64,000 nucleotides of DNA, from contig OZ246001.1 of the NCBI GenBank assembly GCA_965230295.1, positions 480,001 to 544,000 of the forward strand, given 5' to 3'. The stretch comes from Marinicella sp. Lineage in GTDB: Bacteria > Pseudomonadota > Gammaproteobacteria > Xanthomonadales > Marinicellaceae. This document shows, in pieces, positions 1 through 64,000 of this stretch (its first letter is position 1; each line of letters opens with the position of its first letter). A program made the translations under genes and the position numbers. Under the pieces are notes generated by a model, which saw nothing but the letters and a program-made list of their open reading frames with translations, made no database searches and was not told the DNA's origin.

Positions 1-1644
1 CATCGAATGCCATTTTGGGTCAGTACCAACACAGCCGGTACAGGTATGGAAGCTCCAACATGGCGAGGTGCTTATGACCGGTGGCTGATCCTGCCGCAAG
101 GCCGATTGAATATCATTGATTTTAATTTTTTCGAGCCACTGACACGTTTGGGCATTCCAGAGGAACGAATGTGGCGACTCTCCTGGGCTAACAGAGCGAG
201 GTTTAATCCCGTTTGGAATATGGTGACTGAAGGCAGTACTGGGTTTTCAGGTGCTTTTGCCAGACAAATTCCACTGAACAGTAACGCTGTCACTGACAAT
301 TTGACCATTGACTTATTTCAAGCTCTGGAAGGCGCCGCCCAAGAAGGCGGTGTTTTACTCCAAGGCAGTGGCGTGTGGATTGAACCAACACAATCAACCC
401 CTGTTGAGATTGAGTACTTCGCTGATAAATATTGGCTTTCTGATCATGACACACCACATTCCAGATCTGAATTGATCACTATGGTGACTCAAGGGCAACT
501 CATCGGTACCCTAACGGCCAGATTGGGACAGCATGTTGACGTCGATCACCCACAACCCGCATTGTGGACTTTAGGTAGCATGCACCTACAAAGGGGCCAA
601 CAACGATTTCCAACCATTGAATCAGGTTCAACCCGCCTATTCTTGAGTGGTCGGCATGTCTCACCAGCAGCCCACATTGTCATTGATGGCAAGAGATTTC
701 CTGGCATCATAAGTTGTGCTGCATCAGGCCGCTTGCCCAACTGTCAAAATGAAACCATTGAAATAAAACTGGCATATTTACCTGAAAATTCAGGACAACA
801 TTTTTTACAAGTACAAAACCCAGATGGCCTTTTCAGCAACGATTTCATTTTTAATACCCTTCAAAATGGACAAGGTATGCCAAATTTGGACCTGAGTGGC
901 CCCTGGTTCAACAGCGAACAAAATGGACATGGTTGGTATCTTGAGTTACTGGAACCACTGAATCCTGATGAACCACAGCGCTTATTGGCTTATTGGTACA
1001 CCTACAGAAATGGCGAACCTGTATGGCTGTTGGGTCTGGCGCCATTATCAAATGGCCGTGCCCAAATGAACCTCAGCATCACTTCAGGTACGCAATTCCC
1101 GCCAGAATTTGACAGCAATGAAGTCACTTATAACAATTGGGGATTCCTGGAGTTTGAATTCTCTGATGCGGAGACTGGCAAAGCGTTTTGGCACAGTGAC
1201 ATATCAGGTTTTGCAGCAGGTGAGATGACCATCAATAAAATTGCAGCCATTTCCGATCATGTAACTGGCTGTTTAAGCGGTAGTTATACCAAACCGGATC
1301 AACCCGGGCATGGCATCAACATCCAGGTTGTTGATAGCAACAATCAGGATTTGGTGTTGATTACATGGTACACATACCAAAATGGGCAGCAGCTTTGGCT
1401 GACAGGATCGAGTCAATTAACTGGCCAACAAGCCCAAGTCCAATTAAATCAGTTCAGCGGCCCCGGTTTTCCGCCTGAATTCGATACCAATGAATTGAAC
1501 AGCAACCCATGGGGCACAATCCAGTTAGATTTCTCAAACCCGAATCAACTTGATATTGAATGGACCAGTGATGTTGAAGGCTTTGGGACAGGCAGCATGA
1601 CGATGGTCAAACTCACACAACTATCTGGGCATGTTTGTGACTGA
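1..1644 (+). CDS. 5'-truncated large, probably secreted protein with two C-terminal ~120-aa repeated beta-rich domains; N-terminal part possibly cytochrome-c/peroxidase-like
   Basis: Frame is open from base 1 (H-R-M-P-F-W). Two repeats: LSGPWFNSEQNGHG...YWYTY...FPPEFD and LSGSYTKPDQPGHG...TWYTY...FPPEFD. Confidence 0.7.
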   Translation, partial: HRMPFWVSTNTAGTGMEAPTWRGAYDRWLILPQGRLNIIDFNFFEPLTRLGIPEERMWRLSWANRARFNPVWNMVTEGSTGFSGAFARQIPLNSNAVTDNLTIDLFQALEGAAQEGGVLLQGSGVWIEPTQSTPVEIEYFADKYWLSDHDTPHSRSELITMVTQGQLIGTLTARLGQHVDVDHPQPALWTLGSMHLQRGQQRFPTIESGSTRLFLSGRHVSPAAHIVIDGKRFPGIISCAASGRLPNCQNETIEIKLAYLPENSGQHFLQVQNPDGLFSNDFIFNTLQNGQGMPNLDLSGPWFNSEQNGHGWYLELLEPLNPDEPQRLLAYWYTYRNGEPVWLLGLAPLSNGRAQMNLSITSGTQFPPEFDSNEVTYNNWGFLEFEFSDAETGKAFWHSDISGFAAGEMTINKIAAISDHVTGCLSGSYTKPDQPGHGINIQVVDSNNQDLVLITWYTYQNGQQLWLTGSSQLTGQQAQVQLNQFSGPGFPPEFDTNELNSNPWGTIQLDFSNPNQLDIEWTSDVEGFGTGSMTMVKLTQLSGHVCD

Positions 1645-1817
1645 GTTGTTGTATCTGATTAAGAAAGGACAGTCTATAAACCTGTTTTTACGATAACCGC
1701 ATAATAAGTCATTTTTACCTTTTAAACACACAATTTATCGTGCTAATATGTACATAACATGTGCGCATTATTACATTTTTACTCATATGAGATCTTCATT
1801 ACATCACAGGGGGCACC

Positions 1818-2453
1818 ATGACTGAAGCATTGAAATTAACCGTAGTCAACAATTCTACTCAAACAGGCAGCTTTTGCATTTACCAAAAACAACCAGAAAG
1901 CAATGTACAGGGCTTAAAGACCTTGGCATGGCTGGTTAAAAATGCACACCCAACAACCAAGTTAAGGTTTGAGTGGCTGGTGCAATATGATTTCGTTTGG
2001 ACAAAAAACACAAGATTCGGCAACCACGCTGGTGTGAAAACCAGCCAAACCTGGAAATCTGATTTAAATACACTGAATCAAGTCAAATTTGAATATTCCG
2101 ATGGTGCCTACACTTTTAATGAACCCACAAAGGCTGAAAATGAAGGCAGTTTATACATCAACACCGGTATGAATGTTGTGGCTAATGATTCCCTCATTGG
2201 CATCGGCATGGATGGTAAAGCCACATTTTTAACCCCTTCACAGCCCAATATGCAATTAGCCATCACACCCAAAAAACCTACATACTGGTTGGTGTTTGGG
2301 CGTTTCAAAGAAGGCGAAACTGTTGATGTCTCTGAATTGGCCAAGCAAGCTTTTGAATTGGATTTCAACCACACTGATCACTTAAAGGTTGAGTTTTGCG
2401 GCAACAACACTTGGCGACTGAAATCAAAGAAAGCCGCTGCTGCCTGTTGCTAG
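1818..2453 (+). CDS. RhiA-like (rhizosphere-induced protein family) protein
   Basis: Pattern NNS..GSFCIYQK.P....LAW...HPTT...FEW..QYDFVW recalled from RhiA-like proteins; GGGGG RBS-like run upstream. Confidence 0.55.
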   Translation: MTEALKLTVVNNSTQTGSFCIYQKQPESNVQGLKTLAWLVKNAHPTTKLRFEWLVQYDFVWTKNTRFGNHAGVKTSQTWKSDLNTLNQVKFEYSDGAYTFNEPTKAENEGSLYINTGMNVVANDSLIGIGMDGKATFLTPSQPNMQLAITPKKPTYWLVFGRFKEGETVDVSELAKQAFELDFNHTDHLKVEFCGNNTWRLKSKKAAAACC

Positions 2454-2800
2454 GCAGCCAACAAATAAGCCTGATACAAACGATACCCCACCAAAGCAGT
2501 CAAAGCCAGGCCAACCAGCGGTAAGTACACCACTGGTCGTTTGATGTGGGTGAATACAAACCAAAGCAAAAACAACAAACACACCACTGCAGCAGCCCAC
2601 TTGAAACCTGTAGCAAATGGCAGCAACTCTGGAAAGGCTGCAATGAATGCCACCATCAGGCTCCCAAACACGCCCACCAAGGCAATGCGTTTGTCATGCA
2701 TCAATGCCTGAATCAACAGCACCACCCAACTGATCACACCAACTGATACCAGCAGTGCAATCACCCAACCGTATTCAATCAACAGCTCGCTCTTCGTCAT
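2450..2800 (-). CDS. Small 4-TM membrane protein, hypothetical
   Basis: Four hydrophobic segments; ATG at 2800 just after the stop of the M14 peptidase. Confidence 0.65.
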   Translation of the reverse strand: MTKSELLIEYGWVIALLVSVGVISWVVLLIQALMHDKRIALVGVFGSLMVAFIAAFPELLPFATGFKWAAAVVCLLFLLWFVFTHIKRPVVYLPLVGLALTALVGYRLYQAYLLAA

Positions 2801-2804
2801 CAGA

Positions 2805-3944
2805 TCAAGCTTTGATGGCGGGTATGGTGTTGTTGATGGCAATGATCACATCTTCGCCAAACTTTTTACACCGTTCTGGAGACCAACCATATTGCTCATC
2901 AGGTAAATCATGATTGTCTTTAAAGGGTTGCTCTACAGTATAAGACAGGCAATTGAATGTTTGTCCCACGTAATTAGTGGCAATGCGCAGGTCTGCCTTA
3001 CCAGGCTCATCATCATCGTACTTAAACACATCTTGAAAATCTGGACTGGCAGCGGCCCAAGCGGCTTTGAAAGTGTCTTCTAAATTTTTCAAGCGCTCAT
3101 CATAATTGGGGTTACCTTCACAACCAGCGACAAAATTGTATGGAATCGCTTCATCACCATGAATGTCCAAAAACATATCAACACCTTGTTGGTGCATGTG
3201 TTCACGCACTAAATACACCTCAGGGCTGGCTTCCATGGTTGGCTCTTGCCATTCTCGATTCAAATTGGCACCTGATGCATTGGTTCTTAAATTGCCCCGA
3301 TAAGCACCATCGGGGTTCATGTTGGGCACCACATAAAAACGACACTGCTGTAACAGTTGTCGGGAAGTGGGGTTATCTTGATCTAACAAAGACTCTAAGA
3401 AGCCCTCAACAAACCACTCTGCCATGGTTTCACCGGGATGCTGACGAGCAATCATCCACACATTCAGTTTTTCCGTCAAATCAACTTCTTCATCTTCAAT
3501 GACCAACATATCAAAGTCACGTCCATCCAAGGTTGCTCCCAGGTTTTTCAATGAACACAAATCTGACTGTTGCGCAAATGCCAACAAGTTCAAGTGTCGT
3601 TCAAAGGAATAAGGTGCAAAGTAGGCAAAATAAATGTCATCGGTGTCAGTATTGAATTCTACAGTCAGTTGTTTACCATCAAACTCGGTTGGTATTCTGA
3701 ACCATTCTTGACGATCGGTAGATGCGCACACATCGTAATCTTGCCAACCTTCAACATATGAAGTTTCTGAAGCATTGATGAATTTCAATACACAGTCTTG
3801 GTTTTTCACGCCTTGGACTCTGAAGTGAAACCATTGTCTGAATTCAGAATGTGAATCGTTTTTAATTTTGACTTGAATGTCTGAAACATCTTTGGCTTTG
3901 ACCACTTCAATGCGGCCGCCATCAAAGTGACTGCTGATTTTCAT
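2805..3944 (-). CDS. M14-type cytosolic zinc carboxypeptidase
   Basis: MKISSHFDGGRI start, ARQHPGETMAEW, NMNPDG, NLNREW, LDIHGDE zinc motifs. Confidence 0.92.
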   Translation of the reverse strand: MKISSHFDGGRIEVVKAKDVSDIQVKIKNDSHSEFRQWFHFRVQGVKNQDCVLKFINASETSYVEGWQDYDVCASTDRQEWFRIPTEFDGKQLTVEFNTDTDDIYFAYFAPYSFERHLNLLAFAQQSDLCSLKNLGATLDGRDFDMLVIEDEEVDLTEKLNVWMIARQHPGETMAEWFVEGFLESLLDQDNPTSRQLLQQCRFYVVPNMNPDGAYRGNLRTNASGANLNREWQEPTMEASPEVYLVREHMHQQGVDMFLDIHGDEAIPYNFVAGCEGNPNYDERLKNLEDTFKAAWAAASPDFQDVFKYDDDEPGKADLRIATNYVGQTFNCLSYTVEQPFKDNHDLPDEQYGWSPERCKKFGEDVIIAINNTIPAIKA

Positions 3945-4022
3945 AAGGTGCCTTGTTTTGAGAAAAAACACATCTTGGCACAGATGGTGCTGGCATTCAA
4001 TCTATGAAATAAAATTCCCTCT

Positions 4023-4970
4023 CTATTGCACCACATGCATGTAAACACCCAACACCACCTGCGCCATTTTTTCATAATTCAACGTATCGTAGGTGTCATC
4101 AGCGGTGTGGTATCGCTGATTGCGATAAAATGCCGTATCAGTGACCATCACGGCTGGTATACCTAAGGCCCAATAACTGCGGTGGTCGGAAAAATCAACA
4201 CCAGGGATCATGGTGGGCGCATTGACAGAAAAAGCTTCAAGCTCAGTGTAATGGTTGAAGGTATTCTTGAGCTGCTGACCTTCAGTGGACAACAACCGGT
4301 CCACCACGGCGATGAAGTCACCTTGGCTGGGGTAGATCCAGTCCATCAGAAATGTGGGGTAGCTTTGTGAGCCAGGTTCATCTGTGAAAAAACCAATCAT
4401 TTCCAAAGATATCATCAATTTAACAGCTCTATCCAGCCCATTGGCATGAACGAAACTGCCCATATGCTCGGTGCGGAAAAATGGCGGTTCTTCCAAAGTA
4501 TAAGCAACCAGCTCAATGCTTTGCTGTGGTGGATTCATATGTAACAGTCGAGCCAATTCGATCAAACCGGCCACACCGCTGGCATTGTCATCGGCCCCAG
4601 GCAAGTCGTTGTATGCATCATAATGGGCACCCACCACAATGATTTCATCTGATTCTGGACCTACATTCACCACAATGTTGTGATAAGAACGGCCCTCAAC
4701 CATGAAACTTTGTATCACTGGATTCAAACCCATGTCTGAGAATTGTTGTTGGATGTAATCGCTGGCTGCATCAAGGCCAATGGGGTCCTCAAAACTTCGA
4801 TTGGTTTGTGTACTGAGGAATTTAACATGTTGTTGCAACAGCAATGGATCGACCATCACACCATGTGGTAAATCCAGCTGATTCACCCATGCAGGCCGTT
4901 TGATCATGTAAGCAATCACTGATAACAAAAACAGCAACAGCAATGCCGACCTGAATATTTTTTTAACCAT
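4023..4970 (-). CDS. M28 family peptidase (YfbL-like)
   Basis: VGAHYD, PGADDNASGVA, TLEEPP, SLEMIG, SDH and YHT motifs; N-terminal TM anchor. Confidence 0.9.
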   Translation of the reverse strand: MVKKIFRSALLLLFLLSVIAYMIKRPAWVNQLDLPHGVMVDPLLLQQHVKFLSTQTNRSFEDPIGLDAASDYIQQQFSDMGLNPVIQSFMVEGRSYHNIVVNVGPESDEIIVVGAHYDAYNDLPGADDNASGVAGLIELARLLHMNPPQQSIELVAYTLEEPPFFRTEHMGSFVHANGLDRAVKLMISLEMIGFFTDEPGSQSYPTFLMDWIYPSQGDFIAVVDRLLSTEGQQLKNTFNHYTELEAFSVNAPTMIPGVDFSDHRSYWALGIPAVMVTDTAFYRNQRYHTADDTYDTLNYEKMAQVVLGVYMHVVQ

Positions 4971-5097
4971 GATTTCACATCTTTTTATGTTCTGAAGAAA
5001 TATTATGCCAACTTATTGCAAAAATGACTCAAATTTTTTGTAATCACTGTGGCGCCATCAGGTCTATATCATTTCAACAGAGAGCGAGAATTAATTT

Positions 5098-5736
5098 ATG
5101 AAATCCTTATCCATCCTTTTAATTGGGCTGATCATGACCTGTGCCGTAAACGCTGAAGGCTACTATGACCAAGCCGATCAAGTCACTCCATTATTACCTG
5201 GCATGACCATTCCGGCGTTCAGCGCTTTAACGCCTGAAGGTAAAACTGTAAAGTTTGACCCTGAAAACATTGAAAAACCATTTGTATTGACTTTTTATCG
5301 AGGTGGCTGGTGCCCATACTGTAGGGCTCATTTAGGAGAGATGCGTTTGGCTGAACAAGAGTTGGTTAAACTGGGTTTTGATGTTTTTTTTATCAGCCCT
5401 GACCAACCCAGCTTCTTGACCGAAAGTATCAAAATGCAAGAATCCACTGAAAAAGTAGAGTACCAACTGCTGTCTGATTCCAGCATGGATGTATCAAAAG
5501 CATTCAAAATTGCCTTCAAAGTTGAGGATGAACTGGTAGAAAAATACAAAAAGTGGAACATTGATCTTGAAAAAGCTTCCGGTTATGACCACCACTTATT
5601 ACCTGCACCTGCCGTATTTATGGTCGGTACAGACGGGGTAATTCAGTTCCAATACGTCAATCCTGACTATAAAATCAGGTTGGCACCCAGTATTTTGCTT
5701 GCTGCAGCCAAAGATTATTTGAAAAGAGCCCCCTAA
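5098..5736 (+). CDS. Exported AhpC/TSA peroxiredoxin-like protein
   Basis: FYRGGWCPYC thioredoxin-fold motif; signal peptide; LLPAPAVF. Confidence 0.88.
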   Translation: MKSLSILLIGLIMTCAVNAEGYYDQADQVTPLLPGMTIPAFSALTPEGKTVKFDPENIEKPFVLTFYRGGWCPYCRAHLGEMRLAEQELVKLGFDVFFISPDQPSFLTESIKMQESTEKVEYQLLSDSSMDVSKAFKIAFKVEDELVEKYKKWNIDLEKASGYDHHLLPAPAVFMVGTDGVIQFQYVNPDYKIRLAPSILLAAAKDYLKRAP

Positions 5737-5795
5737 GCCTCATATAATAGAGCAATGGATGGTGGCGCCTTCCCCCTTTATGCCACCGTTCACCG

Positions 5796-5831
5796 ACGGG
5801 ACCTGGTTCTTCGAATCTTGTCCCGTTTTTT
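5796..5831 (+). terminator. Probable rho-independent terminator
   Basis: ACGGGA...TCCCGT stem followed by a T run, downstream of the peroxiredoxin-like gene. Confidence 0.55.
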
Positions 5832-5869
5832 ATGCCGGCATGAAAACCAAATCAGGTACCGACAAAACA

Positions 5870-6042
5870 TGGACTGAAGTCCACGCTCCGTTTTTCTGGT
5901 TTAACTGACCTGGGTAGTCGACTCCAATCGATCCTGGCCTTAATCAAGATAAAGTGACAACAAACATCAACCCAACGTGGACTGAAGTCCCCGCTCCGTT
6001 TTCATTGACCACAGCTCACCAGGGTAGTCGGCTGCAATCGAC
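5870..6042. repeat. Two tandem REP-doublet units (TGGACTGAAGTCC[A/C]CGCTCCGTT ... GGGTAGTCG[A/G]CT[C/G]CAATCGA)
   Basis: Unit 1 at 5870-5931 and unit 2 at 5976-6042, each made of short imperfect palindromes. Confidence 0.75.
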
Positions 6043-6057
6043 AGAATTCTTATCTAT

Positions 6058-6194
6058 CGTCATCCTCGGGCTTCCTTAAAGGACCTACTTTTGGTGACCC
6101 GGGGATCCAGGTTGAAGATATTTGGACAAGGGATTGATTTTCAATAGGCTGAAAAACCTTCAGCCTGGATCCTGCGGTCAAGCCGCAGGATGAC
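6058..6194. repeat. REPIN-like inverted doublet (CGTCAT...GGATCCAGG / CCTGGATCC...GGATGAC)
   Basis: Long terminal inverted repeat with internal hairpin CCTGCGGTCAAGCCGCAGG; related copy at 9592-9705. Confidence 0.75.
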
Positions 6195-6310
6195 TGATAC
6201 CGTATCCTATCTATGACGTTCAGAAACAAACAAGCTGAATAAAATTGATGACTTGATTAAATGAATTCAGCAAATCCGAAGAACCCCAATCTCACATCAA
6301 CACCATGCTA

Positions 6311-6337
6311 AGCGTGGACTGAAGTCCACGCTCCGTT
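6311..6337. repeat. REP palindrome AGCGTGGACTGAAGTCCACGCT
   Basis: Perfect 10-bp inverted repeat; third copy of the 5870/5976 motif. Confidence 0.75.
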
Positions 6338-6396
6338 GAGTTTCCTGTTACCAAAATCAGTCGATCAATTGTGTTTAATGGCGCCAGACCTTATAA

Positions 6397-8899
<2,503 letters not shown>

Positions 8900-9062
8900 C
8901 ATTCGTGCTTTTAAATCCGAAAACTTAAACATCAAGCAGGCGGTGGGGGGTTTGAAGGTTCTCAAAAATATTTAACTTCAAGTTCACTCTTACCACCTTC
9001 ACAAACCTTGTGCTCAGCCTGTAATTCATCTAACATTAAATAATTATTAATGGAAAAACAGC

Positions 9063-9455
9063 ATGACTGACATCAACACAATACTCAAGCTTAATGGCCT
9101 CAATTGTTTGCTGTTTGGTTCTTTGTTTGTGTTCATTCCTGATTCCATCATTCCATTCTTAAGTTTAGACAATCCAATCCCTAAATGGGTGCTGTTGAGT
9201 TTGGGCGTGGGCTTAAATCTTTATGGCTTGTACTTATTGTGGTTAGGCGCCAAACATAAAGTCCCCCATCGATATGTTTTGTTCGTTGCATTTGGTGATT
9301 TTATGTGGGTTTTAGCAACCGTGGTATTGATCGTTATGAAAACCTGGATCACCACCATCAATGGCATGACGGCAGCTGGCTTGGTGGCCATTTTAGTGGG
9401 TTGGTTTGGCTGGTTACAGTTACAGTACTTTTTCAAAGAATCCAAGCAGCCTTAA
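9063..9455 (+). CDS. Hypothetical 4-TM membrane protein
   Basis: Hydrophobic helices; GGAAAA RBS-like sequence. Confidence 0.7.
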   Translation: MTDINTILKLNGLNCLLFGSLFVFIPDSIIPFLSLDNPIPKWVLLSLGVGLNLYGLYLLWLGAKHKVPHRYVLFVAFGDFMWVLATVVLIVMKTWITTINGMTAAGLVAILVGWFGWLQLQYFFKESKQP

Positions 9456-9465
9456 GTCCTTCATT

Positions 9466-9551
9466 GCGTTGGCTGAAGTCAACACCTAGACATGAATGTC
9501 CTTTAGCATAAGATCATTTTACTAATAGTGGAGCGTCGACATCAGTCGACG
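9466..9551. repeat. Degenerate REP palindromes (GTTGGCTGAAGTCAAC; GGAGCGTCGACATCAGTCGACG)
   Basis: Same architecture as the 5870-6337 REP family. Confidence 0.55.
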
Positions 9552-9591
9552 TAGAAGCTTAAAACAATTAGAGTTAATAAAAATAGAACAA

Positions 9592-9705
9592 CGTCATTCT
9601 GTGTCTAGACCACAGAATCCAGGTAGGTGATTTTCGGTTCTTCTCGGATATATAATTATGCCAAACTTGAACTGCCTGGATCCTACGATCAAGTCGTAGG
9701 ATGAC
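9592..9705. repeat. REPIN-like inverted doublet, relative of 6058-6194
   Basis: CGTCATTCTGTG-TCTAGA-CCACAGAATCCAGG ... CCTGGATCCTACGATCAAGTCGTAGGATGAC. Confidence 0.75.
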
Positions 9706-9716
9706 AAATTTCTGCT

Positions 9717-10445
9717 TTAAGTTTCTAGTTTTCTGAATTTAATTTTGAATTGATTATCATCTAATTCAGCTTTGTAAAGATTAATTCCAAGCTTCAAATT
9801 TTTTATCATTTTTATATCTGATTCACCTGTTCTATACCCAAAGTAAATAGCTTGAAGACTGTTTGAGTGATAAGACCTTACCCTCCCACCAAGTTTAATA
9901 AATAATCTCCACTCATTTTCGTAACTCCACTCAATCGATTTCGAGGTCCAAAATGTTTCTACGTCTTCAATTGTAAATTCTGAATTTATAAACCTAATCC
10001 AATTTATTTGAGGTATTTCTTCAAGATATCTAACTTTTTTAAAATTTTTAAAAAAGCTACCTTTGGGAATGAACTCTAAACATACTCCTTTATGGCTGTC
10101 CGCATAATGTGACCACATCAGTAGATTTTTATTACATTCTGTAAAACAGGTTATACCACTTTTATTGATAAAGTCTTTTTTAAGGACGTTTAGAGATTGC
10201 TCAATGGATTTGATATATAACTCTTCACACTCTTCATTACTCATATCTACAGTCTCAGGAAGTTTACTTTTTTCCTCTTCTACTTCTATACTTGGTATGG
10301 ATCTAAAAACTGTTGGTAAAAAACAATCAAAGGGGTCATTTAAATTAACAGGATGATTAAAATACAGTTGACCATTTACTAAGTTTTTCAGTAAATTGTT
10401 ATCAAGTTTTGAATATTTGAAGATTCTTTCAGGTACTACTTTCAT
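9717..10445 (-). CDS. DUF2971-domain protein (AT-rich)
   Basis: FKY..., LNDPFD, CFTE...NLLMWSHYADSHKGVCLEF, KS.EWSYENEWR, IYFG; ATG at 10445. Confidence 0.85.
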   Translation of the reverse strand: MKVVPERIFKYSKLDNNLLKNLVNGQLYFNHPVNLNDPFDCFLPTVFRSIPSIEVEEEKSKLPETVDMSNEECEELYIKSIEQSLNVLKKDFINKSGITCFTECNKNLLMWSHYADSHKGVCLEFIPKGSFFKNFKKVRYLEEIPQINWIRFINSEFTIEDVETFWTSKSIEWSYENEWRLFIKLGGRVRSYHSNSLQAIYFGYRTGESDIKMIKNLKLGINLYKAELDDNQFKIKFRKLET

Positions 10446-10446
10446 T

Positions 10447-10968
10447 TCAATCAGGTTGCCAAAAGACCTCATTACCGCCATTGAGGATGCGAGCCAGTAC
10501 AAACAGATAATCCGACAACCTATTGAGGTATTGAGTGATTTCAACTTCTAATTCATGTTCTCCGGCTGCTTGCCAGGCTTTGCGTTCTGCACGGCGACAG
10601 ATGCTCCTGGCTAAATGTGCTGCACTGCCTGACTGGGTCCCTGCAGGAAGTATAAATTGTTTTAACGGGGCCAATTGTGTTTGCCATTGGTCTATCCATT
10701 CTTCAAGGGTTTGGATGTCATTCTGGTCAATGTTATTGCCTTTGTACTGTGCCACTTGTGCACCCAGATCAAACAATTTATGTTGGATTTTTGATAACTG
10801 ATCGTCAATGCCAGATTGGTCATTCAAAGCACGGATCATGCCGAGTTGGGCATTGAGTTCGTCAACGTCTCCAATGACGCCAAATAACTGGTCTGCTTTG
10901 GTTAATCTTTGGCCATTTGCCAGGCCGGTTTCACCTTGGTCACCACTGCGGGTATAAATTCTTGTCAT
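10447..10968 (-). CDS. pduO: ATP:cob(I)alamin adenosyltransferase (PduO/YvqK type)
   Basis: IYTRSGDQGETGL, GDVDELNA, RSICRRAER, YLNRLSDYLFVLAR; start at 10968. Confidence 0.93.
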   Translation of the reverse strand: MTRIYTRSGDQGETGLANGQRLTKADQLFGVIGDVDELNAQLGMIRALNDQSGIDDQLSKIQHKLFDLGAQVAQYKGNNIDQNDIQTLEEWIDQWQTQLAPLKQFILPAGTQSGSAAHLARSICRRAERKAWQAAGEHELEVEITQYLNRLSDYLFVLARILNGGNEVFWQPD

Positions 10969-11058
10969 AATGATGTAACTTTGTAAAACTTTGGTTGAAG
11001 TGAGTGAGTTCTTTAGAGTATAGTTCAGCAGATTTTTTTGCAAACAGTATTTGGTTAA

Positions 11059-12129
11059 ATGAAAAAAACTGTACTCAATGAAGCACACCGCAAAGCCGGT
11101 GCAAAAATGGTCGATTTTGGTGGTTGGGACATGCCCATTAATTACGGCTCCCAAATTGAAGAACACCATGCTGTGAGAAAAAATGTCGGCATGTTCGATG
11201 TTTCTCACATGACCGTGATCGATGTCCAGGGCCCACAAGCCACAGATTTTTTGCTGCAGTTGTTGGCCAATGACATCACCAAACTGAACCTCAATCAAGC
11301 CATGTACAGCACCATGCTGAACCAACAAGGCGGGGTTATCGATGATTTGATCACTTATAAAGTTTCAGAAACCGAATACCGTGTGGTCGTTAATGCCGCC
11401 ACCAGAGTGAAAGACCTGGCTTGGATATCTCAACAAATTGAAGCTTTTGATGCCACCATGAAAGAGCAAGCAGACACGGCCATGATTGCAGTTCAGGGAC
11501 CCAATGCAATGGCCACCATCAAACCTCTGCTGGATCTCGATTTAAGCGAAACCAAGCGCTTCTATGCCGCTTATAATGATGACATGTTTGTCGGCAGAAC
11601 CGGTTATACTGGTGAAGACGGGGTGGAAATCATTGTCCCAAGCACTGCCGCTGAGGCTTTGTGGGAACGCCTCATCGAAGCTGGGGTACAACCCTGTGGC
11701 TTAGGCGCCAGAGACACTTTGAGGCTAGAGGCAGGCATGCACTTGTATGGTCAGGACATGGATGAAAACATCACGCCATTGGAGTGTGGTCTGGGCTGGA
11801 CCATTCGCAAAGAAAATGCATCATTCAATGGTGCCGAAGCACTGGCAAAATTGCGTGAATCAGGTGTCAACAAAAAATTAATCGGTTTGGTACTGGAGGG
11901 CCGTGGTATTTTGCGGCACGACCAAACTTTAATAGATGATGATGGCAACCAAGGCATCATCACCAGTGGCGGTTATTCACCGTCCACTGAGAAAGCCATT
12001 GCCATGGCTGTTGTAGACAAAGGCATGAACACTGCATCTGTACAGGTTCAAATCAGAAACAAAAGCTTGCCTTGTCGCGTAGTAAAATTACCATTTGTCA
12101 GAAATGGCAAATCTTTAATTGAGGATTGA
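11059..12129 (+). CDS. gcvT: Glycine cleavage system T protein (aminomethyltransferase)
   Basis: FGGWDMP..Y, FDVSHM, RTGYTGEDG, GLGARDTLRLEAG. Confidence 0.97.
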   Translation: MKKTVLNEAHRKAGAKMVDFGGWDMPINYGSQIEEHHAVRKNVGMFDVSHMTVIDVQGPQATDFLLQLLANDITKLNLNQAMYSTMLNQQGGVIDDLITYKVSETEYRVVVNAATRVKDLAWISQQIEAFDATMKEQADTAMIAVQGPNAMATIKPLLDLDLSETKRFYAAYNDDMFVGRTGYTGEDGVEIIVPSTAAEALWERLIEAGVQPCGLGARDTLRLEAGMHLYGQDMDENITPLECGLGWTIRKENASFNGAEALAKLRESGVNKKLIGLVLEGRGILRHDQTLIDDDGNQGIITSGGYSPSTEKAIAMAVVDKGMNTASVQVQIRNKSLPCRVVKLPFVRNGKSLIED

Positions 12130-12133
12130 ACCC

Positions 12134-12526
12134 ATGAGTTATGTACCAGATAATTTAAAATACACCGCCAGTCACGAATGGTTAGAAGACCTGGGAAATG
12201 GTGTCTATCGTATCGGCATCACAGAGTTTGCCCAGGCACAATTGGGCGACATTGTGTTTGTTGAATTACCAGAAGTTGATGAATCATATGCACAGGAAGA
12301 TGAATGTGGTGTGGTGGAATCAGTGAAAACAGCTTCTGACATTTATTGTCCTTTGGTGGGCACGGTAACTGCCGCCAATGATGCCTTAGAAGACAGCCCT
12401 GAATTGATCAATGATTCTCCCTATGACGACGGTTGGATTTTTGAATTGGAGTTGGGTGAAGATGCCGATATCGGTTCATTACTGAGTGCTGAGGACTATC
12501 GCAATTCGATTGCTGACGAAGACTGA
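12134..12526 (+). CDS. gcvH: Glycine cleavage system H protein
   Basis: YTASHEW, GITEFAQ.QLGDIVFVELP, VESVKTASD lipoyl-Lys motif. Confidence 0.97.
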   Translation: MSYVPDNLKYTASHEWLEDLGNGVYRIGITEFAQAQLGDIVFVELPEVDESYAQEDECGVVESVKTASDIYCPLVGTVTAANDALEDSPELINDSPYDDGWIFELELGEDADIGSLLSAEDYRNSIADED

Positions 12527-12575
12527 TAGCCCGTATTATTGATTGATCAACCATTTAACTTAAAGAACATAAGTC

Positions 12576-13934
12576 ATGCCTTTTATTCCCCACACAGAAG
12601 AAGAGATCAAAGACATGCTGGACACCATTGGTGTGGCAAGCATCAACCAGTTATTTGATGAAATCCCTGAAGAATTGATATCTTCAAAACTTGACCAAAT
12701 TCCAAATCGCATGAGCGAAATGGAAGTGACTCGTCACATCAATAAGCTGGCCAAGCAAGACGGTACACCCACCTGCTTTGCGGGTGCTGGTGCCTATGAG
12801 CACCACATACCAGCAGCCGTTTGGCAAGTGACCACAAGGGGTGAATTCTACACCGCGTACACGCCTTACCAACCGGAAGTGGCTCAGGGTACCCTGCAAG
12901 TCATTTATGAATACCAAAGCATGATGGCCCATTTAACAGGTATGGACGTGTCCAATGCCTCGCTGTATGACGGATCATCAGGTTTAGCCGAAGCAATTTT
13001 GATGGCAGTGCGTGCCAACCGCAAGAGCAAAGGGAAAAACATATTGATCCCCAAAAACATCAATCCGGTGTATACACAGGTGGTCAATAACATCGTCAAG
13101 AACCAATCAATCAACATCATTGAAGTGGACTTCGATCCTGTGACTGGATTGGTAGACCATAACCACTTGAATTCATTTGCAGGTCAAGACATCACAGCAG
13201 TGGTGGTTCCACAACCCAACTATTTCGGTTTGTATGAAGATGTTCACACCATGACCAATTGGGCTCATGCACAAAAAGCACTGGTCATTGGCTTGGTCAA
13301 TCCGATGTCGCTGGCGCTGTTATCAGCACCTGGTAACTGGGGCGAAAAAGGCGCTGACATTTGCTGTGGAGAAGGCCAATCAATGGGTGTACCGCTGTCA
13401 TCAGGCGGTCCATACTATGGATTTTTAACGTGTAAAGAACCTTTTGTCAGAAACATGCCAGGCAGAATCGTCGGCATGACCACAGATTTAGATGGCAAAG
13501 AAGGGTTTGTTTTGACTTACCAGGCCCGGGAACAGCACATCAGACGTGCCAAAGCCACTTCAAACATCTGTACCAACCAAGGTTTGATGGTGACAGCTTC
13601 AACCATATACATGTCATTGTTGGGCTCTACCGGCTTGCGCAACGTGGCTGCCAATTGCATCAAAAACACCGACAAGTTGAAACAAAAACTGACTCAAGTC
13701 GAAGGCCTGAAGGTGCTGTTTGAAGGCGCAGGCTTTCATGAGTTTGTGGTCCAACTGAAATCGGTCAAAGCGGCAGATGTGATTGAGCAAATGGCCGCCA
13801 AAGATTATGTGGCCGGCGTAGACATCTCTGATCAATACCCCGAATTGGGTCAAGTGCTGTTGTTGTGTGTCACTGAAACCAAAACCGATGAGGATCTGGA
13901 TGAGTTTGTTGAAAACCTGAGCAGCTGCCTTTAG
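12576..13934 (+). CDS. gcvPA: Glycine dehydrogenase subunit 1
   Basis: MPFIPHT, EFYTAYTPYQPEVAQG, NASLYDG, REQHIRRAKATSNICTNQ; 452 aa. Confidence 0.96.
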   Translation: MPFIPHTEEEIKDMLDTIGVASINQLFDEIPEELISSKLDQIPNRMSEMEVTRHINKLAKQDGTPTCFAGAGAYEHHIPAAVWQVTTRGEFYTAYTPYQPEVAQGTLQVIYEYQSMMAHLTGMDVSNASLYDGSSGLAEAILMAVRANRKSKGKNILIPKNINPVYTQVVNNIVKNQSINIIEVDFDPVTGLVDHNHLNSFAGQDITAVVVPQPNYFGLYEDVHTMTNWAHAQKALVIGLVNPMSLALLSAPGNWGEKGADICCGEGQSMGVPLSSGGPYYGFLTCKEPFVRNMPGRIVGMTTDLDGKEGFVLTYQAREQHIRRAKATSNICTNQGLMVTASTIYMSLLGSTGLRNVAANCIKNTDKLKQKLTQVEGLKVLFEGAGFHEFVVQLKSVKAADVIEQMAAKDYVAGVDISDQYPELGQVLLLCVTETKTDEDLDEFVENLSSCL

Positions 13935-13956
13935 CTGTTTGTCCAACCTCAGTCAT

Positions 13957-13984
13957 AAAACCGGCTTTCATGGCCGGTTTTTTT
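13957..13984 (+). terminator. Rho-independent terminator after gcvPA
   Basis: AAAACCGGC-TTTCATG-GCCGGTTTTTTT. Confidence 0.85.
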
Positions 13985-14029
13985 GTGGCTGACAATCAAG
14001 TTTAAGGGGTTTGGTGCTAAGATATATCA

Positions 14030-14551
14030 ATGATCAAAAACCTGCTCGATAAAATATTTTTTGCGGTTGGTGTGATGGTGTTTTTACAGTTGCCACACTT
14101 CATTGACCAATACACCCAACGCATGGGTGGCTACTCGGCTTCACAGGCAGAACAAATCAAAGAATACCAAAACATTGCTGACCAACATTTCAATGGCGAC
14201 TTAACAGCGTACATGGACCGCTTGCAACAAAATGCCGATCCCGCCGTGGCTGAATCAGCCAAACAAATGGCCAAGCGCCTGGCCAGTGCCGACGACATCA
14301 AAACTGAATTGGAAGTATTCGAACAAGAACCCTTGTGGTACCAACTGCCCTATTTCATTACCCACATGCGAATGGATCTGGCCCGGGGCACTGCCCAAAA
14401 TTTTTCCCCTGGCTTACCGATCAATCTATGGGCCTGGGGTTATGGTTTGGTCGGTGGCGTCTTGTTCAGTTTACTGTTTAATGGTATAACTAAGTCTCCA
14501 AAACTGTTGAGAAGGAAATCAAAAAACAAGACACCTGTACTCAAGGACTGA
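14030..14551 (+). CDS. DUF2937-family membrane protein
   Basis: QLPHFIDQYTQRMGG pattern; TM at each end. Confidence 0.7.
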   Translation: MIKNLLDKIFFAVGVMVFLQLPHFIDQYTQRMGGYSASQAEQIKEYQNIADQHFNGDLTAYMDRLQQNADPAVAESAKQMAKRLASADDIKTELEVFEQEPLWYQLPYFITHMRMDLARGTAQNFSPGLPINLWAWGYGLVGGVLFSLLFNGITKSPKLLRRKSKNKTPVLKD

Positions 14552-14635
14552 TTTTAGGACAAAAATAATCACATTTAAGACAACAACTGATAACCAAGGA
14601 TTTTTTCAGTTATTATTCAAATCAATAGAATTCAC

Positions 14636-16048
14636 ATGGATACCATGAAACCAAAAACAAAACCCATAGCAATGATATGCTGGCTGTGCTTAAGTCTAAA
14701 TTCCCAAGCAGTTAATCTCAGCCCCAATGGACATGGAGAAGTACTACTTTACCCCTATTACACTGTCAACAACGAGCTGAATACTGTGTACTCAGTCACC
14801 AACACCACCGACCAGGCCAAAGCCATAAAACTTCGTTTTCTTGAAGGTGAAGCTGGTTATGAAGTGTTTGATTTCAATGTATATTTAGCGCCATTTGATG
14901 TGTGGACTGGGGTTTTGGTGCCCACCACATCTACCATTTCGGGACACGTAGGAGAGCCCAGCGTCTCCCACATGTCTCCTGACGCCTCCTGTGCGCCTTT
15001 CATCGATAAATCAGGGCAGGAATTTCTTCCTTACATCATTGATGCGGATGCCCCCAATAACAATTTACAACGGGCCACCGACGGACATTTTGAGGTCATT
15101 GAGCTGGGTGTCGTAACAGAGGGCCCAACCGGTTCTCTCGCGGCCTTGACCCACGTCAACGGTGCACCAGCTGATTGTACACAATTGCAGACTGCCTGGG
15201 AATCGGGTGGCTATTGGTTCTTTAATGGCGATGCTGACATTGGCTTGCCAACTGGCGGTCTATTTGGATCAGCCAGTCTGGTCAATGTCACTGAAGGCTT
15301 GTCATTCAGTTACAGTGCTGAAGCACTGGAAGACTTTTGGCAAGGGCCAGGCAGCCACAGTGAACCAGGCAGCCTGTTCCCCAACTTGGCCAATGCAGCT
15401 CCAGTATCCAAAGTGCTGCTTGACAACCAATTACTCACATCACAGTGGGCCACAGGATATGAAGCTGTTTCAGCTGTCTTAATGAAACAATCAATTTTCA
15501 ATGAATTTGATTTCACTGAGGCCAATGCTGGCAGATCAGAATGGGTGATTACTCTACCAACAAAATCATATCACACCAACAATGTTTCTGTGATTCGACC
15601 TTTTGAAAATCCATGGGATGGTTTTTTCGCCTGCGAAGAATTTCAGGCCACTACTTTTGATCGCGAGGAGCAATCATACATCATGGATACCGGTAGTGTT
15701 TTTCCTCGGCCTGCACCTGGAAGAAACCCGTCATTATGCTTTCACTCCAATATCGTTCAATATGAACCAGGAAGTGAAATTCCAGAGTTGGTTTCAAAAA
15801 TATTAGGCTCTGATAATTTGATCACTATTTACGATTTTGATCCTATATTTGTCACCGAAAGTGGTTGGGTCGATATGTTTTTTGACGATAATTTTCAATC
15901 AATGAATCCGGTATCAGGTTTTGGATTTTTTGGACTTCCAGCTATTGGCTTTCAAGTACAACAACTCACCAACGCCAATGTGCAACCTGGGCTGATTGCC
16001 CAATATGGACGCTTATTCAAGCATAAAGACAGACGGATTAGTTTCTGA
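14636..16048 (+). CDS. Secreted cell-surface/S-layer-like protein, paralog 1
   Basis: Signal peptide then AVNLSPNGHGEVLLYPYYTV; EWVITLPTK; GLPAIGF. Confidence 0.7.
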   Translation: MDTMKPKTKPIAMICWLCLSLNSQAVNLSPNGHGEVLLYPYYTVNNELNTVYSVTNTTDQAKAIKLRFLEGEAGYEVFDFNVYLAPFDVWTGVLVPTTSTISGHVGEPSVSHMSPDASCAPFIDKSGQEFLPYIIDADAPNNNLQRATDGHFEVIELGVVTEGPTGSLAALTHVNGAPADCTQLQTAWESGGYWFFNGDADIGLPTGGLFGSASLVNVTEGLSFSYSAEALEDFWQGPGSHSEPGSLFPNLANAAPVSKVLLDNQLLTSQWATGYEAVSAVLMKQSIFNEFDFTEANAGRSEWVITLPTKSYHTNNVSVIRPFENPWDGFFACEEFQATTFDREEQSYIMDTGSVFPRPAPGRNPSLCFHSNIVQYEPGSEIPELVSKILGSDNLITIYDFDPIFVTESGWVDMFFDDNFQSMNPVSGFGFFGLPAIGFQVQQLTNANVQPGLIAQYGRLFKHKDRRISF

Positions 16049-16064
16049 GGAAGGTAATAAAGCT

Positions 16065-17468
16065 ATGAGGGATAAAATATTGAAACGATTGAAAACCATC
16101 GGTACGGGTTTACTGATCACTCTATGTGGCGCTTCGCAAGCTGTTAATGTGAATGACTCAGGCCTGGGAGAAGTGTTGATCTACCCCTATTACACCGTCA
16201 ATAACAACCACAACTCTTTATACAGCATTGTCAACACAACAGCAGATACCAAGGCAGTCAAAATCACCTTTCATGAAGGTGAAAACGCGGCCGAGGTTCT
16301 TGCATTTAACGTTTATTTGAGCGCTTTTGATATTTGGGTAGGTGCTTTAACGTCCACCACATCTACCATGGCAGGTCATGTGGGTGAACCCAGTGTGGTA
16401 CATGTTTCTAATGATACATCATGCGCCCCCTATCTAATCAAAACCGGACAAGAATTTTTACCCTTCATCATCGACTTGGATCCGAATAACAACAGCATGC
16501 AGCGAGCGACTGAAGGCCACATCGTGGTGATGGAGTTAACTACATTCAATGGCTCGACCGTAGCCTGGTCAGATCATGGGAGCACCGGCGTCCCTGCTGG
16601 TTGTGAACTCATCATAAATGATTGGAGTGACAATGGTATTTATGACACCGCCGATGAAGCCGATCCCAATGGTGGCTTGGTGGGCTCAGCCACCCTCTTG
16701 AATGTGCTTGAAGGTACTGCTGTTGGCTATGATGCGATGGCGCTTGAACATTTCTGGCAAGGGCCTGGTCAACACACCGAACCTGGCAGTCTGTCACCCT
16801 CTCTGGGCCATGCATTTCCTCAGTCACTCAGAATGGTCAATGGTACAGCAGTGGCGACCGATTGGCCATCAGGTGCGCAGGCTGTATCAGCCACTTTGAT
16901 GCAACACAAGCTTTATAATGAATACGATTACACGGCTATTTTGAGCGGCCAATCTGAGTGGGTGATCACATTCCCCACCAAGAATTTACATGTCAACGGC
17001 ATCCAGCCATTGCCACCCTTCAATGAAATTTGGAATGGTGATGAAGCTTGTGAAATCCTGTCCATCAGCCTATGGGACCAAGGTGAACTCAGTGAATTAA
17101 ATTCAACAGCAAACGCTTGTTACAGTACCAATGTATTGGAATTCTTGGCCCCTGGTTCGCCTCCTGGCGGATCATTCAACATCCTCGGTTCTGAAAACGC
17201 CATAGAGGTTCTGGGTGTCGATCAAGCCAATGCCACTGCTGCAGGTTGGGCAGCAGTAACATTCAATGCACCTGGTCAGTTCATGACCAGCTCATCAGAC
17301 ATCAGATATTCCGGCTTACCTGCAACGGGCTTTATGATACAAAGGTTCGTCAACGCTGCTGCCCCTGCTGGAGCCCTGGCTATTTATGAAGATTTGTTTC
17401 CACACAGAACTCATTCTGTCATCATGGCAGCGACCGATTTAATCTATTTGGATGGTTTTGAAAATTAA
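16065..17468 (+). CDS. Secreted cell-surface/S-layer-like protein, paralog 2, with C-terminal DLIYLDGFE tag
   Basis: AVNVNDSGLGEVLIYPYYTV; EWVITFPTK; GLPATGF; colinear with 14636-16048. Confidence 0.7.
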   Translation: MRDKILKRLKTIGTGLLITLCGASQAVNVNDSGLGEVLIYPYYTVNNNHNSLYSIVNTTADTKAVKITFHEGENAAEVLAFNVYLSAFDIWVGALTSTTSTMAGHVGEPSVVHVSNDTSCAPYLIKTGQEFLPFIIDLDPNNNSMQRATEGHIVVMELTTFNGSTVAWSDHGSTGVPAGCELIINDWSDNGIYDTADEADPNGGLVGSATLLNVLEGTAVGYDAMALEHFWQGPGQHTEPGSLSPSLGHAFPQSLRMVNGTAVATDWPSGAQAVSATLMQHKLYNEYDYTAILSGQSEWVITFPTKNLHVNGIQPLPPFNEIWNGDEACEILSISLWDQGELSELNSTANACYSTNVLEFLAPGSPPGGSFNILGSENAIEVLGVDQANATAAGWAAVTFNAPGQFMTSSSDIRYSGLPATGFMIQRFVNAAAPAGALAIYEDLFPHRTHSVIMAATDLIYLDGFEN

Positions 17469-17500
17469 CAAATCATTCTTGGCCGCATTGAAGGATGCAT

Positions 17501-17532
17501 AAAAAAAGCCGGTTATTTATCCGGCTTTTTTT
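17501..17532. terminator. Bidirectional rho-independent terminator
   Basis: A7-GCCGG...CCGGC-T7 between convergent genes. Confidence 0.88.
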
Positions 17533-17554
17533 GATCATTTCATTGCTGAATGAC

Positions 17555-18052
17555 TCAGATGTAATCACTCCAATCTTTAACTCGATCAGCCTGCGCTTCT
17601 AACAAGGCATCGACATCACCAGATAATTCAATGGTTTGGATGCTGTCACCACCAACGATTGAATTGACGACGTCCTGATCTGCCGCTGATTCAACTTCAC
17701 CGAAAACCGAGTGTTTGCCGTCTAACCATGGTGTGGCCACGTGGGTCACAAAAAATTGGGAACCATTGGTACCTGGACCGGCATTGGCCATTGACAACAC
17801 ACCAGGCTTGTCGTGTTTCAATGAAGCATCAAACTCATCTTCAAATTTATACCCCGGCCCACCAGTTCCCGTACCGATGGGACAACCGCCCTGAATCATG
17901 AAATCAGGAATCACGCGGTGAAAGGACAAATCATTGTAAAAGCCATTTTTGGCCAAGTTAACAAAATTAGCCACTGTGACTGGAGTTTTGTCATCGGTTA
18001 AGTTGATGTTGATGTCGCCTTTATTGGTTTTGATGGTCGCTTTGATAGCCAT
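17555..18052 (-). CDS. Cyclophilin-type peptidyl-prolyl cis-trans isomerase
   Basis: [38 protein letters not shown]; start MAIKATI at 18052. Confidence 0.95.
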
Positions 18053-18215
18053 GTTGAACACTCTGAAAAAATTAAAAACTTTATATATGATTGATCCAAT
18101 CACATTTCAAGGTGTGTTTTCACGTGAAAAAAACATGGTTACCGCTTATAATCATTGGGCAAAAAATCTAACCCCAACCATTCCAAACAAATATTCATCC
18201 AACATGAGGACTGTC

Positions 18216-20327
18216 ATGACTAAAAAAATATCCATACTGGCCTACCTACTGCTGCTCGGATCCTGTGCCCAACAACCCGTTATCAAAACCACCAGCCAAG
18301 CAACGGAAACCGACGCATTTCTTTGGTTAGAAGATGTTGAAGGCGAGGATGCCATCGCTTGGGTAAAAGAACGCAATAAAAAATCATTGGATGTAATCAA
18401 AGCACATCCTAAGTTTGATCAATTGTTTGAAAATAATAAAGCCTTATACAATTCCAAAGAAAGGATTCCTTATGTCACCCAGATGAATGGCTTCCTGTAT
18501 AACTTCTGGCGCGATGAAACCCATGTACGGGGCATCTATCGCAGAACAACATTGGCATCTTACAAACAAGAAGACACTGAATGGGAAACTGTGCTTGATG
18601 TGGATGCTTTAGCCACTGCGGATGAAGAAAATTGGGTGTACAAAGGCATGTCATGTCGATACCCGGACTATGACCGGTGCTTGGTCAACTTATCTCGAGG
18701 TGGGGCTGATGCCACTGTGATCAAAGAGTTTGATTTGAACAGCAAGTCTTTTGTAGAAGACGGGTTCTATTTGCCTGAATCAAAAAGCAGCTTGGCATGG
18801 GTGGATTTGGACACGTTGATGGTAGGTGCCGACTTTGGTGAAAACAGCATGACCGATTCAGGCTACCCCAAAATCACCAAGTTATGGTCTCGTGGTAGTG
18901 ACGTGGCCGATGCTGAAGTATTATTTACCGGTGAACAAACCGACGTCGGTGTTTATCCTGCAGTGATCCATGATGGTGATCAATCCTACAAATTCATCGT
19001 CCAAGCGGACAGCTTTTACACCAGAAACTGGTACATACTCGATCAGGACAACCAACCCAAACTGATGGATTTGCCCAATGACATCGGGTTTTCAGGCTTG
19101 ATCAATGACCAAGCCATCTTCGAACTCAAATCTGATTGGCAGCCGGCAGATGTCGCATTCACACAAGGCAGTTTGATTGCCATAGACATGTCAGACTTCT
19201 TGTCAGGCAGCAGAGCCTTCGTTGAAATCATGAAACCTGATGACAAGACTTCAATCAGTTCGGTTTCAACCACCAAAAACCTGGTGTTGGTGAATACCCT
19301 ACAAGACGTGAGTTCAGTGATCTATCAAATGAATTTTTCTGACAACCAATGGCACAGCAAACCGGTTGATTTGCCTGCCTTTGGTTCCATGTCCATTTCT
19401 GGTACCAGTGACCAAAACGACGACGTTTTCATCAATTACAGCAACCACCTGACCCCATCAACGCTTTATTATTATGATGGCAACGCTGGTCAGTCAGAGC
19501 CCATCAAGTCATTACCGGCATGGTTTAACACCGATGATCTCAAAGTTGAACAACACTTCATGGTTGCCAAAGATCAAACCAAGGTCCCTTATTATGTGGT
19601 GATGCGTAAGGACCTGGAATACAACGGTAAGAATCCAACCCTGTTGTACGGTTATGGCGGATTCGAGGTATCTATGCGACCCAATTATTCAGCCACTGCA
19701 GGTACCAACTGGCTTGAGTCTGGTGGCGTTTATGTGGTTGCCAACATCAGAGGTGGTGGTGAATATGGTCCCGATTGGCATCAGGCTGCGCTGAAAGAAA
19801 ATCGCCATGTGGCCTTCAATGATTTCATAGGCGTTGCCGAAGATTTGATTGAAAAGAACATCACATCACCAGAACACTTAGGAATCTATGGTGGTTCCAA
19901 TGGCGGATTGCTGGTGGGTGCGGCCTTCACCATGCGTCCTGACTTATTCAATGCGGTGGTTTGTGCGGTGCCGTTGTTGGACATGAAGCGGTACAACAAA
20001 TTATTGGCGGGCGCCAGTTGGATGGGCGAATACGGCAACCCCGACATCCCGGAAGAATGGGCATACATCAAAACCTATTCTCCCTACCACAACCTCAAAA
20101 CAGACACCAATTACCCGGCGGTGTTTTTCACCACATCCACCAGAGATGACCGGGTTCATCCTGGGCACGCCAGGAAAATGGCCGCTAAAATGGAAGACAT
20201 GGGACACAAATACTATTATTATGAAAACATCGAAGGTGGCCATGGGGGTGCATCAAACAATAACCAATCTGCTTATTTAAGCGCTTTGGTATACTCTTAT
20301 TTATGGCAACAACTGGCTCCTAAATGA
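18216..20327 (+). CDS. S9A prolyl oligopeptidase, lipoprotein
   Basis: Lipobox LGSC; GYGGF, RGGGEYG, GGSNGGLL, DDRVHP, GGHG; GAGG RBS before ATG at 18216. Confidence 0.93.
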   Translation: MTKKISILAYLLLLGSCAQQPVIKTTSQATETDAFLWLEDVEGEDAIAWVKERNKKSLDVIKAHPKFDQLFENNKALYNSKERIPYVTQMNGFLYNFWRDETHVRGIYRRTTLASYKQEDTEWETVLDVDALATADEENWVYKGMSCRYPDYDRCLVNLSRGGADATVIKEFDLNSKSFVEDGFYLPESKSSLAWVDLDTLMVGADFGENSMTDSGYPKITKLWSRGSDVADAEVLFTGEQTDVGVYPAVIHDGDQSYKFIVQADSFYTRNWYILDQDNQPKLMDLPNDIGFSGLINDQAIFELKSDWQPADVAFTQGSLIAIDMSDFLSGSRAFVEIMKPDDKTSISSVSTTKNLVLVNTLQDVSSVIYQMNFSDNQWHSKPVDLPAFGSMSISGTSDQNDDVFINYSNHLTPSTLYYYDGNAGQSEPIKSLPAWFNTDDLKVEQHFMVAKDQTKVPYYVVMRKDLEYNGKNPTLLYGYGGFEVSMRPNYSATAGTNWLESGGVYVVANIRGGGEYGPDWHQAALKENRHVAFNDFIGVAEDLIEKNITSPEHLGIYGGSNGGLLVGAAFTMRPDLFNAVVCAVPLLDMKRYNKLLAGASWMGEYGNPDIPEEWAYIKTYSPYHNLKTDTNYPAVFFTTSTRDDRVHPGHARKMAAKMEDMGHKYYYYENIEGGHGGASNNNQSAYLSALVYSYLWQQLAPK

Positions 20328-20367
20328 TGATGAAGTTGATTTTTCAAATACAAAATAGAGGAATGAA

Positions 20368-21630
20368 ATGAAAATTACTGTCTTGCTTTTTTTGGCCTTG
20401 GTTGCCATGCCATCGGTTGCTGACATCCACAATGACGTCGATGCGATTGAACCCAAGTTACTGGAGTGGCGTAGACATTTGCACCAATATCCAGAATTAA
20501 GTAATCGTGAATTCAAAACCGCGGCCTATGTTGAAAAGCACCTGAGGGCTTTAGGCATGGAAGTGCAAACCGGGATTGCTTTTACAGGTGTTGTTGGTAT
20601 TTTAAAAGGTGATAAACCTGGCCCCTTACTTGCACTCAGGGCTGATATGGACGCTTTACCAGTTAATGAGCAAGTTGATTTGTCTTTTGCCTCTAAAGTC
20701 ACAGCCGAATACCGTGGTGAAACGGTGGGTGTGATGCATGCCTGTGGCCATGATACACATGTGGCCATGTTAATGGCAGCTGCAGAAGTCTTTGCTCAAA
20801 ACAAAGCTGACCTGGAAGGGACCTTGATGTTCATATTCCAACCTGCAGAAGAAGGCGCTCCTGGTGATGAAGAAGGCGGTGCAGAATTGATGTTGGCAGA
20901 AGGTTTGTTCGACAAGATGAAACCAGAAGCGGTTTTTGGCTTACATGTGACGTCCAACATGAACACCGGGTATGCGGCTTTTCGAACTGGCCCCTATATG
21001 GCTGCTGTTGATGATTTCGAACTCAAAGTAATCGGTAAACAATCCCATGGTTCCAGACCCTGGAGTGGCATTGATCCCATAGTCACCAGCGCACAGATCA
21101 TTAATTCTGTCCAAACCATTGTTTCCAGAAAAACCGATGTCACCAAAGCCCCTGCTGTGGTTTCTTTCGGCGCCATCAAAGGCGGTATCCGCAACAACAT
21201 CATTCCGGATGATGTCACCATGGTGGGCACCATCAGGAATTTTGATATGGGTATTCGTGATGACATTCACCACCAATTGAACAACATCATCACCCATGTG
21301 GCACATGCCAATGAAGCCGAAATTGAATTCAAAATCAATGAGGGCTACCCAGTAACCGTGAATGACCCGGCATTGGGTGATCGAATGTTGCCCTCTTTAC
21401 ACAAAGTTTTTAGCGAAGACAAAGTGGTTTATCCAAGTTTAATCACGGGTGCAGAAGATTTTTCATTTTTTGCTAACGAAGTTCCCGGCATGTATTTCTT
21501 TATGGGTGTCACGCCTATAGAACAAGATGCCAAAACCGCACCAACCAATCATTCGCCTCATTTTTATGTGGATGAAACCGCACTGTTGAATGGAGTCAGA
21601 GCCTTTGTCCAACTGGTCCAAGATTACTGA
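20368..21630 (+). CDS. M20D amidohydrolase/carboxypeptidase, exported
   Basis: RRHLHQYPELS, LRADMDALP, MHACGHD, FQPAEEG, AEDFSFF, NHSP. Confidence 0.92.
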   Translation: MKITVLLFLALVAMPSVADIHNDVDAIEPKLLEWRRHLHQYPELSNREFKTAAYVEKHLRALGMEVQTGIAFTGVVGILKGDKPGPLLALRADMDALPVNEQVDLSFASKVTAEYRGETVGVMHACGHDTHVAMLMAAAEVFAQNKADLEGTLMFIFQPAEEGAPGDEEGGAELMLAEGLFDKMKPEAVFGLHVTSNMNTGYAAFRTGPYMAAVDDFELKVIGKQSHGSRPWSGIDPIVTSAQIINSVQTIVSRKTDVTKAPAVVSFGAIKGGIRNNIIPDDVTMVGTIRNFDMGIRDDIHHQLNNIITHVAHANEAEIEFKINEGYPVTVNDPALGDRMLPSLHKVFSEDKVVYPSLITGAEDFSFFANEVPGMYFFMGVTPIEQDAKTAPTNHSPHFYVDETALLNGVRAFVQLVQDY

Positions 21631-23005
21631 TAGCAGGCACCTTCTGTGGGTCTGGTTGTTGATGCTCGGTGCATGTCAGAGCAATAAAAAACCAGACCTG
21701 GCCCAGCTATACCAGCAACACGCGACTGATCACAGCAACACCCCTTTGGTGCTGATTCATGGCACCATGGGCAGCAAATTACGTTTTAAAGAAACACAAC
21801 AACAAGTTTGGCCTGGAAAAATCAATCAACTGATATTCTCCAATTACAAAAAACTGGCCAACCGCATAGATGCCTCCGGACTTGATGTTGTGGAGCCGGA
21901 CATTGAGTCATATGCCATTTTTGATTCTTATTCAGGTCTCAGTATTTATGATGAAATCATTGATACATTGGTTGAATTTGGAGGCTATCAGCAAAGTGAT
22001 TTCAATCACTTTGATCGCACCAAACGCAACTTATACATTTTTCATTACGACTGGCGTCAGGACAATGTAAAAAGTGCTGCTAAGTTGGATGAATTTATTG
22101 AGCAAGTATTGCAGAATCATCCCAATCACGACCAGGTCGATGTGGTGGCCCATTCCATGGGTGGCTTGATCCTGCGATATTACCAGCGTTATGGCAGTCA
22201 TGATGTTTTGGAGAACATTGAAAAATACATGAGCGGTGAATGGACACCTGACCTGGAACATTATTCAAAAACACACCGAATCAGACACGCCATTTTCTTG
22301 GGAACACCGCAGTTGGGTTCAGTTAAATCGATCAAGCGCTTGCAAGAAGGCTTTGATTTCAACCTGAGAAACATCCCTGTTGAAGTACAAATCACCATGC
22401 CAACAGTCTATCAATTATTACCTCATCCACAGCATCAATGGTCTCTTGACCCCAATGGTGATCCCGTCGATTTGGATTTATTTGACCCCTCTCTGTGGAA
22501 AAATAACCAATGGTCTATTTACAACCCGCAAGTGCAAAAAAAAATCATCAAGCGGGCTCAAAATGAAACATCAGGGCAAGCAGAAGTCAGTAAACTGCAA
22601 CAATTTTTTAACCATCAACTCACGAGGGCACGCCTGTTCTGGCTGGCCTTATCCCCTGGTTTTGAAGATGACCATGAAGGATTCATTATTATGGGTGGTG
22701 ATTGTAAAGACACTTTAAGTCATTTGATTGTCTCACAGGACGAACAATTTATGCAGCTTGGTGACAAAGTCAGCCTGAGTGATCATTTTGGCAGCAGGGC
22801 TCAATACCAAAACATTTTGTTTGAACCTGGAGATGGTCAGGTCAGCAAATCTTCCTTATTAGGTCAAGTCCATGACATTGCCACCCACGAGAACCACAAA
22901 ACCATCAAAATCAAATACCCCGTGTTCGTTTGTGAAGAACACTTCAAGCTCACACAAAACTTAACCTTTCAAGACAATTTATTACATATTCTTTTGCATG
23001 AATGA
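21590..23005 (+). CDS. Alpha/beta-hydrolase, LCAT/lipase-like lipoprotein
   Basis: LGAC lipobox; LIHGTMGS, YDWR, AHSMGG nucleophile elbow, LGTP..GS, GDG.V; start uncertain. Confidence 0.8.
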   Translation: MESEPLSNWSKITDSRHLLWVWLLMLGACQSNKKPDLAQLYQQHATDHSNTPLVLIHGTMGSKLRFKETQQQVWPGKINQLIFSNYKKLANRIDASGLDVVEPDIESYAIFDSYSGLSIYDEIIDTLVEFGGYQQSDFNHFDRTKRNLYIFHYDWRQDNVKSAAKLDEFIEQVLQNHPNHDQVDVVAHSMGGLILRYYQRYGSHDVLENIEKYMSGEWTPDLEHYSKTHRIRHAIFLGTPQLGSVKSIKRLQEGFDFNLRNIPVEVQITMPTVYQLLPHPQHQWSLDPNGDPVDLDLFDPSLWKNNQWSIYNPQVQKKIIKRAQNETSGQAEVSKLQQFFNHQLTRARLFWLALSPGFEDDHEGFIIMGGDCKDTLSHLIVSQDEQFMQLGDKVSLSDHFGSRAQYQNILFEPGDGQVSKSSLLGQVHDIATHENHKTIKIKYPVFVCEEHFKLTQNLTFQDNLLHILLHE

Positions 23006-23267
23006 ATAAGTCCCATTGTGTTCCATACCAGGTCTTTTTAATCTTGCCAGCATAGTGTTCAGCTTAAATGATTCGGCAACAAATTTTGTCACCTTGTTCT
23101 TAATAAAATTGAAGTTTCTTCAAAAAACCCGTCATTTATTCACTTTCTTACATACACAAAGTATGTCTATGTATTATTCTGTCAAATTAATCAGATATTT
23201 GCACATTAGCTTGAATACCACCGTATTAAGTTTTAATTTAATCAGGGTGTGATTAATTAATGTGTGT

Positions 23268-24089
23268 ATGAAGATTACATCGGTTTGTGTTTTATTGTGT
23301 TTTACTGCGACTTCAATGGCCTTTGAAGAAATTGAGGTCACACCTATGTATCCCAATGGTTGGGAAGCGGTCAATGTGCGTGATGATGCCATTGTCGAAT
23401 TGAGTCAAAATCAACCCCTGTTCGGTGACGGGTCACTGCTGTTTGCCACTGACACCCAAACATCTGGACAAGACAAAGCGGATTTCCAGAATCTGTGGCA
23501 GCAGTCCACATCCGGGATTGACTTTCCGAATCGCACCTTAGGCAACATATCCAATCTGAACTACGCCTGGTATCGTGACTCATCCAGCACCACCACTCCA
23601 CATTTCACCCCTGTGTTTCGACTTAACTTTTATGATGATGGCGGAACCCCTGGTGATTTAAGCGATGATGTTCTGGGCGTATTGGTATGGGAAGGTGTTT
23701 ACAATGGCTACAATACACCCATTGAGGACAGTTGGGAAATTGTAGACATGATGACTGATAACTTTTGGGTCTTTGTCTCACAAAGCGCCAATGGATCTGG
23801 TGTGGTCCCGATCTACAACATGACATTGGACGACTGGATCAACAGTTCCAATGTGGTATCAGGCAATTTGGACATCACGTTAACTGCCAACACTTACATC
23901 ATTGGCATCAATGTGGGAGTGGGCTCTGGCTGGGGCAGTACTTTTTTAGGGTATGTGGATACCGTCCGCATTGCTTTTGGAGGCAGTGATGACACCTTAT
24001 TCAATTTTGAGCTGTGCCCGGTGTTTGTTCCTAACACCAACCCTGACGTCTTGTTTAACGACTCATTTGAATGCTTCAAAAGATTTTAA
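23268..24089 (+). CDS. Secreted hypothetical protein with C-terminal DVLFNDSFE tag
   Basis: Signal peptide, beta-rich acidic body, GINVGVGSGW...FNFE. Confidence 0.75.
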   Translation: MKITSVCVLLCFTATSMAFEEIEVTPMYPNGWEAVNVRDDAIVELSQNQPLFGDGSLLFATDTQTSGQDKADFQNLWQQSTSGIDFPNRTLGNISNLNYAWYRDSSSTTTPHFTPVFRLNFYDDGGTPGDLSDDVLGVLVWEGVYNGYNTPIEDSWEIVDMMTDNFWVFVSQSANGSGVVPIYNMTLDDWINSSNVVSGNLDITLTANTYIIGINVGVGSGWGSTFLGYVDTVRIAFGGSDDTLFNFELCPVFVPNTNPDVLFNDSFECFKRF

Positions 24090-24093
24090 GTAT

Positions 24094-25533
24094 TTAAACC
24101 TGGGTGCCACCCACAGTTAATTGGTCAATTTTTAAACTGGGTTGTCCAATCCCGACTGGTATACTTTGTCCATCTTTACCGCAAATACCTAAACCTTGAT
24201 CAAAGGCCAAATCATTACCCACCATACTGACTTTTTGCATCGCTGCAGGTCCATCACCAATGAGTGTTGCTCCTTTGACCGGATATGTGATCTTGCCTTT
24301 TTCAACCATGTAAGCTTCAGATGCGGAGAAGACAAATTTGCCGTTGGTGATGTCCACCTGCCCTCCACTGAAATTAACCGCATACAAACCTTTATCAACA
24401 GACGCGATGATTTCTTGTGGGTCATATTCCCCGCCTAACATATAAGTATTGGTCATGCGTGGCATGGGTAAATGGGCGAAAGATTCACGCCGTCCATTTC
24501 CAGTGGTGGGCACACCCATCAATCTGGCATTCAATTTGTCTTGCATGTAACCACGCAAGATGCCATCTTCAATCAATACATTTTCTTGTGATTGCGTGCC
24601 TTCATCATCGATGTTCAAAGAACCTCGACGATTAGGTAACAGGCCACTGTCAATGATGGTACAAGCAGATGAGGTCACTTGCTGGCCAACTTTGCCAGAG
24701 AATGCTGAAGAACCTTTGCGATTGAAGTCACCTTCCAAACCATGGCCAACGGCTTCATGTAACAACACGCCAGGCCAACCACCTGCCAAGACCACAGGCA
24801 TTTCTCCTGCTGGTGCCGGCTTGGCCTGCAGGTTGACCAAGGCGCCATGGATGGCTTGACTGACAAAATCATCGGCATAACCTGCTTTAAACACTTCAGA
24901 CAACAATACCCGACCGCCCCCACCGGCATAACCCATTTCCATTCGGCCTTTGTCATCAGCACAAATCACTTGAATACTCAATTTCACCATGGGACGGATG
25001 TCAGCTGCAAACACCCCATCTGTGGCAGCCACCATCACTTCTTCTTGAGACGAAACCAAAGAACATATGACTTTCTGAACCCGGTGATCCTGTTTCCTTG
25101 CTGCCGCATCCATGTCATTCAATAAAGCAATGATGGCCGCATTGTCGACACCAGAAAGCACATCGATCGGGGTATACAATTCGGGTACTTGATGGCCTGT
25201 TAAGCCAACGCCACGATGGTTTGACTGACTGCGGGCAATGCTTCTGGCCGTTTGTACGGCTTGACTGATACCGGCCTTATCCAAGACATCGGTATAAGCA
25301 AACCCAGTCTTCTCGCCCTGGTTGATGCGCACACCTACACCTTGGTCTATGCTGTGACTGCCTGATTTAACCTGCTGATTCTCCAGCACCCAGGATTCCA
25401 GTCGAGAAGATTGAAAATACAGGTCGGCAAAATCACCACCGGTACCCAAAGCATCACCGAGTAATGATTCCAAATCTGCAACGTTCAGCCCACCGGGCTC
25501 AAGAAAAGTTTTACTGGTTTGTTTGATTGACAT
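24094..25533 (-). CDS. tldD: Metalloprotease TldD
   Basis: GWPGVLLHEAVGHGLEGDFNRKGSS, PMPRMTNTYM, GICGKDGQSIPVGIGQP. Confidence 0.96.
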   Translation of the reverse strand: MSIKQTSKTFLEPGGLNVADLESLLGDALGTGGDFADLYFQSSRLESWVLENQQVKSGSHSIDQGVGVRINQGEKTGFAYTDVLDKAGISQAVQTARSIARSQSNHRGVGLTGHQVPELYTPIDVLSGVDNAAIIALLNDMDAAARKQDHRVQKVICSLVSSQEEVMVAATDGVFAADIRPMVKLSIQVICADDKGRMEMGYAGGGGRVLLSEVFKAGYADDFVSQAIHGALVNLQAKPAPAGEMPVVLAGGWPGVLLHEAVGHGLEGDFNRKGSSAFSGKVGQQVTSSACTIIDSGLLPNRRGSLNIDDEGTQSQENVLIEDGILRGYMQDKLNARLMGVPTTGNGRRESFAHLPMPRMTNTYMLGGEYDPQEIIASVDKGLYAVNFSGGQVDITNGKFVFSASEAYMVEKGKITYPVKGATLIGDGPAAMQKVSMVGNDLAFDQGLGICGKDGQSIPVGIGQPSLKIDQLTVGGTQV

Positions 25534-26347
25534 TATTTTTGATATTGATGAGGTAAGTTAATAGCATTGATGCAATGACATAAGCGACGAAATAAAACAC
25601 GCCAATTTGTAAAGTCGCATCTGTGGCACCACCTGACTTGGTGGTGAAGTAGGTGACTAATATGGCAATCACAAAAACATCTAGCATGGACCATTTACCA
25701 ATGGTCTTCAATACCCTGATGCTTTTCTGTGAAAAATGCAGGTTCTGACTGAACAGCACCACCAACATCATCACTGACTTAAATATCGGGGTCAAAATGG
25801 TGAAAATAAAGATGATGATGGCGATTGCCGTCTGCCCGGATTCATACAGTTTTTGTAGGGCAGAAACAATACTTTTTGATTCAAACTGGAAGACTGTTTG
25901 ACCTAATACAGGTATGTCTTGATAGGCGATGATGGCCAAAATAGGTGCAAACCAACCAGTCACCAAGGCCATCACTGTCACCATCAACAAAGCCAATAAG
26001 GACACTTTTGATTGTAAAAACCCATGCAACAAAAACATCAAAACCAAAGTTGCAATGAATAACTTGGTGTATTTATTGGCCAATTTATCATGAGCCTCAG
26101 CTTGTTCTTTCAACGCATTCAAAGCTTCCAAATCTTCGCTGTGACCAGAATACCAACTGAAAGTTATGGCTTCTAATACCTTTTTACTTTTGGATTTGAA
26201 GTTATCAGTCATCGACAACTTTTCTGAAAGTTCTCCAATACGATGTTCATAAGCCAGTGACTGGCCCCATGATTCATAAGCCAAATAAGCACAAAAACTG
26301 GTGGCAACCAACAGGTAGATGATTTGAGCCCATGTTTTTTTATTCAT
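25511..26347 (-). CDS. Paraquat-inducible protein A family membrane protein
   Basis: IGKWSMLDVFVIAILV PqiA signature; multiple TMs. Confidence 0.8.
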   Translation of the reverse strand: MNKKTWAQIIYLLVATSFCAYLAYESWGQSLAYEHRIGELSEKLSMTDNFKSKSKKVLEAITFSWYSGHSEDLEALNALKEQAEAHDKLANKYTKLFIATLVLMFLLHGFLQSKVSLLALLMVTVMALVTGWFAPILAIIAYQDIPVLGQTVFQFESKSIVSALQKLYESGQTAIAIIIFIFTILTPIFKSVMMLVVLFSQNLHFSQKSIRVLKTIGKWSMLDVFVIAILVTYFTTKSGGATDATLQIGVFYFVAYVIASMLLTYLINIKNNVNQTNQ

Positions 26348-29300
26348 CAGATATCAACTCTATCAATGGATCATCCCAGGTTCCCGTGACCTGATAAATG
26401 ATTTCATTTTTATTTTTCAACTGTTTATCAAACAACCCTTGAACCAAAAATCCTGCTGCGGCTCCGACCGGACCTCCTGCAATGGCACCTATGGTTGGGA
26501 AGGTTTTTCCTATTTGTGGCCGAACGGTGATGATTTGTGCATAACTTTGATCTGCAAAACCGACATCACCTTCGATGTGAATTTTAGCAGAAGATGCCTT
26601 GATTAAAAAATCTTGGGTGTTGGCCACTCCGGACTTGATCTCAAAATGCCCTTCCATACTACTGAATAACAACCCATCTGATAAAACATCACGAAAATCC
26701 AAGATCAAGCGGCGTGGTAAATTAGTCAAATTGAACAGGCCCAAAACCCGACCAAATCCGGGGTCCTGATCTAAAACCTGACCCTGTCCAATTTTAATGT
26801 CCAAGGCACCATCAATGGTGGCCATGTTAAATTGACTGGGCAAACCTGACCATTGTGCTTTCATTTCTACCAACGTTTGTGCATTGGTGATGGGGGCATT
26901 GAAACCCATGGTATGTAAAAAATCTGCAATCTTTTCAGAAAACATCACCACATTGAATGCTGAATACCCAAGCGCTCCCTCACCTTTGTTCCAACTGCCA
27001 GAAACATTGATTTCAGCCAATTCTGATTTGATACTGAGCTGATCCACTTTAATGCCATCTGCTACATTGCGCATTTCCATGCGTAACTCGCCTAAAGGAA
27101 CAGCTGAATAGCTGAATTGCCCAACCCATAAATGGATGTCAGGAATTTCTGCACTTTCTTTGTCATCTTTGTGTTGTGTATCAATGACATCAGCATCAAT
27201 CCAGTTCAAGTGGTCAAATTCGGCCACTATTCCTTTTTGTTTCACGTCATCATCGATCACCAATTGCCCTTTGATGGCTTCGCTGTCCACTTGAATGTGA
27301 TAACTGTTCGGCTCTCTTTTGATGTTCAAAGACATGTCTGTAAACGTTCTGGACATGAACACCAATTCATTGATTTGTAAATTGACTTCACTGACTGGCA
27401 ATGCATGCTCAGGTTTTTCCAATTCAGCGTTTGTGCCCGGGTTTGATTTTTGAGCGACCAAAGCCAGCCATTGATCCAAATCCAATAGCTGAATGTGTCC
27501 GCCGAAGGCATCGATGGATGTCTCGACTGATGGGTCCTCAACGGCTTGTATAAACTGTAATTTAGATAAATGGTAGCGGCCTGCTTCAGCATGGATGGTG
27601 GACTTTATCTCGTTGTTGTAATTGATTTCTACTGAAGTGTTGTTACAAGGGATGTTGCATTTGATTTCTAATGATTTGTCTTCATCGGCTGTTTTTTCCA
27701 GCGGTGCAGGCAAGTTTATGGCCACCCCGGATAATTCAGAAGTGGCTGTCATCATGAGGTTATCCTGTTGATTCTGGATGTTGATGTTCCAATCCGACTG
27801 GCCTGTTATTGGTAACTGCTGATCAATCAATCCCAACAGGTAATCGGCACCCAAGGGTCCTTTTAAATTAACATCAATCACCACACCTGTTTCACTTTTG
27901 GTGATGATTTTACCATTTAGATTAACTGCAGCATCATTCAATTGTGCCGGTAAATCTTGCATCAACAATTGATAGCCGTCCAGTTCAACTGGCCCATTGA
28001 TTTGATCAATGGCGAAATGTTCGGTAAAGAACTGGCCTTGATTGAAGACCACCTGCCCTTGCGGTTCAAATGCTTGTTTTACTTCAGGTTTAACAGAAAC
28101 ATCGAAGTCCAAGTCAATCTTTTGCTGACCACCCACACGAATGAACTCGTTGAGCTCAATGTTCTTAACCAATGGTGATTTGCGGATGTAGTCAAGAATT
28201 TGATTGTCCTTACTTTGAGCTTTCATATCAACCGCAATGATACCGCTGTCAAACGAATCTAAGTCCACTTGCGCCTGATTGACTTGAATGCCAAGGGTAT
28301 CTGCAGAGACCACCGTTACATTGGCTGAATCATGATCAAATTCAGCCACTGAGTTGATGTTATTGACCACCGGCCATTGAGGATGAAACAAATTATCAAT
28401 GCCCTCTGTGTAGGCCCGGGAATTAAAGACCGCGCGTTCTGTTTTGAATGCTTGAGGCACCATGTCTACATGTACAAACACAAAACCCCTTTTGACTTGT
28501 CCAGCCAATAAACCGTTGTCCAACCAAGCCAATGTCTTTGGTTTCCATACATTGTGCGGCCAGTACTTCCACAACGAAGTCACATCAACTGCCGTGACTT
28601 GGCTGCTGAGAATCAGTTCCTTTTCTTGTTCATGTCTGAAATCAGACCAGGCTTGTAGATTGAAATCTCCACAGGCACACCAGAGGTTATTAACTGCTAA
28701 TTTCGGTTTTGGAGTCGACCAATCAAGAGTCATTTGTGCATTCATGTTATTCCAACCCAACAATCCCCTGAACATGTCTGGAACAGCCAAAGTGCCAGCC
28801 CCGGAGTCCAGCAGCATTTGCCCAGCCGAATCGTTGAATTCAAGTTCACCTGACAAACCTGTGAAATTGAATTTGTCATTTTGCAAACCAAATTCTGAAA
28901 ACTTGAGGAACCCAGAGTTGGCAGATTCATTGTGCCGCTCTAGATTTAATTCGAATAAGTCAATGTTGCCACTGATTTGATTGAGTTGTTGTGTATTGAC
29001 CGCTTGGCTCAAGCCCAAATCACTGACCACCTGTAACGCCCAGACCAGCGGCACCTGTGTGGATTTGATTTGACTGAGAGACGATTCACGCTGGAGCCCA
29101 ATATTGAAGTCTGGCCAATGGGTCTGGCCTTTAACAATGTCATAGACACTGATGTTTGCCAACCAACTTTTGGCTTCACCTTGATGTTTTAATTTCACCC
29201 CGAAGGAGAATGCTTCATCGGCATTAAGCCAATTGAGTTGACCGGTCATGGTTTGAATGTAGCCTGCTTGAGCAGTCAACCAAATTTCACCATCCAATTG

Positions 29301-30056
29301 TCCTTTAAGCTGGCCTTTTCGTAAGCCTATATTGGTCACCAGATCTTTGATGTTGCTCAACTCAAATTGATCGAATTTAATGTACCATTGGGCATCACGT
29401 GTCAGGGATTCAGTTCTTAATCCTTTACTCAACACCTCAACACTTTGATCATTGTCTTCATTGCGAATAATCAGCTGTAAAGCCCTGTGAGACTGATCCT
29501 GTTCTAACAACACATCAGCTTTCAGACCAGCCAACAAAACCTCTCCGGATTCATCGGCCAGGTTCAAAGTCATTTCATCCACCCGCAACGATCCGGTGGT
29601 CAATACTCGATCCAGCATTTCTGTGAACCTGGCTTCATCATCGTCATCATTGATGGTAATGCTGGCACCTTGGTCTGAACGAATCATGTCCAATTCTGCT
29701 TTGTTGATGCTCAAGTCAATACCGGTACGCCCACCTGGAATCAGCAATTGATAGACATTGATAGACAAATCTGCTGACTCTAACTGTACGCTTTGCTTAC
29801 CCGTTAATTTAAGGTTTGACAGTTCAAAATAAGGCCCATACCCTCGCCAGGAACCATCAATTTCATCGACATCTACTGCCAATCCCCATTGTTTTGCCAA
29901 GAATTTTTCCAAACGGTCCTGGTACAAAGTCTCAAACGGCAGCAACAAACTCAGTAAACCAACTGCCAGGCCAGCCAACACTATCACCAACGCCAGTAAA
30001 CCACGGATTTTTATCCACAGCCTAAACAGCCAATGATGTTTTTTGGTTTTAGTCAT
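26340..30056 (-). CDS. yhdP: AsmA-like phospholipid transporter YhdP
   Basis: 1238 aa, N-terminal TM, GRVLGLFNL..LPRRL.LDFRDV, YQVTGTWDDP; sits in the rng-yhdP-tldD synteny. Confidence 0.9.
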   Translation of the reverse strand: MTKTKKHHWLFRLWIKIRGLLALVIVLAGLAVGLLSLLLPFETLYQDRLEKFLAKQWGLAVDVDEIDGSWRGYGPYFELSNLKLTGKQSVQLESADLSINVYQLLIPGGRTGIDLSINKAELDMIRSDQGASITINDDDDEARFTEMLDRVLTTGSLRVDEMTLNLADESGEVLLAGLKADVLLEQDQSHRALQLIIRNEDNDQSVEVLSKGLRTESLTRDAQWYIKFDQFELSNIKDLVTNIGLRKGQLKGQLDGEIWLTAQAGYIQTMTGQLNWLNADEAFSFGVKLKHQGEAKSWLANISVYDIVKGQTHWPDFNIGLQRESSLSQIKSTQVPLVWALQVVSDLGLSQAVNTQQLNQISGNIDLFELNLERHNESANSGFLKFSEFGLQNDKFNFTGLSGELEFNDSAGQMLLDSGAGTLAVPDMFRGLLGWNNMNAQMTLDWSTPKPKLAVNNLWCACGDFNLQAWSDFRHEQEKELILSSQVTAVDVTSLWKYWPHNVWKPKTLAWLDNGLLAGQVKRGFVFVHVDMVPQAFKTERAVFNSRAYTEGIDNLFHPQWPVVNNINSVAEFDHDSANVTVVSADTLGIQVNQAQVDLDSFDSGIIAVDMKAQSKDNQILDYIRKSPLVKNIELNEFIRVGGQQKIDLDFDVSVKPEVKQAFEPQGQVVFNQGQFFTEHFAIDQINGPVELDGYQLLMQDLPAQLNDAAVNLNGKIITKSETGVVIDVNLKGPLGADYLLGLIDQQLPITGQSDWNINIQNQQDNLMMTATSELSGVAINLPAPLEKTADEDKSLEIKCNIPCNNTSVEINYNNEIKSTIHAEAGRYHLSKLQFIQAVEDPSVETSIDAFGGHIQLLDLDQWLALVAQKSNPGTNAELEKPEHALPVSEVNLQINELVFMSRTFTDMSLNIKREPNSYHIQVDSEAIKGQLVIDDDVKQKGIVAEFDHLNWIDADVIDTQHKDDKESAEIPDIHLWVGQFSYSAVPLGELRMEMRNVADGIKVDQLSIKSELAEINVSGSWNKGEGALGYSAFNVVMFSEKIADFLHTMGFNAPITNAQTLVEMKAQWSGLPSQFNMATIDGALDIKIGQGQVLDQDPGFGRVLGLFNLTNLPRRLILDFRDVLSDGLLFSSMEGHFEIKSGVANTQDFLIKASSAKIHIEGDVGFADQSYAQIITVRPQIGKTFPTIGAIAGGPVGAAAGFLVQGLFDKQLKNKNEIIYQVTGTWDDPLIELISDE

Positions 30057-30067
30057 GCCTGAATAAC

Positions 30068-31543
30068 CTACAACAAGACCACGTCATGTTGGTGTCTTTC
30101 ATAACTTTCTTCGGCTTGAAAGCTGATGCGCTTACCCAGGCTTTCTTCCATTTCAGCCAAGGTTTCGGAATGCTCATCAATGATGTATTGGACCAACCTG
30201 GCTGAACCAATAACCATCACCTTGCTTGCTTTGAATTGTTTTACAGAACGGGTGATTTCACGGAACAGTTTAAAACTGATGGTTTCAATGGTTTCAATAG
30301 AACCCACACCATGACATTTATCACAAGGTTCACACAGCATGTCTTGTAAATTTTCTGTGGTGCGCTTACGGGTCATTTCAACCAGTCCCAGCCCAGTGAA
30401 TCCAAGCACATTGGTTCGGGCACTGTCACCCTCTAACTGCTCCTCCAAGGTCTGCAAAACCTGTAATTTATGTGACTTCTCAATCATGTCAATGAAATCA
30501 ATGATCACGATACCCCCGATGTTGCGAAGTCGCAATTGCCTTGCAATGATCTGAGCCGCTTCCAGGTTGGTCTTAAAAGCCGTGTCTTCTAATGACTTGT
30601 AACCAACAAATTGCCCCGTGTTTACATCGATGGTGGTCATGGCTTCATTTTGATCAAAAATCAAATTACCGCCCGATTTCAATTCAACTTTCCTGCCTAT
30701 GGAACGGTCAATTTCATCATCGATATGAAATTGATCGAACAACGGCCGTGAAACTTTGTGTTCAACCAAATCACCGGCCCACTCTGCAGCAAAGTCTTGT
30801 AAAAAGGCCTCCAACCGCAAGTAAATATCATGTGAATCAGTGGTTATTTTTGTCAAGTTTTCATTGACCTGATCGCGCACCACTTTTTTTGCCAGTGAAA
30901 ATTCACTGTAGATCAAACTGGGCGATTTTGCTTGGTTGATTTGTTGGTCCAGGCGTTGCCAAAGGCGATGCAAAAAGCGCCAATCATGAAACAATGCCGT
31001 GTGACTCACCAATTCAGCATTGGTCCTGGCAATCAAACCAAAGTCCTGATTCTCATGATTAATTTTTTGCAGCAACTCTGTTAACCGTTCACGTTCCTGG
31101 TCATCGGTAATTCGAGCCGATATGGCTGTGAGTGAGTGATTGTTCGGCATCATAACCAAATACCGGCTGGGGATACTTAGTTGAGTGGTGATGCGTGCCC
31201 CTTTGCTGCCGATTTGATCTTTGTATACTTGAACAACTATCGACTGACCTTCATGCAAAATTTGTGCAATCGAGCCATAGTTGGCCTCATAACCATCCGG
31301 GCGGTTATCGGCGTGTTGTTCTTCAATGTCGGACACATGGATAAAAGCGGCTTTTGACTCGCCAATGTTAACGAAAGCAGCTTGTAATCCAGGCAGAACT
31401 TTCTCGACAGTTCCTTTATATATGTTACCCACCAGGGAATGTTGTTGTGAACGTTCTAACCAAACTTCAGACAGCAAGCCTTCTTCGACCAAAGCCACCC
31501 TGGTTTCAAAATCATTGCTGTTGATCAATATTTCTTTAGACAT
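30068..31543 (-). CDS. rng: Ribonuclease G
   Basis: VGNIYKG.V..VLPGLQAAF, TTIDVNTG, QLRLRNIGGIVIIDFIDM, EMTRKR. Confidence 0.95.
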   Translation of the reverse strand: MSKEILINSNDFETRVALVEEGLLSEVWLERSQQHSLVGNIYKGTVEKVLPGLQAAFVNIGESKAAFIHVSDIEEQHADNRPDGYEANYGSIAQILHEGQSIVVQVYKDQIGSKGARITTQLSIPSRYLVMMPNNHSLTAISARITDDQERERLTELLQKINHENQDFGLIARTNAELVSHTALFHDWRFLHRLWQRLDQQINQAKSPSLIYSEFSLAKKVVRDQVNENLTKITTDSHDIYLRLEAFLQDFAAEWAGDLVEHKVSRPLFDQFHIDDEIDRSIGRKVELKSGGNLIFDQNEAMTTIDVNTGQFVGYKSLEDTAFKTNLEAAQIIARQLRLRNIGGIVIIDFIDMIEKSHKLQVLQTLEEQLEGDSARTNVLGFTGLGLVEMTRKRTTENLQDMLCEPCDKCHGVGSIETIETISFKLFREITRSVKQFKASKVMVIGSARLVQYIIDEHSETLAEMEESLGKRISFQAEESYERHQHDVVLL

Positions 31544-31564
31544 GCATTCACTCAATTCATTCCA

Positions 31565-32158
31565 TCAAGCCTGGGCGTCTAAAATTGACTTGACACCCAA
31601 TTCATTCAATAACTCGGTCGTTTCATACAGTGGCAAGCCCATGATGGCGCTGTAACTGCCTGTTATTCGCTGTATCCACATGGCAGCCAAGCCCTGAATA
31701 CCGTAAGAACCTGCTTTATCCATGGGTTCACCGGTTTTGATGTATGCTTTAATTTGTGCTTCACTGGGTGATGACATCTGCACCGAATTTTCGCTCAATG
31801 TGCTGGCCTGTTTACCCTGATAGGCTACTGTTACAGATGAGTATACTTGATGTGTCTTACCAGAAAGTTTAATTAATGTTAATAATGCCTGATATTCAGT
31901 TTCAGGTTTGCCCAGGATTTCACCCTCACAAACCACGATGGTATCGGCTGTGATGATGGGTAATTCGGTATCAATCAGCTCAACGGCAGCCAATGACTTT
32001 TCCTTGGCCATACGCCTGCAATAACTTTGTGGTGACTCGCCTGCCCTGACCGATTCATCTATATCCACAGGAACAACATCAATCACCCATCCCAACTGCT
32101 TTAACAATTCTGCACGTCTGGGCGAAGCAGATGCCAGTATGAGATTGGCTTCACTCAC
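31565..32158 (-). CDS. maf: Maf family nucleoside triphosphate pyrophosphatase (YhdE-like)
   Basis: LILASASPRRAELL, ADTIVV, EPMDKAGSYGIQG, IMGLP. Confidence 0.95.
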   Translation of the reverse strand: MSEANLILASASPRRAELLKQLGWVIDVVPVDIDESVRAGESPQSYCRRMAKEKSLAAVELIDTELPIITADTIVVCEGEILGKPETEYQALLTLIKLSGKTHQVYSSVTVAYQGKQASTLSENSVQMSSPSEAQIKAYIKTGEPMDKAGSYGIQGLAAMWIQRITGSYSAIMGLPLYETTELLNELGVKSILDAQA

Positions 32159-32621
32159 GGTGGTAAGGGTGGTTGATTAACAAACTGTGTGCCCGATACA
32201 ATTGTTCGGCCACAATGACTTTGACCAACTGATGCGGGAAGGTCATTTTAGATAAGGACCAGGTTTGTTGTGATTGTTGCAACACACTGGCATCCAAGCC
32301 ATCGGCACCACCAATGATGATGTTGACGTCTTGACCAGTCATTTGCCATTGGTCCAGATGTTTCGCAACCACCTTGGTGGATATCGATTGGCCGTTCTCA
32401 TCCAAAGCAATGTTGATGCTGTCAGGCTTAATGTGCCTGGCAATCAATGCCGCTTCCTGGGCTTTAATTTGCGGGACACTTAAGCCTTTCTGCCTGGACA
32501 CAGCGGTCATTTCATTGATATGAATTTTTAAGTGATTGGGCAGCCGATTGTTGTATGTATCAAACGCAACTTGCACCCAATCGGGCATTTTATGCCCCAG
32601 GGTCAACAAACTGATTTTCAT
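32151..32621 (-). CDS. rlmH: 23S rRNA pseudouridine1915 N3-methyltransferase
   Basis: IGGADGL, SLSKMTFPHQL, EQLYRA, HPYHRE. Confidence 0.97.
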   Translation of the reverse strand: MKISLLTLGHKMPDWVQVAFDTYNNRLPNHLKIHINEMTAVSRQKGLSVPQIKAQEAALIARHIKPDSINIALDENGQSISTKVVAKHLDQWQMTGQDVNIIIGGADGLDASVLQQSQQTWSLSKMTFPHQLVKVIVAEQLYRAHSLLINHPYHRE

Positions 32622-32980
32622 TCCTCAGCTGTTTCTTTGAGGTCCCAAAGCCCTTCCAAATGATAAAATTCTCGTGCATCAGCACTCATCACATGAAGTA
32701 CAGCATCACCACAATCAACAATCATCCACTCATTTGAATCCAGACCTTCGGTGCTGAGGATCTCATGGTCGGCTTCATGTAAGGCTTTTTCAGCTTCATC
32801 AGCCAAATGTCGCATGTGTCGATTAGATGTGCCCGTACAAATAACCATGTGATCGGTCACAGATGTCAGGTGTTTAACATCTAGAATCACCACATGTTGT
32901 GCTTTGGCATCGGTTACAGCTTGAAATATAACTTCGGAGACGGGATTGGACCTGTTTTGGTTTTCTATGTTTTCTTGCAC
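32618..32980 (-). CDS. rsfS: Ribosome silencing factor
   Basis: DAKAQ..ILDV, ICTGTSNRH, WMIVDCGDAVLHVM...REFYHLEGLW; GTG start. Confidence 0.95.
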   Translation of the reverse strand: MQENIENQNRSNPVSEVIFQAVTDAKAQHVVILDVKHLTSVTDHMVICTGTSNRHMRHLADEAEKALHEADHEILSTEGLDSNEWMIVDCGDAVLHVMSADAREFYHLEGLWDLKETAEE

Positions 32981-33275
32981 AAACGGTTATTTAATTGAAC
33001 AATTGGCATTTTAACATGTAATCTTTAACAACGCGTAATGCTTTCAACCCAAACTGCTTGATTTAAGCCAAAATCGAGGATTGCATTCACGTTGATTAAA
33101 CACCCCTTCTTTACAATGTAAAAATCACAAGCATTTGAAAGAGATTAAAATATTGTGGGTCTGTTAAGAGGACTATGGACAAAATTATGCAACCACTTGG
33201 TGCAAAATCCATCCATTTCTAAATGGAATTGATACCCGCATATTGATACAATCTTGATAACACCCAAGGAAAAAT

Positions 33276-35435
33276 ATGACTCAAAAAAATAAGCCCATAA
33301 GCCCAACGTCTGACATCCCACTGAAGATCACCAAAACCCCCATGGTTATTCATGGCGACTCAGATTCTAAGCGTGCCGAAATTAAATCTCACTTCATCAA
33401 CACCTATGAAACTTATGAATGTTTGTTTGAATGCTTAAAGGATGATGAAGCTTACTACCAACAACCTGAACCGCTGCGTCATCCTTTGATATTTTATCTG
33501 GCACACACTGCAGTGTTTTTCATCAATAAATTAAGGGTGGCCAAAATCATAGAACACAATGTGGATGAAAGCATTGAATCCATGATGGCCATTGGGGTGG
33601 ATGAGATGTCTTGGGATGATTTGAATGAAGCCAATTATGATTGGCCAACAGTTGCCAAGGTTTATGAATACAGGCATAAAGTCAAAGCTTTGGTGCTTGA
33701 TTTGATTGATCAAATGCCTTTAACTTTACCCATCAATTGGGAGGATCCATTTTGGATCATCTTGATGGGTATTGAGCATGAACGGATCCATTTAGAAACC
33801 TCTTCTGTGTTGATCAGACAATTGGAGCTGAAATATGTGACCTGTTCAACTGATTGGCCACCTCACAACAAAGACCATGATGTGGTCAATAACCAACTGC
33901 TGAAAGTGCCTTCAGGCCCTGTTTCCCAAGGTCGCGAGATGCCTTCCGAAACCTATGGCTGGGACAACGAATACGGTCACTACTCTGAAGATGTGGCTGC
34001 GTTCAAAGCCGCTCAATATTTGGTTTCCAATTCCGAATTTTTGGCTTTCGTAGAAGATGGTGGCTACAAAGACCAACAATGGTGGACTGAAGAAGGCTGG
34101 CGATGGAAATGCTATAAAAAGGCAGAACACCCCACTTTTTGGCGTCAGCAGGATAATCAGTGGCTTTACCGCACCATGACTAGAGAAATAAACATGCCCT
34201 GGAGTTGGCCGGCCGATGTCAACTACTTGGAAGCCAAAGCTTTTTGTAATTGGCTGGCTGCCAGAACAGGCGAGCCCATCAGGCTGCCTACTGAAGCCGA
34301 GTGGCATCGACTGTATGAACACACCATGGGTGATCAACCTCGCTACCCCTTGTGGCAAGACACACCAGGCAACATAGAATTGTCTTATGCGGCTTCTTCT
34401 GTGCCAGTGGATCTATTCCTGTTCGGTGAACAACAGTTTGGTGATGTCATTGGTAATGTGTGGCAATGGACTGAAACCGCCATTGATGGTTTTGACGGTT
34501 TCAAAGTTCATCCGGCTTATGATGATTTTTCTGTGCCCACTTTTGATGGACAACACAATTTAATCAAAGGTGGCAGCTGGATCAGTACCGGCAATGAAGC
34601 ACACTTGGATTCACGGTATGCTTTTCGCCGACATTTTTTTCAACACGCAGGATTTAGATACGTAGAATCGGAGATAACAGTGGATCAAACATTCAATACA
34701 TACGAAACAGACGAACTCATTTCACAATACCTCGAGTTTCACTATGGTGGCGAGTATTTCGGGGTGCCCAATTTTCCCAAAGCTTGTATCGATGCCTTGA
34801 TTCCACATGTTGATTTAAGTCATAACAGCCGGGCATTGGATTTAGGTTGTGCTGTGGGCCGCAGTTCTTTTGAATTGGCCCGGTATTATGAGCATGTCGA
34901 TGCGCTTGATTTCTCAACCCGTTTCATCCGCAATGCGATCAATTTAGTGGATCATGGCGAAGTTAAATACATGATTCCCACTGAAGGTGAACTGACAGAA
35001 TTGAAGTCATTCAGCCTGGCGGATTTGGCTTTGGGCGAACAAGTCAAAAACATTGAATTTTCTCAAGGCGATGCCTGTAATTTAAAAGCTAAATACAGTG
35101 ATTATGATTTGATTTTTGCCGGCAACTTGATCGACCGTTTGTATCAACCCAAGCAATTTTTAACCAGCATCAAAGATCGCATCAAAACTGGCGGGTATTT
35201 GGTACTGACCTCACCCTACACATGGTTGGAAGAATTCACCGAAAAACAAAACTGGTTGGGTGGCATCAAAGTCAATGGCGAAAACGTCACCACCCTGGAT
35301 GCCTTAAAGACCATTTTAGGTCAAGATTTCGAACTGGTGTCCTTGCCTCAAGATGTGCCATTTGTGATCAGGGAAACAGCCAGGAAACACCAACATACAG
35401 TGGCCCAATTAAGCATTTGGAGAAAACGCAGTTAA
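33276..35435 (+). CDS. ovoA: 5-histidylcysteine sulfoxide synthase/methyltransferase (ovothiol)
   Basis: LRHPLIFYLAHTA, GVDEMSWDD, GIEHERIHLETS iron motif, FGE-like domain, FRRHFFQHAGFRY, C-terminal LDLGCAVGR methyltransferase. Confidence 0.95.
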   Translation: MTQKNKPISPTSDIPLKITKTPMVIHGDSDSKRAEIKSHFINTYETYECLFECLKDDEAYYQQPEPLRHPLIFYLAHTAVFFINKLRVAKIIEHNVDESIESMMAIGVDEMSWDDLNEANYDWPTVAKVYEYRHKVKALVLDLIDQMPLTLPINWEDPFWIILMGIEHERIHLETSSVLIRQLELKYVTCSTDWPPHNKDHDVVNNQLLKVPSGPVSQGREMPSETYGWDNEYGHYSEDVAAFKAAQYLVSNSEFLAFVEDGGYKDQQWWTEEGWRWKCYKKAEHPTFWRQQDNQWLYRTMTREINMPWSWPADVNYLEAKAFCNWLAARTGEPIRLPTEAEWHRLYEHTMGDQPRYPLWQDTPGNIELSYAASSVPVDLFLFGEQQFGDVIGNVWQWTETAIDGFDGFKVHPAYDDFSVPTFDGQHNLIKGGSWISTGNEAHLDSRYAFRRHFFQHAGFRYVESEITVDQTFNTYETDELISQYLEFHYGGEYFGVPNFPKACIDALIPHVDLSHNSRALDLGCAVGRSSFELARYYEHVDALDFSTRFIRNAINLVDHGEVKYMIPTEGELTELKSFSLADLALGEQVKNIEFSQGDACNLKAKYSDYDLIFAGNLIDRLYQPKQFLTSIKDRIKTGGYLVLTSPYTWLEEFTEKQNWLGGIKVNGENVTTLDALKTILGQDFELVSLPQDVPFVIRETARKHQHTVAQLSIWRKRS

Positions 35436-36536
35436 ATGAATTTCAAGCCATTCAAAATGGCGCAATTCAGTGCCCAGTGGACTCCAGGTAGCCTCCACAA
35501 CTTGCACAGCAGCAATCCCCAGCCCTGGACATGGGATGAACTGAGTGAGGTCGTCGAGACTGATCTAAACAGCCTACTTATCAAAACGCCCTTTGCCTAT
35601 GAACCGGTAGAGGGCAATCAAACCGTACGCGAACTGATCAGTCACCACTACCATTCAGGTTTGTGTGCTGCTGACATCACCCTGACTTCCGGGGCTCAAG
35701 AAGGGATTTTTCTGGTCATGCAGGCCTTGATCAATCCAGATGATCATGTGATCACTTTCAGCCCCTGTTTTGAACCACTGACTCAAGTAGCCATTGATGC
35801 AGGGGCGGAAGTGTCCATGCTGCCTTTGAATGAATCCAACGGCTGGTCAATCAACTGGGACAGGCTAAAAAGTAGCTTCAAGGATTCAACAAAGCTGGTG
35901 GTTATCAACTTCCCTCACAACCCGACAGGTGCTCACATCAGTCAAGCCGAACTGCTGAAACTGACCGCGCTTTGCGAACAGCACAATTGCTGGCTGTTTT
36001 CAGATGAAGTGTTCCGTGGTTTAGAACACCAATCCGCAGATCGCATCAGCAGTGCTGCTGACCTTTATGACAAGGCTGTATCGATGGGAGTGGTTTCTAA
36101 AGCATTGGCCTTGCCCGGTGTCAGACTCGGTTGGTTGTCATGTCAGGATGATGGCTTGCACCAACGGATTAAGACCATCAAGTCACATTTATCCATATGT
36201 CAAAGCAGTTTAGATGCACAATTGTGTCAAGCCATCATTCCTCACAGTGAAAAAATCTGGCAAAGGAGTATCGACATCATCAACGGCAATAAATCTTATC
36301 TGGCGGCTCTATTGGCAAACAATCAGGCATTCAAATGGCATCTACCAAAGGCTTCGGCCACCGCATTCATAGAGTGTCTAGATTCTGAGGCCACAGCATT
36401 ATGCCAAAATTGGGCAGAACAGCACCGCATGTTGTTGTTACCCAATGAAGTGTTCCTAACTGATGTCTCTGGTTTCAGAATGACGCTGGGATCTCAGAAC
36501 AATCGACCCATGTACGATCACATTTTTAAGATTTAG
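35436..36536 (+). CDS. PLP-dependent class I/II aminotransferase-fold enzyme; candidate ovothiol C-S lyase (OvoB role)
   Basis: NFPHNPTG, SDEVF, SKALALPGVRLGW (PLP lysine); ATG directly abuts the ovoA stop. Confidence 0.8.
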   Translation: MNFKPFKMAQFSAQWTPGSLHNLHSSNPQPWTWDELSEVVETDLNSLLIKTPFAYEPVEGNQTVRELISHHYHSGLCAADITLTSGAQEGIFLVMQALINPDDHVITFSPCFEPLTQVAIDAGAEVSMLPLNESNGWSINWDRLKSSFKDSTKLVVINFPHNPTGAHISQAELLKLTALCEQHNCWLFSDEVFRGLEHQSADRISSAADLYDKAVSMGVVSKALALPGVRLGWLSCQDDGLHQRIKTIKSHLSICQSSLDAQLCQAIIPHSEKIWQRSIDIINGNKSYLAALLANNQAFKWHLPKASATAFIECLDSEATALCQNWAEQHRMLLLPNEVFLTDVSGFRMTLGSQNNRPMYDHIFKI

Positions 36537-38328
36537 CAGCTGTCACTTCATGCATGATTTCGTCATAAGCAACCACTTCATTGCGACCTTTATTTTTGGC
36601 CTCAAACAAGGCCAAATCAGCATGGGTTAACAGCATAGAAATGCGGTGACCTGACAACAAGGTGTTGGTCACTCCAAAACTGGCCGTGATGTCAAAAGCG
36701 GCACCTGATTCACTGCAGTCCATCTGCTCAATGGCATGCCTCATTTTTTCCATCAAGCGCATCATTTCAAGGTGTGAAATACCTGGTGAAACGATGCTGA
36801 ACTCTTCACCACCTAGACGAGCAACGAGAATGTCTTGATCCGCCACTTCTTCACAAGTCAAAATCACTTGTTTCAACACCCAGTCACCCACCAGATGCCC
36901 AAATTGATCATTGACATTTTTAAAATGATCCAAATCCATGATCGCCAAATTGACCGGCTGGTTTTTGGCTTTATGGGTTTCTAACATGTCCTTGATCTTT
37001 TCTTCAAAAGCTTTGCGGGTGAACACCTGGGTCAAGTGGTCTATTTCTGCCACTTCTTTGAAATAATCATGCCGTTTTTTGATTTTATAGGTCCACACGC
37101 CCAACAACAGCAACAAACTGGCAATCAACAACATCATCAGCTGTTGTTTCTTGGTGGTTTCGGCTGACAACTTATTTTCCAATTCCAACAACTTGTTGTT
37201 TTGATTCAATTGATCAATTTGAAGTTCCTGCGCCAAATTAGCATGTTTAACCCTGTAATAGGCCACTTGAGTTGCCAACTTGCGTTCATAGATGGATTTT
37301 TCAATGCTGTTTTTTTGGGCCAAATAATGGTAAGCGGGTTGCATAGAATTACCTTCCAGGCTCAGTTGAATCAAAACATTCAACGCCAAAACCAATTGTT
37401 CAGATTCACCGATACTGGCATTCTCCTCGACTGCCAACACACCAAAAGCCTGGGCTTTTTCATTCAGATCAGCCATCCAATAGATGTGAGCCAGCAAGGC
37501 GTGGTAGTAAACCCTGATGTTCTTAAAGTTGGTTTTCTCAACATCATCTGCCAATGATTCCAGAACGGTCACTGCTTTCATGGCTTCTTCTGGATCAGAT
37601 TGTGCTTTATCGGTAAATTGATAGCGGATTTGGTCAAACCTTAAAAATAGCGATGAAATGTAATTATCAACTTGTTCACAGCGGTCAATGGCTGCAGTGA
37701 TTTCATCATTAAATGCTTCGCCTTTACCCTGACGCATTAAAATCCGATACTTATTAAAACCTCCCATGCATTTATCGTCCTCAGAATAATCTCCTGTCAA
37801 CAGCAATTCAGAGTACTTCAGTGCTATATCATCTTGATTCATCAACCGGTAAGAAATCGCCGCCACATTATTGGTCAATGATCTGAGGTATTTATCTTCG
37901 GTGTTTTCCGTTATTTGAATGGCTGTATTTAAATTGTTCAGCGCTTTCTCGAAATCGCCAGTAATGACTTGTAAATTGGCTGTGAACTGAAGCACTCGAG
38001 CCAAGTACTCAGGGGATTCACAAATGGTAACAATTTCATTGAGTTTATTGATTGAACTGGCGTAGTCTCCTATGAAACTTTCACGGTAAATGACTAAAAA
38101 TTCATAATGACACCGTTCATCAGGACTCATCACTGATACATGGTTTGCCAGTTCAGCCAAGCCAGCAGAAAAGCCAGTTTGATCGACTTTCCTTATCTTT
38201 TCTAATTCCAGCAACCGATGTTTAAATCCATTATCTTCAGCGTTCATGGTTTCTTGTGACCATGAAGACATGGCTGGACCAAGAATCAAACTCAGGCTAA
38301 GAAGCAGTTTAAGAAATAATTTATCCAT
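36526..38328 (-). CDS. Diguanylate cyclase with periplasmic helical (TPR-like) sensor, paralog 2
   Basis: Signal peptide, helical domain, coiled coil, one TM, IDHLT...DLDHFKNVNDQFGH..GD, RLGGEEF, ADLALFEAK..GRN. Confidence 0.92.
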   Translation of the reverse strand: MDKLFLKLLLSLSLILGPAMSSWSQETMNAEDNGFKHRLLELEKIRKVDQTGFSAGLAELANHVSVMSPDERCHYEFLVIYRESFIGDYASSINKLNEIVTICESPEYLARVLQFTANLQVITGDFEKALNNLNTAIQITENTEDKYLRSLTNNVAAISYRLMNQDDIALKYSELLLTGDYSEDDKCMGGFNKYRILMRQGKGEAFNDEITAAIDRCEQVDNYISSLFLRFDQIRYQFTDKAQSDPEEAMKAVTVLESLADDVEKTNFKNIRVYYHALLAHIYWMADLNEKAQAFGVLAVEENASIGESEQLVLALNVLIQLSLEGNSMQPAYHYLAQKNSIEKSIYERKLATQVAYYRVKHANLAQELQIDQLNQNNKLLELENKLSAETTKKQQLMMLLIASLLLLLGVWTYKIKKRHDYFKEVAEIDHLTQVFTRKAFEEKIKDMLETHKAKNQPVNLAIMDLDHFKNVNDQFGHLVGDWVLKQVILTCEEVADQDILVARLGGEEFSIVSPGISHLEMMRLMEKMRHAIEQMDCSESGAAFDITASFGVTNTLLSGHRISMLLTHADLALFEAKNKGRNEVVAYDEIMHEVTAAKS

Positions 38329-38385
38329 AAAATAAAAGTGCCAATGAATCACCAATGGCACTCGGTAAAAGTATTATTTCAACAA

Positions 38386-38553
38386 TCAATCTTCGTCGTC
38401 ATCATCTCCTGGGTGATGGGCGCATTTAAGTTCATTGTTTGACGACAACAATTGTTTTATCTGTACTTTTGAAAGTTGATGAGAAATTTGATTGTTTTGG
38501 TGAACCGAATCAGTTTGTCCGATAGATTCCAATATTTTCACGAGTTTATTCAT
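38386..38553 (-). CDS. 55-aa putative RiPP (borosin-associated) precursor peptide 2; not in ORF track
   Basis: Hand translation MNKLVKILESIGQTDSVHQNNQISHQLSKVQIKQLLSSNNELKCAHHPGDDDDED; RBS AAGAGG 4 nt before ATG; paralog of 41023-41202. Confidence 0.85.
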   Translation of the reverse strand: MNKLVKILESIGQTDSVHQNNQISHQLSKVQIKQLLSSNNELKCAHHPGDDDDED

Positions 38554-38583
38554 AACACCTCTTTTTATAAGTTATTAAGGAAA

Positions 38584-38610
38584 TGTTGTCATCCCCTTTA
38601 AATGACAACA
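38584..38610 (-). promoter_or_regulatory. Hairpin upstream of peptide 2 (possible CsrA/RsmA or operator site)
   Basis: Minus strand TGTTGTCAT-TTAAAGGGG-ATGACAACA: perfect 9-bp stem with AGGGGA. Confidence 0.45.
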
Positions 38611-38630
38611 AAGCTATTCTAACATCAATT

Positions 38631-39185
38631 CTAACCAGAATACGACCCCATCCAAGCTGTCTTTTCGATAAACCATTCTTGGGTCTTTTTTTGATGGACG
38701 CCATGTTCAATGATTTTCCCTTTTTGCATTTTTAAGCGCATATTTGCTGTATTTGCAGCCACATTATCAGCCTGACAAAAAGCAATGATGGTTTCTAAGT
38801 TCAACGCTGTAAAACCATGCGCCATCATCAACTGTTTGGCATGGTGGGCCATTCTTTGACGCCGATAGGCTGATGAAATCATCACACCAATGGCTGCGAT
38901 CATTCGGCTTTCAGGCTTAAACCATGTCAAACCAATGATACCCATATTGACATCATCAATATGGCGCTTAATCACATAAGTGAGGTGATGAGGCTGATCA
39001 TCAGACATCTCTTCAATGGTCTTCTTCAGCTGTTTTTCACATTGGCTGCAGGTCAAAGGTTCACCAATAAACTGCATGACTTCTTGGTTACCATAAATTT
39101 GAACAAAAAAGTCTAAATCGCCTTGGTCTACGGGCTTCAGAAAAATGGGATACTTATTGCTGGTGATGTTGGGTCGAACAATCAA
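38631..39185 (-). CDS. RimJ/RimL-type GNAT acyltransferase 2
   Basis: LKPV...DLDFFVQIY.N.EVMQFIG, IGVMI...YRRQRMA, DNVAA; start uncertain (TTG near 39185, just after the cyclase stop). Confidence 0.8.
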   Translation of the reverse strand: MIVRPNITSNKYPIFLKPVDQGDLDFFVQIYGNQEVMQFIGEPLTCSQCEKQLKKTIEEMSDDQPHHLTYVIKRHIDDVNMGIIGLTWFKPESRMIAAIGVMISSAYRRQRMAHHAKQLMMAHGFTALNLETIIAFCQADNVAANTANMRLKMQKGKIIEHGVHQKKTQEWFIEKTAWMGSYSG

Positions 39186-39192
39186 AGGTTTC

Positions 39193-41007
39193 TCAATCTT
39201 TGTTAACCCTTTGAATGGTCTTGAACTTAATGACTTGATTACGACCTTGTTTCTTGGCTTCAAACAATGCCACATCAGCGTGGGTTAACAACAAAGGCAA
39301 AGAATAACCAGATGTGATGGATGAGGTGTATCCAAAACTGGCTGTGACTGAAAGTTCAGCGCCAGATTCATCACAATCCAGCGTTTCTACAGCAGAACGC
39401 ATCTGCTCCAATTTGGCTTCCATGACATCACATTCTACTTTTGGAAACACGATACAAAATTCTTCGCCACCCAAGCGCGCCAATATCATGTCTTCTTCTA
39501 CAAATTCCTTGATGGCATAGACCACATTTTTCAGCACCCAATCACCAATCAAATGTCCATGGGTGTCATTAACTTTCTTAAAGTGGTCCAAATCCATGAT
39601 GGCCATCTGAATGGGCAGTTTATGATCCTGACAGTAATTCAATTGCACTTTGACCTGTTCTTCAAAAGCTTTCCTGGTCAACACTTTGGTTAAATGATCT
39701 ATTTCTGAAACACCTTTGAAATAATCATGTTTCTTCTTGATTCGCACCAACCACAATGCCATGAAACCCAACAAGGTCAAAATCAACAAAATGACCAGGC
39801 GTTGGTTGTTGGTTTCTTGCTTAGCCAGTTTTTTCTCCAGCTCCAGAACTTCCTTCTGTCGATTCAACTGTTCAATTTCAAACACCTTGGCCAAATTCGA
39901 ATGCTTGACGGTCATGAAAGCCATTTGTTTGGCTTGTGACTGGTCATACATTTTAAGTTCCGCTTCGTTTTTTCGGTTCAAATAATCGTATGACTTAACA
40001 AAGTCACCGCGAGATTTAGAAATGTTTTCTAACACTTCCAGTGCCATGATTAACTGTTCTGTATAACCCAGGTTTTCATTTAAGCTGATGGTTTTTTCTC
40101 CATGTACCATCGCTTCTTCATAATCACCAACCAAGTAGGCAATTTTGGCTTCAATGGCTTTGAAATTTACTTTGATGTTTTTATAGGGTGTGGCATCAAT
40201 TTCTGCCTTCATTGACTCTACCAAATCAGCTATATAGGCCATTTCACCTGCTGCCATTCCACCTGAGGAAAGGGTTCTTTTTATATTGTCTAAAACAATC
40301 GATTGGGCATACAAAGCGTTTCCACTTTCCTTGCAATTCTTTGCAATTTCTAAGATTGTTTCTAAATCTGGGGCATCTTGGTCACCATCCAGATGATACA
40401 TATTTTTACTGTATTGAACCCGGCACAGGTTTTCATCATTGGGCTCAAGGTTGTAATGAAGTTCACTGTATTTAACACTGAGTTCTTTTTGATCTAATAA
40501 GTTATAAACCACAGACGCTCCAGAATATGCGATTAATTTAGATTTTTTATCAACCGTTTGTTCTGCGTTTTGAATGGCGTTATCGACATGGTACGAGGCT
40601 TTTTTATAGTCTCCACTGATGGCACTGATGTTGGAAATCAAGGCGTCAATTCGAATCCTTGCCCGTAAATCATCACATAGAGGAATGATTTTTTCGAGGT
40701 CTGATACTGCCTGTAAAGATTCACCGGCAAATGCCGTTTGGTAGGCCCGAAGGAACTGGTAATGGCAAACTTGGTAAGCCGACATTTGCGATAATTTGTT
40801 TTCCAGCAAATCCAAGCCAGCAATGAATTCGTTGTGGTTACTCAATCTGATGTTTTCTAAGCGCAGAATTTCTTCAGTTAAATGAGGTGGTTCTCCTGTA
40901 GAGTCTGGGTCAGCTTGTGCCAAAGTAATTTGAGGGCACAACAAAACAAAGGACATGAATAGTAACCATGTCCTTATTGTTTTATTTGAGTTTATATTTA
41001 ACAACAA
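39193..41007 (-). CDS. Diguanylate cyclase with periplasmic helical (TPR-like) sensor, paralog 1
   Basis: Signal peptide, helical domain, one TM, DLDHFKKVNDTHGH..GD, RLGGEEF, ADVALFEAKKQGRN. Confidence 0.92.
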   Translation of the reverse strand: MLLNINSNKTIRTWLLFMSFVLLCPQITLAQADPDSTGEPPHLTEEILRLENIRLSNHNEFIAGLDLLENKLSQMSAYQVCHYQFLRAYQTAFAGESLQAVSDLEKIIPLCDDLRARIRIDALISNISAISGDYKKASYHVDNAIQNAEQTVDKKSKLIAYSGASVVYNLLDQKELSVKYSELHYNLEPNDENLCRVQYSKNMYHLDGDQDAPDLETILEIAKNCKESGNALYAQSIVLDNIKRTLSSGGMAAGEMAYIADLVESMKAEIDATPYKNIKVNFKAIEAKIAYLVGDYEEAMVHGEKTISLNENLGYTEQLIMALEVLENISKSRGDFVKSYDYLNRKNEAELKMYDQSQAKQMAFMTVKHSNLAKVFEIEQLNRQKEVLELEKKLAKQETNNQRLVILLILTLLGFMALWLVRIKKKHDYFKGVSEIDHLTKVLTRKAFEEQVKVQLNYCQDHKLPIQMAIMDLDHFKKVNDTHGHLIGDWVLKNVVYAIKEFVEEDMILARLGGEEFCIVFPKVECDVMEAKLEQMRSAVETLDCDESGAELSVTASFGYTSSITSGYSLPLLLTHADVALFEAKKQGRNQVIKFKTIQRVNKD

Positions 41008-41022
41008 TAGACTGCTATCAGA

Positions 41023-41202
41023 TCACTCTTCGTCATCGTCATCTGGTAACAACAAGCAAATCAGATCATTGTTTTGCAATTTAATCTTGTTGAACGCTCG
41101 TTCCTGAATATTCATGCCTTGAATCATTTGTTTTACAGAATCATTTTGATGAATGGATTGGGTTTGTCCAATTTGTTCCAGCAGTTTTACATTGAATTTC
41201 AT
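41023..41202 (-). CDS. 59-aa putative RiPP (borosin-associated) precursor peptide 1
   Basis: MKFNVKLLEQIGQTQSIHQND...NNDLICLLLPDDDDEE; RBS AAGAGGA before ATG at 41202; directly downstream of the borosin methyltransferase. Confidence 0.85.
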   Translation of the reverse strand: MKFNVKLLEQIGQTQSIHQNDSVKQMIQGMNIQERAFNKIKLQNNDLICLLLPDDDDEE

Positions 41203-41238
41203 TGATAGTCCTCTTTTTAAGTTTTTTAAAGATTGCTC

Positions 41239-41256
41239 TTGTCCCCTATAGGACAA
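41239..41256 (-). promoter_or_regulatory. Hairpin upstream of peptide 1
   Basis: Minus strand TTGTCC-TATAGG-GGACAA; contains AGGGGA; mirrors 38584-38610. Confidence 0.4.
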
Positions 41257-41266
41257 AAAAATCATA

Positions 41267-42046
41267 TCATGAATGCTTAATTCGCAACAACCTATTTATT
41301 TTATCAATGTCTTTTTGCTTTTCTTGTCCTGGTGGGATCACTAAAGTGCTTTTTAATGTAACCTCTGCACAAGCTAAGTCCTTGAGCGCCAATGATTTTA
41401 TCAATGGCTTTTCTATGGGCAAGACAGCACATTCATAAATGATCACTTGGTGGTCATCAGGGTAAGTCTCCAACAACATATCAACCAACAGTTGTTTGGC
41501 TTCTTCACTGGTCTCAAATACTTTCAAAGATCTGTCACCAGCCAAAGCTATCTGCCACAAAACCAAATAAGCTGTGGGATCAAAAACGGTTTGATTGAAC
41601 ATGAAATTATTGGCTTCAAAATGCGCAATACCATAGGTTCCAGGATCTATTCCCAAATCTGCATACAAACAATCTTCGGCTGAAACACCCGGTTCCATGT
41701 GGGCTTTGAAACCTTCTTTTCTGGCCATTTCAATGGTTTGGTGTGGAGTCAAAGCAAACACCCCTGGGTGGCCATAAAAAGCACCACAAACTTTTTTCCC
41801 GGCCCTCACTTCCTTCATGATGGTCTCGTTCATTTCCTGGTATGTTTGTTTGCGCGATTTTCCTTCAGCATACAATGACTGTAAACTGATGACATTCTCA
41901 TTCATGGTACCCACCCATTCTTCCACCAATAGGTTAGATGCCGCTACAAAAACCACATCAGCCTGTTCAATAAAATTCCTCGATAAAGGGGTGATGTGAG
42001 CGCCCAAAGTCATGCCTAAGCCCACGTTGACTAAACTGCCTTTCAT
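41267..42046 (-). CDS. Split-borosin peptide alpha-N-methyltransferase (SonM/OphA-like, tetrapyrrole-methylase fold)
   Basis: GSLVNVGLG, LQSLYAEGKSRKQTYQEM, AFYGHPGVF, EPGVSAEDCLYADLGIDPG, LVLWQI, YPDDHQVIIYE, STLVIPP; 259 aa with no fused core. Confidence 0.92.
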   Translation of the reverse strand: MKGSLVNVGLGMTLGAHITPLSRNFIEQADVVFVAASNLLVEEWVGTMNENVISLQSLYAEGKSRKQTYQEMNETIMKEVRAGKKVCGAFYGHPGVFALTPHQTIEMARKEGFKAHMEPGVSAEDCLYADLGIDPGTYGIAHFEANNFMFNQTVFDPTAYLVLWQIALAGDRSLKVFETSEEAKQLLVDMLLETYPDDHQVIIYECAVLPIEKPLIKSLALKDLACAEVTLKSTLVIPPGQEKQKDIDKINRLLRIKHS

Positions 42047-42540
42047 TGATTCAATTTCTCCATTGTAAAATCCCACCTGACAAGGTTGAGATGTTTCTTT
42101 GCTGTTGATGTATTTTTGACTGGGACAAAGCCCATGTTTTGATAACTGATACTCGCTGCTTTGTTATCTGCATGGATATAAACGGTGCAGAGCTTCGCGG
42201 GAAACAGGCGCCGCACTTGACGCATTGCGTTCATTTGAGCCCACTTGCATACCCCTTTGTTTTGATAGGCAGGCACCACGATCATGCCTGATTCAATGCT
42301 TTCATTATGGGGGTACCAGTGCATACTTAACATGCCTGCCCGGTGCAGACCGTCAGTCGTCTCGATGATTTGATAATCCGCTGTTTGTCGTTCGATCTCT
42401 TGCAACATTTTATGGCACAATTGTGCGGCTATGTCAGGCGACACAAGGTCACCAATGTGTCGCATGATGAGCGGATCTTGATATAAATCACTGACGAATG
42501 ACTGGTCTGATTCGGCCAATCGGCGCAATTGGTATGTCAT
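42043..42540 (-). CDS. RimJ/RimL-type GNAT acyltransferase 1
   Basis: LRRLAESD....LYQDP.IMRHIG, ESGMIVVPAYQNKG, DNKAA...YQNMGF; ATGA overlap with the methyltransferase. Confidence 0.85.
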   Translation of the reverse strand: MTYQLRRLAESDQSFVSDLYQDPLIMRHIGDLVSPDIAAQLCHKMLQEIERQTADYQIIETTDGLHRAGMLSMHWYPHNESIESGMIVVPAYQNKGVCKWAQMNAMRQVRRLFPAKLCTVYIHADNKAASISYQNMGFVPVKNTSTAKKHLNLVRWDFTMEKLNQ

Positions 42541-42616
42541 GAAAATTACATTTCCTTTTGAGGTCTCAGCTAAAACAGGCTTATGTTACTATAAACCCAA
42601 AAATCTCACACAACTT

Positions 42617-43432
42617 ATGGCTCAAATATACTTAATACTTTTCACTGTGTTGCTGGCGATCATCGTCATAATGGGGTTGATAAAATGGCGCAAGCAAAGC
42701 AAAAGACGCGCCATATACCGGCTTGAAACGCCTGAAACTTGGGTGGCGTACATCATCAATAACGTGGCACTTTACTCAGTGCTGCCATCGCACCTACAAC
42801 GAGAGCTGTTGGGCCATGTGAATATTTTTCTGTCTGAAAAATATTTTTCCGGCCATGCCGGCCTGGAGGTGACTGATGAGATGCGTGTCACCATCGCTGC
42901 CCAGGCCTGTCTGCTGCTGTTGAACCGAAAAACCAATTACTACCCCCACTTAAAAACCATCCTGATTTATCCGGCTGGATTTAAAAATCCCAATCACGAG
43001 AAACCAGGCCACCATCTGGGTGAATCTTGGGTCCGGGGGCCAGTGGTGCTGTCTTGGGCAGATGCCAAACACGGTGGCAGCAACGCCAAAGATGGCAGTA
43101 ATGTGGTGATCCACGAATTTGCTCATCAATTAGATCAAGTGGATGGTGCCGGAGATGGCAGGCCAGTCATCGAGGGCAACCAACTCAGAACTTGGGGCAA
43201 AGTCATGAGCAAAGAGTTTAAAAACCTCATTGTCAAAGCCAAAATGCGCAGAAAAACATTTTTTGACCATTACGGTGCCACCAATCCAGCAGAATTTTTT
43301 GCGGTGACTTCTGAGCATTTTTTTGAGCAGCCGCATACCTTCAAACGCAAACACGCTGAACTGTATGATTTATTGATGAAATATTACCGTTTGGACCCAG
43401 CCAGTTGGACCTCCCCTATTAAACAACGTTAA
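42617..43432 (+). CDS. MtfA-like zinc peptidase (M90)
   Basis: IAAQACLLLL, GESW.RGPVVLSW, NVVIHEFAHQLD, YGATNPAEFFAV.SEHFFEQP; N-terminal TM. Confidence 0.9.
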   Translation: MAQIYLILFTVLLAIIVIMGLIKWRKQSKRRAIYRLETPETWVAYIINNVALYSVLPSHLQRELLGHVNIFLSEKYFSGHAGLEVTDEMRVTIAAQACLLLLNRKTNYYPHLKTILIYPAGFKNPNHEKPGHHLGESWVRGPVVLSWADAKHGGSNAKDGSNVVIHEFAHQLDQVDGAGDGRPVIEGNQLRTWGKVMSKEFKNLIVKAKMRRKTFFDHYGATNPAEFFAVTSEHFFEQPHTFKRKHAELYDLLMKYYRLDPASWTSPIKQR

Positions 43433-43575
43433 TTGAGTGGGTTTTGTCACAAAATGTTCACACCCAATCAGCACAATACCCGAAAAATTAAGGTTTATGA
43501 CTGAACCTATGTAACTTTTTTCAGTCTGAAGCGTTTAACCATACAAATAAAGAAACAACTAAGGCGGGAATTGCC

Positions 43576-44109
43576 ATGCAACAGCACAACATATTTTTCA
43601 ATTTTATCAAGGTGAGTTTATTCACCACCATATTATTTGGTGGCTTATTGGCCCAAAGCTATGCCACCACACTGTTCTCAAACACCATCATGAAGATGAA
43701 CATTGAGTTCAGTACCACCGATGCCAAAAACAGCATCACCCAAAAAGCATCCATGACCGTCCACAATGATCAAGAGTCAAGCATCGCATTTGGCGACCAT
43801 CAGTTGGACATCAAAACCAAATTCATCAGCTGGGAAGAAAATGCCGCTGAACACGAACAGGTTTTTGCAGAAATTTTGGTCCAGAAACTGAATGAAGCGG
43901 GTGAATACCAAGTGATCTATGAACCTTCTTTGTTGATCTTACGCAATGAGTGGGCTGAACTCAAAATCAATTCTGAAGATGGCGAAGAAAGCTTTGAGCT
44001 CAAAATGCAGTATGAAGACTTCAAGTCTGAAAAAGACGACAATGCCTTCTTACAAGAACCTGAGTGGTTGAATTGGACAGAAAAAACAGCTGACGCAGAG
44101 GTTTGCTGA
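43576..44109 (+). CDS. Secreted hypothetical protein
   Basis: Signal-peptide-like N-terminus, acidic beta-rich body. Confidence 0.7.
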   Translation: MQQHNIFFNFIKVSLFTTILFGGLLAQSYATTLFSNTIMKMNIEFSTTDAKNSITQKASMTVHNDQESSIAFGDHQLDIKTKFISWEENAAEHEQVFAEILVQKLNEAGEYQVIYEPSLLILRNEWAELKINSEDGEESFELKMQYEDFKSEKDDNAFLQEPEWLNWTEKTADAEVC

Positions 44110-44379
44110 TTAAGCAATGACAGTTTTTCCTAAACTCCAAATAAACAGCATGGTTCAAGGATGAACGTGCTGTTAAATTCAATTCATAACAACCAACTCA
44201 ATCACCCTTTACAAGTTCATTTCTTGATACCTTGACTTGTTCCATCGACCCTTCCAAAACACCATCAATAAGCTGATTCATTTGGCGCATTTCGGCTTCG
44301 TTCATTGAAAAGTTGACTCCATCGGAAAGCTTGCTGAGCAGCTTGACCCGCCGAGCCGGTTAGGCAAATCATGCAATCT

Positions 44380-44830
44380 TGGCGATTTTGCAAAGCAAAG
44401 AAGCCTTGATGTAATGATTGATTAGCCGTGAGCTTTTGTTATAGCGGCCGCTATCGCTCCTGGCTATCGCGGCAGACCTACATCCGTGTAGTCACCTCTG
44501 ATACCGGCATCCTGCCTCCTCAGAGGACTTACTTCCATGTAAGCCAATCAGAGGCGAAGAGAATAGCCAATGAGCATATGGCGATTTGACGAAGTCAAGA
44601 AGCCTTATGTGAATGGCGTTATAGCACAGGTAATGAAAGTTGGGCGGTTTTATCGAAGATAAAGAAGCCCGATTTGAATACCGCAGTGCGTGCGAGGTAG
44701 CAAGTCATGTTCGCCTCGGCAGCTACCGCATCGATCCCCAGGACGGGGTGAATGCAGAGAATTGTTGGGAACAATTCCTGCCTGCTATCGCTGCATACTT
44801 ACATCCATGTAAGCAGTCGCATTCACTTTT
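44380..44830. repeat. Mosaic of structured repeats and GGA-loop hairpins (possible Csr/Rsm-type ncRNA or REP mosaic)
   Basis: Three GGCG..TT(stem)AAGAAGCC units and four hairpins reading ACA[TC]GGA[TA]GT or GCAGGATGC on the minus strand. Confidence 0.55.
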
Positions 44831-45030
44831 GTTAGGAACAGACATGCAGTGCGAAGCAACTGCTCAGACAATAGTCTGTAAAGGTCGGTTTATTTGCGCA
44901 GCAAATATGAAGACCTGTCAGACCATGAACCAGAATGAAGCCCCAAGAACATTCTTTATCTTTGACAAAAACAACACGCTTTTCGGTGTTTCTGAATAAT
45001 TGTCCACTGCCTTTCCTGATAACTTTAATG

Positions 45031-46416
45031 TCACTCACTGTCCACCACCTTACCTCTGTTCAACACCCCATTGGGATCGAACACCTGTTTCACTTGTTGC
45101 ATCAATTTGATTTCTGCTATTGACTTTGAATAAGGCAAAAAGGGCTTTTTGATCAATCCAACGCCATGTTCAGCAGAAATACTGCCACTGAATGCTTTGA
45201 TCAAACCATAAACATGTTCGTTAACGGCTTCACATTGTTGTTTGAATTCAGTGGTGTCCATGACTTCAGGTTTCAGGATGTTGAGGTGCAAATTACCATC
45301 ACCAATGTGGCCAAACCATATGGTTTCGAAATCCGGGTATTCAGCAACCAACACATCTTCCAACTGTTGCATGAAGGCTGGCACTTGGGAAATTTTCACA
45401 GAGATGTCGTTCTTATAAGGCGTGAAATGTGCAATCGACTCAGAAATACCTTCACGGTACTGCCACAACTGTTGCGCTTGATCGATGCTTTGGGCAATGA
45501 TGCCATCGGCAACCCATTCATGTTCCATGCCTGCTTCAAAAACCTCCATAGCCGCCTCTTCATTCTCATCAAACTCCAACAGCACATAAAAGGGATGCAT
45601 GTCTTCAAATGGATTGTCAAAACCACGGTGGGCCATAACACGTTTCAATGATCGGTCTGAAAAGAATTCAAATGAAGACAAGGTCAGTGATTTTCGCGCC
45701 AAAGCAAACACCGACATGACCGCTTCCAGTGAAGACAAGGCCAACAACATCACCGATTGGTTTGGTGGGGTATCGATCAACTTGATCTCGGCTTCCACCA
45801 CCACGCCTAATATTCCTTCAGAGCCTATAAACAAATGTCTGAAGTCCAAACCACTGGCATTTTTCACCAATCCCTGGTTCAGGTGCAGTATTTCTCCAGT
45901 CCCGGTAACCACCGTTAAACCCAACACATAATCGCGGGTTAAACCATACCTGAGCACTCGGATGCCACCGGCGTTGGTGGCTATATTCCCAGCAATGTGA
46001 CTGGAACCCGATGAGGCAAAGTCAACCGGATAAAACAAACCTTGTTCTTCGGCAAACTGTTGCAATTGCTCAGTGATCACACCAGCACCCACTTTAACGG
46101 TTTGATCGATTGGGTTAAAGTCACTGATTTCATTGAACCTGACCATGGAGATGACCCATTCTCCCTGGGTGGCCACTGCCCCGGCACTGTATCCTGTTCT
46201 GCCACCAGAAGGAATCACCACTTGCTGGTTTTGATTCGCCACTTGAATGATTTTCTGCACTTCTTCAACGTTATTCGGAAAAAATATAACCGCTGCATTG
46301 GGTTGGTGAAACCGGGTCCAGTCCTGGCCAAATTGTTCCAGGTCATGGGCTTGGGTTGACCAAGCCAAACCAGGCAACTCCGATTCAAGTAAAGAAGACA
46401 GTTTATCTGCTTGCAT
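45031..46416 (-). CDS. FAD-binding oxidoreductase, D-2-hydroxyglutarate dehydrogenase-like
   Basis: PSGGRTG.S.G, GNIATNAGG, IGSEG.LG, FGHIGDGNLH, SAEHGVG, FDPNG.LN.GK; divergent from serA. Confidence 0.85.
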   Translation of the reverse strand: MQADKLSSLLESELPGLAWSTQAHDLEQFGQDWTRFHQPNAAVIFFPNNVEEVQKIIQVANQNQQVVIPSGGRTGYSAGAVATQGEWVISMVRFNEISDFNPIDQTVKVGAGVITEQLQQFAEEQGLFYPVDFASSGSSHIAGNIATNAGGIRVLRYGLTRDYVLGLTVVTGTGEILHLNQGLVKNASGLDFRHLFIGSEGILGVVVEAEIKLIDTPPNQSVMLLALSSLEAVMSVFALARKSLTLSSFEFFSDRSLKRVMAHRGFDNPFEDMHPFYVLLEFDENEEAAMEVFEAGMEHEWVADGIIAQSIDQAQQLWQYREGISESIAHFTPYKNDISVKISQVPAFMQQLEDVLVAEYPDFETIWFGHIGDGNLHLNILKPEVMDTTEFKQQCEAVNEHVYGLIKAFSGSISAEHGVGLIKKPFLPYSKSIAEIKLMQQVKQVFDPNGVLNRGKVVDSE

Positions 46417-46471
46417 ATCTGTTAAAATCCTGTTTTTGTAACTAAACGATCGTTTGAAAAACGCACAGAAT

Positions 46472-47704
46472 ATGACCAAATTATCCCTAAGTAAAGAAAA
46501 AATCAAAGTTGTTTTACTGGAAGGCGTTCATCCAGACGCCGAAAAGCTGTTTCGCGCCGATGGCTACGATAATATCCACGTCTATAACAGCACCCCCAAT
46601 GATGAAGCGTTAAGTGAAATTCTCAGTGATACCCACATCTTAGGCATTCGATCCCGCACCCAATTAAAAGGGCAGAATTTGGCTGCTTGTGAAAAACTGA
46701 TGGCGGTAGGAACATTCTGTATTGGCACCAATCAGGTGGATTTGGACAACTGTAAAACCCAAGGCATCCCGGTGTTCAACGCACCTTTTTCAAACACCCG
46801 CAGTGTGGCTGAACTGGTGATGGCTGAAATCATTTTGTTGTTGCGCGGTATTCCTGAAAAAAATGCCAAAGCACACCGGGGAGAATGGTTTAAATCAGCC
46901 TTACACTCCAATGAAACCAGAGGCAAGACCTTAGGGATTGTTGGTTTTGGTCATATAGGGTCACAATTGTGTATTTTGGCCGAAGCCATGGGCATGAAGG
47001 TCAAATATTATGACATTGAAAATAAATTGCCTTTAGGAAACAGCGAAGCGGTGGCTTCCTTGCATGAATTACTTCCACAAGTAGATGTGTTGTCATTGCA
47101 TGTTCCTGACACCGAGTTAACCCAGCAAATGATTGGGGCCAAAGAACTGGCTTTACTACCCAAAGGCTCGTTCCTGGTCAATGCCGCTCGTGGTCACATT
47201 GTGGTGATTGAAGATTTGGTGGCCAGCCTTGAGGCAAAACACCTCAACGGCGCGGCCATAGATGTCTTTCCAGAAGAGCCAGCCAGCAACAACCACCCTT
47301 TCGAATCACCCTTGTTGAAATTTGACAACGTGATATTGACACCCCATATCGGTGGCAGCACCCAAGAAGCGCAAGTCAACATCGCCAATGAAGTCGCTGA
47401 TAAACTGATTAAATATTCAAACAATGGATCCACTTCTTCAGCAGTCAATTTCCCGGAAGTTTCATTGCCGGCATTACACCCCGACTTAACCCGGGTGATG
47501 CACATCCATGAAAACAAACCTGGCATGCTGGAACAAATCAACCATGCTTTTTCCAGCCAGAAAATCAACATCGCTGCCATGTATTTACAAACATCCGGCG
47601 AAGTGGGCTATGTCATCATGGACGTCAACTGTGAATCATCTGATCCCATTGTTAACCAACTTAAAGACATTGAAGGAACCGTTCGTGTCAGGGTGTTACA
47701 TTAA
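46472..47704 (+). CDS. serA: D-3-phosphoglycerate dehydrogenase
   Basis: GIRSRT, FCIGTNQVDL, NAPFSNTRSVAE, GFGHIG, TPHIGGST.EAQ, C-terminal ACT domain. Confidence 0.96.
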   Translation: MTKLSLSKEKIKVVLLEGVHPDAEKLFRADGYDNIHVYNSTPNDEALSEILSDTHILGIRSRTQLKGQNLAACEKLMAVGTFCIGTNQVDLDNCKTQGIPVFNAPFSNTRSVAELVMAEIILLLRGIPEKNAKAHRGEWFKSALHSNETRGKTLGIVGFGHIGSQLCILAEAMGMKVKYYDIENKLPLGNSEAVASLHELLPQVDVLSLHVPDTELTQQMIGAKELALLPKGSFLVNAARGHIVVIEDLVASLEAKHLNGAAIDVFPEEPASNNHPFESPLLKFDNVILTPHIGGSTQEAQVNIANEVADKLIKYSNNGSTSSAVNFPEVSLPALHPDLTRVMHIHENKPGMLEQINHAFSSQKINIAAMYLQTSGEVGYVIMDVNCESSDPIVNQLKDIEGTVRVRVLH

Positions 47705-47724
47705 TCAAAAAACTGAGCAAACAC

Positions 47725-49488
47725 ATGAAAAAACAAGCTTTAATTATCTTCGTCCTCATTATGGTCAGCCAGAACCTGTGGGCCAACCGCACCAGCAATA
47801 AACTGCATCGTATACTCAACGAAATAGAAAACATCAAAGCTGAATTAAGCCCTCAATTAGCCAGCTACCTGGGCGATGAGTCCAAAGCAGGTCAATTGGA
47901 TGATGCATCAGCTGCAGCAGTCCTATTACAAAATGAAAAAATCCAACCTGTTCTGGACAAGTTGAACCGGTTGAACCCTGAAAAATTGGACTTTCAGGAT
48001 CAGATATCGTTACAAATTCAAAAAGCCTTCTTACAGGACACTTTGGCCGACAACTTGTTCAAAGAATATGAAATGCCCATCACCGCAGAGGGCTCATTTC
48101 ATGTGCAATTGGCCACCATGCACCGTTATTCTGCCTTTCAGAAAGCGCAAGACTTTGAGAATCATTTAAGTAAAATGAAACAAGTGGCACGGGTTATGGA
48201 ACAACACATCACCAACATGCGTGCTGGCTTGAAACGCGGCTTTACCCAACCACAAGTGATCATCCAACACTATCCGGAATTCATCCAAACTTACATCAAG
48301 GATAACCCTGAAGAGTCTAACTTTTATCAACCCTTTTTGAAAAAGCCAAAACATCTGGATGCCAATCAATTTGCCGATTTACAAAAACAAGCCAAACAAA
48401 TCATCTCTGATTCCATCAACCCCAGCTACCGGAAATTCAAAACTTTCATGGTTGATGAATACATTCCTGGTGCCAGAACCACCATTGGAGCCTATAGCTT
48501 CCCAGATGGTAAAGCATACTACCAACAACAAATCAAAGAGTACACCACATTAGAATTAACGGCAGAAGAAATCCATCAGATTGGCCGACAAGAGGTTAAA
48601 CGCATACGGGCTGAAATGGAAACCATCATTGCCGATCTGGAATTTGATGGCAGTTTTGCTGATTTTCTCGAGTTTCTCAGGACCGACCCTCAATTTTATG
48701 CCACCTCACCAGAACAACTTTTGAAAGAAGCCAGAGACATTTCAAAACGCATGGATGGCGTGTTGCCACAATTGTTCACCCGTTTACCCAGACAACCCTA
48801 TGCAGTCAATCCGGTACCTGCTGGCATTGCGCCCAATTACACCACTGGCCGTTATGTCCCTGCACCACTGGAATCCACCAGACCAGGACAATATTGGGTC
48901 AACACCTATGCTTTGGACAAAAGACCCTTATACAACCTAGAAGCGCTGACATTTCACGAAGCCGTTCCTGGGCATCACCTCCAAGGGGCCTTGACCAAAG
49001 AATTGTCAGACCTGCCTAAATTCAGACAAAACAGCTACATCTCGGCTTTTGGGGAAGGATGGGGTTTGTATTGCGAAAAACTCGCCAAAGAGGTCGGCTT
49101 TTACCAAGACCCTTACTCTGATTTTGGCCGCCTGACTTATGAAATGTGGCGCGCCATGAGATTGGTGGTGGACACCGGGATGCATGCCATGGGCATGAGC
49201 CGGGATGAAGCCATCAAACTGATGGAAGACAATACAGCCTTATCAAAACACAATGTTCGTACAGAAATCGACCGCTATATAGCATGGCCAGCCCAAGCCC
49301 TGTCTTACAAATTGGGTGAAATAAAAATCTGGGAATTGCGACACAAGGCAGAACAAGCCTTGGGTGCAGATTTTGACATCAGAACCTTCCACGACACGGT
49401 CTTAGGCAGTGGTTCAGTGCCCTTGAATGTGCTGGAACAAATCGTGGATCGGTACATCAGTGAGATCCAAGCAGGAAATAAAAAATAG
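47725..49488 (+). CDS. DUF885 family exported protein
   Basis: HEAVPGHHLQ, AFGEGWGLY.E, WRAMRLVVDTGMH, PAQALSYKLGE. Confidence 0.9.
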   Translation: MKKQALIIFVLIMVSQNLWANRTSNKLHRILNEIENIKAELSPQLASYLGDESKAGQLDDASAAAVLLQNEKIQPVLDKLNRLNPEKLDFQDQISLQIQKAFLQDTLADNLFKEYEMPITAEGSFHVQLATMHRYSAFQKAQDFENHLSKMKQVARVMEQHITNMRAGLKRGFTQPQVIIQHYPEFIQTYIKDNPEESNFYQPFLKKPKHLDANQFADLQKQAKQIISDSINPSYRKFKTFMVDEYIPGARTTIGAYSFPDGKAYYQQQIKEYTTLELTAEEIHQIGRQEVKRIRAEMETIIADLEFDGSFADFLEFLRTDPQFYATSPEQLLKEARDISKRMDGVLPQLFTRLPRQPYAVNPVPAGIAPNYTTGRYVPAPLESTRPGQYWVNTYALDKRPLYNLEALTFHEAVPGHHLQGALTKELSDLPKFRQNSYISAFGEGWGLYCEKLAKEVGFYQDPYSDFGRLTYEMWRAMRLVVDTGMHAMGMSRDEAIKLMEDNTALSKHNVRTEIDRYIAWPAQALSYKLGEIKIWELRHKAEQALGADFDIRTFHDTVLGSGSVPLNVLEQIVDRYISEIQAGNKK

Positions 49489-49504
49489 TAAAGCAAGTGA
49501 ATAT

Positions 49505-49530
49505 TGCCTGGGTTTTGCTCAACCCAGGCA
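49505..49530. terminator. Hairpin/terminator between convergent genes
   Basis: TGCCTGGGTT-TTGCTC-AACCCAGGCA, perfect 10-bp stem. Confidence 0.65.
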
Positions 49531-49558
49531 TAGACTGATCAATAATTAGCCAGAGTGA

Positions 49559-51049
49559 TCACTGTTTGTTTTCAAATGAAGAATTAAACAAAATATCAGG
49601 CAAGTTGGTGACTGTACCTATACCAATCACATCTGAGGCCGGTAATTTACTGGCAGCAAGTACTGATTCGGGTAATTCAATCAACGTGAGGGTACCACCA
49701 GAAATTTCATTGGTCACTGCATTCAGAGTGGCTTCCTCCAGTTCAACTTCAGCACCCAGAACAACGGTATTAAAAAAGTCCACCGCGGTGATTACTTGTC
49801 CGTTTAAACCAACAAACTGAGTTCCAGTGGTGTCTACCGAAACACCAAAAATTTCAATGATCGACGATCCAATCTGGGTTACAAACCCAGTCAAACTGAC
49901 GTCATCGAAGTCCACATTGCCACTTTGATTCAAGCGGGTGATGTACAACTCACCAGACCCGTAATCATAACCCCTGAATCTGATTTGTGTGGTTTGGCTG
50001 ATGCCCATTCCCAAGATGTCATCAGGGTCTGTTGTTTGCGGTGTGGTTGTTAAAGTCACCCCAGCTACATTGAACTGGTTGCCTACCAAATCAGCAGGTT
50101 CTACCGGTAAAGTCAGGTTCATCCTGGGTTCTATAAACCTGATCTTGTCCGCAGTGATGTCTCCTGTTACCAAGTCAGCCAAACCTTCTACTTCAACTTT
50201 GACGCCTGTTTGGATGTCATCTGCTCGCCCTCTGATGTATTTAGTTGTTTGGGTCACATGAACATCCTGTCCAGCCAATATAAAATCCCCACCTGATAAC
50301 AATGCATCAATAAACCCGTCACTGATGACAGTGTCATCGGCCGCCTGTGGAACCACTGCATCATCAATACATCTGATGACAGTGACTGAATTGACCGGGT
50401 CTCCCAATCCAAAACCTGGAACTGTTGAAGCCATGACTTCAACCAGACTCCCATTAACCAGAGGTCCGTTGCAATCTTCGAAAGCAGGTGCTGAATAAAT
50501 GATCAATTGGTTATTGATGCTGAATTGGTTACCTGTAAACGAATCTACATATCCAGTCAGTTTCCACTCGGATAATTGATCCACTTTCTCCACCCGAGTC
50601 ATCAAAACATTAGAAAAAGAGTCGACAAAACCACTGACCATGACCTCATCACCCAGCTCAATATCATCTGTTGTAAGACCATCCGTAAAAAAAGTCCTGC
50701 CGGTGGTTAATGAATCGACATTGAACACTTTCAAAGGGTTGGTTGAAACCACAGGTCCTTTATAAACATTGATCAAATTAATTTCTTCCAAAGTGCCTTG
50801 TGTGACATTGGGGTCGACATCGAATGCCTTGTACCTGATCTTAAATCCGGTGCCGCCTTGTGCCCTTGTATCAGGAACCACTACTCCATCCTCTTTGTAA
50901 ACGGTGTCTTCATCTGCTTCAAAAATACGGATGTTGTTTATTTTAAAACCAGTGCCCCCTTGCGCCCTGATTTCATCAGTTATGGTCTCACCTGCAGATG
51001 CAGTGGCGAAACAAAAAAATAGGAGTAAATTATAAATAGTTTTTTTCAT
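49559..51049 (-). CDS. Secreted DUF5666-repeat protein with C-terminal DILFNSSFE tag
   Basis: Signal peptide; repeated units (G..VEV.G...I.A..I); RAQGGTGFKI twice; start at 51049. Confidence 0.75.
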   Translation of the reverse strand: MKKTIYNLLLFFCFATASAGETITDEIRAQGGTGFKINNIRIFEADEDTVYKEDGVVVPDTRAQGGTGFKIRYKAFDVDPNVTQGTLEEINLINVYKGPVVSTNPLKVFNVDSLTTGRTFFTDGLTTDDIELGDEVMVSGFVDSFSNVLMTRVEKVDQLSEWKLTGYVDSFTGNQFSINNQLIIYSAPAFEDCNGPLVNGSLVEVMASTVPGFGLGDPVNSVTVIRCIDDAVVPQAADDTVISDGFIDALLSGGDFILAGQDVHVTQTTKYIRGRADDIQTGVKVEVEGLADLVTGDITADKIRFIEPRMNLTLPVEPADLVGNQFNVAGVTLTTTPQTTDPDDILGMGISQTTQIRFRGYDYGSGELYITRLNQSGNVDFDDVSLTGFVTQIGSSIIEIFGVSVDTTGTQFVGLNGQVITAVDFFNTVVLGAEVELEEATLNAVTNEISGGTLTLIELPESVLAASKLPASDVIGIGTVTNLPDILFNSSFENKQ

Positions 51050-51056
51050 GATTTGC

Positions 51057-51890
51057 TTAATCCGATTTATCTTCGTCAGATTTGTAAAAATAGATACCAA
51101 CACCGATATAAGGCAGCATTTCAGGTTCTTCTTCAAGGTCTGAGTGTTGGATTAGATGTTCAATGTATTCATCCACATCGTTGGCCAATTCTTGACTTTT
51201 TTTCCTGGCATAGGATTCAGCTATGTTGGCCAATGATTTGGGCAACTTATCGTGCAATACAATGCGCTGAAACCTGGGCCCAGTTCTTTCATGATCAATG
51301 TTGTGATCAATGGTTTCTAACAGATACTGGGTAGACAAGCCCAAAAAGTCAATGTTCTGAATGTCATCAGGATCATTCTCAGTCAAGTAAAAGGGCTTGA
51401 TCAATTCAACATAGCCCATGTCGTCAACCTCAACAGATTTTGATCGCAACAACTCATCTAAGATGGATCTGAATGTAGCACCTCCAGAGTACCGATCAAC
51501 CAATGCTTTAAAATCTGGTTCACTTGATGACTCTATAGGAATGATCTTTGGTTGCCCGCGGTGGTTGATGTATTCTTTGTCTTCAATCCAGCCAGTCAGA
51601 ACTCTACCAGCTCTGTGCCATTTCCTGTGACTGGTGTTGTCTTTGAATAAATCTAACTTAAGTTGAATGTCTACCTGAGTTCTGGATAACCCGGTGATCA
51701 CTGCAATCCTGGATTTGGTTGGTGGTTTACCATTTAAGCCAAAATGTTTTTTCGACACATCAACATAAGTCCACTTCAAAACATCACTGACTTCGTGAAA
51801 TGGCACATTGAATCGCAACAACATCCGCACCAATGGTCTGAATATTTGGATCAACATTTGCCTGATGACTTCAACCAGTTTTTGACTCAT
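51057..51890 (-). CDS. DUF6502-family protein (HTH-like)
   Basis: RPLVRMLL, SRIAVITGLSR..V, RVLTGW..D..Y, F..LV.RYS, TIDHN, FQR; directly upstream of the DUF5666 gene. Confidence 0.75.
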   Translation of the reverse strand: MSQKLVEVIRQMLIQIFRPLVRMLLRFNVPFHEVSDVLKWTYVDVSKKHFGLNGKPPTKSRIAVITGLSRTQVDIQLKLDLFKDNTSHRKWHRAGRVLTGWIEDKEYINHRGQPKIIPIESSSEPDFKALVDRYSGGATFRSILDELLRSKSVEVDDMGYVELIKPFYLTENDPDDIQNIDFLGLSTQYLLETIDHNIDHERTGPRFQRIVLHDKLPKSLANIAESYARKKSQELANDVDEYIEHLIQHSDLEEEPEMLPYIGVGIYFYKSDEDKSD

Positions 51891-51995
51891 AGATTTAACA
51901 CAACAACTGAATTAGGGTAAGTATCCTACAAAATTGAAACAACAGTTGCAAATAATACTTCAAGAGAACAAAAGTTGTAAATTTTTCATACCAAT

Positions 51996-52019
51996 AAAAA
52001 ACCCTGCCAAAGCAGGGTT
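51996..52019 (-). terminator. Rho-independent terminator of the S8 protease gene
   Basis: AACCCTGC-CAAA-GCAGGGTT with an adjacent A run (U run on minus strand). Confidence 0.8.
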
Positions 52020-52047
52020 CCTTATTGACCAATTAAATCAATTCCCC

Positions 52048-53817
52048 TTATAGATTGATTTCATTGGAGCATGCTGATGTAGAACCTTCTTCACAAACCA
52101 TGAAGGCATAAGAGGTATTCTTATTCACAGAATATGAAGTCGATCCATCATTGGCAGTTGTGTTATTAAAACTACCATTGATGTAAACATCAACATTACT
52201 TGTGGCACCACCCGTCCAAGATAAATTGGCTTGGCGGTTACCCTTGCTGCGATTACCTGACAAAGCCAGGTCTTCACTGCCAGGAGGTTCGGTGCTTCCC
52301 CCGTCACATCCATTGGCAGCTAAATAATCGCTGGCATCTTTTGCTTTGACAATACCGTAACCAAAATATACGTCTTTGCCAGAAGCGCCTGCATCTTCAG
52401 CACTGGCTTTCAATGCATCTCTGATTTCCTGACCAGTACAATCCGGATGGTTTGACCAAACCAAAGCTGCCACGCCTGCAACAGCAGGAGTTGCCATTGA
52501 GGTTCCACTCATGAAACCATAGTCACCAGACCCCACTGAAACGGTTGCATTCGCAGTACCCAATAAAAAGGCGCGATCTTCTTGTGCCGCACCCACAGCT
52601 GGTATTGATGTGTTGTTTGGATCACCCAAGGTTCCATACAACATACCTGGTTCATTATTGATAATGATCGCCCCTGCACCGCCAGAATTTTCACAATTTT
52701 CAACTTTGTCATGGAAAGAAATGTTACCGCGATCGATCAAACAAATTTTACCATTGGCACCATTGTCAGTAGATTCTGCCGTGCCCATATAATAAGTTGA
52801 AGCACTGGCAGATCCGACATTTTCCATGGCTGAGGAAGCTATACCAACCCCATCTGCTGTGGCTGATGCCACCGTGGCCAACCCAGCTGGATAGGTTGAT
52901 AACGTATCCACACCACCAGCAGTCACTTCCACACAAATGGTTTCATCATTTTTACGATTCTTTCCACGACCAGTTTCACAACTTGGAAATTGAGAAAAGT
53001 CGGCAATGTTGTTATCGGCATCATTGGCACCAATCATCATGACCGATGAGTAACCAGCAGGATATGATCGAACTGAATTTCCATCGTTGCCTGCCGCAGC
53101 CAATACCAAACCACCATTGGCAATAAAGGTATCGAATGCATTTTCTTCTGTTGAGTTGGCGCCACCACCACCTAAGCTCATGGTGATGATATTGGCGCCA
53201 GCTGCGGTACATTTTTCAGCTGCATGGGCCAAATCTGATGAATAACCCCAACCAGAAGCATTGAAGACTTTGATGATGTGCATGGGAACACCTGGTGCCA
53301 TACCAACCACACCCACATTGTTATCTGCAGCACCAACCGTTCCTGCCACATGGGTGCCATGTGGACCACCATGCTCATACCAATTGCCTGTTCCCGAGTC
53401 ATTGTCCCCAGTAATGGCTGGCCAATTAAAGTCATTGTTACTGGCATCCAAGCCAGAATCAATGACACACACTTTTTGTCCATTTTGTAAAGTCAGTTGA
53501 TCTGCTTGAGATTGGTATACTGCATAGGGTGTCAATTGTTGCAAACTGGGGTCACCCGCATCATCGTTGTAGATCGCAAACGGATACCTTTTGGCATCCA
53601 CCTCCATATGTTTAAAACCATTTTTGCCCCGCATGTTGCTTTTACCGTTTTCATCCAACTCAACAGCAAACCAGCCATTTCCTTCGACCAAAACATGATG
53701 ACCATTTTTCAGGCCATTGCCATTATTTTCATAAGATACAATCATGCGCTCAGCTTGAGCAAAAGTTCCCAGTGCCAACATGGTTGCCACACAGGTCTTC
53801 TTCATATTTAATTTCAT
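52048..53817 (-). CDS. Secreted S8 subtilase with PA domain and C-terminal beta domain
   Basis: VIDSG, HGTHVAGT, AAAGN, SGTSMATP triad; PA insert ICLIDRG.ISF.DKV; GAGAGG RBS. Confidence 0.95.
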   Translation of the reverse strand: MKLNMKKTCVATMLALGTFAQAERMIVSYENNGNGLKNGHHVLVEGNGWFAVELDENGKSNMRGKNGFKHMEVDAKRYPFAIYNDDAGDPSLQQLTPYAVYQSQADQLTLQNGQKVCVIDSGLDASNNDFNWPAITGDNDSGTGNWYEHGGPHGTHVAGTVGAADNNVGVVGMAPGVPMHIIKVFNASGWGYSSDLAHAAEKCTAAGANIITMSLGGGGANSTEENAFDTFIANGGLVLAAAGNDGNSVRSYPAGYSSVMMIGANDADNNIADFSQFPSCETGRGKNRKNDETICVEVTAGGVDTLSTYPAGLATVASATADGVGIASSAMENVGSASASTYYMGTAESTDNGANGKICLIDRGNISFHDKVENCENSGGAGAIIINNEPGMLYGTLGDPNNTSIPAVGAAQEDRAFLLGTANATVSVGSGDYGFMSGTSMATPAVAGVAALVWSNHPDCTGQEIRDALKASAEDAGASGKDVYFGYGIVKAKDASDYLAANGCDGGSTEPPGSEDLALSGNRSKGNRQANLSWTGGATSNVDVYINGSFNNTTANDGSTSYSVNKNTSYAFMVCEEGSTSACSNEINL

Positions 53818-54184
53818 TAAATTTCCTCTCTCTATTTTTAGTTTGATCACTTTTAAAACACTGCTGTTATTGTTCTTAGTTTCAAAAGATCATTGAATGC
53901 CATTTAAGGCTGGTCCGAATTAAAGCAATATATTTTATAAATTACAAGTTGTAATTATATTTTTTGAAATATTTTTTACATTTTTAATCATTTATTGACA
54001 TATAAGAAATAAATATTAATTTTTTTATTTCCAATCCAATGCCTATTGATTTACTGAATCTGCTTATTTCTACATGTCAGGTGCCCACATTATTTCTACC
54101 AATTTAAATCATGTTAATTACATCAATCGCCTTCCTTTATAAATGGGGGTCTTTTACAATATCGTTTTCGAGAACTGATGACCC

Positions 54185-54802
54185 ATGCCCGCAATTAAAG
54201 ATCGATTCAGAGGATTTTTGCCCGTCGTTGTAGATGTTGAAACCGGTGGTTTTAATAACCAAACAGATGCCTTGTTAGAGATTGCTGCGGTGATTATCGA
54301 AATGGAGGACGACGGCACTTTGATCCCAGGAGAAACCATCAATGCATACGTCACTCCGTTCGAAGGTTCCAACATCGACCCCAAAGCACTGGAAGTCACC
54401 GGCATAGACCTCAACCACCCTCTGCGTGTATCTATGGAGGAAAATGCGGCCTTGGGTAAGATTTTCACACCGATCAGAAAACACATCAAAGCCACAGGCT
54501 GCACCCGTGCCATATTGGTAGGCCACAACGCACATTTCGATTTAGGTTTTGTTCACGCAGCCGCAGAACGGGCAGGCATCAAGCGCAATCCATTTCATCC
54601 ATTCAGTTGTTTTGATACCGCCACATTATCGGCCTTGGCCTATGGTCAAACCGTTTTAGCCCGTGCCATCAAAGCCGCCGAGATCGCCTGGGAATCTGAC
54701 CAGGCCCACTCTGCCTTGTACGACACCGAGAAAACTGCAGAGTTGTTTTGTGCGATTTTCAACCAAGCCAACAACACTGGGATGTATACGCCTAAGGTTT
54801 AA
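54185..54802 (+). CDS. rnt: Ribonuclease T
   Basis: [45 protein letters not shown]. Confidence 0.96.
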
Positions 54803-54807
54803 ACTTT

Positions 54808-55000
54808 TCGCTGGCTGAGCGGTATGGACAGATCGCTGGCTGAGCGGAGTCGAAGCCTTGGCTAATTATACTTTTGTTGTTGGTTCACTTCGACTTCGCT
54901 CAGTGAACGGTTTGAACCCATCGCTGGCTGAGCGTAGTCGAAGCCTAGAGTATTTATACCCTTGTTGTTGCAAGTTCACTTCGACTTCGCTCAGTGAACG
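54808..55000. repeat. REP cluster: inverted pairs TCGCTGGCTGAGCG[G/T]AGTCGAAGCC / GTTCACTTCGACTTCGCTCAGTGAACG
   Basis: Truncated unit at 54808, then two full doublets at 54833-54909 and 54921-55000. Confidence 0.85.
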
Positions 55001-55062
55001 CATATTTTAATTACAGAAAGAGAAGTTCGACTGGCCCAATGTTCTAGAAAGATCTTTAATCG

Positions 55063-55455
55063 TCAACCCAACACATAATCAAAATCATAGTAATGCTGGC
55101 CATCTTCGATGCGGATGTCCATTGACCCCGAGAGGCCGATCAGCTCTCCCGTTCCGGAGTCGGGTACCACAGTCAAAGTGAGGTGGTTCTCACCTTGATG
55201 CATCAGACCATAATGCTGCAGGACAAAACTACCTGACTTGCCTGACAAACTGCCGATTACTTGTTCGATCGCAACATAGCCAGCTGATCCCGGCTTGCTT
55301 GTAACAGCACTGAGCATTTCTCCCATGCTGTGCGCATTGAGTTCACCTTCAAAAGTTTTGTCTAATGATATGCGAGCCAATTGCATGCCTTCCTCAGCCT
55401 GTATGGACAATGCCTCTGGTTGCATTTTCACACTAAATGTACCGGTTATTTTCAT
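55063..55455 (-). CDS. DUF3224 family protein
   Basis: KTFEGEL...S.GEML, SAGYVAIE.V.G.L.GK.GSFVLQH, VVPDSGTGEL.GLSG. Confidence 0.88.
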   Translation of the reverse strand: MKITGTFSVKMQPEALSIQAEEGMQLARISLDKTFEGELNAHSMGEMLSAVTSKPGSAGYVAIEQVIGSLSGKSGSFVLQHYGLMHQGENHLTLTVVPDSGTGELIGLSGSMDIRIEDGQHYYDFDYVLG

Positions 55456-55479
55456 GCCTTTGCTCCTTAATTAATTTGC

Positions 55480-57129
55480 TTATATGACTTGTACCTGTTC
55501 TTCAGATGCCTCCATCAATTGTTCTGCCTGTTTTTGATACTGCTTTTCTATGACGGTACGTTTCATTTTTAAGGTGGGTGTTAACAAGCCATTGTCTGGC
55601 CCCCAAGGCAGGTTCGAAACAAACACATGACTGATACGCTCATGCGGTTCCAACTCAGTATTCAATTGATCCATCGCTTGTTGACTGTTCGTCATCAGAT
55701 CACTGGGGTCTTCTGCATGGGATGTTTCATGAGTGGACACCACTACGAAAGGCTGACTGAATCCATTGCCCATTAATATCACGTGATCAACAGCCAACAG
55801 AGACTGCAGTTTCTCCTCAATTGGTGACGGTGCAATGTACTTGCCTTTACTGGTTTTGAAAATGTCTTTAACCCGACCCGTGATGTATAGATAACCTTGC
55901 TCATCCACCTCTCCCAAGTCACCGGTGTGAAGCCAACCATCTTCATCAATGGTTTGAGCAGTTAAGTCTGGCTGTTTGTAATACCCATCCATCATCGCTG
56001 GATTGCGCAACAAAACCTCTCCTGAACCTGTCAACTTACATTCACAACCGGCAATGATTTGTCCCACACTACCCGTACATGTTTGCGATTGTTTAACCAT
56101 GTGTGACAGCCCACAGGTTTCAGACATGCCATAAGCTTCATTCAGTTTCAAACCTAAATGACCAAACCAATCTAACACGTCTTTATTCACTGCGGCGGCG
56201 GCACACAGGGCAAACCTGACATTTTGGAAACCCAATTTTTTCACCAGGGCCTGCTTCAACCATGATCCCAGCAAGGGTAAGCGCAACAAAGTGTTCAGTA
56301 CTTTGGCACCGCCCAACTTGCCTTCTATTCCCAGTTTTATTTTGGTCCATATTCTGGGCACACCAAAGAAGATACTGGGTTGTGCCGCAGCAACATCCGT
56401 CGTGAAAGAATCCAGTGATCTGATGAATGATACATGCGCGCCGTTATACAAGGCACCAAACTCCACAGCCATGCGTTCAGCCACATGCGCTAAAGGCAAG
56501 TATGAAATAAATCGATCCTGTTCGTTGATCACTATGATGCTTTTGATTAAATTCATGGCTGCATGGACGGCTCGATAAGACACCATCACCCCTTTTGGGT
56601 CACCGGTGGTCCCGGAAGTGTAAACAATGCTGACCAAATCATCAGATTGGTTGGTCACCGGTTCATTTAATGACCCATTATCTGCCACCAACTTTTCCCA
56701 AAAAGGCATGTCCGGATAAGCTTGATATATGGCTATGACATCAATATGCTCTGGAACTAAGTTTGGTGCCTGCACAGGATCAAACATCTTGCCCAAAAAC
56801 ACAGCTTTCACACTGGCATGCTCAAGAATTTTCCCTATGGTATCAGCTGAAGCCGTTGGGTATATCGGGATTGAAATATGACCGGCCATTTGAATGGCCA
56901 AATCAGCCATGATCCAATGGGCACAATTCAACGATATGATGCCGATGTGACTGCCTGACGGGTATTGTTGAAGGTGCTGAGCCATGGCTGACACTTCAGT
57001 TTTCACCTGACTCCAACTGTACTCTATCACCCGATCAACAATCGGCTGGGTTAAATAAACCACATCAGGCTTGACTTCTGCCCAATGACATAATCGATCA
57101 ACTGGAGATTGAAATTGAGTGCTGTGCAT
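55480..57129 (-). CDS. AMP-binding long-chain acyl-CoA synthetase-like enzyme
   Basis: YTSGTTGDPKG, SYLPLAH, YGMSE, GWLHTGD, GRVKDIFKTSKGKYIAP, LTPTLK. Confidence 0.9.
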   Translation of the reverse strand: MHSTQFQSPVDRLCHWAEVKPDVVYLTQPIVDRVIEYSWSQVKTEVSAMAQHLQQYPSGSHIGIISLNCAHWIMADLAIQMAGHISIPIYPTASADTIGKILEHASVKAVFLGKMFDPVQAPNLVPEHIDVIAIYQAYPDMPFWEKLVADNGSLNEPVTNQSDDLVSIVYTSGTTGDPKGVMVSYRAVHAAMNLIKSIIVINEQDRFISYLPLAHVAERMAVEFGALYNGAHVSFIRSLDSFTTDVAAAQPSIFFGVPRIWTKIKLGIEGKLGGAKVLNTLLRLPLLGSWLKQALVKKLGFQNVRFALCAAAAVNKDVLDWFGHLGLKLNEAYGMSETCGLSHMVKQSQTCTGSVGQIIAGCECKLTGSGEVLLRNPAMMDGYYKQPDLTAQTIDEDGWLHTGDLGEVDEQGYLYITGRVKDIFKTSKGKYIAPSPIEEKLQSLLAVDHVILMGNGFSQPFVVVSTHETSHAEDPSDLMTNSQQAMDQLNTELEPHERISHVFVSNLPWGPDNGLLTPTLKMKRTVIEKQYQKQAEQLMEASEEQVQVI

Positions 57130-57156
57130 CCAGAAATGATACCACAGATGATTGGC

Positions 57157-58389
57157 TCAATTGTTGGCAACCAAAGATTGACCAGCAGCAAAGCCCGATG
57201 CCCAAGCCCACTGAAAATTAAAACCACCCAAGTGGCCGGTCACATCAACCACTTCACCAATAAAATAGACATTGGGATATTGAAGGCTGGCCATGGTTTT
57301 TGATGACAAACCGGTGGTATCAACACCACCCAAAGTCACTTCGGCAGTCCGGTAACCTTCGGTTCCTGAGGGTTTTAATGGCCAATTATTTAACCATTCA
57401 GACACTTGATGAAGCCGCTCTTTGTTGATGTTTTGTAAGGGCTGATCATGCCAGCCAGGAAACTGATGGGCCAACAACTCATGTGCCACTTTCTTCGGCA
57501 TGTGCTCGGACAGCCATTGATTCAACAAACCATGAGGTGAATTGCTTTTGGCTTCACTCAAAACATCAAAAACATCCATGTCTGGCAATAAATCAACCAC
57601 AATGGACTGCCCATTGTACCAATAGCTAGAAATTTGCAACATGGCTGGCCCACTTAAGCCACGATGGGTAAACAACATGTGATGCTTGAAACTTGGTGCC
57701 GACTTGTTCTCAGGTACAGACACCTCAGCAAGAATCGAGGCTCCAGACAAACGGGCAAACAATTCTTTGTGCTGATCAGTGAACACAAATGGTACCAGCG
57801 CGGCCTGTTTTGGCAGGACGGCATGCCCCAACTTTTCAGCCAATTGGTAGCCATAATCTGACCCACCCATTTTAGGGATGGACAATCCCCCGGTGGCCAC
57901 CACCAACTGTCCAGCGGTGAAACTCCCTGATTGGGTTTTGACACGAACCTGATCACCCACCTGTATGTCATTCAAAACAACTTGTAAACGCATTTCCACT
58001 TGAGCATCAGCACATTCATCAAGCAGCATATTCAAAATGTCTTTTGAACTGCGATCACAAAACAATTGGCCCAACTCTTTTTCGTGGTAAGGAATTTGGT
58101 GTTTTTCAACCATTTCTATGAAATGCCAGGGGGTATAGCGACTTAACGCTGATTTGCAATAGTGTGGATTATTTGAGAGGAAATTTTCTGGCGCTGTAAA
58201 CAAGTTGGTGAAGTTACACCTGCCACCGCCAGACATCAAGATCTTTTTACCAGGTTTGTTGGACTTTTCAAGCAACAACACATTGAGTCCGGCTTGCCCG
58301 GCCGTTAAGGCACACATCAAGCCAGCCGCACCAGCACCCAACACAATCACATCATAGTGGCTCATCTGGTTCATACTCAATGATGGCAT
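57157..58389 (-). CDS. HI0933/YhiN (BaiN/RdsA-like) flavoprotein
   Basis: GAGAAG, KILMSGGGRCNFTN, ATGGLS.P, LFTHRGLSGP, VTLGGV, GGFNFQWAWASG; start may be at 58374. Confidence 0.92.
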   Translation of the reverse strand: MPSLSMNQMSHYDVIVLGAGAAGLMCALTAGQAGLNVLLLEKSNKPGKKILMSGGGRCNFTNLFTAPENFLSNNPHYCKSALSRYTPWHFIEMVEKHQIPYHEKELGQLFCDRSSKDILNMLLDECADAQVEMRLQVVLNDIQVGDQVRVKTQSGSFTAGQLVVATGGLSIPKMGGSDYGYQLAEKLGHAVLPKQAALVPFVFTDQHKELFARLSGASILAEVSVPENKSAPSFKHHMLFTHRGLSGPAMLQISSYWYNGQSIVVDLLPDMDVFDVLSEAKSNSPHGLLNQWLSEHMPKKVAHELLAHQFPGWHDQPLQNINKERLHQVSEWLNNWPLKPSGTEGYRTAEVTLGGVDTTGLSSKTMASLQYPNVYFIGEVVDVTGHLGGFNFQWAWASGFAAGQSLVANN

Positions 58390-58848
58390 TCAGAACAAGT
58401 GCCACTCCCACACAGGGCCATCTTCAGGATGATCAACCACGTCGTGGTAGTTGAAACCTAACTTTTGTAACAGGAAATTAGAGGCATTGGTTTCTGGTAA
58501 AGTTTGAGCCACAATGGTCAACTCTTCATCGGTTTGAATGGTCAAATCAATCAAGGCTTGTGCCGTGGCTGTGGCATACCCCATATTTTCTAACTCTGGC
58601 AGGGTATAATATGCTATTTCAACCTGGCCATTAACTGGCACGGCTTTGAAGGCACCGCCTCCGACAACCTGCCCTTCTGATTCACTGACATAGCCAATCC
58701 ACGGCGGCTGATAGCCTGCAGCCGCATAGAAATCAGCCATCTGATCATTCAATTGTTGTGTCATTTCAGGCAAGGTCAATTCTTGCCCGGCACTTAAAGC
58801 TTGGACTGTACCTGATTCATTGATGGGCAACAGCTTCACTTCAGCCAT
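58390..58848 (-). CDS. GNAT family N-acetyltransferase
   Basis: VEIAYYTLPE.EN.GYAT, QTLPE.NAS..LLQKLGF. Confidence 0.85.
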   Translation of the reverse strand: MAEVKLLPINESGTVQALSAGQELTLPEMTQQLNDQMADFYAAAGYQPPWIGYVSESEGQVVGGGAFKAVPVNGQVEIAYYTLPELENMGYATATAQALIDLTIQTDEELTIVAQTLPETNASNFLLQKLGFNYHDVVDHPEDGPVWEWHLF

Positions 58849-59485
58849 CAATTTCTCCATGCTGGGCTTTTGGAGATGCGTTTTTGAAAGCCGGTATTTC
58901 CATACACCGGTCATTGATAGATTGTATCTTGGGGTATGCAGTCAAAGGAACATTGAACCGGTTGGCGTTGTAAACTTGTGCCACCAAACAAATATCAGAG
59001 ATGCAAGGATATTGGGCATTCATGAAATCCATTTCAGAATCAACCAACATGGTTTCTAATGCGGCAAAACCTTCGTGAATCCAATGGGCATACCACAAGT
59101 CAACTTGGGGTTGATCCCATGATTTTTTCAGCATTTGTAACACCCTTAAGTTATTCAAAGGATGAATGTCCGAAACGATCATTTGCGCCATGGCACGGGT
59201 TTTGGCTTGATCCAAGGCATCAGCAGGCAATATGGGATTCTCAGGATACATGGCTTCTAAATATTCCATGATCGCCATCGATTGATTCAACACTTCGCCG
59301 CCTTCTGTCACCAACGCTGGGACCAGCCCTTGTGGATTCAAAGCCTTGTATTCAGGCTGGTGTTGTTCGCCACCATCCTTAACCAGATGCACCGGTATGG
59401 ATTCATAGTCGAGTCCTTTTAGGTTCAATGCAATGCGAACACGATAAGCAGCTGTACTGCGCCAATAAGTATATAATTTCATCAT
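58841..59485 (-). CDS. maiA: Maleylacetoacetate isomerase (GST zeta)
   Basis: LYTYWRSTAAYRVRIALNLK, NPQGLVP, DIHPLNNLRVL. Confidence 0.93.
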   Translation of the reverse strand: MMKLYTYWRSTAAYRVRIALNLKGLDYESIPVHLVKDGGEQHQPEYKALNPQGLVPALVTEGGEVLNQSMAIMEYLEAMYPENPILPADALDQAKTRAMAQMIVSDIHPLNNLRVLQMLKKSWDQPQVDLWYAHWIHEGFAALETMLVDSEMDFMNAQYPCISDICLVAQVYNANRFNVPLTAYPKIQSINDRCMEIPAFKNASPKAQHGEIDG

Positions 59486-60153
59486 TGTTTTTCTTCCATA
59501 TTTTCTTTATCACGGTAATAAGTACCAAACAACCAATCACCGATTGGATAGGTGATGTTGAAGTTATATTTGGACATGAGTTCTGGTTTGTGATGCTGCT
59601 GGTGTAAGGCCATGACTTTTTTTATTCCAGGAACTTTCATCACCCAGGAGTCTTTCTTACAATGGAAAGCAAAATGAAACAATTCGTAATTTAAAAAATA
59701 GGACACAGCCACAAACACGAATAACCACGCCACATTGTCGCTGAACAACAGCTGCATGACAAACCATACTGGCACCCCAAACACACCAAAGAAAAACACC
59801 ACCAACAGCAATGGAAATAAAGTCACTTTAAAATCCTGGTGGTGGTCAAATGGCATGTGGCTGTCGGTAAAAAATTGGTGGTGCTGTTTGCTGTGCCTGA
59901 GATAAATCGACTTCAGCCCTTTTCTTGGCACGTGCATAACATAGCGGTGTCCCAGGTACTCAGACAGATTGGCATACACAAAAGCCAGTGGCAAGGTCAG
60001 CCATTCCAGTGGCATCACATCATTCAATTGCCACAATGACCAAGTGATCAACGTTGCTGAAAGTAATACCGTAACACCCAAGTGCACATACCCGACATAC
60101 CAACCGGGTATGTGCTTTTGTCTGAACTCAGATCTGAACTCAGTGTTGTTCAT
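59482..60153 (-). CDS. Sterol desaturase/fatty acid hydroxylase family membrane enzyme
   Basis: His boxes HRYVMH, HSKQHH, HFAFH, HQQHH; NFNITYPIGD. Confidence 0.85.
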   Translation of the reverse strand: MNNTEFRSEFRQKHIPGWYVGYVHLGVTVLLSATLITWSLWQLNDVMPLEWLTLPLAFVYANLSEYLGHRYVMHVPRKGLKSIYLRHSKQHHQFFTDSHMPFDHHQDFKVTLFPLLLVVFFFGVFGVPVWFVMQLLFSDNVAWLFVFVAVSYFLNYELFHFAFHCKKDSWVMKVPGIKKVMALHQQHHKPELMSKYNFNITYPIGDWLFGTYYRDKENMEEKQ

Positions 60154-63100
60154 TACTCGGATGAATTGTCTTCAAAATACAATCGACTTCTGGTCACTTG
60201 ATCAGGATACACTTGATTCATGCTACTGGCTTCATACAACCGGCCATTGAGCATCACATGACTGACATCATCGGTGCTGTATATGTCTTGCATGGGATCA
60301 GAGTTCAAGATCACCATGTCAGCCAGTTTACCGGCTTTGATGCTGCCTAGCTCATGGTCCATGCCAATGTATTTGGCCGGATCAATGGTGCTGGCTTTGA
60401 TGACATTCCAGGGTGACATGCCACCTTGGGCAAACATCCACATTTCCCAATGAGAGCCCAAGCCTTCTCTTTGTCCGTGAGCACCTAACAACACATCAAC
60501 ACCTTCACTTTGTAACTCAGTAGCCACCCTCGCATTATTGAAGTGATTATAATCTTCCAATGGGGCTTTGGTTCTGCGAACAGAGACTGGCTCAAGCACA
60601 CCTTTGGGTACAAATTGGCTCAGTAAGGGGTGTTTCCAGACTTCAGTGGTGTCATACCAGTATCGCTCACCCCAAATACCGCCGTAACCAACAGTTAAAG
60701 TGGGCACATATGCGGTTTCTGTACCAGCCCAAAGCTGTTTCACATCATCATAGATCGCTGCCACTGGAATCGAATGTTCAATGCCGGTGTGGCCATCGAT
60801 GATCATCGTCATGTTGTGCATAAACAGTGATCCACCTTCAGGAACCACCATCAGACCTGTTTGTCGCGCTGCCTCCAACACCTGTTGGCGCTGGTCTCTC
60901 CTGGGTTGGTTATAACTCTTCACTGAAAAAGCACCAACGGCTTTCATCCGTTCCAAATGGCCAACAGCATCTTCTAAAGAATCCACCTTAGCGGTGAAAT
61001 AATGCGTGGCTCCATACAAAATGGTGCCGGTAGAATAAATTCTGGGTGCCGTGATGACCCCAGCCTGCTGCATCTCAGAAGCTGAAAACACAGCGGCTGT
61101 ATCAGCAGATGGGTTGTGGGTGGTGGTCACACCAAAGGCTAAATTAGCCAATGCATTCCAACTGGTTTGTGGGGTGATTTGACCGTTGGCATAAGGACCG
61201 TGCCAATGCACATCAACCAAACCGGGAATGATGGTTTTACCAGTGACATCAATGACTTCTGCATTCTCAGGGGGTTGGATCTGAGCGGCTGTACCCACGG
61301 CTGAAATCCGATTGTTGTTGATGATCACCACACCATCATTAATCACTGAGTTTTCACCCCCTGTTTGTTCCATGGTCACAATTTTTGCCCCAACCAGTGC
61401 CACTGTACCTTGTGGTACGTCAGTTTTAACAGACATTGAAATATGGGTCGTTTGGGCAACTTTGGGTTCATCATCCGCTTCATCGCCATCGCTGGTAACA
61501 TGAATTTCGCCAGCCAGGAAGTCGAATTGCTCGGACAATTTTTGTTGGTAAATCACCGGTCCCATGGACCAACTCAACGCATCTGAGCCTTCGTTCCAAC
61601 TGATGTAATTACCTGCATGTTCAGAAAACTTCTTAACCGGTAAATTACTGGCGCCTGCACCGGTGCTGATGTGTTTGCCATTGCGGATGAATGGCGTGAC
61701 ATAAACTTGATAATTTTGAATAAAAGCCAGCCATTGTTCATCCGGAGATACCTGGAAATGAGTGATCCACTCACCTTGGTAATGATTTTGTAGTTCATTC
61801 CCGGTTAAATCCGTTGATTGCAATTGTGTAGTGATCACCTCACCTGATACTGATTGCCCCATAAAAAATACCCGTGAATTGTCTTTTGTGAAGAACGGGT
61901 TGCGACCACTGTCACTGATTTTAGTTTGTTGTTTTGATTGCAGATTCACAGCAAACAAACCAGTATCATGTGAATACAATGGAGAAGTTAAATAACCTCC
62001 AGCTCCAGCTTGAAACACCACCGTCTGACCATCAACTGAGATCACAGGGTTGGTGTAATGGCCTGGTTTACTTGAAATAATTTGAGACCTGCCTTTCAGG
62101 TTTGACAAACGCACAGACCCCAAGGCTTCATCATGCCAAGTGGTATATACCAACTGCTTACCATCGGCGCTGAATTGTGGAAATAACTCGAAATGATCAT
62201 TTTGTTTGGTTAACCTTTCGGGTTCTCCATGCATGGACCCATCTTTAATCCGCACGGTATAAATCTTACCTAAGGACTGGAATACTGCCAAATCACCTTG
62301 GGGTGACAATTGCAACCATCTGAGCATTTTGGCTTCAAACTGCTCCGGAGACACCGTGTTTTTGACCGTCACAGCTTGTCTGACTTCTCTTTGATCTTCA
62401 ACGTTAAACGGGATGTTGGTTACAACCTCGGAAGCCACATCAATGTGATGAATTTGTCCTTTGGCATAGAACACAATGCCTTGCCCGTCTGAAGTCCATG
62501 ACATACTGGGATAAACACCATGTATGGCCCAGGTTTCCTGCATGTCGCGCTCTAGGTTGGTATAAATAGGTTTGACTGCTCCGCTTTCACGGTCTTGGAT
62601 AAACAGGGCACTGTTGTTGCGAATGCGGCGCACAAATGCCAAAGATTTCCCATCAGGTGATGGCGTGGGCCTGATTGCACCACCCGGGCCGGAAACCCAT
62701 GATTTGATGTCACCTGTGGCCAATTCAATGGCATAGATTTCATAAATCTGATTGTTGGCATCTTTGGAGTACTCAAAATACTGTCCCGGTGTAGAATCAC
62801 GGGAGAACAACACATATTTACCATCAGGGGTGTAGACTGGCTCACCCAAGTCTTTTTGTTCGTTCGGGCGTTTATTCAGCTGTACCCCCTTTCCTCCTGA
62901 GGTGTGATACATCCAGATTTCACCTGCCCCCAAAGAGCGCATACCCGTAAAATGTTTTCTGGCCACAATGTAGTTCCCGTCAGGTGACCAACTGGGTGAG
63001 TTCAATAACCTGAATTTTTCTTTGGTCACCTGCTGCTGGTCGCTACCATCCACTGCCATGATCCAAATGTTATCTCCACCACCTTGGTCGGAGGTGAAAG

Positions 63101-63407
63101 CCAACTGAGAGCCATCGGGTGAAAACTGTGGCTGCATGTCCCAAGCCATTGAGTTGGTGATGTTGGTCGCTTTACCACCAGCAAATGGCATGGTATAAAT
63201 ATCGCCTAACATATCAAACACAATCCACCTTCCATCCGGACTGACATCCACATTCATCCAAGTACCACTGGTGGTGTTGATATCGACCATTTTCTTGATA
63301 CCAGGGGGGTTGTTCACATCCCATTTTTTTTCTTCCGTCCCTTCATCAGCTTGCACCAGAGCAGGTGAGAAAAGAAAACTGAACATTAATAGGTAAATCG
63401 ATTTCAT
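60153..63407 (-). CDS. Exported PD40/TolB-like beta-propeller plus amidohydrolase
   Basis: Signal peptide; repeated P..SPDG; PGLVDVHWH; LGSIKAGKLAD; GGGGA RBS before 63407. Confidence 0.9.
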   Translation of the reverse strand: MKSIYLLMFSFLFSPALVQADEGTEEKKWDVNNPPGIKKMVDINTTSGTWMNVDVSPDGRWIVFDMLGDIYTMPFAGGKATNITNSMAWDMQPQFSPDGSQLAFTSDQGGGDNIWIMAVDGSDQQQVTKEKFRLLNSPSWSPDGNYIVARKHFTGMRSLGAGEIWMYHTSGGKGVQLNKRPNEQKDLGEPVYTPDGKYVLFSRDSTPGQYFEYSKDANNQIYEIYAIELATGDIKSWVSGPGGAIRPTPSPDGKSLAFVRRIRNNSALFIQDRESGAVKPIYTNLERDMQETWAIHGVYPSMSWTSDGQGIVFYAKGQIHHIDVASEVVTNIPFNVEDQREVRQAVTVKNTVSPEQFEAKMLRWLQLSPQGDLAVFQSLGKIYTVRIKDGSMHGEPERLTKQNDHFELFPQFSADGKQLVYTTWHDEALGSVRLSNLKGRSQIISSKPGHYTNPVISVDGQTVVFQAGAGGYLTSPLYSHDTGLFAVNLQSKQQTKISDSGRNPFFTKDNSRVFFMGQSVSGEVITTQLQSTDLTGNELQNHYQGEWITHFQVSPDEQWLAFIQNYQVYVTPFIRNGKHISTGAGASNLPVKKFSEHAGNYISWNEGSDALSWSMGPVIYQQKLSEQFDFLAGEIHVTSDGDEADDEPKVAQTTHISMSVKTDVPQGTVALVGAKIVTMEQTGGENSVINDGVVIINNNRISAVGTAAQIQPPENAEVIDVTGKTIIPGLVDVHWHGPYANGQITPQTSWNALANLAFGVTTTHNPSADTAAVFSASEMQQAGVITAPRIYSTGTILYGATHYFTAKVDSLEDAVGHLERMKAVGAFSVKSYNQPRRDQRQQVLEAARQTGLMVVPEGGSLFMHNMTMIIDGHTGIEHSIPVAAIYDDVKQLWAGTETAYVPTLTVGYGGIWGERYWYDTTEVWKHPLLSQFVPKGVLEPVSVRRTKAPLEDYNHFNNARVATELQSEGVDVLLGAHGQREGLGSHWEMWMFAQGGMSPWNVIKASTIDPAKYIGMDHELGSIKAGKLADMVILNSDPMQDIYSTDDVSHVMLNGRLYEASSMNQVYPDQVTRSRLYFEDNSSE

Positions 63408-63498
63408 TGGTGTCCCCATATAAACAAAGTCGATAATTATACGTTTAAAATGAAGTATATCGATTACAATCTGAAGAATTTCTAACGGCTATATTTTC

Positions 63499-64000
63499 AT
63501 GACCATAGGGTTGGGTGAATTCCTGTCATTGTTGTGTGCCCTGTTATGGGCTTTTGCAGTCATTTGTTACCGCAAGGCTGGTGACTCCATCAATGTCAGC
63601 GCCATGAACCTATTCAAAATCAGTTTAACTTTGGTGCTGATGATCCCAACCTTATATTTCACTGATGGGTTATCTCCTCCTGACTTGACGTTGGCACAAT
63701 GGGGGTTGCTGTTAATCAGCGGCTTTTTTGGCATCATGCTGGCAGACTTATTTTATCTGAGAGCCTTACAATTAATTGGTGCTGGCCTCACAGGGCTGAC
63801 CGGCAGTCTATACAGCCCTTTTGTGGTCTTTTTGTCCTTGTTTTTCTTGGGTGAACGCCTCAACATCTGGCAAATCATGGGCATGGCACTGGTGATTGTC
63901 GGGGTTATGGTCATCAGTTATCGAAAAAAATCCCTGACCATTGAACACCCACCGATCAAAGGATTTGTATATGCCGCACTGGGTGTTTTTTTCACCGCCT
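63499..64000 (+). CDS. DMT/EamA family transporter (3'-truncated; not in ORF track)
   Basis: Hand translation MTIGLGEFLSLLCALLWAFAVICYRK...ADLFYLRALQLIGAG...FLGERL...; runs off the window. Confidence 0.85.
   Translation, partial: MTIGLGEFLSLLCALLWAFAVICYRKAGDSINVSAMNLFKISLTLVLMIPTLYFTDGLSPPDLTLAQWGLLLISGFFGIMLADLFYLRALQLIGAGLTGLTGSLYSPFVVFLSLFFLGERLNIWQIMGMALVIVGVMVISYRKKSLTIEHPPIKGFVYAALGVFFTA

Follow-up and report, generated by a model that had tools for sequence, protein, structure and literature searches.

A probable sam-type split borosin locus of Marinicella with two precursor genes, each followed by a diguanylate cyclase gene

The closest described relatives of the locus presented here are two borosin clusters of Shewanella. 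The sam cluster of Shewanella amazonensis comprises the methyltransferase SamM1, the precursor SamA1, the pepsin SamP (shewasin A) and a PF13302 acetyltransferase; SamA1 is methylated at Phe52, and this methylation licenses SamP to cut between Phe53 and Pro54 (bioRxiv 10.1101/2024.01.09.574750). The son cluster of Shewanella oneidensis encodes SonM, SonA, the GGDEF protein SO1480 and the cation efflux pump SO1481, and its product is Shewanellamide A (PMC8429565, PMC10549244). In son the product is the methylated 16-mer itself, whereas by the sam scheme cleavage leaves the methylated portion behind. Published borosin clusters have a GGDEF neighbour in 56% of cases and a PF13302 GNAT in about 26%, and this kind of cluster, with GGDEF, PF13302 GNAT and pepsin neighbours, is already in print.

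The locus lies on the chromosome of Marinicella sp. (GCA_965230295.1, contig OZ246001.1, positions 480,001-544,000 of the forward strand); coordinates are those of this window, the whole 64,000-nt stretch that was analysed. Seven genes, all on the minus strand and separated by gaps of at most 77 nt, follow each other in the order GNAT1, borosin alpha-N-methyltransferase (NMT), precursor 1, DGC1, GNAT2, precursor 2, DGC2; an ORF check bore out this order and shared direction as given in a first-pass annotation of the same DNA. The ATGA overlap that it had reported, where the stop of GNAT1 (42043..42540, 165 aa) overlaps the start of the NMT, is present in the DNA and places the NMT start at 42046, giving a protein of 259 aa (41267..42046). 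The precursor 1 gene begins 64 nt downstream of the NMT gene, and an AAGAGG Shine-Dalgarno site precedes both peptide genes. Two starts are ambiguous: GNAT2 (38631..39185) may begin at TTG 39185 or at ATG 39275, the latter overlapping DGC1, and DGC2 (36526..38361) at GTG 38361, as a 611-aa ORF, or at ATG 38328, giving 600 aa.

The arrangement is thus a full cassette, GNAT1-NMT-precursor 1-DGC1, and a second cassette without NMT, GNAT2-precursor 2-DGC2. The modules are not recent duplicates: identity is 39% between the cyclases (29% in the periplasmic and 53% in the cytoplasmic part), 43% between the precursors and just 22% (E 1e-5) between the acetyltransferases, so that the last represent two separate GNAT lineages. 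As a whole, the locus is probably a sam-type (Type IV, split) borosin RiPP locus with processing by pepsin-like proteases and dedicated precursor-cyclase pairs, a judgement that applies to these elements jointly.

The NMT matches PF00590 (TP_methylase fold, E 8e-21) and aligns with SonM (PDB 7ltc; E 6.8e-72, over residues 2-245 of 263) and OphMA (E 2e-45). Its residues Y59, R65, Y69 and Y91 align with Y58, R67, Y71 and Y93 of SonM, whose roles are taken from PMC8429565, and are invariant across 15 relatives. The borosin motifs quoted earlier were all found in the translation, including YGHPGVF and SAEDCL[YF]AD, the patterns by which 586 relatives were retrieved. The protein has no fused leader or core, and its putative substrate is encoded separately. 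These features agree with the split borosin and trans-acting enzyme proposed at first pass, and homology marks the NMT as a predicted SonM-like enzyme for N-methylation of backbone amides, in which the key residues are intact. That one NMT serves two precursors, also proposed, stands as the parsimonious reading, because precursor-cyclase modules without NMT recur in the genus.

Precursor 1 (41023..41202, 59 aa, class 'C-hydrophobic3-P') consists of a three-helix leader, Cys49-x3-Pro53 and a 6-residue Asp/Glu tail; precursor 2 (38386..38553, 55 aa, class 'PG') shares its leader motif, continues with Cys-x-His-x-Pro-Gly and ends in an acidic tail. Both belong to one conserved family, in which the short leader is helical and carries the motif LExIGQxxSxxQ, the Cys-x3-Pro is invariant and the tail is acidic; in these two, 6-7 Asp/Glu follow the Pro or Pro-Gly. 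The ORFs are kept in 30 aligned relatives, with L8, S16, C49 and P53 invariant, and dN/dS is 0.14-0.21 for precursor 1 (dS estimable in three of six comparisons) and 0.21 and 0.59 for precursor 2 (two of four). Among 1.84 billion proteins, the family profile found 85 cluster representatives, of which 84 are 54-99 aa long, about 67 of these 84 with C-x3-P. For comparison with sam, a precursor that Shewanella encodes in a pepsin-NMT-precursor-DGC locus (L153) was used in place of SamA1: hhalign matched the two at 96.9% (E 2e-10), bringing their Cys-x3-Pro into register, and the published methylation site of SamA1 and cut site of SamP coincide exactly with the aligned Cys-x3-Pro position. Conservation in relatives and the match to a Shewanella precursor support the earlier proposal that the small ORFs encode precursors of the NMT. 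On sequence grounds they are predicted members of the short-leader family of Shewanella sam-type precursors, the link resting on the Shewanella homologue and on the SamA1 residues quoted in the preprint.

The earlier comparison with SonA, in contrast, did not hold. Neither peptide nor the family profile matched SonA at E<=10, and hhalign of the family against a SonA-like peptide, which itself matches SonA at 4e-6, gave 0.3%; in sequence the leader shows no detectable similarity to SonA. At about 45 residues and with three predicted helices (AF2, pLDDT 76), it is shorter than the five-helix borosin binding domain of SonA; this model found no Foldseek match, and its best VIA Z was 3.6. The locus is like son in its homologous NMT (E 7e-72) with key residues kept and in the GGDEF protein gene adjoining the precursor gene, and differs from it in its precursors and in having no efflux pump gene in the cluster. 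With sam it shares a split NMT, a PF13302 GNAT, a pepsin-like A1 protease in the genome, and a precursor in which leader and hydrophobic stretch are followed by Pro and an anionic tail. It differs in precursor size (55-59 aa with 6-7 acidic tail residues, against about 90 aa and tails of more than 20 residues in Shewanella loci), in pepsins encoded far from the cluster, and in having two precursor-cyclase modules per NMT.

By analogy with SamM1, SamA1 and SamP, the NMT would dock on the precursor leader and methylate a residue in the hydrophobic stretch before Pro. Once methylated, the precursor would become cleavable before this Pro by one of two pepsin-like (A1) proteases of the cytoplasm, which are encoded distally and were absent from the first-pass annotation. 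The product would be the short acidic tails, oligo-Asp/Glu peptides of 7 and 8 residues, and acylation of an amino group by the GNATs may follow. The two protease genes match PF00026 (E 4e-17 and 5e-12); their products, 414 and 417 aa long, lack a signal peptide and each show two catalytic D[TS]G motifs. The distances to the cluster are 0.31 and 1.57 Mb, with no borosin genes beside either; the sam preprint allows for distal pepsin copies (bioRxiv 10.1101/2024.01.09.574750). The two are 36-49% identical to most of the 21 in-cluster pepsins compared, and 30-36% to the three Shewanella ones among them. A pepsin adjoins the borosin cluster in four relatives (G021, G036, G019 and G004) and is found in-cluster in 18 of the best 80 named loci. 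In 21 of the 37 NMT-positive relatives, including one with three modules (G008, 99% complete), there is no PF00026 match; thus pepsin processing is not universal, or the weak PF00026 model misses genes.

The synteny of relatives bears on how precursors and cyclases are associated. The identical seven-gene layout recurs in three relatives (G003, G015 and G023), G008 carries three modules, and precursor-cyclase modules lie away from the NMT in three more (G021, G019 and G004). The duplicated module had been put forward as possibly novel; multi-cyclase loci are common, however, with at least two cyclases in 10 of the best 80 named loci. Nor is a GNAT of its own for each peptide a rule across the relatives' loci. 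Three clades of the cyclase sensor domain (support 100/99, 96/85 and 99/97) carry three peptide classes, with agreement in 8/8, 6/6 and 7/8 cases. The agreement alone is no proof of interaction, because gene neighbours share ancestry. The sensor domain is present in all 37 NMT-positive relatives, against 6 of 24 NMT-negative ones, and in an even class-wide sample it was found in one of 300 other genomes, there adjoining an NMT. From these sequence comparisons we infer that a precursor gene and the cyclase gene following it form a dedicated pair whose members relocate, multiply and diverge together. To the literature consulted, this adds that the pair is a stable unit, that sensor-domain clades follow peptide classes, and that the sensor domain occurs almost only in NMT-bearing genomes. 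The paired layout offers a clean way to test why borosin peptides and c-di-GMP sensors travel together.

Some cyclases do occur alone. Four in Marinicella loci (L032, L066, L069 and L070) lack a peptide gene of their own, and in G014 (97% complete), a genome without NMT or peptide, one is retained at the same place in the chromosome. These cases favour a reading in which the cyclases are mere neighbours of the borosin genes with no functional link, which we consider very improbable. The G014 orphan looks like a remnant because its place in the tree is within a clade of peptide-linked cyclases. In 65 of the best 80 named loci (51 of the 56 whose flanks are long enough) the NMT comes with a full-length cyclase on its own strand; cyclase-NMT fusions exist; and the sensor domain co-occurs with the NMT in every one of the 37 NMT-positive relatives.

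DGC1 (39193..41007, 604 aa) and DGC2 match PF00990 (E 7e-36 and 8e-35) with an intact GGEEF motif, and across 38 sequences D472, D474, N480, D481, R511 and GGEEF do not vary; no RxxD I-site precedes GGEEF. Both have a signal-like N-terminus, a TPR-like domain and a single TM helix before GGEEF; in DGC1 the predicted periplasmic domain spans about 370 aa and the TM helix residues 401-425 (hydropathy). The sensor domain is net-acidic and contains four Cys, two of them invariant. That these are TPR sensor cyclases, as first proposed, is upheld as to architecture by hydropathy, an AF2 model (pLDDT 88.5; 15 paired helices and a long stalk helix), Foldseek matches and the ESM Atlas, whereas the Pfam TPR match is weak and below cut-off.

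In the RRNPP systems of Gram-positive bacteria and phages (Rap, NprR and PlcR with Phr/NprX), adjacent peptide and receptor genes likewise diversify together, like pherotype cassettes. Their receptors reside in the cytoplasm, where they sense peptides taken back into the cell, with DNA-binding or phosphatase domains as output. Foldseek superposed the predicted sensor domain with Rap (8rst, TMq 0.61; 8rsv, E 8e-4) and NprR (4gpk, TMq 0.52) at 9-13% sequence identity; LGN outscores them (E 4e-5), and the modelled resemblance appears only generic to TPR solenoids. The Marinicella domain differs in being predicted periplasmic and in driving a GGDEF domain, which sets it apart from the RRNPP receptors.

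As the likeliest single route we tentatively propose that each peptide, after processing, enters the periplasm, possibly complexed with a metal, where the TPR sensor of the cyclase paired with it would detect it. The agreement of sensor clades with peptide classes, the co-occurrence of sensor domain and NMT, and a predicted fold resembling peptide-binding TPRs speak for this ligand/receptor role, suggested at first pass. Across 120 loci (8 fetched twice), however, the only widely recurring families were DGC, NMT, GNAT and pepsin, and no conserved exporter, transporter or immunity gene was found; moreover, a net-acidic sensor domain would have to face poly-acidic tails. Coupling on the cytoplasmic side appears nearly as likely. 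There the precursor-NMT complex or the cleaved peptide would act on the GGDEF side, or c-di-GMP from the cyclase would control peptide processing, and the periplasmic TPR domain would read another envelope cue. The missing exporter favours this alternative, as does the lack of hydrophobic or signal segments in precursors, NMT, GNATs and pepsins. Type X borosins (35 members) are TPR-TM-GGDEF-NMT fusions whose three domains match the Marinicella ones in kind and order (bioRxiv 10.1101/2021.12.24.474128), although in Marinicella cyclase and NMT are separate proteins, with two cyclases per NMT. Relative G056 likewise has a 937-aa frame with the NMT directly after GGDEF, and such GGDEF-NMT fusions, lying on the cytoplasmic side, tell against the periplasmic role. 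So does the cell association of the products in both studied systems: Shewanellamide A is reported from cell pellets, not supernatants (PMC8429565 / PMC10549244), and the sam peptide from cell extracts (bioRxiv 10.1101/2024.01.09.574750). The pellet data nonetheless leave room for a periplasmic ligand, because extracts of cell pellets include the periplasm. A precedent for cytoplasmic coupling is RcbAB of Vibrio vulnificus, where the TPR domain represses a TPR-GGDEF cyclase and the product of a co-encoded gene just upstream relieves this through the TPR; RcbB is predicted cytoplasmic, and the system, which includes no methyltransferase, pairs it with a large TPR protein instead of a RiPP precursor (PMC12282931). 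A generic envelope cue is hard to square with a sensor found almost only beside borosin genes.

Tails of 6-7 Asp/Glu after Pro or Pro-Gly would also suit acidic peptides that are themselves effectors, such as metal-binding or metal-dependent antimicrobial peptides; the cyclase would then be no more than a co-regulated partner of the sensor or immunity type, and self-protection would fall to the GNATs. Short oligo-Asp peptides with zinc-dependent activity occur in sheep lung surfactant, and microcin C is detoxified by PF13302 enzymes of the RimL/MccE type. The sam preprint raises anionic antimicrobial peptides as a possibility (bioRxiv 10.1101/2024.01.09.574750) and the S. oneidensis cluster has its cation efflux pump, but Shewanellamide A had no antibiotic activity on six strains (PMC8429565 / PMC10549244). 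This reading, which we regard as unlikely, also lacks a conserved transporter or immunity gene in the 120 loci and leaves the match of sensor clades with peptide classes unexplained. The acetyltransferases themselves match PF13302, a family of RimJ/RimL/SpeG-like GNATs, above its cut-off of 25.4 bits (GNAT1, 41.2 bits, E 3.5e-10; GNAT2, 71.8 bits, E 1.2e-19); GNAT1 has no PDB relative at E<=0.001, and the closest solved relative of GNAT2 is SpeG (E 1e-4).

Seven ORFs on the minus strand, seen in the translated window between 36526 and 42540, follow the order proposed in the first-pass annotation: GNAT1 (42043-42540, Pfam PF13302), the borosin N-methyltransferase NMT (41267-42046, PF00590), precursor 1 (41023-41202), DGC1 (39193-41007, PF00990), GNAT2 (38631-39185, or up to 39275, PF13302), precursor 2 (38386-38553) and DGC2 (36526-38361, PF00990). 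Gaps within the array do not exceed 77 nt, the ATGA common to the GNAT1 stop and the NMT start was read in the DNA as claimed, and an AAGAGG site precedes each of the two peptide genes, whose products match neither a Pfam nor an NCBIfam model. NMT aligns at E = 6.8e-72 with the solved SonM of Shewanella oneidensis (residues 2-245 of 263) and with the fungal OphMA and dbOphMA domains (E ~1e-45). Its residues Y59, R65, Y69 and Y91, invariant in 15 relatives, align to SonM Y58, R67, Y71 and Y93, whose importance in that enzyme has been shown (PMC8429565). Since NMT has neither a leader nor a core fused to it, it belongs to the split borosin enzymes, and the earlier reading of the cluster type, with one methyltransferase common to both precursors, was right.

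The two precursors are 43% identical. L8, S16, C49 and P53 are invariant among 30 aligned relatives, and M1, E9, G12, Q13, Q19 and D55 nearly so; the precursors have a single invariant cysteine in this alignment. In the five of ten comparisons where dS could be estimated, dN/dS was 0.14-0.59; the remaining five had saturated dS. A family profile retrieved 85 representatives among 1.84 billion proteins (70 at E<=1e-10), of which 84 are 54-99 aa long, about 67 of these with Cys-x3-Pro. For precursor 1, AF2 models three helices plus a tail in extended form (pLDDT 76), and fold searches with this model returned no Foldseek match and VIA-align Z scores of at most 3.6. The precursors had been assigned to the SonA type, and by sequence this assignment does not hold: SonA was matched at E<=10 neither by either peptide sequence nor by the family profile, and hhalign of the family against a SonA-like peptide of a relative, which itself matches SonA at 4e-6, gave 0.3%. 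Against the longer precursors of Shewanella loci with the order pepsin-NMT-precursor-cyclase, hhalign gave 96.9% (E 2e-10, full length, Cys-x3-Pro aligned), and on this sequence similarity the precursors are homologous to them. In a Rheinheimera mesophila record (L121), NMT has a precursor of the family on each side, and in the one lying upstream no Pro follows the hydrophobic stretch.

For the S. amazonensis system, it is reported that SamM1 methylates Phe52 of SamA1, that the Phe53-Pro54 bond is then cleaved by the pepsin-like SamP (shewasin A), with good efficiency only once SamA1 is methylated, and that cell extracts contain an unmethylated anionic peptide beginning at Pro54; the sam cluster includes a PF13302 acetyltransferase, and pepsins occur in or away from borosin clusters (10.1101/2024.01.09.574750). 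By position, and through the Shewanella homologue, a corresponding cut would fall before Pro53 in precursor 1 and before the equivalent Pro in precursor 2, and would release tails of 7 and 8 residues composed of Pro or Pro-Gly plus Asp/Glu. Pepsins were left out of the earlier reading, and the genome proved to hold two PF00026 genes distant from the cluster (chromosomal positions ~0.21 Mb and 2.09 Mb, against 0.52 Mb for the cluster). Both encode proteins of ~415 aa with two D[TS]G motifs each and no hydrophobic leader, and neither has borosin genes beside it. Compared over the full length with 21 in-cluster pepsins from other genomes, they show 36-49% identity to most, and 30-36% to the three from Shewanella; in four relatives (G021, G036, G019 and G004) a pepsin gene adjoins the cyclase. 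NMT is present in 16 of 19 PF00026-positive genomes, and PF00026 was unmatched in 21 of 37 NMT-positive relatives, which counts against a universal role of pepsins.

In both DGC1 and DGC2 a signal-like N-terminus leads into ~370 residues, then a single TM helix with basic residues after it, and finally a GGEEF domain from which the RxxD site is absent; the residues of the catalytic domain are invariant in 38 cyclase sequences. Cysteines 195 and 225 of the DGC1 outer domain (window about 40333-40425) are likewise invariant in 38 sequences, most domains having four, which fits disulfides in what would be a periplasmic domain. AF2 predicts 15 paired helices and a 64-residue stalk helix for the outer domain (pLDDT 88.5, pTM 0.80). 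With this model, Foldseek places the predicted fold with peptide-binding TPR superhelices (LGN/Pins with E 4e-5 and TMq 0.59; Rap of phage and Bacillus with TMq 0.56-0.61; NprR with 0.52; 9-16% identity), and its ESM Atlas neighbours are all TPR clusters. This type of fold, together with the faster divergence of the outer domain (DGC1-DGC2 identity is 29%, 107/370, outside the membrane vs 53%, 93/175, inside), speaks for the peptide being a periplasmic ligand of the TPR sensor, a role that we place between unlikely and tentatively possible. The net acidic outer domain (58 Asp+Glu vs 41 Lys+Arg) would, however, stand opposite acidic tails. A complex prediction for full-length DGC1 and precursor 1, run on their own alignments and without control pairs, gave ipSAE values of 0.00 and 0.00, which is neither for nor against binding.

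The outer-domain tree resolves three Marinicella clades (support 100/99, 96/85 and 99/97 in the careful run), and each goes with one peptide class: Cys-hydrophobic3-Pro-Asp in 8/8, Cys-x-His-x-Pro-Gly in 6/6 and Cys-x-[VI]-Glu-Pro in 7/8. This agreement shows that precursor and cyclase are kept as a unit; it is no proof of contact, because adjacent genes have a common history. Among 61 relatives the outer domain was found in 43, comprising all 37 with NMT and 6 of the 24 without, and four of these six genomes are <90% complete. At E<=1e-10, its profile matched one of 300 other genomes in an even sample of the class, where a single small acidic-tailed ORF separates the matching gene from NMT; the NMT profile matched 5 of 299 genomes in such a sample. 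The first-pass annotation had named homologous cyclases usually occurring without peptide genes as evidence that would refute the link. The check came out in favour of a peptide-cyclase link, because the outer domain is almost confined to NMT-bearing genomes, and a sensor family specific to borosin likewise speaks for the periplasmic ligand. One 97% complete relative (L070, G014:C11) retains only the cyclase at the corresponding chromosomal position, NMT, GNAT and peptide genes all being absent; this cyclase nests within a peptide-linked clade and looks like the remnant of a lost cluster.

The closest named record, Marinicella meishanensis, has the same seven genes and an NMT 86% identical, and the relatives G003, G015 and G023 share the layout. 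Within Marinicella, the neighbours of the cluster are an ovothiol-type gene pair on one side and the gene of an M90 peptidase on the other. G007 has one precursor-cyclase module on either side of NMT, G017 and G010 each carry one NMT-GNAT2-precursor-cyclase set, and in G021, G019 and G004 modules lie apart from NMT. A Marinicella locus with three modules and a single NMT (L028, G008:C6) and another with two NMTs in one array (L027, G022:C12) seem to capture cassette gain and NMT loss in progress. A GNAT2-type gene directly precedes the Pro-Gly-class peptide in 8/8 Marinicella loci with that class, and four cyclases lack a preceding peptide gene. The best 80 named loci include 56 with sufficient flank, whose counts follow in brackets: one or more full-length same-strand cyclases occur in 65/80 (51/56), two or more in 10/80 (9/56) and three or more in 2/80 (2/56). 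A search with two queries found a GNAT in 27/80 (17/56), two GNATs occur in 3/80 (3/56), all Marinicella, a pepsin in 18/80 (12/56) and two NMTs in 1/80 (1/56).

Clustering of ORFs of at least 120 aa near NMT in 120 loci, among which 8 places were entered twice, gave four widely recurring families: cyclase (102), NMT (98), GNAT (67) and pepsin (17). The next commonest were housekeeping neighbours in at most 14 of the 120, and no exporter recurred near NMT among ORFs of this size. The missing conserved exporter, precursors without signal peptide and cytoplasmic processing enzymes all weigh against a periplasmic ligand. So do the report of Shewanellamide A in cell pellets only and without antibiotic activity (PMC10549244), the detection of the sam peptide in cell extracts (10.1101/2024.01.09.574750), and fusions, published and observed here, with NMT directly behind the GGDEF domain. 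A cytoplasmic coupling of peptide system and cyclase is about as probable as the periplasmic one, the remainder going to other or mixed roles; a likeness is described in V. vulnificus, where a cytoplasmic TPR-GGDEF protein is controlled via its TPR domain by the product of the upstream gene (PMC12282931). In its most specific form, which we consider unlikely, the periplasmic reading would comprise parallel pherotype-like channels, up to three per Marinicella genome, each peptide being the private ligand of the next cyclase's periplasmic TPR sensor. One methyltransferase and shared pepsins would turn several paralogous precursors into oligo-Asp/Glu peptides of 7-8 residues, and these, possibly as Ca or Zn complexes, would bind the TPR sensor of the cyclase encoded directly after. 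If true, such channels would amount to autocrine or quorum signalling from RiPP to c-di-GMP in Gram-negative bacteria, and would account for the GGDEF gene in more than half of split borosin clusters.

Two bacterial borosin pathways have been characterised, and we know of no biological role for bacterial borosins. The GGDEF neighbour is reported and frequent but unexplained: GGDEF is given for 56% of split borosin clusters and PF13302 for about 26%, and the TPR-TM-GGDEF topology and Type X fusions are already described (10.1101/2021.12.24.474128), as are 3064 precursors in 2596 clusters (10.1101/2024.01.09.574750). The text consulted of either preprint leaves precursor-cyclase modules, their multiplication and a signalling hypothesis undiscussed, though the supplementary lists may include Marinicella or multi-module loci, and our literature search found nothing joining borosins with c-di-GMP. 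The locus belongs to a cluster kind already described and leaves the identity of the system as it is; it serves as a compact natural test bed for the borosin-GGDEF association, with two diverged precursor-sensor pairs, one methyltransferase and very short predicted products that are easily synthesised. Hypotheses are narrowed by the stable precursor-cyclase unit, the sensor clades tracking peptide classes and the sensor domain nearly confined to NMT-bearing genomes.

A consensus scan gave 14 promoter-like and 5 terminator-like sites, no excess over shuffled sequence (16.5 and 7.9). Terminator-like hairpins on the minus strand, at chance level for the region, lie at 38584-38610 before precursor 2 and at 40949-40975 just inside the called DGC1 start. 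No Rfam family was found in the whole window. Horizontal acquisition was not retained, the difference in GC between the cluster (0.36-0.46) and its flanks (0.42-0.50) being too small as an argument. Divergent from GNAT1 is an M90 (MtfA-like) zinc peptidase gene (42539-43432, plus strand) with an N-terminal hydrophobic segment; its called start overlaps that of GNAT1, the true start probably lying further in. It was dropped as a candidate maturation protease, since its place beside the cluster is confined to the genus and the loci of other genera lack it. On the other side (33276-36536, plus strand), an OvoA-like protein with DinB, FGE-sulfatase and methyltransferase domains is directly followed by a class I/II aminotransferase-fold protein, and this ovothiol-type pair adjoins the borosin cluster genus-wide and in one neighbouring genus. 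A dispersed repeat of ~358 bp (44600-44958, plus strand), without Rfam match, looks like a MITE-type non-autonomous element, and a probably spurious ORF (44640-44999) has been called across it. The repeat has 60 matches within the genome, including 11 nearly full-length ones (96-99% identity), alongside many copies of ~142 bp; a further copy was located ~2.5 kb away from a distal pepsin gene.

Follow-up and report, generated by a model that had tools for sequence, protein, structure and literature searches.

A conserved second precursor peptide gene in a putative split borosin locus of Marinicella sp.

Introduction

The native role of bacterial borosins has been called elusive (PMC10549244), and it has been asked what the final borosin metabolites are and what functions they have (Imani et al., preprint). 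In the SamA1 system of Shewanella amazonensis, the precursor is reported to carry a single methylation at Phe52 and to be cut between Phe53 and Pro54 by the A1 peptidase SamP in a methylation-dependent manner (Lee et al., bioRxiv 10.1101/2024.01.09.574750). According to the same account, SamP favors bulky hydrophobic P1 and P2 residues, the unmethylated acidic C-terminal SamA1 peptide was detected in cells, a PF13302 GNAT is found within the SamA1 cluster, and Shewasin D is cytosolic. The SamA1 scheme is not the sole precedent, since shewanellamide A, the S. oneidensis product, is described as retaining its two methylated residues (PMC10549244). In type X borosins, a TPR-TM-GGDEF protein is reported to carry the methyltransferase fused at its C-terminus (Imani et al., preprint).

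In this study, we describe pepB, a short gene in a stretch of 64,000 nucleotides from the genome of Marinicella sp. (assembly GCA_965230295.1, contig OZ246001.1, positions 480,001 to 544,000), referred to below as the window. We consider it probable that pepB encodes a translated precursor in a type IV split borosin pathway, where it is the second of a paralogous pair, and that its product matures by the scheme set out below. The locus adds little to borosin chemistry, being one further precursor of a described class. It represents a compact natural experiment, however, in that two or three diverged pairs of cyclase and short peptide accompany a single methyltransferase.

The pepB Gene and Its Surroundings

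pepB is a real, conserved gene under purifying selection. The initial annotation had proposed a 55-aa ORF with an AAGAGG ribosome-binding site; the ORF has the sequence quoted there, and AAGAGGTG is read two bases before its ATG (Table 1). An SD-like motif was found 5' of 31 of 40 members of the pepB family. The proposal that pepB is a second precursor paralog proved to be genuine: BLASTP aligned it with the 59-aa peptide pepA at 22/55 identities (40%, E 3e-12), with a common VK.LE.IGQT.S.HQN block and a common NN.L.C...P.DDD.E block. The custom profile search for homologs that had been suggested for the two peptides, carried out with a two-sequence profile, recovered just these two copies in the 4.0-Mb genome (next matches at E about 0.6) and, at E <= 0.01, relatives in 32 of 44 genomes belonging to its family. 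The frame and the stop position were maintained across 40 aligned relatives of pepB. Comparison with the closest ortholog gave a pN of 0.12 with pS saturated, and dN/dS was 0.11-0.21 wherever dS was computable, not near 1, the value that had been named as counting against a precursor.

The pepB family comprises 87 clusters with near-full-length matches (E <= 0.001) among 1.84 billion representatives. Its members are unnamed or annotated as "hypothetical protein," the latter being the name of the pepB orthologs, and no Pfam or NCBIfam model matches pepB or the family. The sequence of pepB is itself present in the protein collection. Its description as a "hidden" ORF therefore holds solely for the ORF track of the initial annotation, from which it was absent; gene callers do find it.

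Table 1. Features of the pepB locus, with positions counted from the first nucleotide of the window.
Feature	Position	Strand	Remarks
GGDEF-B: signal peptide, periplasmic TPR superhelix, one transmembrane helix, GGEEF diguanylate cyclase domain	36526..38361	(-)	Directly 3' of pepB; likely start ATG at 38328
pepB, 55-aa precursor peptide (putative)	38386..38553	(-)	ATG start
Shine-Dalgarno-like AAGAGGTG	38556..38563	(-)	Two bases 5' of pepB ATG; direct reading of the sequence
Hairpin with 11-bp stem, terminator-like consensus match	38584..38610	(-)	GNAT2/pepB gap; weak (region has 4 sites vs 5.5 expected from shuffles)
GNAT2: PF13302 (RimJ/RimL-type) acetyltransferase	38631..39275	(-)	Directly 5' of pepB
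GGDEF-A, paralog of GGDEF-B	39193..41007	(-)	38% identity to GGDEF-B over 585 residues
pepA, 59-aa precursor paralog (putative)	41023..41202	(-)	Hydrophobic recognition segment Cys-Leu-Leu-Leu-Pro
Borosin alpha-N-methyltransferase, SonM homolog	41267..42076	(-)	YGHPGVF and EDCLYAD motifs; sole copy in genome
GNAT1: PF13302 acetyltransferase	42043..42540	(-)	5' of methyltransferase
M90 (MtfA-like) metallopeptidase, N-terminal hydrophobic segment	42539..43432	(+)	Divergent; syntenic neighbor within genus

The GNAT-peptide-GGDEF unit that contains pepB (unit B) appears to be an old duplicate of the neighboring unit, with one methyltransferase presumably serving both. A gene of the GNAT2 type was found directly 5' of 7/7 genomic C-x-H-x-P-G peptides. 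The true start of GNAT2 in the window is uncertain, because the listed GNAT2 start falls within the end of GGDEF-A. Scans of positions 36300-42800 gave numbers of promoter sites (12 vs 15.8 in shuffles) and terminator sites (4 vs 5.5) that were not above chance. The cluster contains no exporter. The M90 peptidase was considered as a maturase because it adjoins the cluster within the genus; it is missing from the loci of the family's other genera, so plain synteny is more likely. A link between the neighboring ovothiol genes and the Cys/His peptide was discarded; these genes are convergent, and no supporting evidence for the link was found.

Peptide Layout and Maturation

Residues 1-38 of pepB are predicted to form a three-helix leader, which is followed by a recognition segment (Glu41-Leu-Lys-Cys44-Ala-His-His47) and an acidic tail (Pro48-Gly-Asp-Asp-Asp-Asp-Glu-Asp55). 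The three helices were obtained in a single-chain model of moderate confidence (pLDDT 68, pTM 0.28); searched with Foldseek, this short model gave 0 matches at E <= 10. Two elements of the initial annotation, a conserved N-terminal leader and an acidic tail, were borne out by the family alignment, in which mean column entropy was 1.55 bits for residues 1-20 vs 2.75 bits for residues 21-40, and 1.12 bits for the tail. The core had also been described as variable. The three residues between the invariant Cys and the near-invariant Pro are indeed the most variable of the peptide (2.84 bits), but they are not hypervariable: the triplet falls into lineage-specific types, which stay conserved between species and follow the clade of the adjacent sensor.

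The order of leader, core, and follower, with the acidic tail as follower, fared less well. It probably needs to be inverted, with the acidic tail as the released part, because the homologous SamA1 is reported to be methylated before the Pro and cut before the same Pro, so that its acidic tail is the peptide set free (bioRxiv 10.1101/2024.01.09.574750). By analogy, the methyltransferase would methylate one or two backbone amides within Cys44-Ala-His-His47 of pepB, the likeliest site being His46, two residues before Pro48. The methylated site would be recognized by one of two cytosolic pepsin-like A1 peptidases, and a cut between His47 and Pro48 would free the poly-acidic tail from Pro48 onward. 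Further modification of the tail by the adjacent GNAT is possible.

Two intact PF00026 pepsin-like peptidases are encoded in the genome (G000:C1:2087758-2088999(-) and 206934-208151(+)), far from the cluster. They are 414 and 417 aa long, and both Asp-Ser/Thr-Gly motifs are present in either one. PF00026 was detected in 0/14 control genomes. Of 80 named loci, 25 have a homolog of these peptidases beside the methyltransferase, and five family genomes have one beside the cluster. A1 peptidases were found in 17 of the 44 family genomes, and 17 of the 32 peptide-bearing genomes, including G020 with its three peptides, have no match; an A1 peptidase is thus not a universal requirement. Pairing of peptidase paralogs with peptide types was rejected as well: genomes G004, G009, G005, and G022 combine one peptidase with two peptides, and G020 combines none with three. 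A hydrophobic pair before the Pro is found in pepA (Leu-Leu-Pro-Asp4) but not in pepB (His-His-Pro-Gly-Asp4). Judged against the hydrophobic preference reported for SamP, cleavage by an A1 peptidase is therefore less secure for pepB than for pepA, and pepB may work like SamA1 yet depart from the P1/P2 preference described for that system.

An alternative, which we regard as unlikely, is that the first layout was right, i.e., that the Cys-x-x-x-Pro core is kept in the product, the acidic tail acts as a follower or solubilizer, and Cys-x-His binds metal. Shewanellamide A, with its two retained methylated residues, provides a precedent, and a cation efflux pump is described in the S. oneidensis cluster (PMC10549244). 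The Cys is invariant among 40 aligned peptides, and the first His of the Cys-x-His subtype is kept in 8/8 C-x-H-x-P-G peptides. The triplet type is moreover conserved within module lineages although the methyltransferase is common to them, which suggests that something module-specific reads the triplet. Against this reading, SamA1 represents a closer type of relative (x-x-x-Pro-Ala-Glu-Asp) and is the one reported to be cut before Pro, with the acidic peptide found in cells (bioRxiv 10.1101/2024.01.09.574750). The Cys is also replaced by Ser, Ala, or Gly in relatives P0018, P0048, P0069, and P0080, precursors of Arenimonas and Dyella have Met or Ala in its place, and the second His is not conserved.

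Methyltransferase and Precursor Binding

The methyltransferase gene lies 2.7 kb 5' of pepB on the same strand, with pepA, GGDEF-A, and GNAT2 between the two. Its product matched SonM (PDB 7ltc_A; E 6.8e-72) and, at E about 1e-45, enzymes of the OphMA type, and the YGHP and DCLYAD motif columns were invariant in 21 relatives. pepB is assigned to the type IV split borosins, a class that is already known.

It had been suggested that the conserved N-terminal helix resembles the first helix of borosin-binding domains such as that of SonA. Profiles built from 2 and from 40 Marinicella peptides gave no relevant direct match to SonA among PDB sequences at E <= 10; the likeness was recovered only transitively. 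The 40-peptide profile aligned (hhalign) with a profile of 20 longer precursors, encoded 3' of SonM homologs in Shewanella, Arenimonas, Rhodanobacter, and others, at 97.2% probability and E 3.9e-11, over the leader as well as the C-x3-P-acidic end. The longer-precursor profile in turn matched the SonA chains 8t1s_B (E 5.9e-4) and 7ltc_B (E 7.8e-4). The three-helix leader of pepB could accordingly be described as a putative shortened borosin-binding domain, which would dock on the single SonM-like methyltransferase.

In a model of the complex, methyltransferase and pepB scored 0.76, whereas the best of 3 controls scored 0.00. Among reference cases, 58 of 80 solved complexes attained the mark used for this score, as did 2 of 110 mismatched pairs; these counts apply roughly, because alignments made for this analysis were used. 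Contacts agreed between runs at >= 95%, and partner pLDDT was at least 74. The modeled interface involves pepB residues 1-18 and 39-51 and includes residues 100-101 of the enzyme, which belong to the YGHP motif. Leu8, Glu9, Gly12, and Gln13 of pepB, which contact the enzyme in the model, are the most conserved leader positions of the family. The leader and the tail are thus placed on the methyltransferase as predicted binding, and the high score may reflect the SonM-SonA complex, which has already been solved.

Methylation of both window peptides would depend on this one enzyme, acting on pepB in trans. Of the 32 peptide-bearing genomes, 12 combine two or three peptide matches with one methyltransferase match. 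Genomes G024 and G018 have a C-x-H-x-P-G peptide as their sole precursor, and the gene order is methyltransferase-GNAT-peptide-GGDEF. The second module of G022 and G005 retains its own methyltransferase; a dedicated enzyme therefore exists in some lineages.

The last observation, together with the fact that module B of the window has no methyltransferase, could mean that pepB is no longer methylated; it would then act unmodified, carry only an acetyl group from GNAT2, or compete for the methyltransferase. We consider this improbable. The positions that contact the enzyme in the model are the very ones most conserved in the family, the only methyltransferase of G024 and of G018 is accompanied by this subtype as the only precursor, and the sharing of one enzyme match by two or three peptide matches recurs in 12 genomes.

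Association with TPR-GGDEF Proteins

All 30 peptides from the window and 20 family loci are located directly 5' of a GGDEF gene, of the TPR-GGDEF type. Counted by gene order, a GGDEF gene directly follows 77 of the 89 peptide ORFs of the 80 named loci; a distance rule gave 65/89, which is an under-count because stop-to-stop ORFs in high-GC loci begin far upstream. pepB would accordingly be read as one unit with the TPR-transmembrane-GGDEF gene downstream of it. The cyclase domain of GGDEF-B was identified by PF00990 (E 7.8e-35) and TIGR00254 (128 bits), and the GGEEF motif is present in both GGDEF-A and GGDEF-B. The N-terminal 394 residues of GGDEF-B were modeled as a TPR superhelix (pLDDT 90.8, pTM 0.82), with a Pfam TPR_12 match below cut-off (27.0 vs 30.1). 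The periplasmic TPR sensor forms a conserved family of its own with two invariant cysteines, and sensor clades correspond one-to-one to triplet types, the methyltransferase being common. The best structural neighbors of the TPR model, all of which hold an extended peptide in the groove, were LGN (E 1.9e-6), RapJ with peptide (4gyo_A; E 7.5e-5, TMq 0.58), and NprR (5dbk_B; TMq 0.58). Because TPR folds resemble each other generally, this likeness is a lead rather than evidence of peptide binding.

It is conceivable, though we lean against it at present, that each precursor and the TPR-GGDEF protein that follows it form a cognate signal-receptor pair, in which the processed peptide product is read by the periplasmic TPR groove. 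The ligand could be the acidic tail or a fragment with the methylated triplet. Such pairs would fit the peptide-then-GGDEF order, the conserved sensor family, the correspondence of sensor clades with triplet types, and the peptide-binding TPR folds found as nearest neighbors. Co-inheritance of neighboring genes alone could give the same pattern of peptides and sensors. If the pairs are indeed cognate, bacterial split borosins would be autocrine or quorum-type signals that set c-di-GMP levels, and duplicated modules (A and B in the window, three in G020) would be separate channels with one methyltransferase.

A further alternative is that the peptide is not a secreted natural product but works in the cytoplasm as a partner of the adjacent cyclase, either regulating it or being regulated by it, with the methyltransferase in the complex. 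The nearly universal peptide-then-GGDEF order, the type X fusion of methyltransferase and TPR-TM-GGDEF protein (Imani et al., preprint), the cluster without exporter, and the reported cytosolic location of Shewasin D (bioRxiv 10.1101/2024.01.09.574750) are consistent with such a role. There is no direct evidence for it, however, and the conserved, family-specific part of the cyclase is its periplasmic TPR domain, which points to a periplasmic ligand; we rate this alternative as very improbable. That the pepB frame is a chance ORF, for which its shortness and the lack of a Pfam or NCBIfam match might speak, is regarded as already refuted by the conservation of frame, start, and stop and by purifying selection across genomes.

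Comparison with Known Systems

The SamA1/SamM1/SamP system resembles the Marinicella locus in having a separate SonM-like methyltransferase, a PF13302 GNAT in the cluster, and PF00026 peptidases in the genome. SamA1 has the layout proposed for pepB, with an N-terminal binding domain, a short segment, and then Pro and an acidic tail. The comparison was made through SamA1-shaped precursors of four other Shewanella species rather than the SamA1 sequence itself, and these align with the Marinicella peptides in leader and tail. The Marinicella peptides are shorter (53-84 aa vs about 72-107 aa), the middle helices being missing, and the tails in the window have just 7-8 residues, in contrast to the long acidic tail of SamA1. 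pepB has His-His before the Pro and Gly after it, whereas SamA1 has Phe-Phe before the Pro. Unlike in the SamA1 system, the Marinicella peptidases are encoded far from the cluster.

In the SonA/SonM system of S. oneidensis (PDB 7ltc; PMC8429565), the methyltransferase is clearly homologous to that of the window, and the genes for methyltransferase, precursor, and GGDEF protein are described in the same order (PMC10549244). Via the intermediate profile, the Marinicella peptides align with SonA in the first helix and the Gly-Gln loop of the leader. SonA differs from pepB in that the two have no direct profile match and in that its core is without the Cys-x3-Pro-acidic motif. The SonA product is also reported to keep its methylated residues, and the cation efflux pump described for S. 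oneidensis (PMC10549244) is missing here. SonA is described with five helices (Imani et al., preprint), and the pepB model has three.

Finally, GGDEF-B shares with the RRNPP-type peptide pheromone receptors Rap and NprR, and with LGN, a TPR superhelix of the kind that holds a peptide, as a likeness of fold only (10-15% identity). RRNPP receptors are cytoplasmic regulators, whereas the TPR domain of GGDEF-B is periplasmic and coupled to a GGDEF output.

The pepB gene and its family

The predicted borosin precursor gene pepB, read from the window sequence, is an ATG frame of 55 codons. AAGAGGTG stands two bases 5' of its start (plus-strand positions 38556-38563), in agreement with the ribosome-binding site claimed in the initial annotation. 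Pairwise comparison showed 22 of 55 residues (40%, E 3e-12) to be identical to the pepA product, the shared blocks being those quoted in the initial annotation, and the proposed paralogy therefore holds. Neither peptide matched a Pfam or NCBIfam model. With a two-peptide profile, pepA and pepB were the only copies found in the 4.0-Mb single-contig genome; relatives were detected in 32 of 44 genomes of the same family (E <= 0.01), many of them with two or three copies spaced 2.6-3 kb apart.

Forty of the 43 distinct matches from fetched loci were aligned; L036:10489-10668, L012 and L055, which have no ATG near the match start, were left out. Met1, Gly12 and Cys44 are invariant, Leu8, Glu9, Ser16, Pro48 and Asp51 are conserved in at least 90% of the peptides, and an SD-like motif precedes 31 of the 40 genes. 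Between pepB and its orthologue in a family genome (G004) pN was 0.12 with synonymous sites saturated, and dN/dS was 0.11-0.21 where dS was computable; the ratio near 1 that the initial annotation had named as evidence against the gene was therefore not found. When 1.84 billion representative proteins were scanned in full with HMMER, 87 clusters passed E <= 0.001 and 70 passed E <= 1e-10; their lengths are nearly all 53-99 aa. The family is narrow yet well populated, and the pepB finding is real. Public-record orthologues (WP_157892959.1, WP_395374813.1) are annotated as 'hypothetical protein'.

Gene context

Features of the borosin cluster (window positions) and intact A1 peptidase genes of the same genome (genome:contig positions)
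Feature	Position	Strand	Remark
GNAT1	42043-42540	-	PF13302 acetyltransferase; first in cluster order
TP_methylase	41267-42076	-	borosin methyltransferase
pepA	41023-41202	-	59-aa peptide
GGDEF-A	39193-41007	-	TPR-transmembrane-diguanylate cyclase; after pepA
GNAT2	38631-39275	-	PF13302 acetyltransferase; before pepB
pepB	38386-38553	-	55-aa peptide
GGDEF-B	36526-38361	-	paralog of GGDEF-A; after pepB
A1 peptidase	G000:C1:2087758-2088999	-	intact, far from cluster
A1 peptidase	G000:C1:206934-208151	+	intact, far from cluster

On the minus strand the genes run GNAT1, TP_methylase, pepA, GGDEF-A, GNAT2, pepB and GGDEF-B, between a divergent M90 peptidase gene and a convergent gene for a PLP enzyme. 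GGDEF-A and GGDEF-B share 38% identity over 585 residues, and GGEEF is present in each; GNAT1 and GNAT2 are distant paralogs (22% identity, E 1e-5). The GNAT2 ORF as listed shares 83 bases (39193-39275) with the 3' end of GGDEF-A, and its Pfam domain begins only at residue 45; translation probably starts at a non-ATG codon further into the ORF. Between GNAT2 and pepB there is a hairpin with an 11-bp stem (38584-38610, minus strand), which might keep two transcripts apart or stabilise the mRNA of the peptide; in the control run with the scan, such sites were no more frequent than expected by chance. An ovothiol pathway pair adjoins the cluster at 33276-36536 (plus strand), consisting of OvoA (719 aa; TIGR04344 at 662.7 bits, cut-off 400; TIGR04345 at 333.4 bits, cut-off 170) and the class I/II PLP enzyme, which could be its C-S lyase partner. 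Throughout the genus, GGDEF-B has the PLP gene as its convergent neighbour; no link was found between the ovothiol genes and the Cys/His peptide beside them.

Homologues were mapped in 20 larger loci fetched from the family. Each of the 30 peptide ORFs, those of the window among them, has a GGDEF gene of this type as its immediate downstream neighbour in the same orientation. The basic unit of the family is GNAT, methyltransferase, peptide and GGDEF, and within the genus the locus is syntenic from the M90 gene to the PLP-enzyme gene. The second unit retains a second methyltransferase in G022 and G005; in G020 one methyltransferase accompanies three peptide-GGDEF units. Methyltransferase matches were found in 33 of the 44 genomes, and a single one occurs with two or three peptide matches in 12 of the 32 peptide-bearing genomes (matches not being strict copy numbers). 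A second GGDEF gene without a peptide is present in G012 (L043, G012:C10, 8877-9094) and G008 (L051, G008:C18, 9467-9637), with only 58-137 bases to the preceding gene; there the peptide appears to have been lost and the sensor kept.

Named genomes were scanned with the methyltransferase alignment, and the best 80 of 578 confirmed loci, which are those most similar to the query and not a random sample, were examined. Loci occur in M. meishanensis, M. sediminis and Marinicella sp. W31 among others, and, within these best 80, also in Shewanella, Arenimonas, Rhodanobacter, Lysobacter, Alteromonas and Thalassotalea. A peptide was detectable in 74 of the 80. Among their 89 peptide ORFs the next gene is GGDEF in 77, another peptide in 5 and a methyltransferase in 2; the remaining 5 stand last in the fetched stretch.

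Methyltransferase and precursor

TP_methylase, the only borosin methyltransferase in the genome, matches SonM of S. oneidensis at E 6.8e-72 and fungal OphMA-type enzymes at about 1e-45. Borosin methyltransferases are defined by the YGHP and DCLYAD motifs (Imani et al., preprint 10.1101/2021.12.24.474128), and the columns of both are invariant in an alignment of 21 sequences. Its complex with pepB was modelled with ESMFold2 (21-row and 40-row alignments, respectively) and scored 0.76 (runs 0.76, 0.78, 0.76; best of three controls 0.00); 58 of 80 solved complexes passed the score mark, as did 2 of 110 mismatched pairs, counts that are rough since self-made alignments were used. Contacts agreed by at least 95% between runs, with partner pLDDT at least 74. 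The modelled interface involves pepB residues 1-18, which comprise the first helix and Gly-Gln loop and rank highest in conservation within the leader, and residues 39-51, around Cys44-Pro48; on the enzyme side it includes residues 100-101 of the YGHP motif. The model supports but does not demonstrate binding of pepB to TP_methylase; solved structures of SonM-SonA exist, and the high score may stem from likeness to these. Support independent of the model comes from G024 and G018 (order methyltransferase, GNAT, peptide, GGDEF), where a peptide of the pepB subtype, C-x-H-x-P-G, is the only precursor and hence a putative substrate.

The precursor SonA itself was not hit by either Marinicella peptide profile in the PDB sequence set (E <= 10). 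The AlphaFold model of pepB (pLDDT 68) has helices at 3-14, 17-26 and 29-38 followed by a disordered tail, and gave no Foldseek match. Longer precursors were represented by 25 ORFs 3' of the methyltransferase that share the leader motif, chosen by eye from the named loci; 20 were aligned and five short ones (L116, L119, L128, L122, L126) excluded. This profile matches SonA chains over the first 53-57 residues (E 5.9e-4 to 3.1e-3). With the Marinicella profile it aligns at 97.2% probability (E 3.9e-11), and that alignment spans the leader as well as the Cys-x3-Pro-acidic end. By this chain of profiles the Marinicella peptides would so be shortened members of the SonA-type family, and the first-helix likeness to SonA described in the initial annotation gains indirect support.

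The C-terminal segment and its proposed maturation

Column entropy was 1.55 bits for residues 1-20, 2.75 for 21-40, 1.36 for 41-44, 2.84 for the triplet between Cys44 and Pro48, and 1.12 from Pro48 to residue 53. Of the layout proposed earlier (leader, hypervariable core, follower), the conserved leader and acidic end stand; the triplet varies, but its type follows the sensor lineage (see below), and hypervariability was not upheld. Among 119 distinct peptides of the family, 100 contain Cys-x3-Pro in their C-terminal half; the triplet is fully hydrophobic in 49 and mixed in 43, and 8, with pepB among them, are of the form C-x-H-x-P-G. A few of the other 19 have Ser, Ala or Gly for Cys. Variants repeat the unit: metagenomic P0070 has five repeats like Asp-Leu-Lys-Cys/Ser-x-His-x-Ala-Pro, P0062 repeats Asn-Asp-Gln-Val-Pro-Ala-Leu-Phe, and a Rhodanobacter precursor (L073:4533-4799) has Val-Cys-Cys-Met-Met-Leu-Pro twice. 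Such repetition confirms the Cys-x3-Pro segment as the likely business end of the peptide.

In S. amazonensis, according to Lee et al. (bioRxiv 10.1101/2024.01.09.574750), SamM1 places a single methyl group on its precursor SamA1, at Phe52; SamP (shewasin A), a pepsin-like A1 peptidase, cuts Phe53/Pro54, efficiently only if the site is methylated; cell extracts hold the unmethylated acidic peptide beginning at Pro54; and the cluster includes a PF13302 GNAT. Mapped onto pepB, this scheme would place methylation at His46 and cleavage between His47 and Pro48, freeing an eight-residue acidic tail; pepA would release a seven-residue tail.

A1 peptidases are rare in bacteria, and their presence in the genome was checked as a testable consequence of this scheme. 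A PF00026 search found none in 14 control genomes and two intact genes here, encoding 414 and 417 aa with both catalytic Asp-Ser/Thr-Gly motifs each and 35% mutual identity. A third, short fragment (G000:C1:2078849-2079058, minus strand), with two stop codons and 9 kb from the 2087758-2088999 gene, is probably a pseudogene remnant. In 25 of the 80 named loci (best 80 of 578) an A1 homologue is the direct neighbour of the methyltransferase, and in G012, G038, G014, G011 and G027 one lies beside the cluster. The fit to the scheme is incomplete: a peptidase was found in only 17 of 44 family genomes, the search gave no match in 17 of the 32 peptide-bearing ones, and G013 (81% complete) and G017 (76% complete) have the peptidase and no clear peptide. 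The preference of SamP for bulky hydrophobic P1 and P2 residues, also reported by Lee et al. (bioRxiv 10.1101/2024.01.09.574750), suits pepA, whereas the His-His of pepB does not fit.

The GGDEF sensor domain

The sensor of GGDEF-B (N-terminal 394 residues) was modelled with 48 of 99 homologous sensors detected by BLAST (duplicates removed, selection otherwise arbitrary). The model (pLDDT 90.8, pTM 0.82) is an all-helical superhelix ending in a long helix that leads to the membrane. Two cysteines, residues 187 and 217 from the ATG at 38328 (sensor region 37147-38328, minus strand), are invariant in the 48 periplasmic domains from many genera and may form a disulfide or reactive pair. Foldseek gave 38 matches at E <= 0.001, with LGN TPR-peptide complexes on top (E 1.9e-6), and including RapJ with pheromone (4gyo_A, E 7.5e-5, TMq 0.58), phage phi3T Rap with pheromone, and NprR (5dbk_B, TMq 0.58). 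Because TPR folds resemble each other, this modelled likeness to peptide-binding TPRs is only a lead.

A quick maximum-likelihood tree was built from 28 sensor domains, comprising the Marinicella-family alignment rows and GGDEF-A; the 20 rows from other genera were omitted, and the L051 and L052 sensors were absent from the alignment. All six partners of C-x-H-x-P-G peptides, with one peptide-less gene (G012), form a clade (SH-aLRT 99). Its sister clade (SH-aLRT 99) holds the hydrophobic types, with Val-Leu-Phe (three species) and Leu/Met-Leu/Ile-Leu (five species) subgroups. Triplet type thus seems to follow sensor lineage, despite a methyltransferase common to the modules within one genome. 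Recognition of the peptide by its sensor is not proved by this match, because co-inheritance of neighbouring genes would yield a like pattern.

Comparison with known systems

A literature search for borosins with GGDEF or cyclic di-GMP found no paper testing a functional link between the two, and one for Marinicella with borosin found nothing related; the supplementary datasets of the two bioRxiv preprints may already include these peptides. The GGDEF and PF13302 association and multi-precursor split clusters are already in print: GGDEF occurs in 56% and PF13302 in about 26% of split borosin clusters (Imani et al., preprint 10.1101/2021.12.24.474128), and Lee et al. (bioRxiv 10.1101/2024.01.09.574750) count 3064 precursors in 2596 clusters, with 11 in a single cluster. 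Mildly unusual are the very short leader and tail of pepB, its conserved His where methylation is predicted, a module that has lost its dedicated methyltransferase, and the strict one-to-one pairing of each peptide with its own TPR-GGDEF gene. The most fitting description of pepB is that of a shortened SonA/SamA1-type precursor, the second one in a type IV split borosin cluster.
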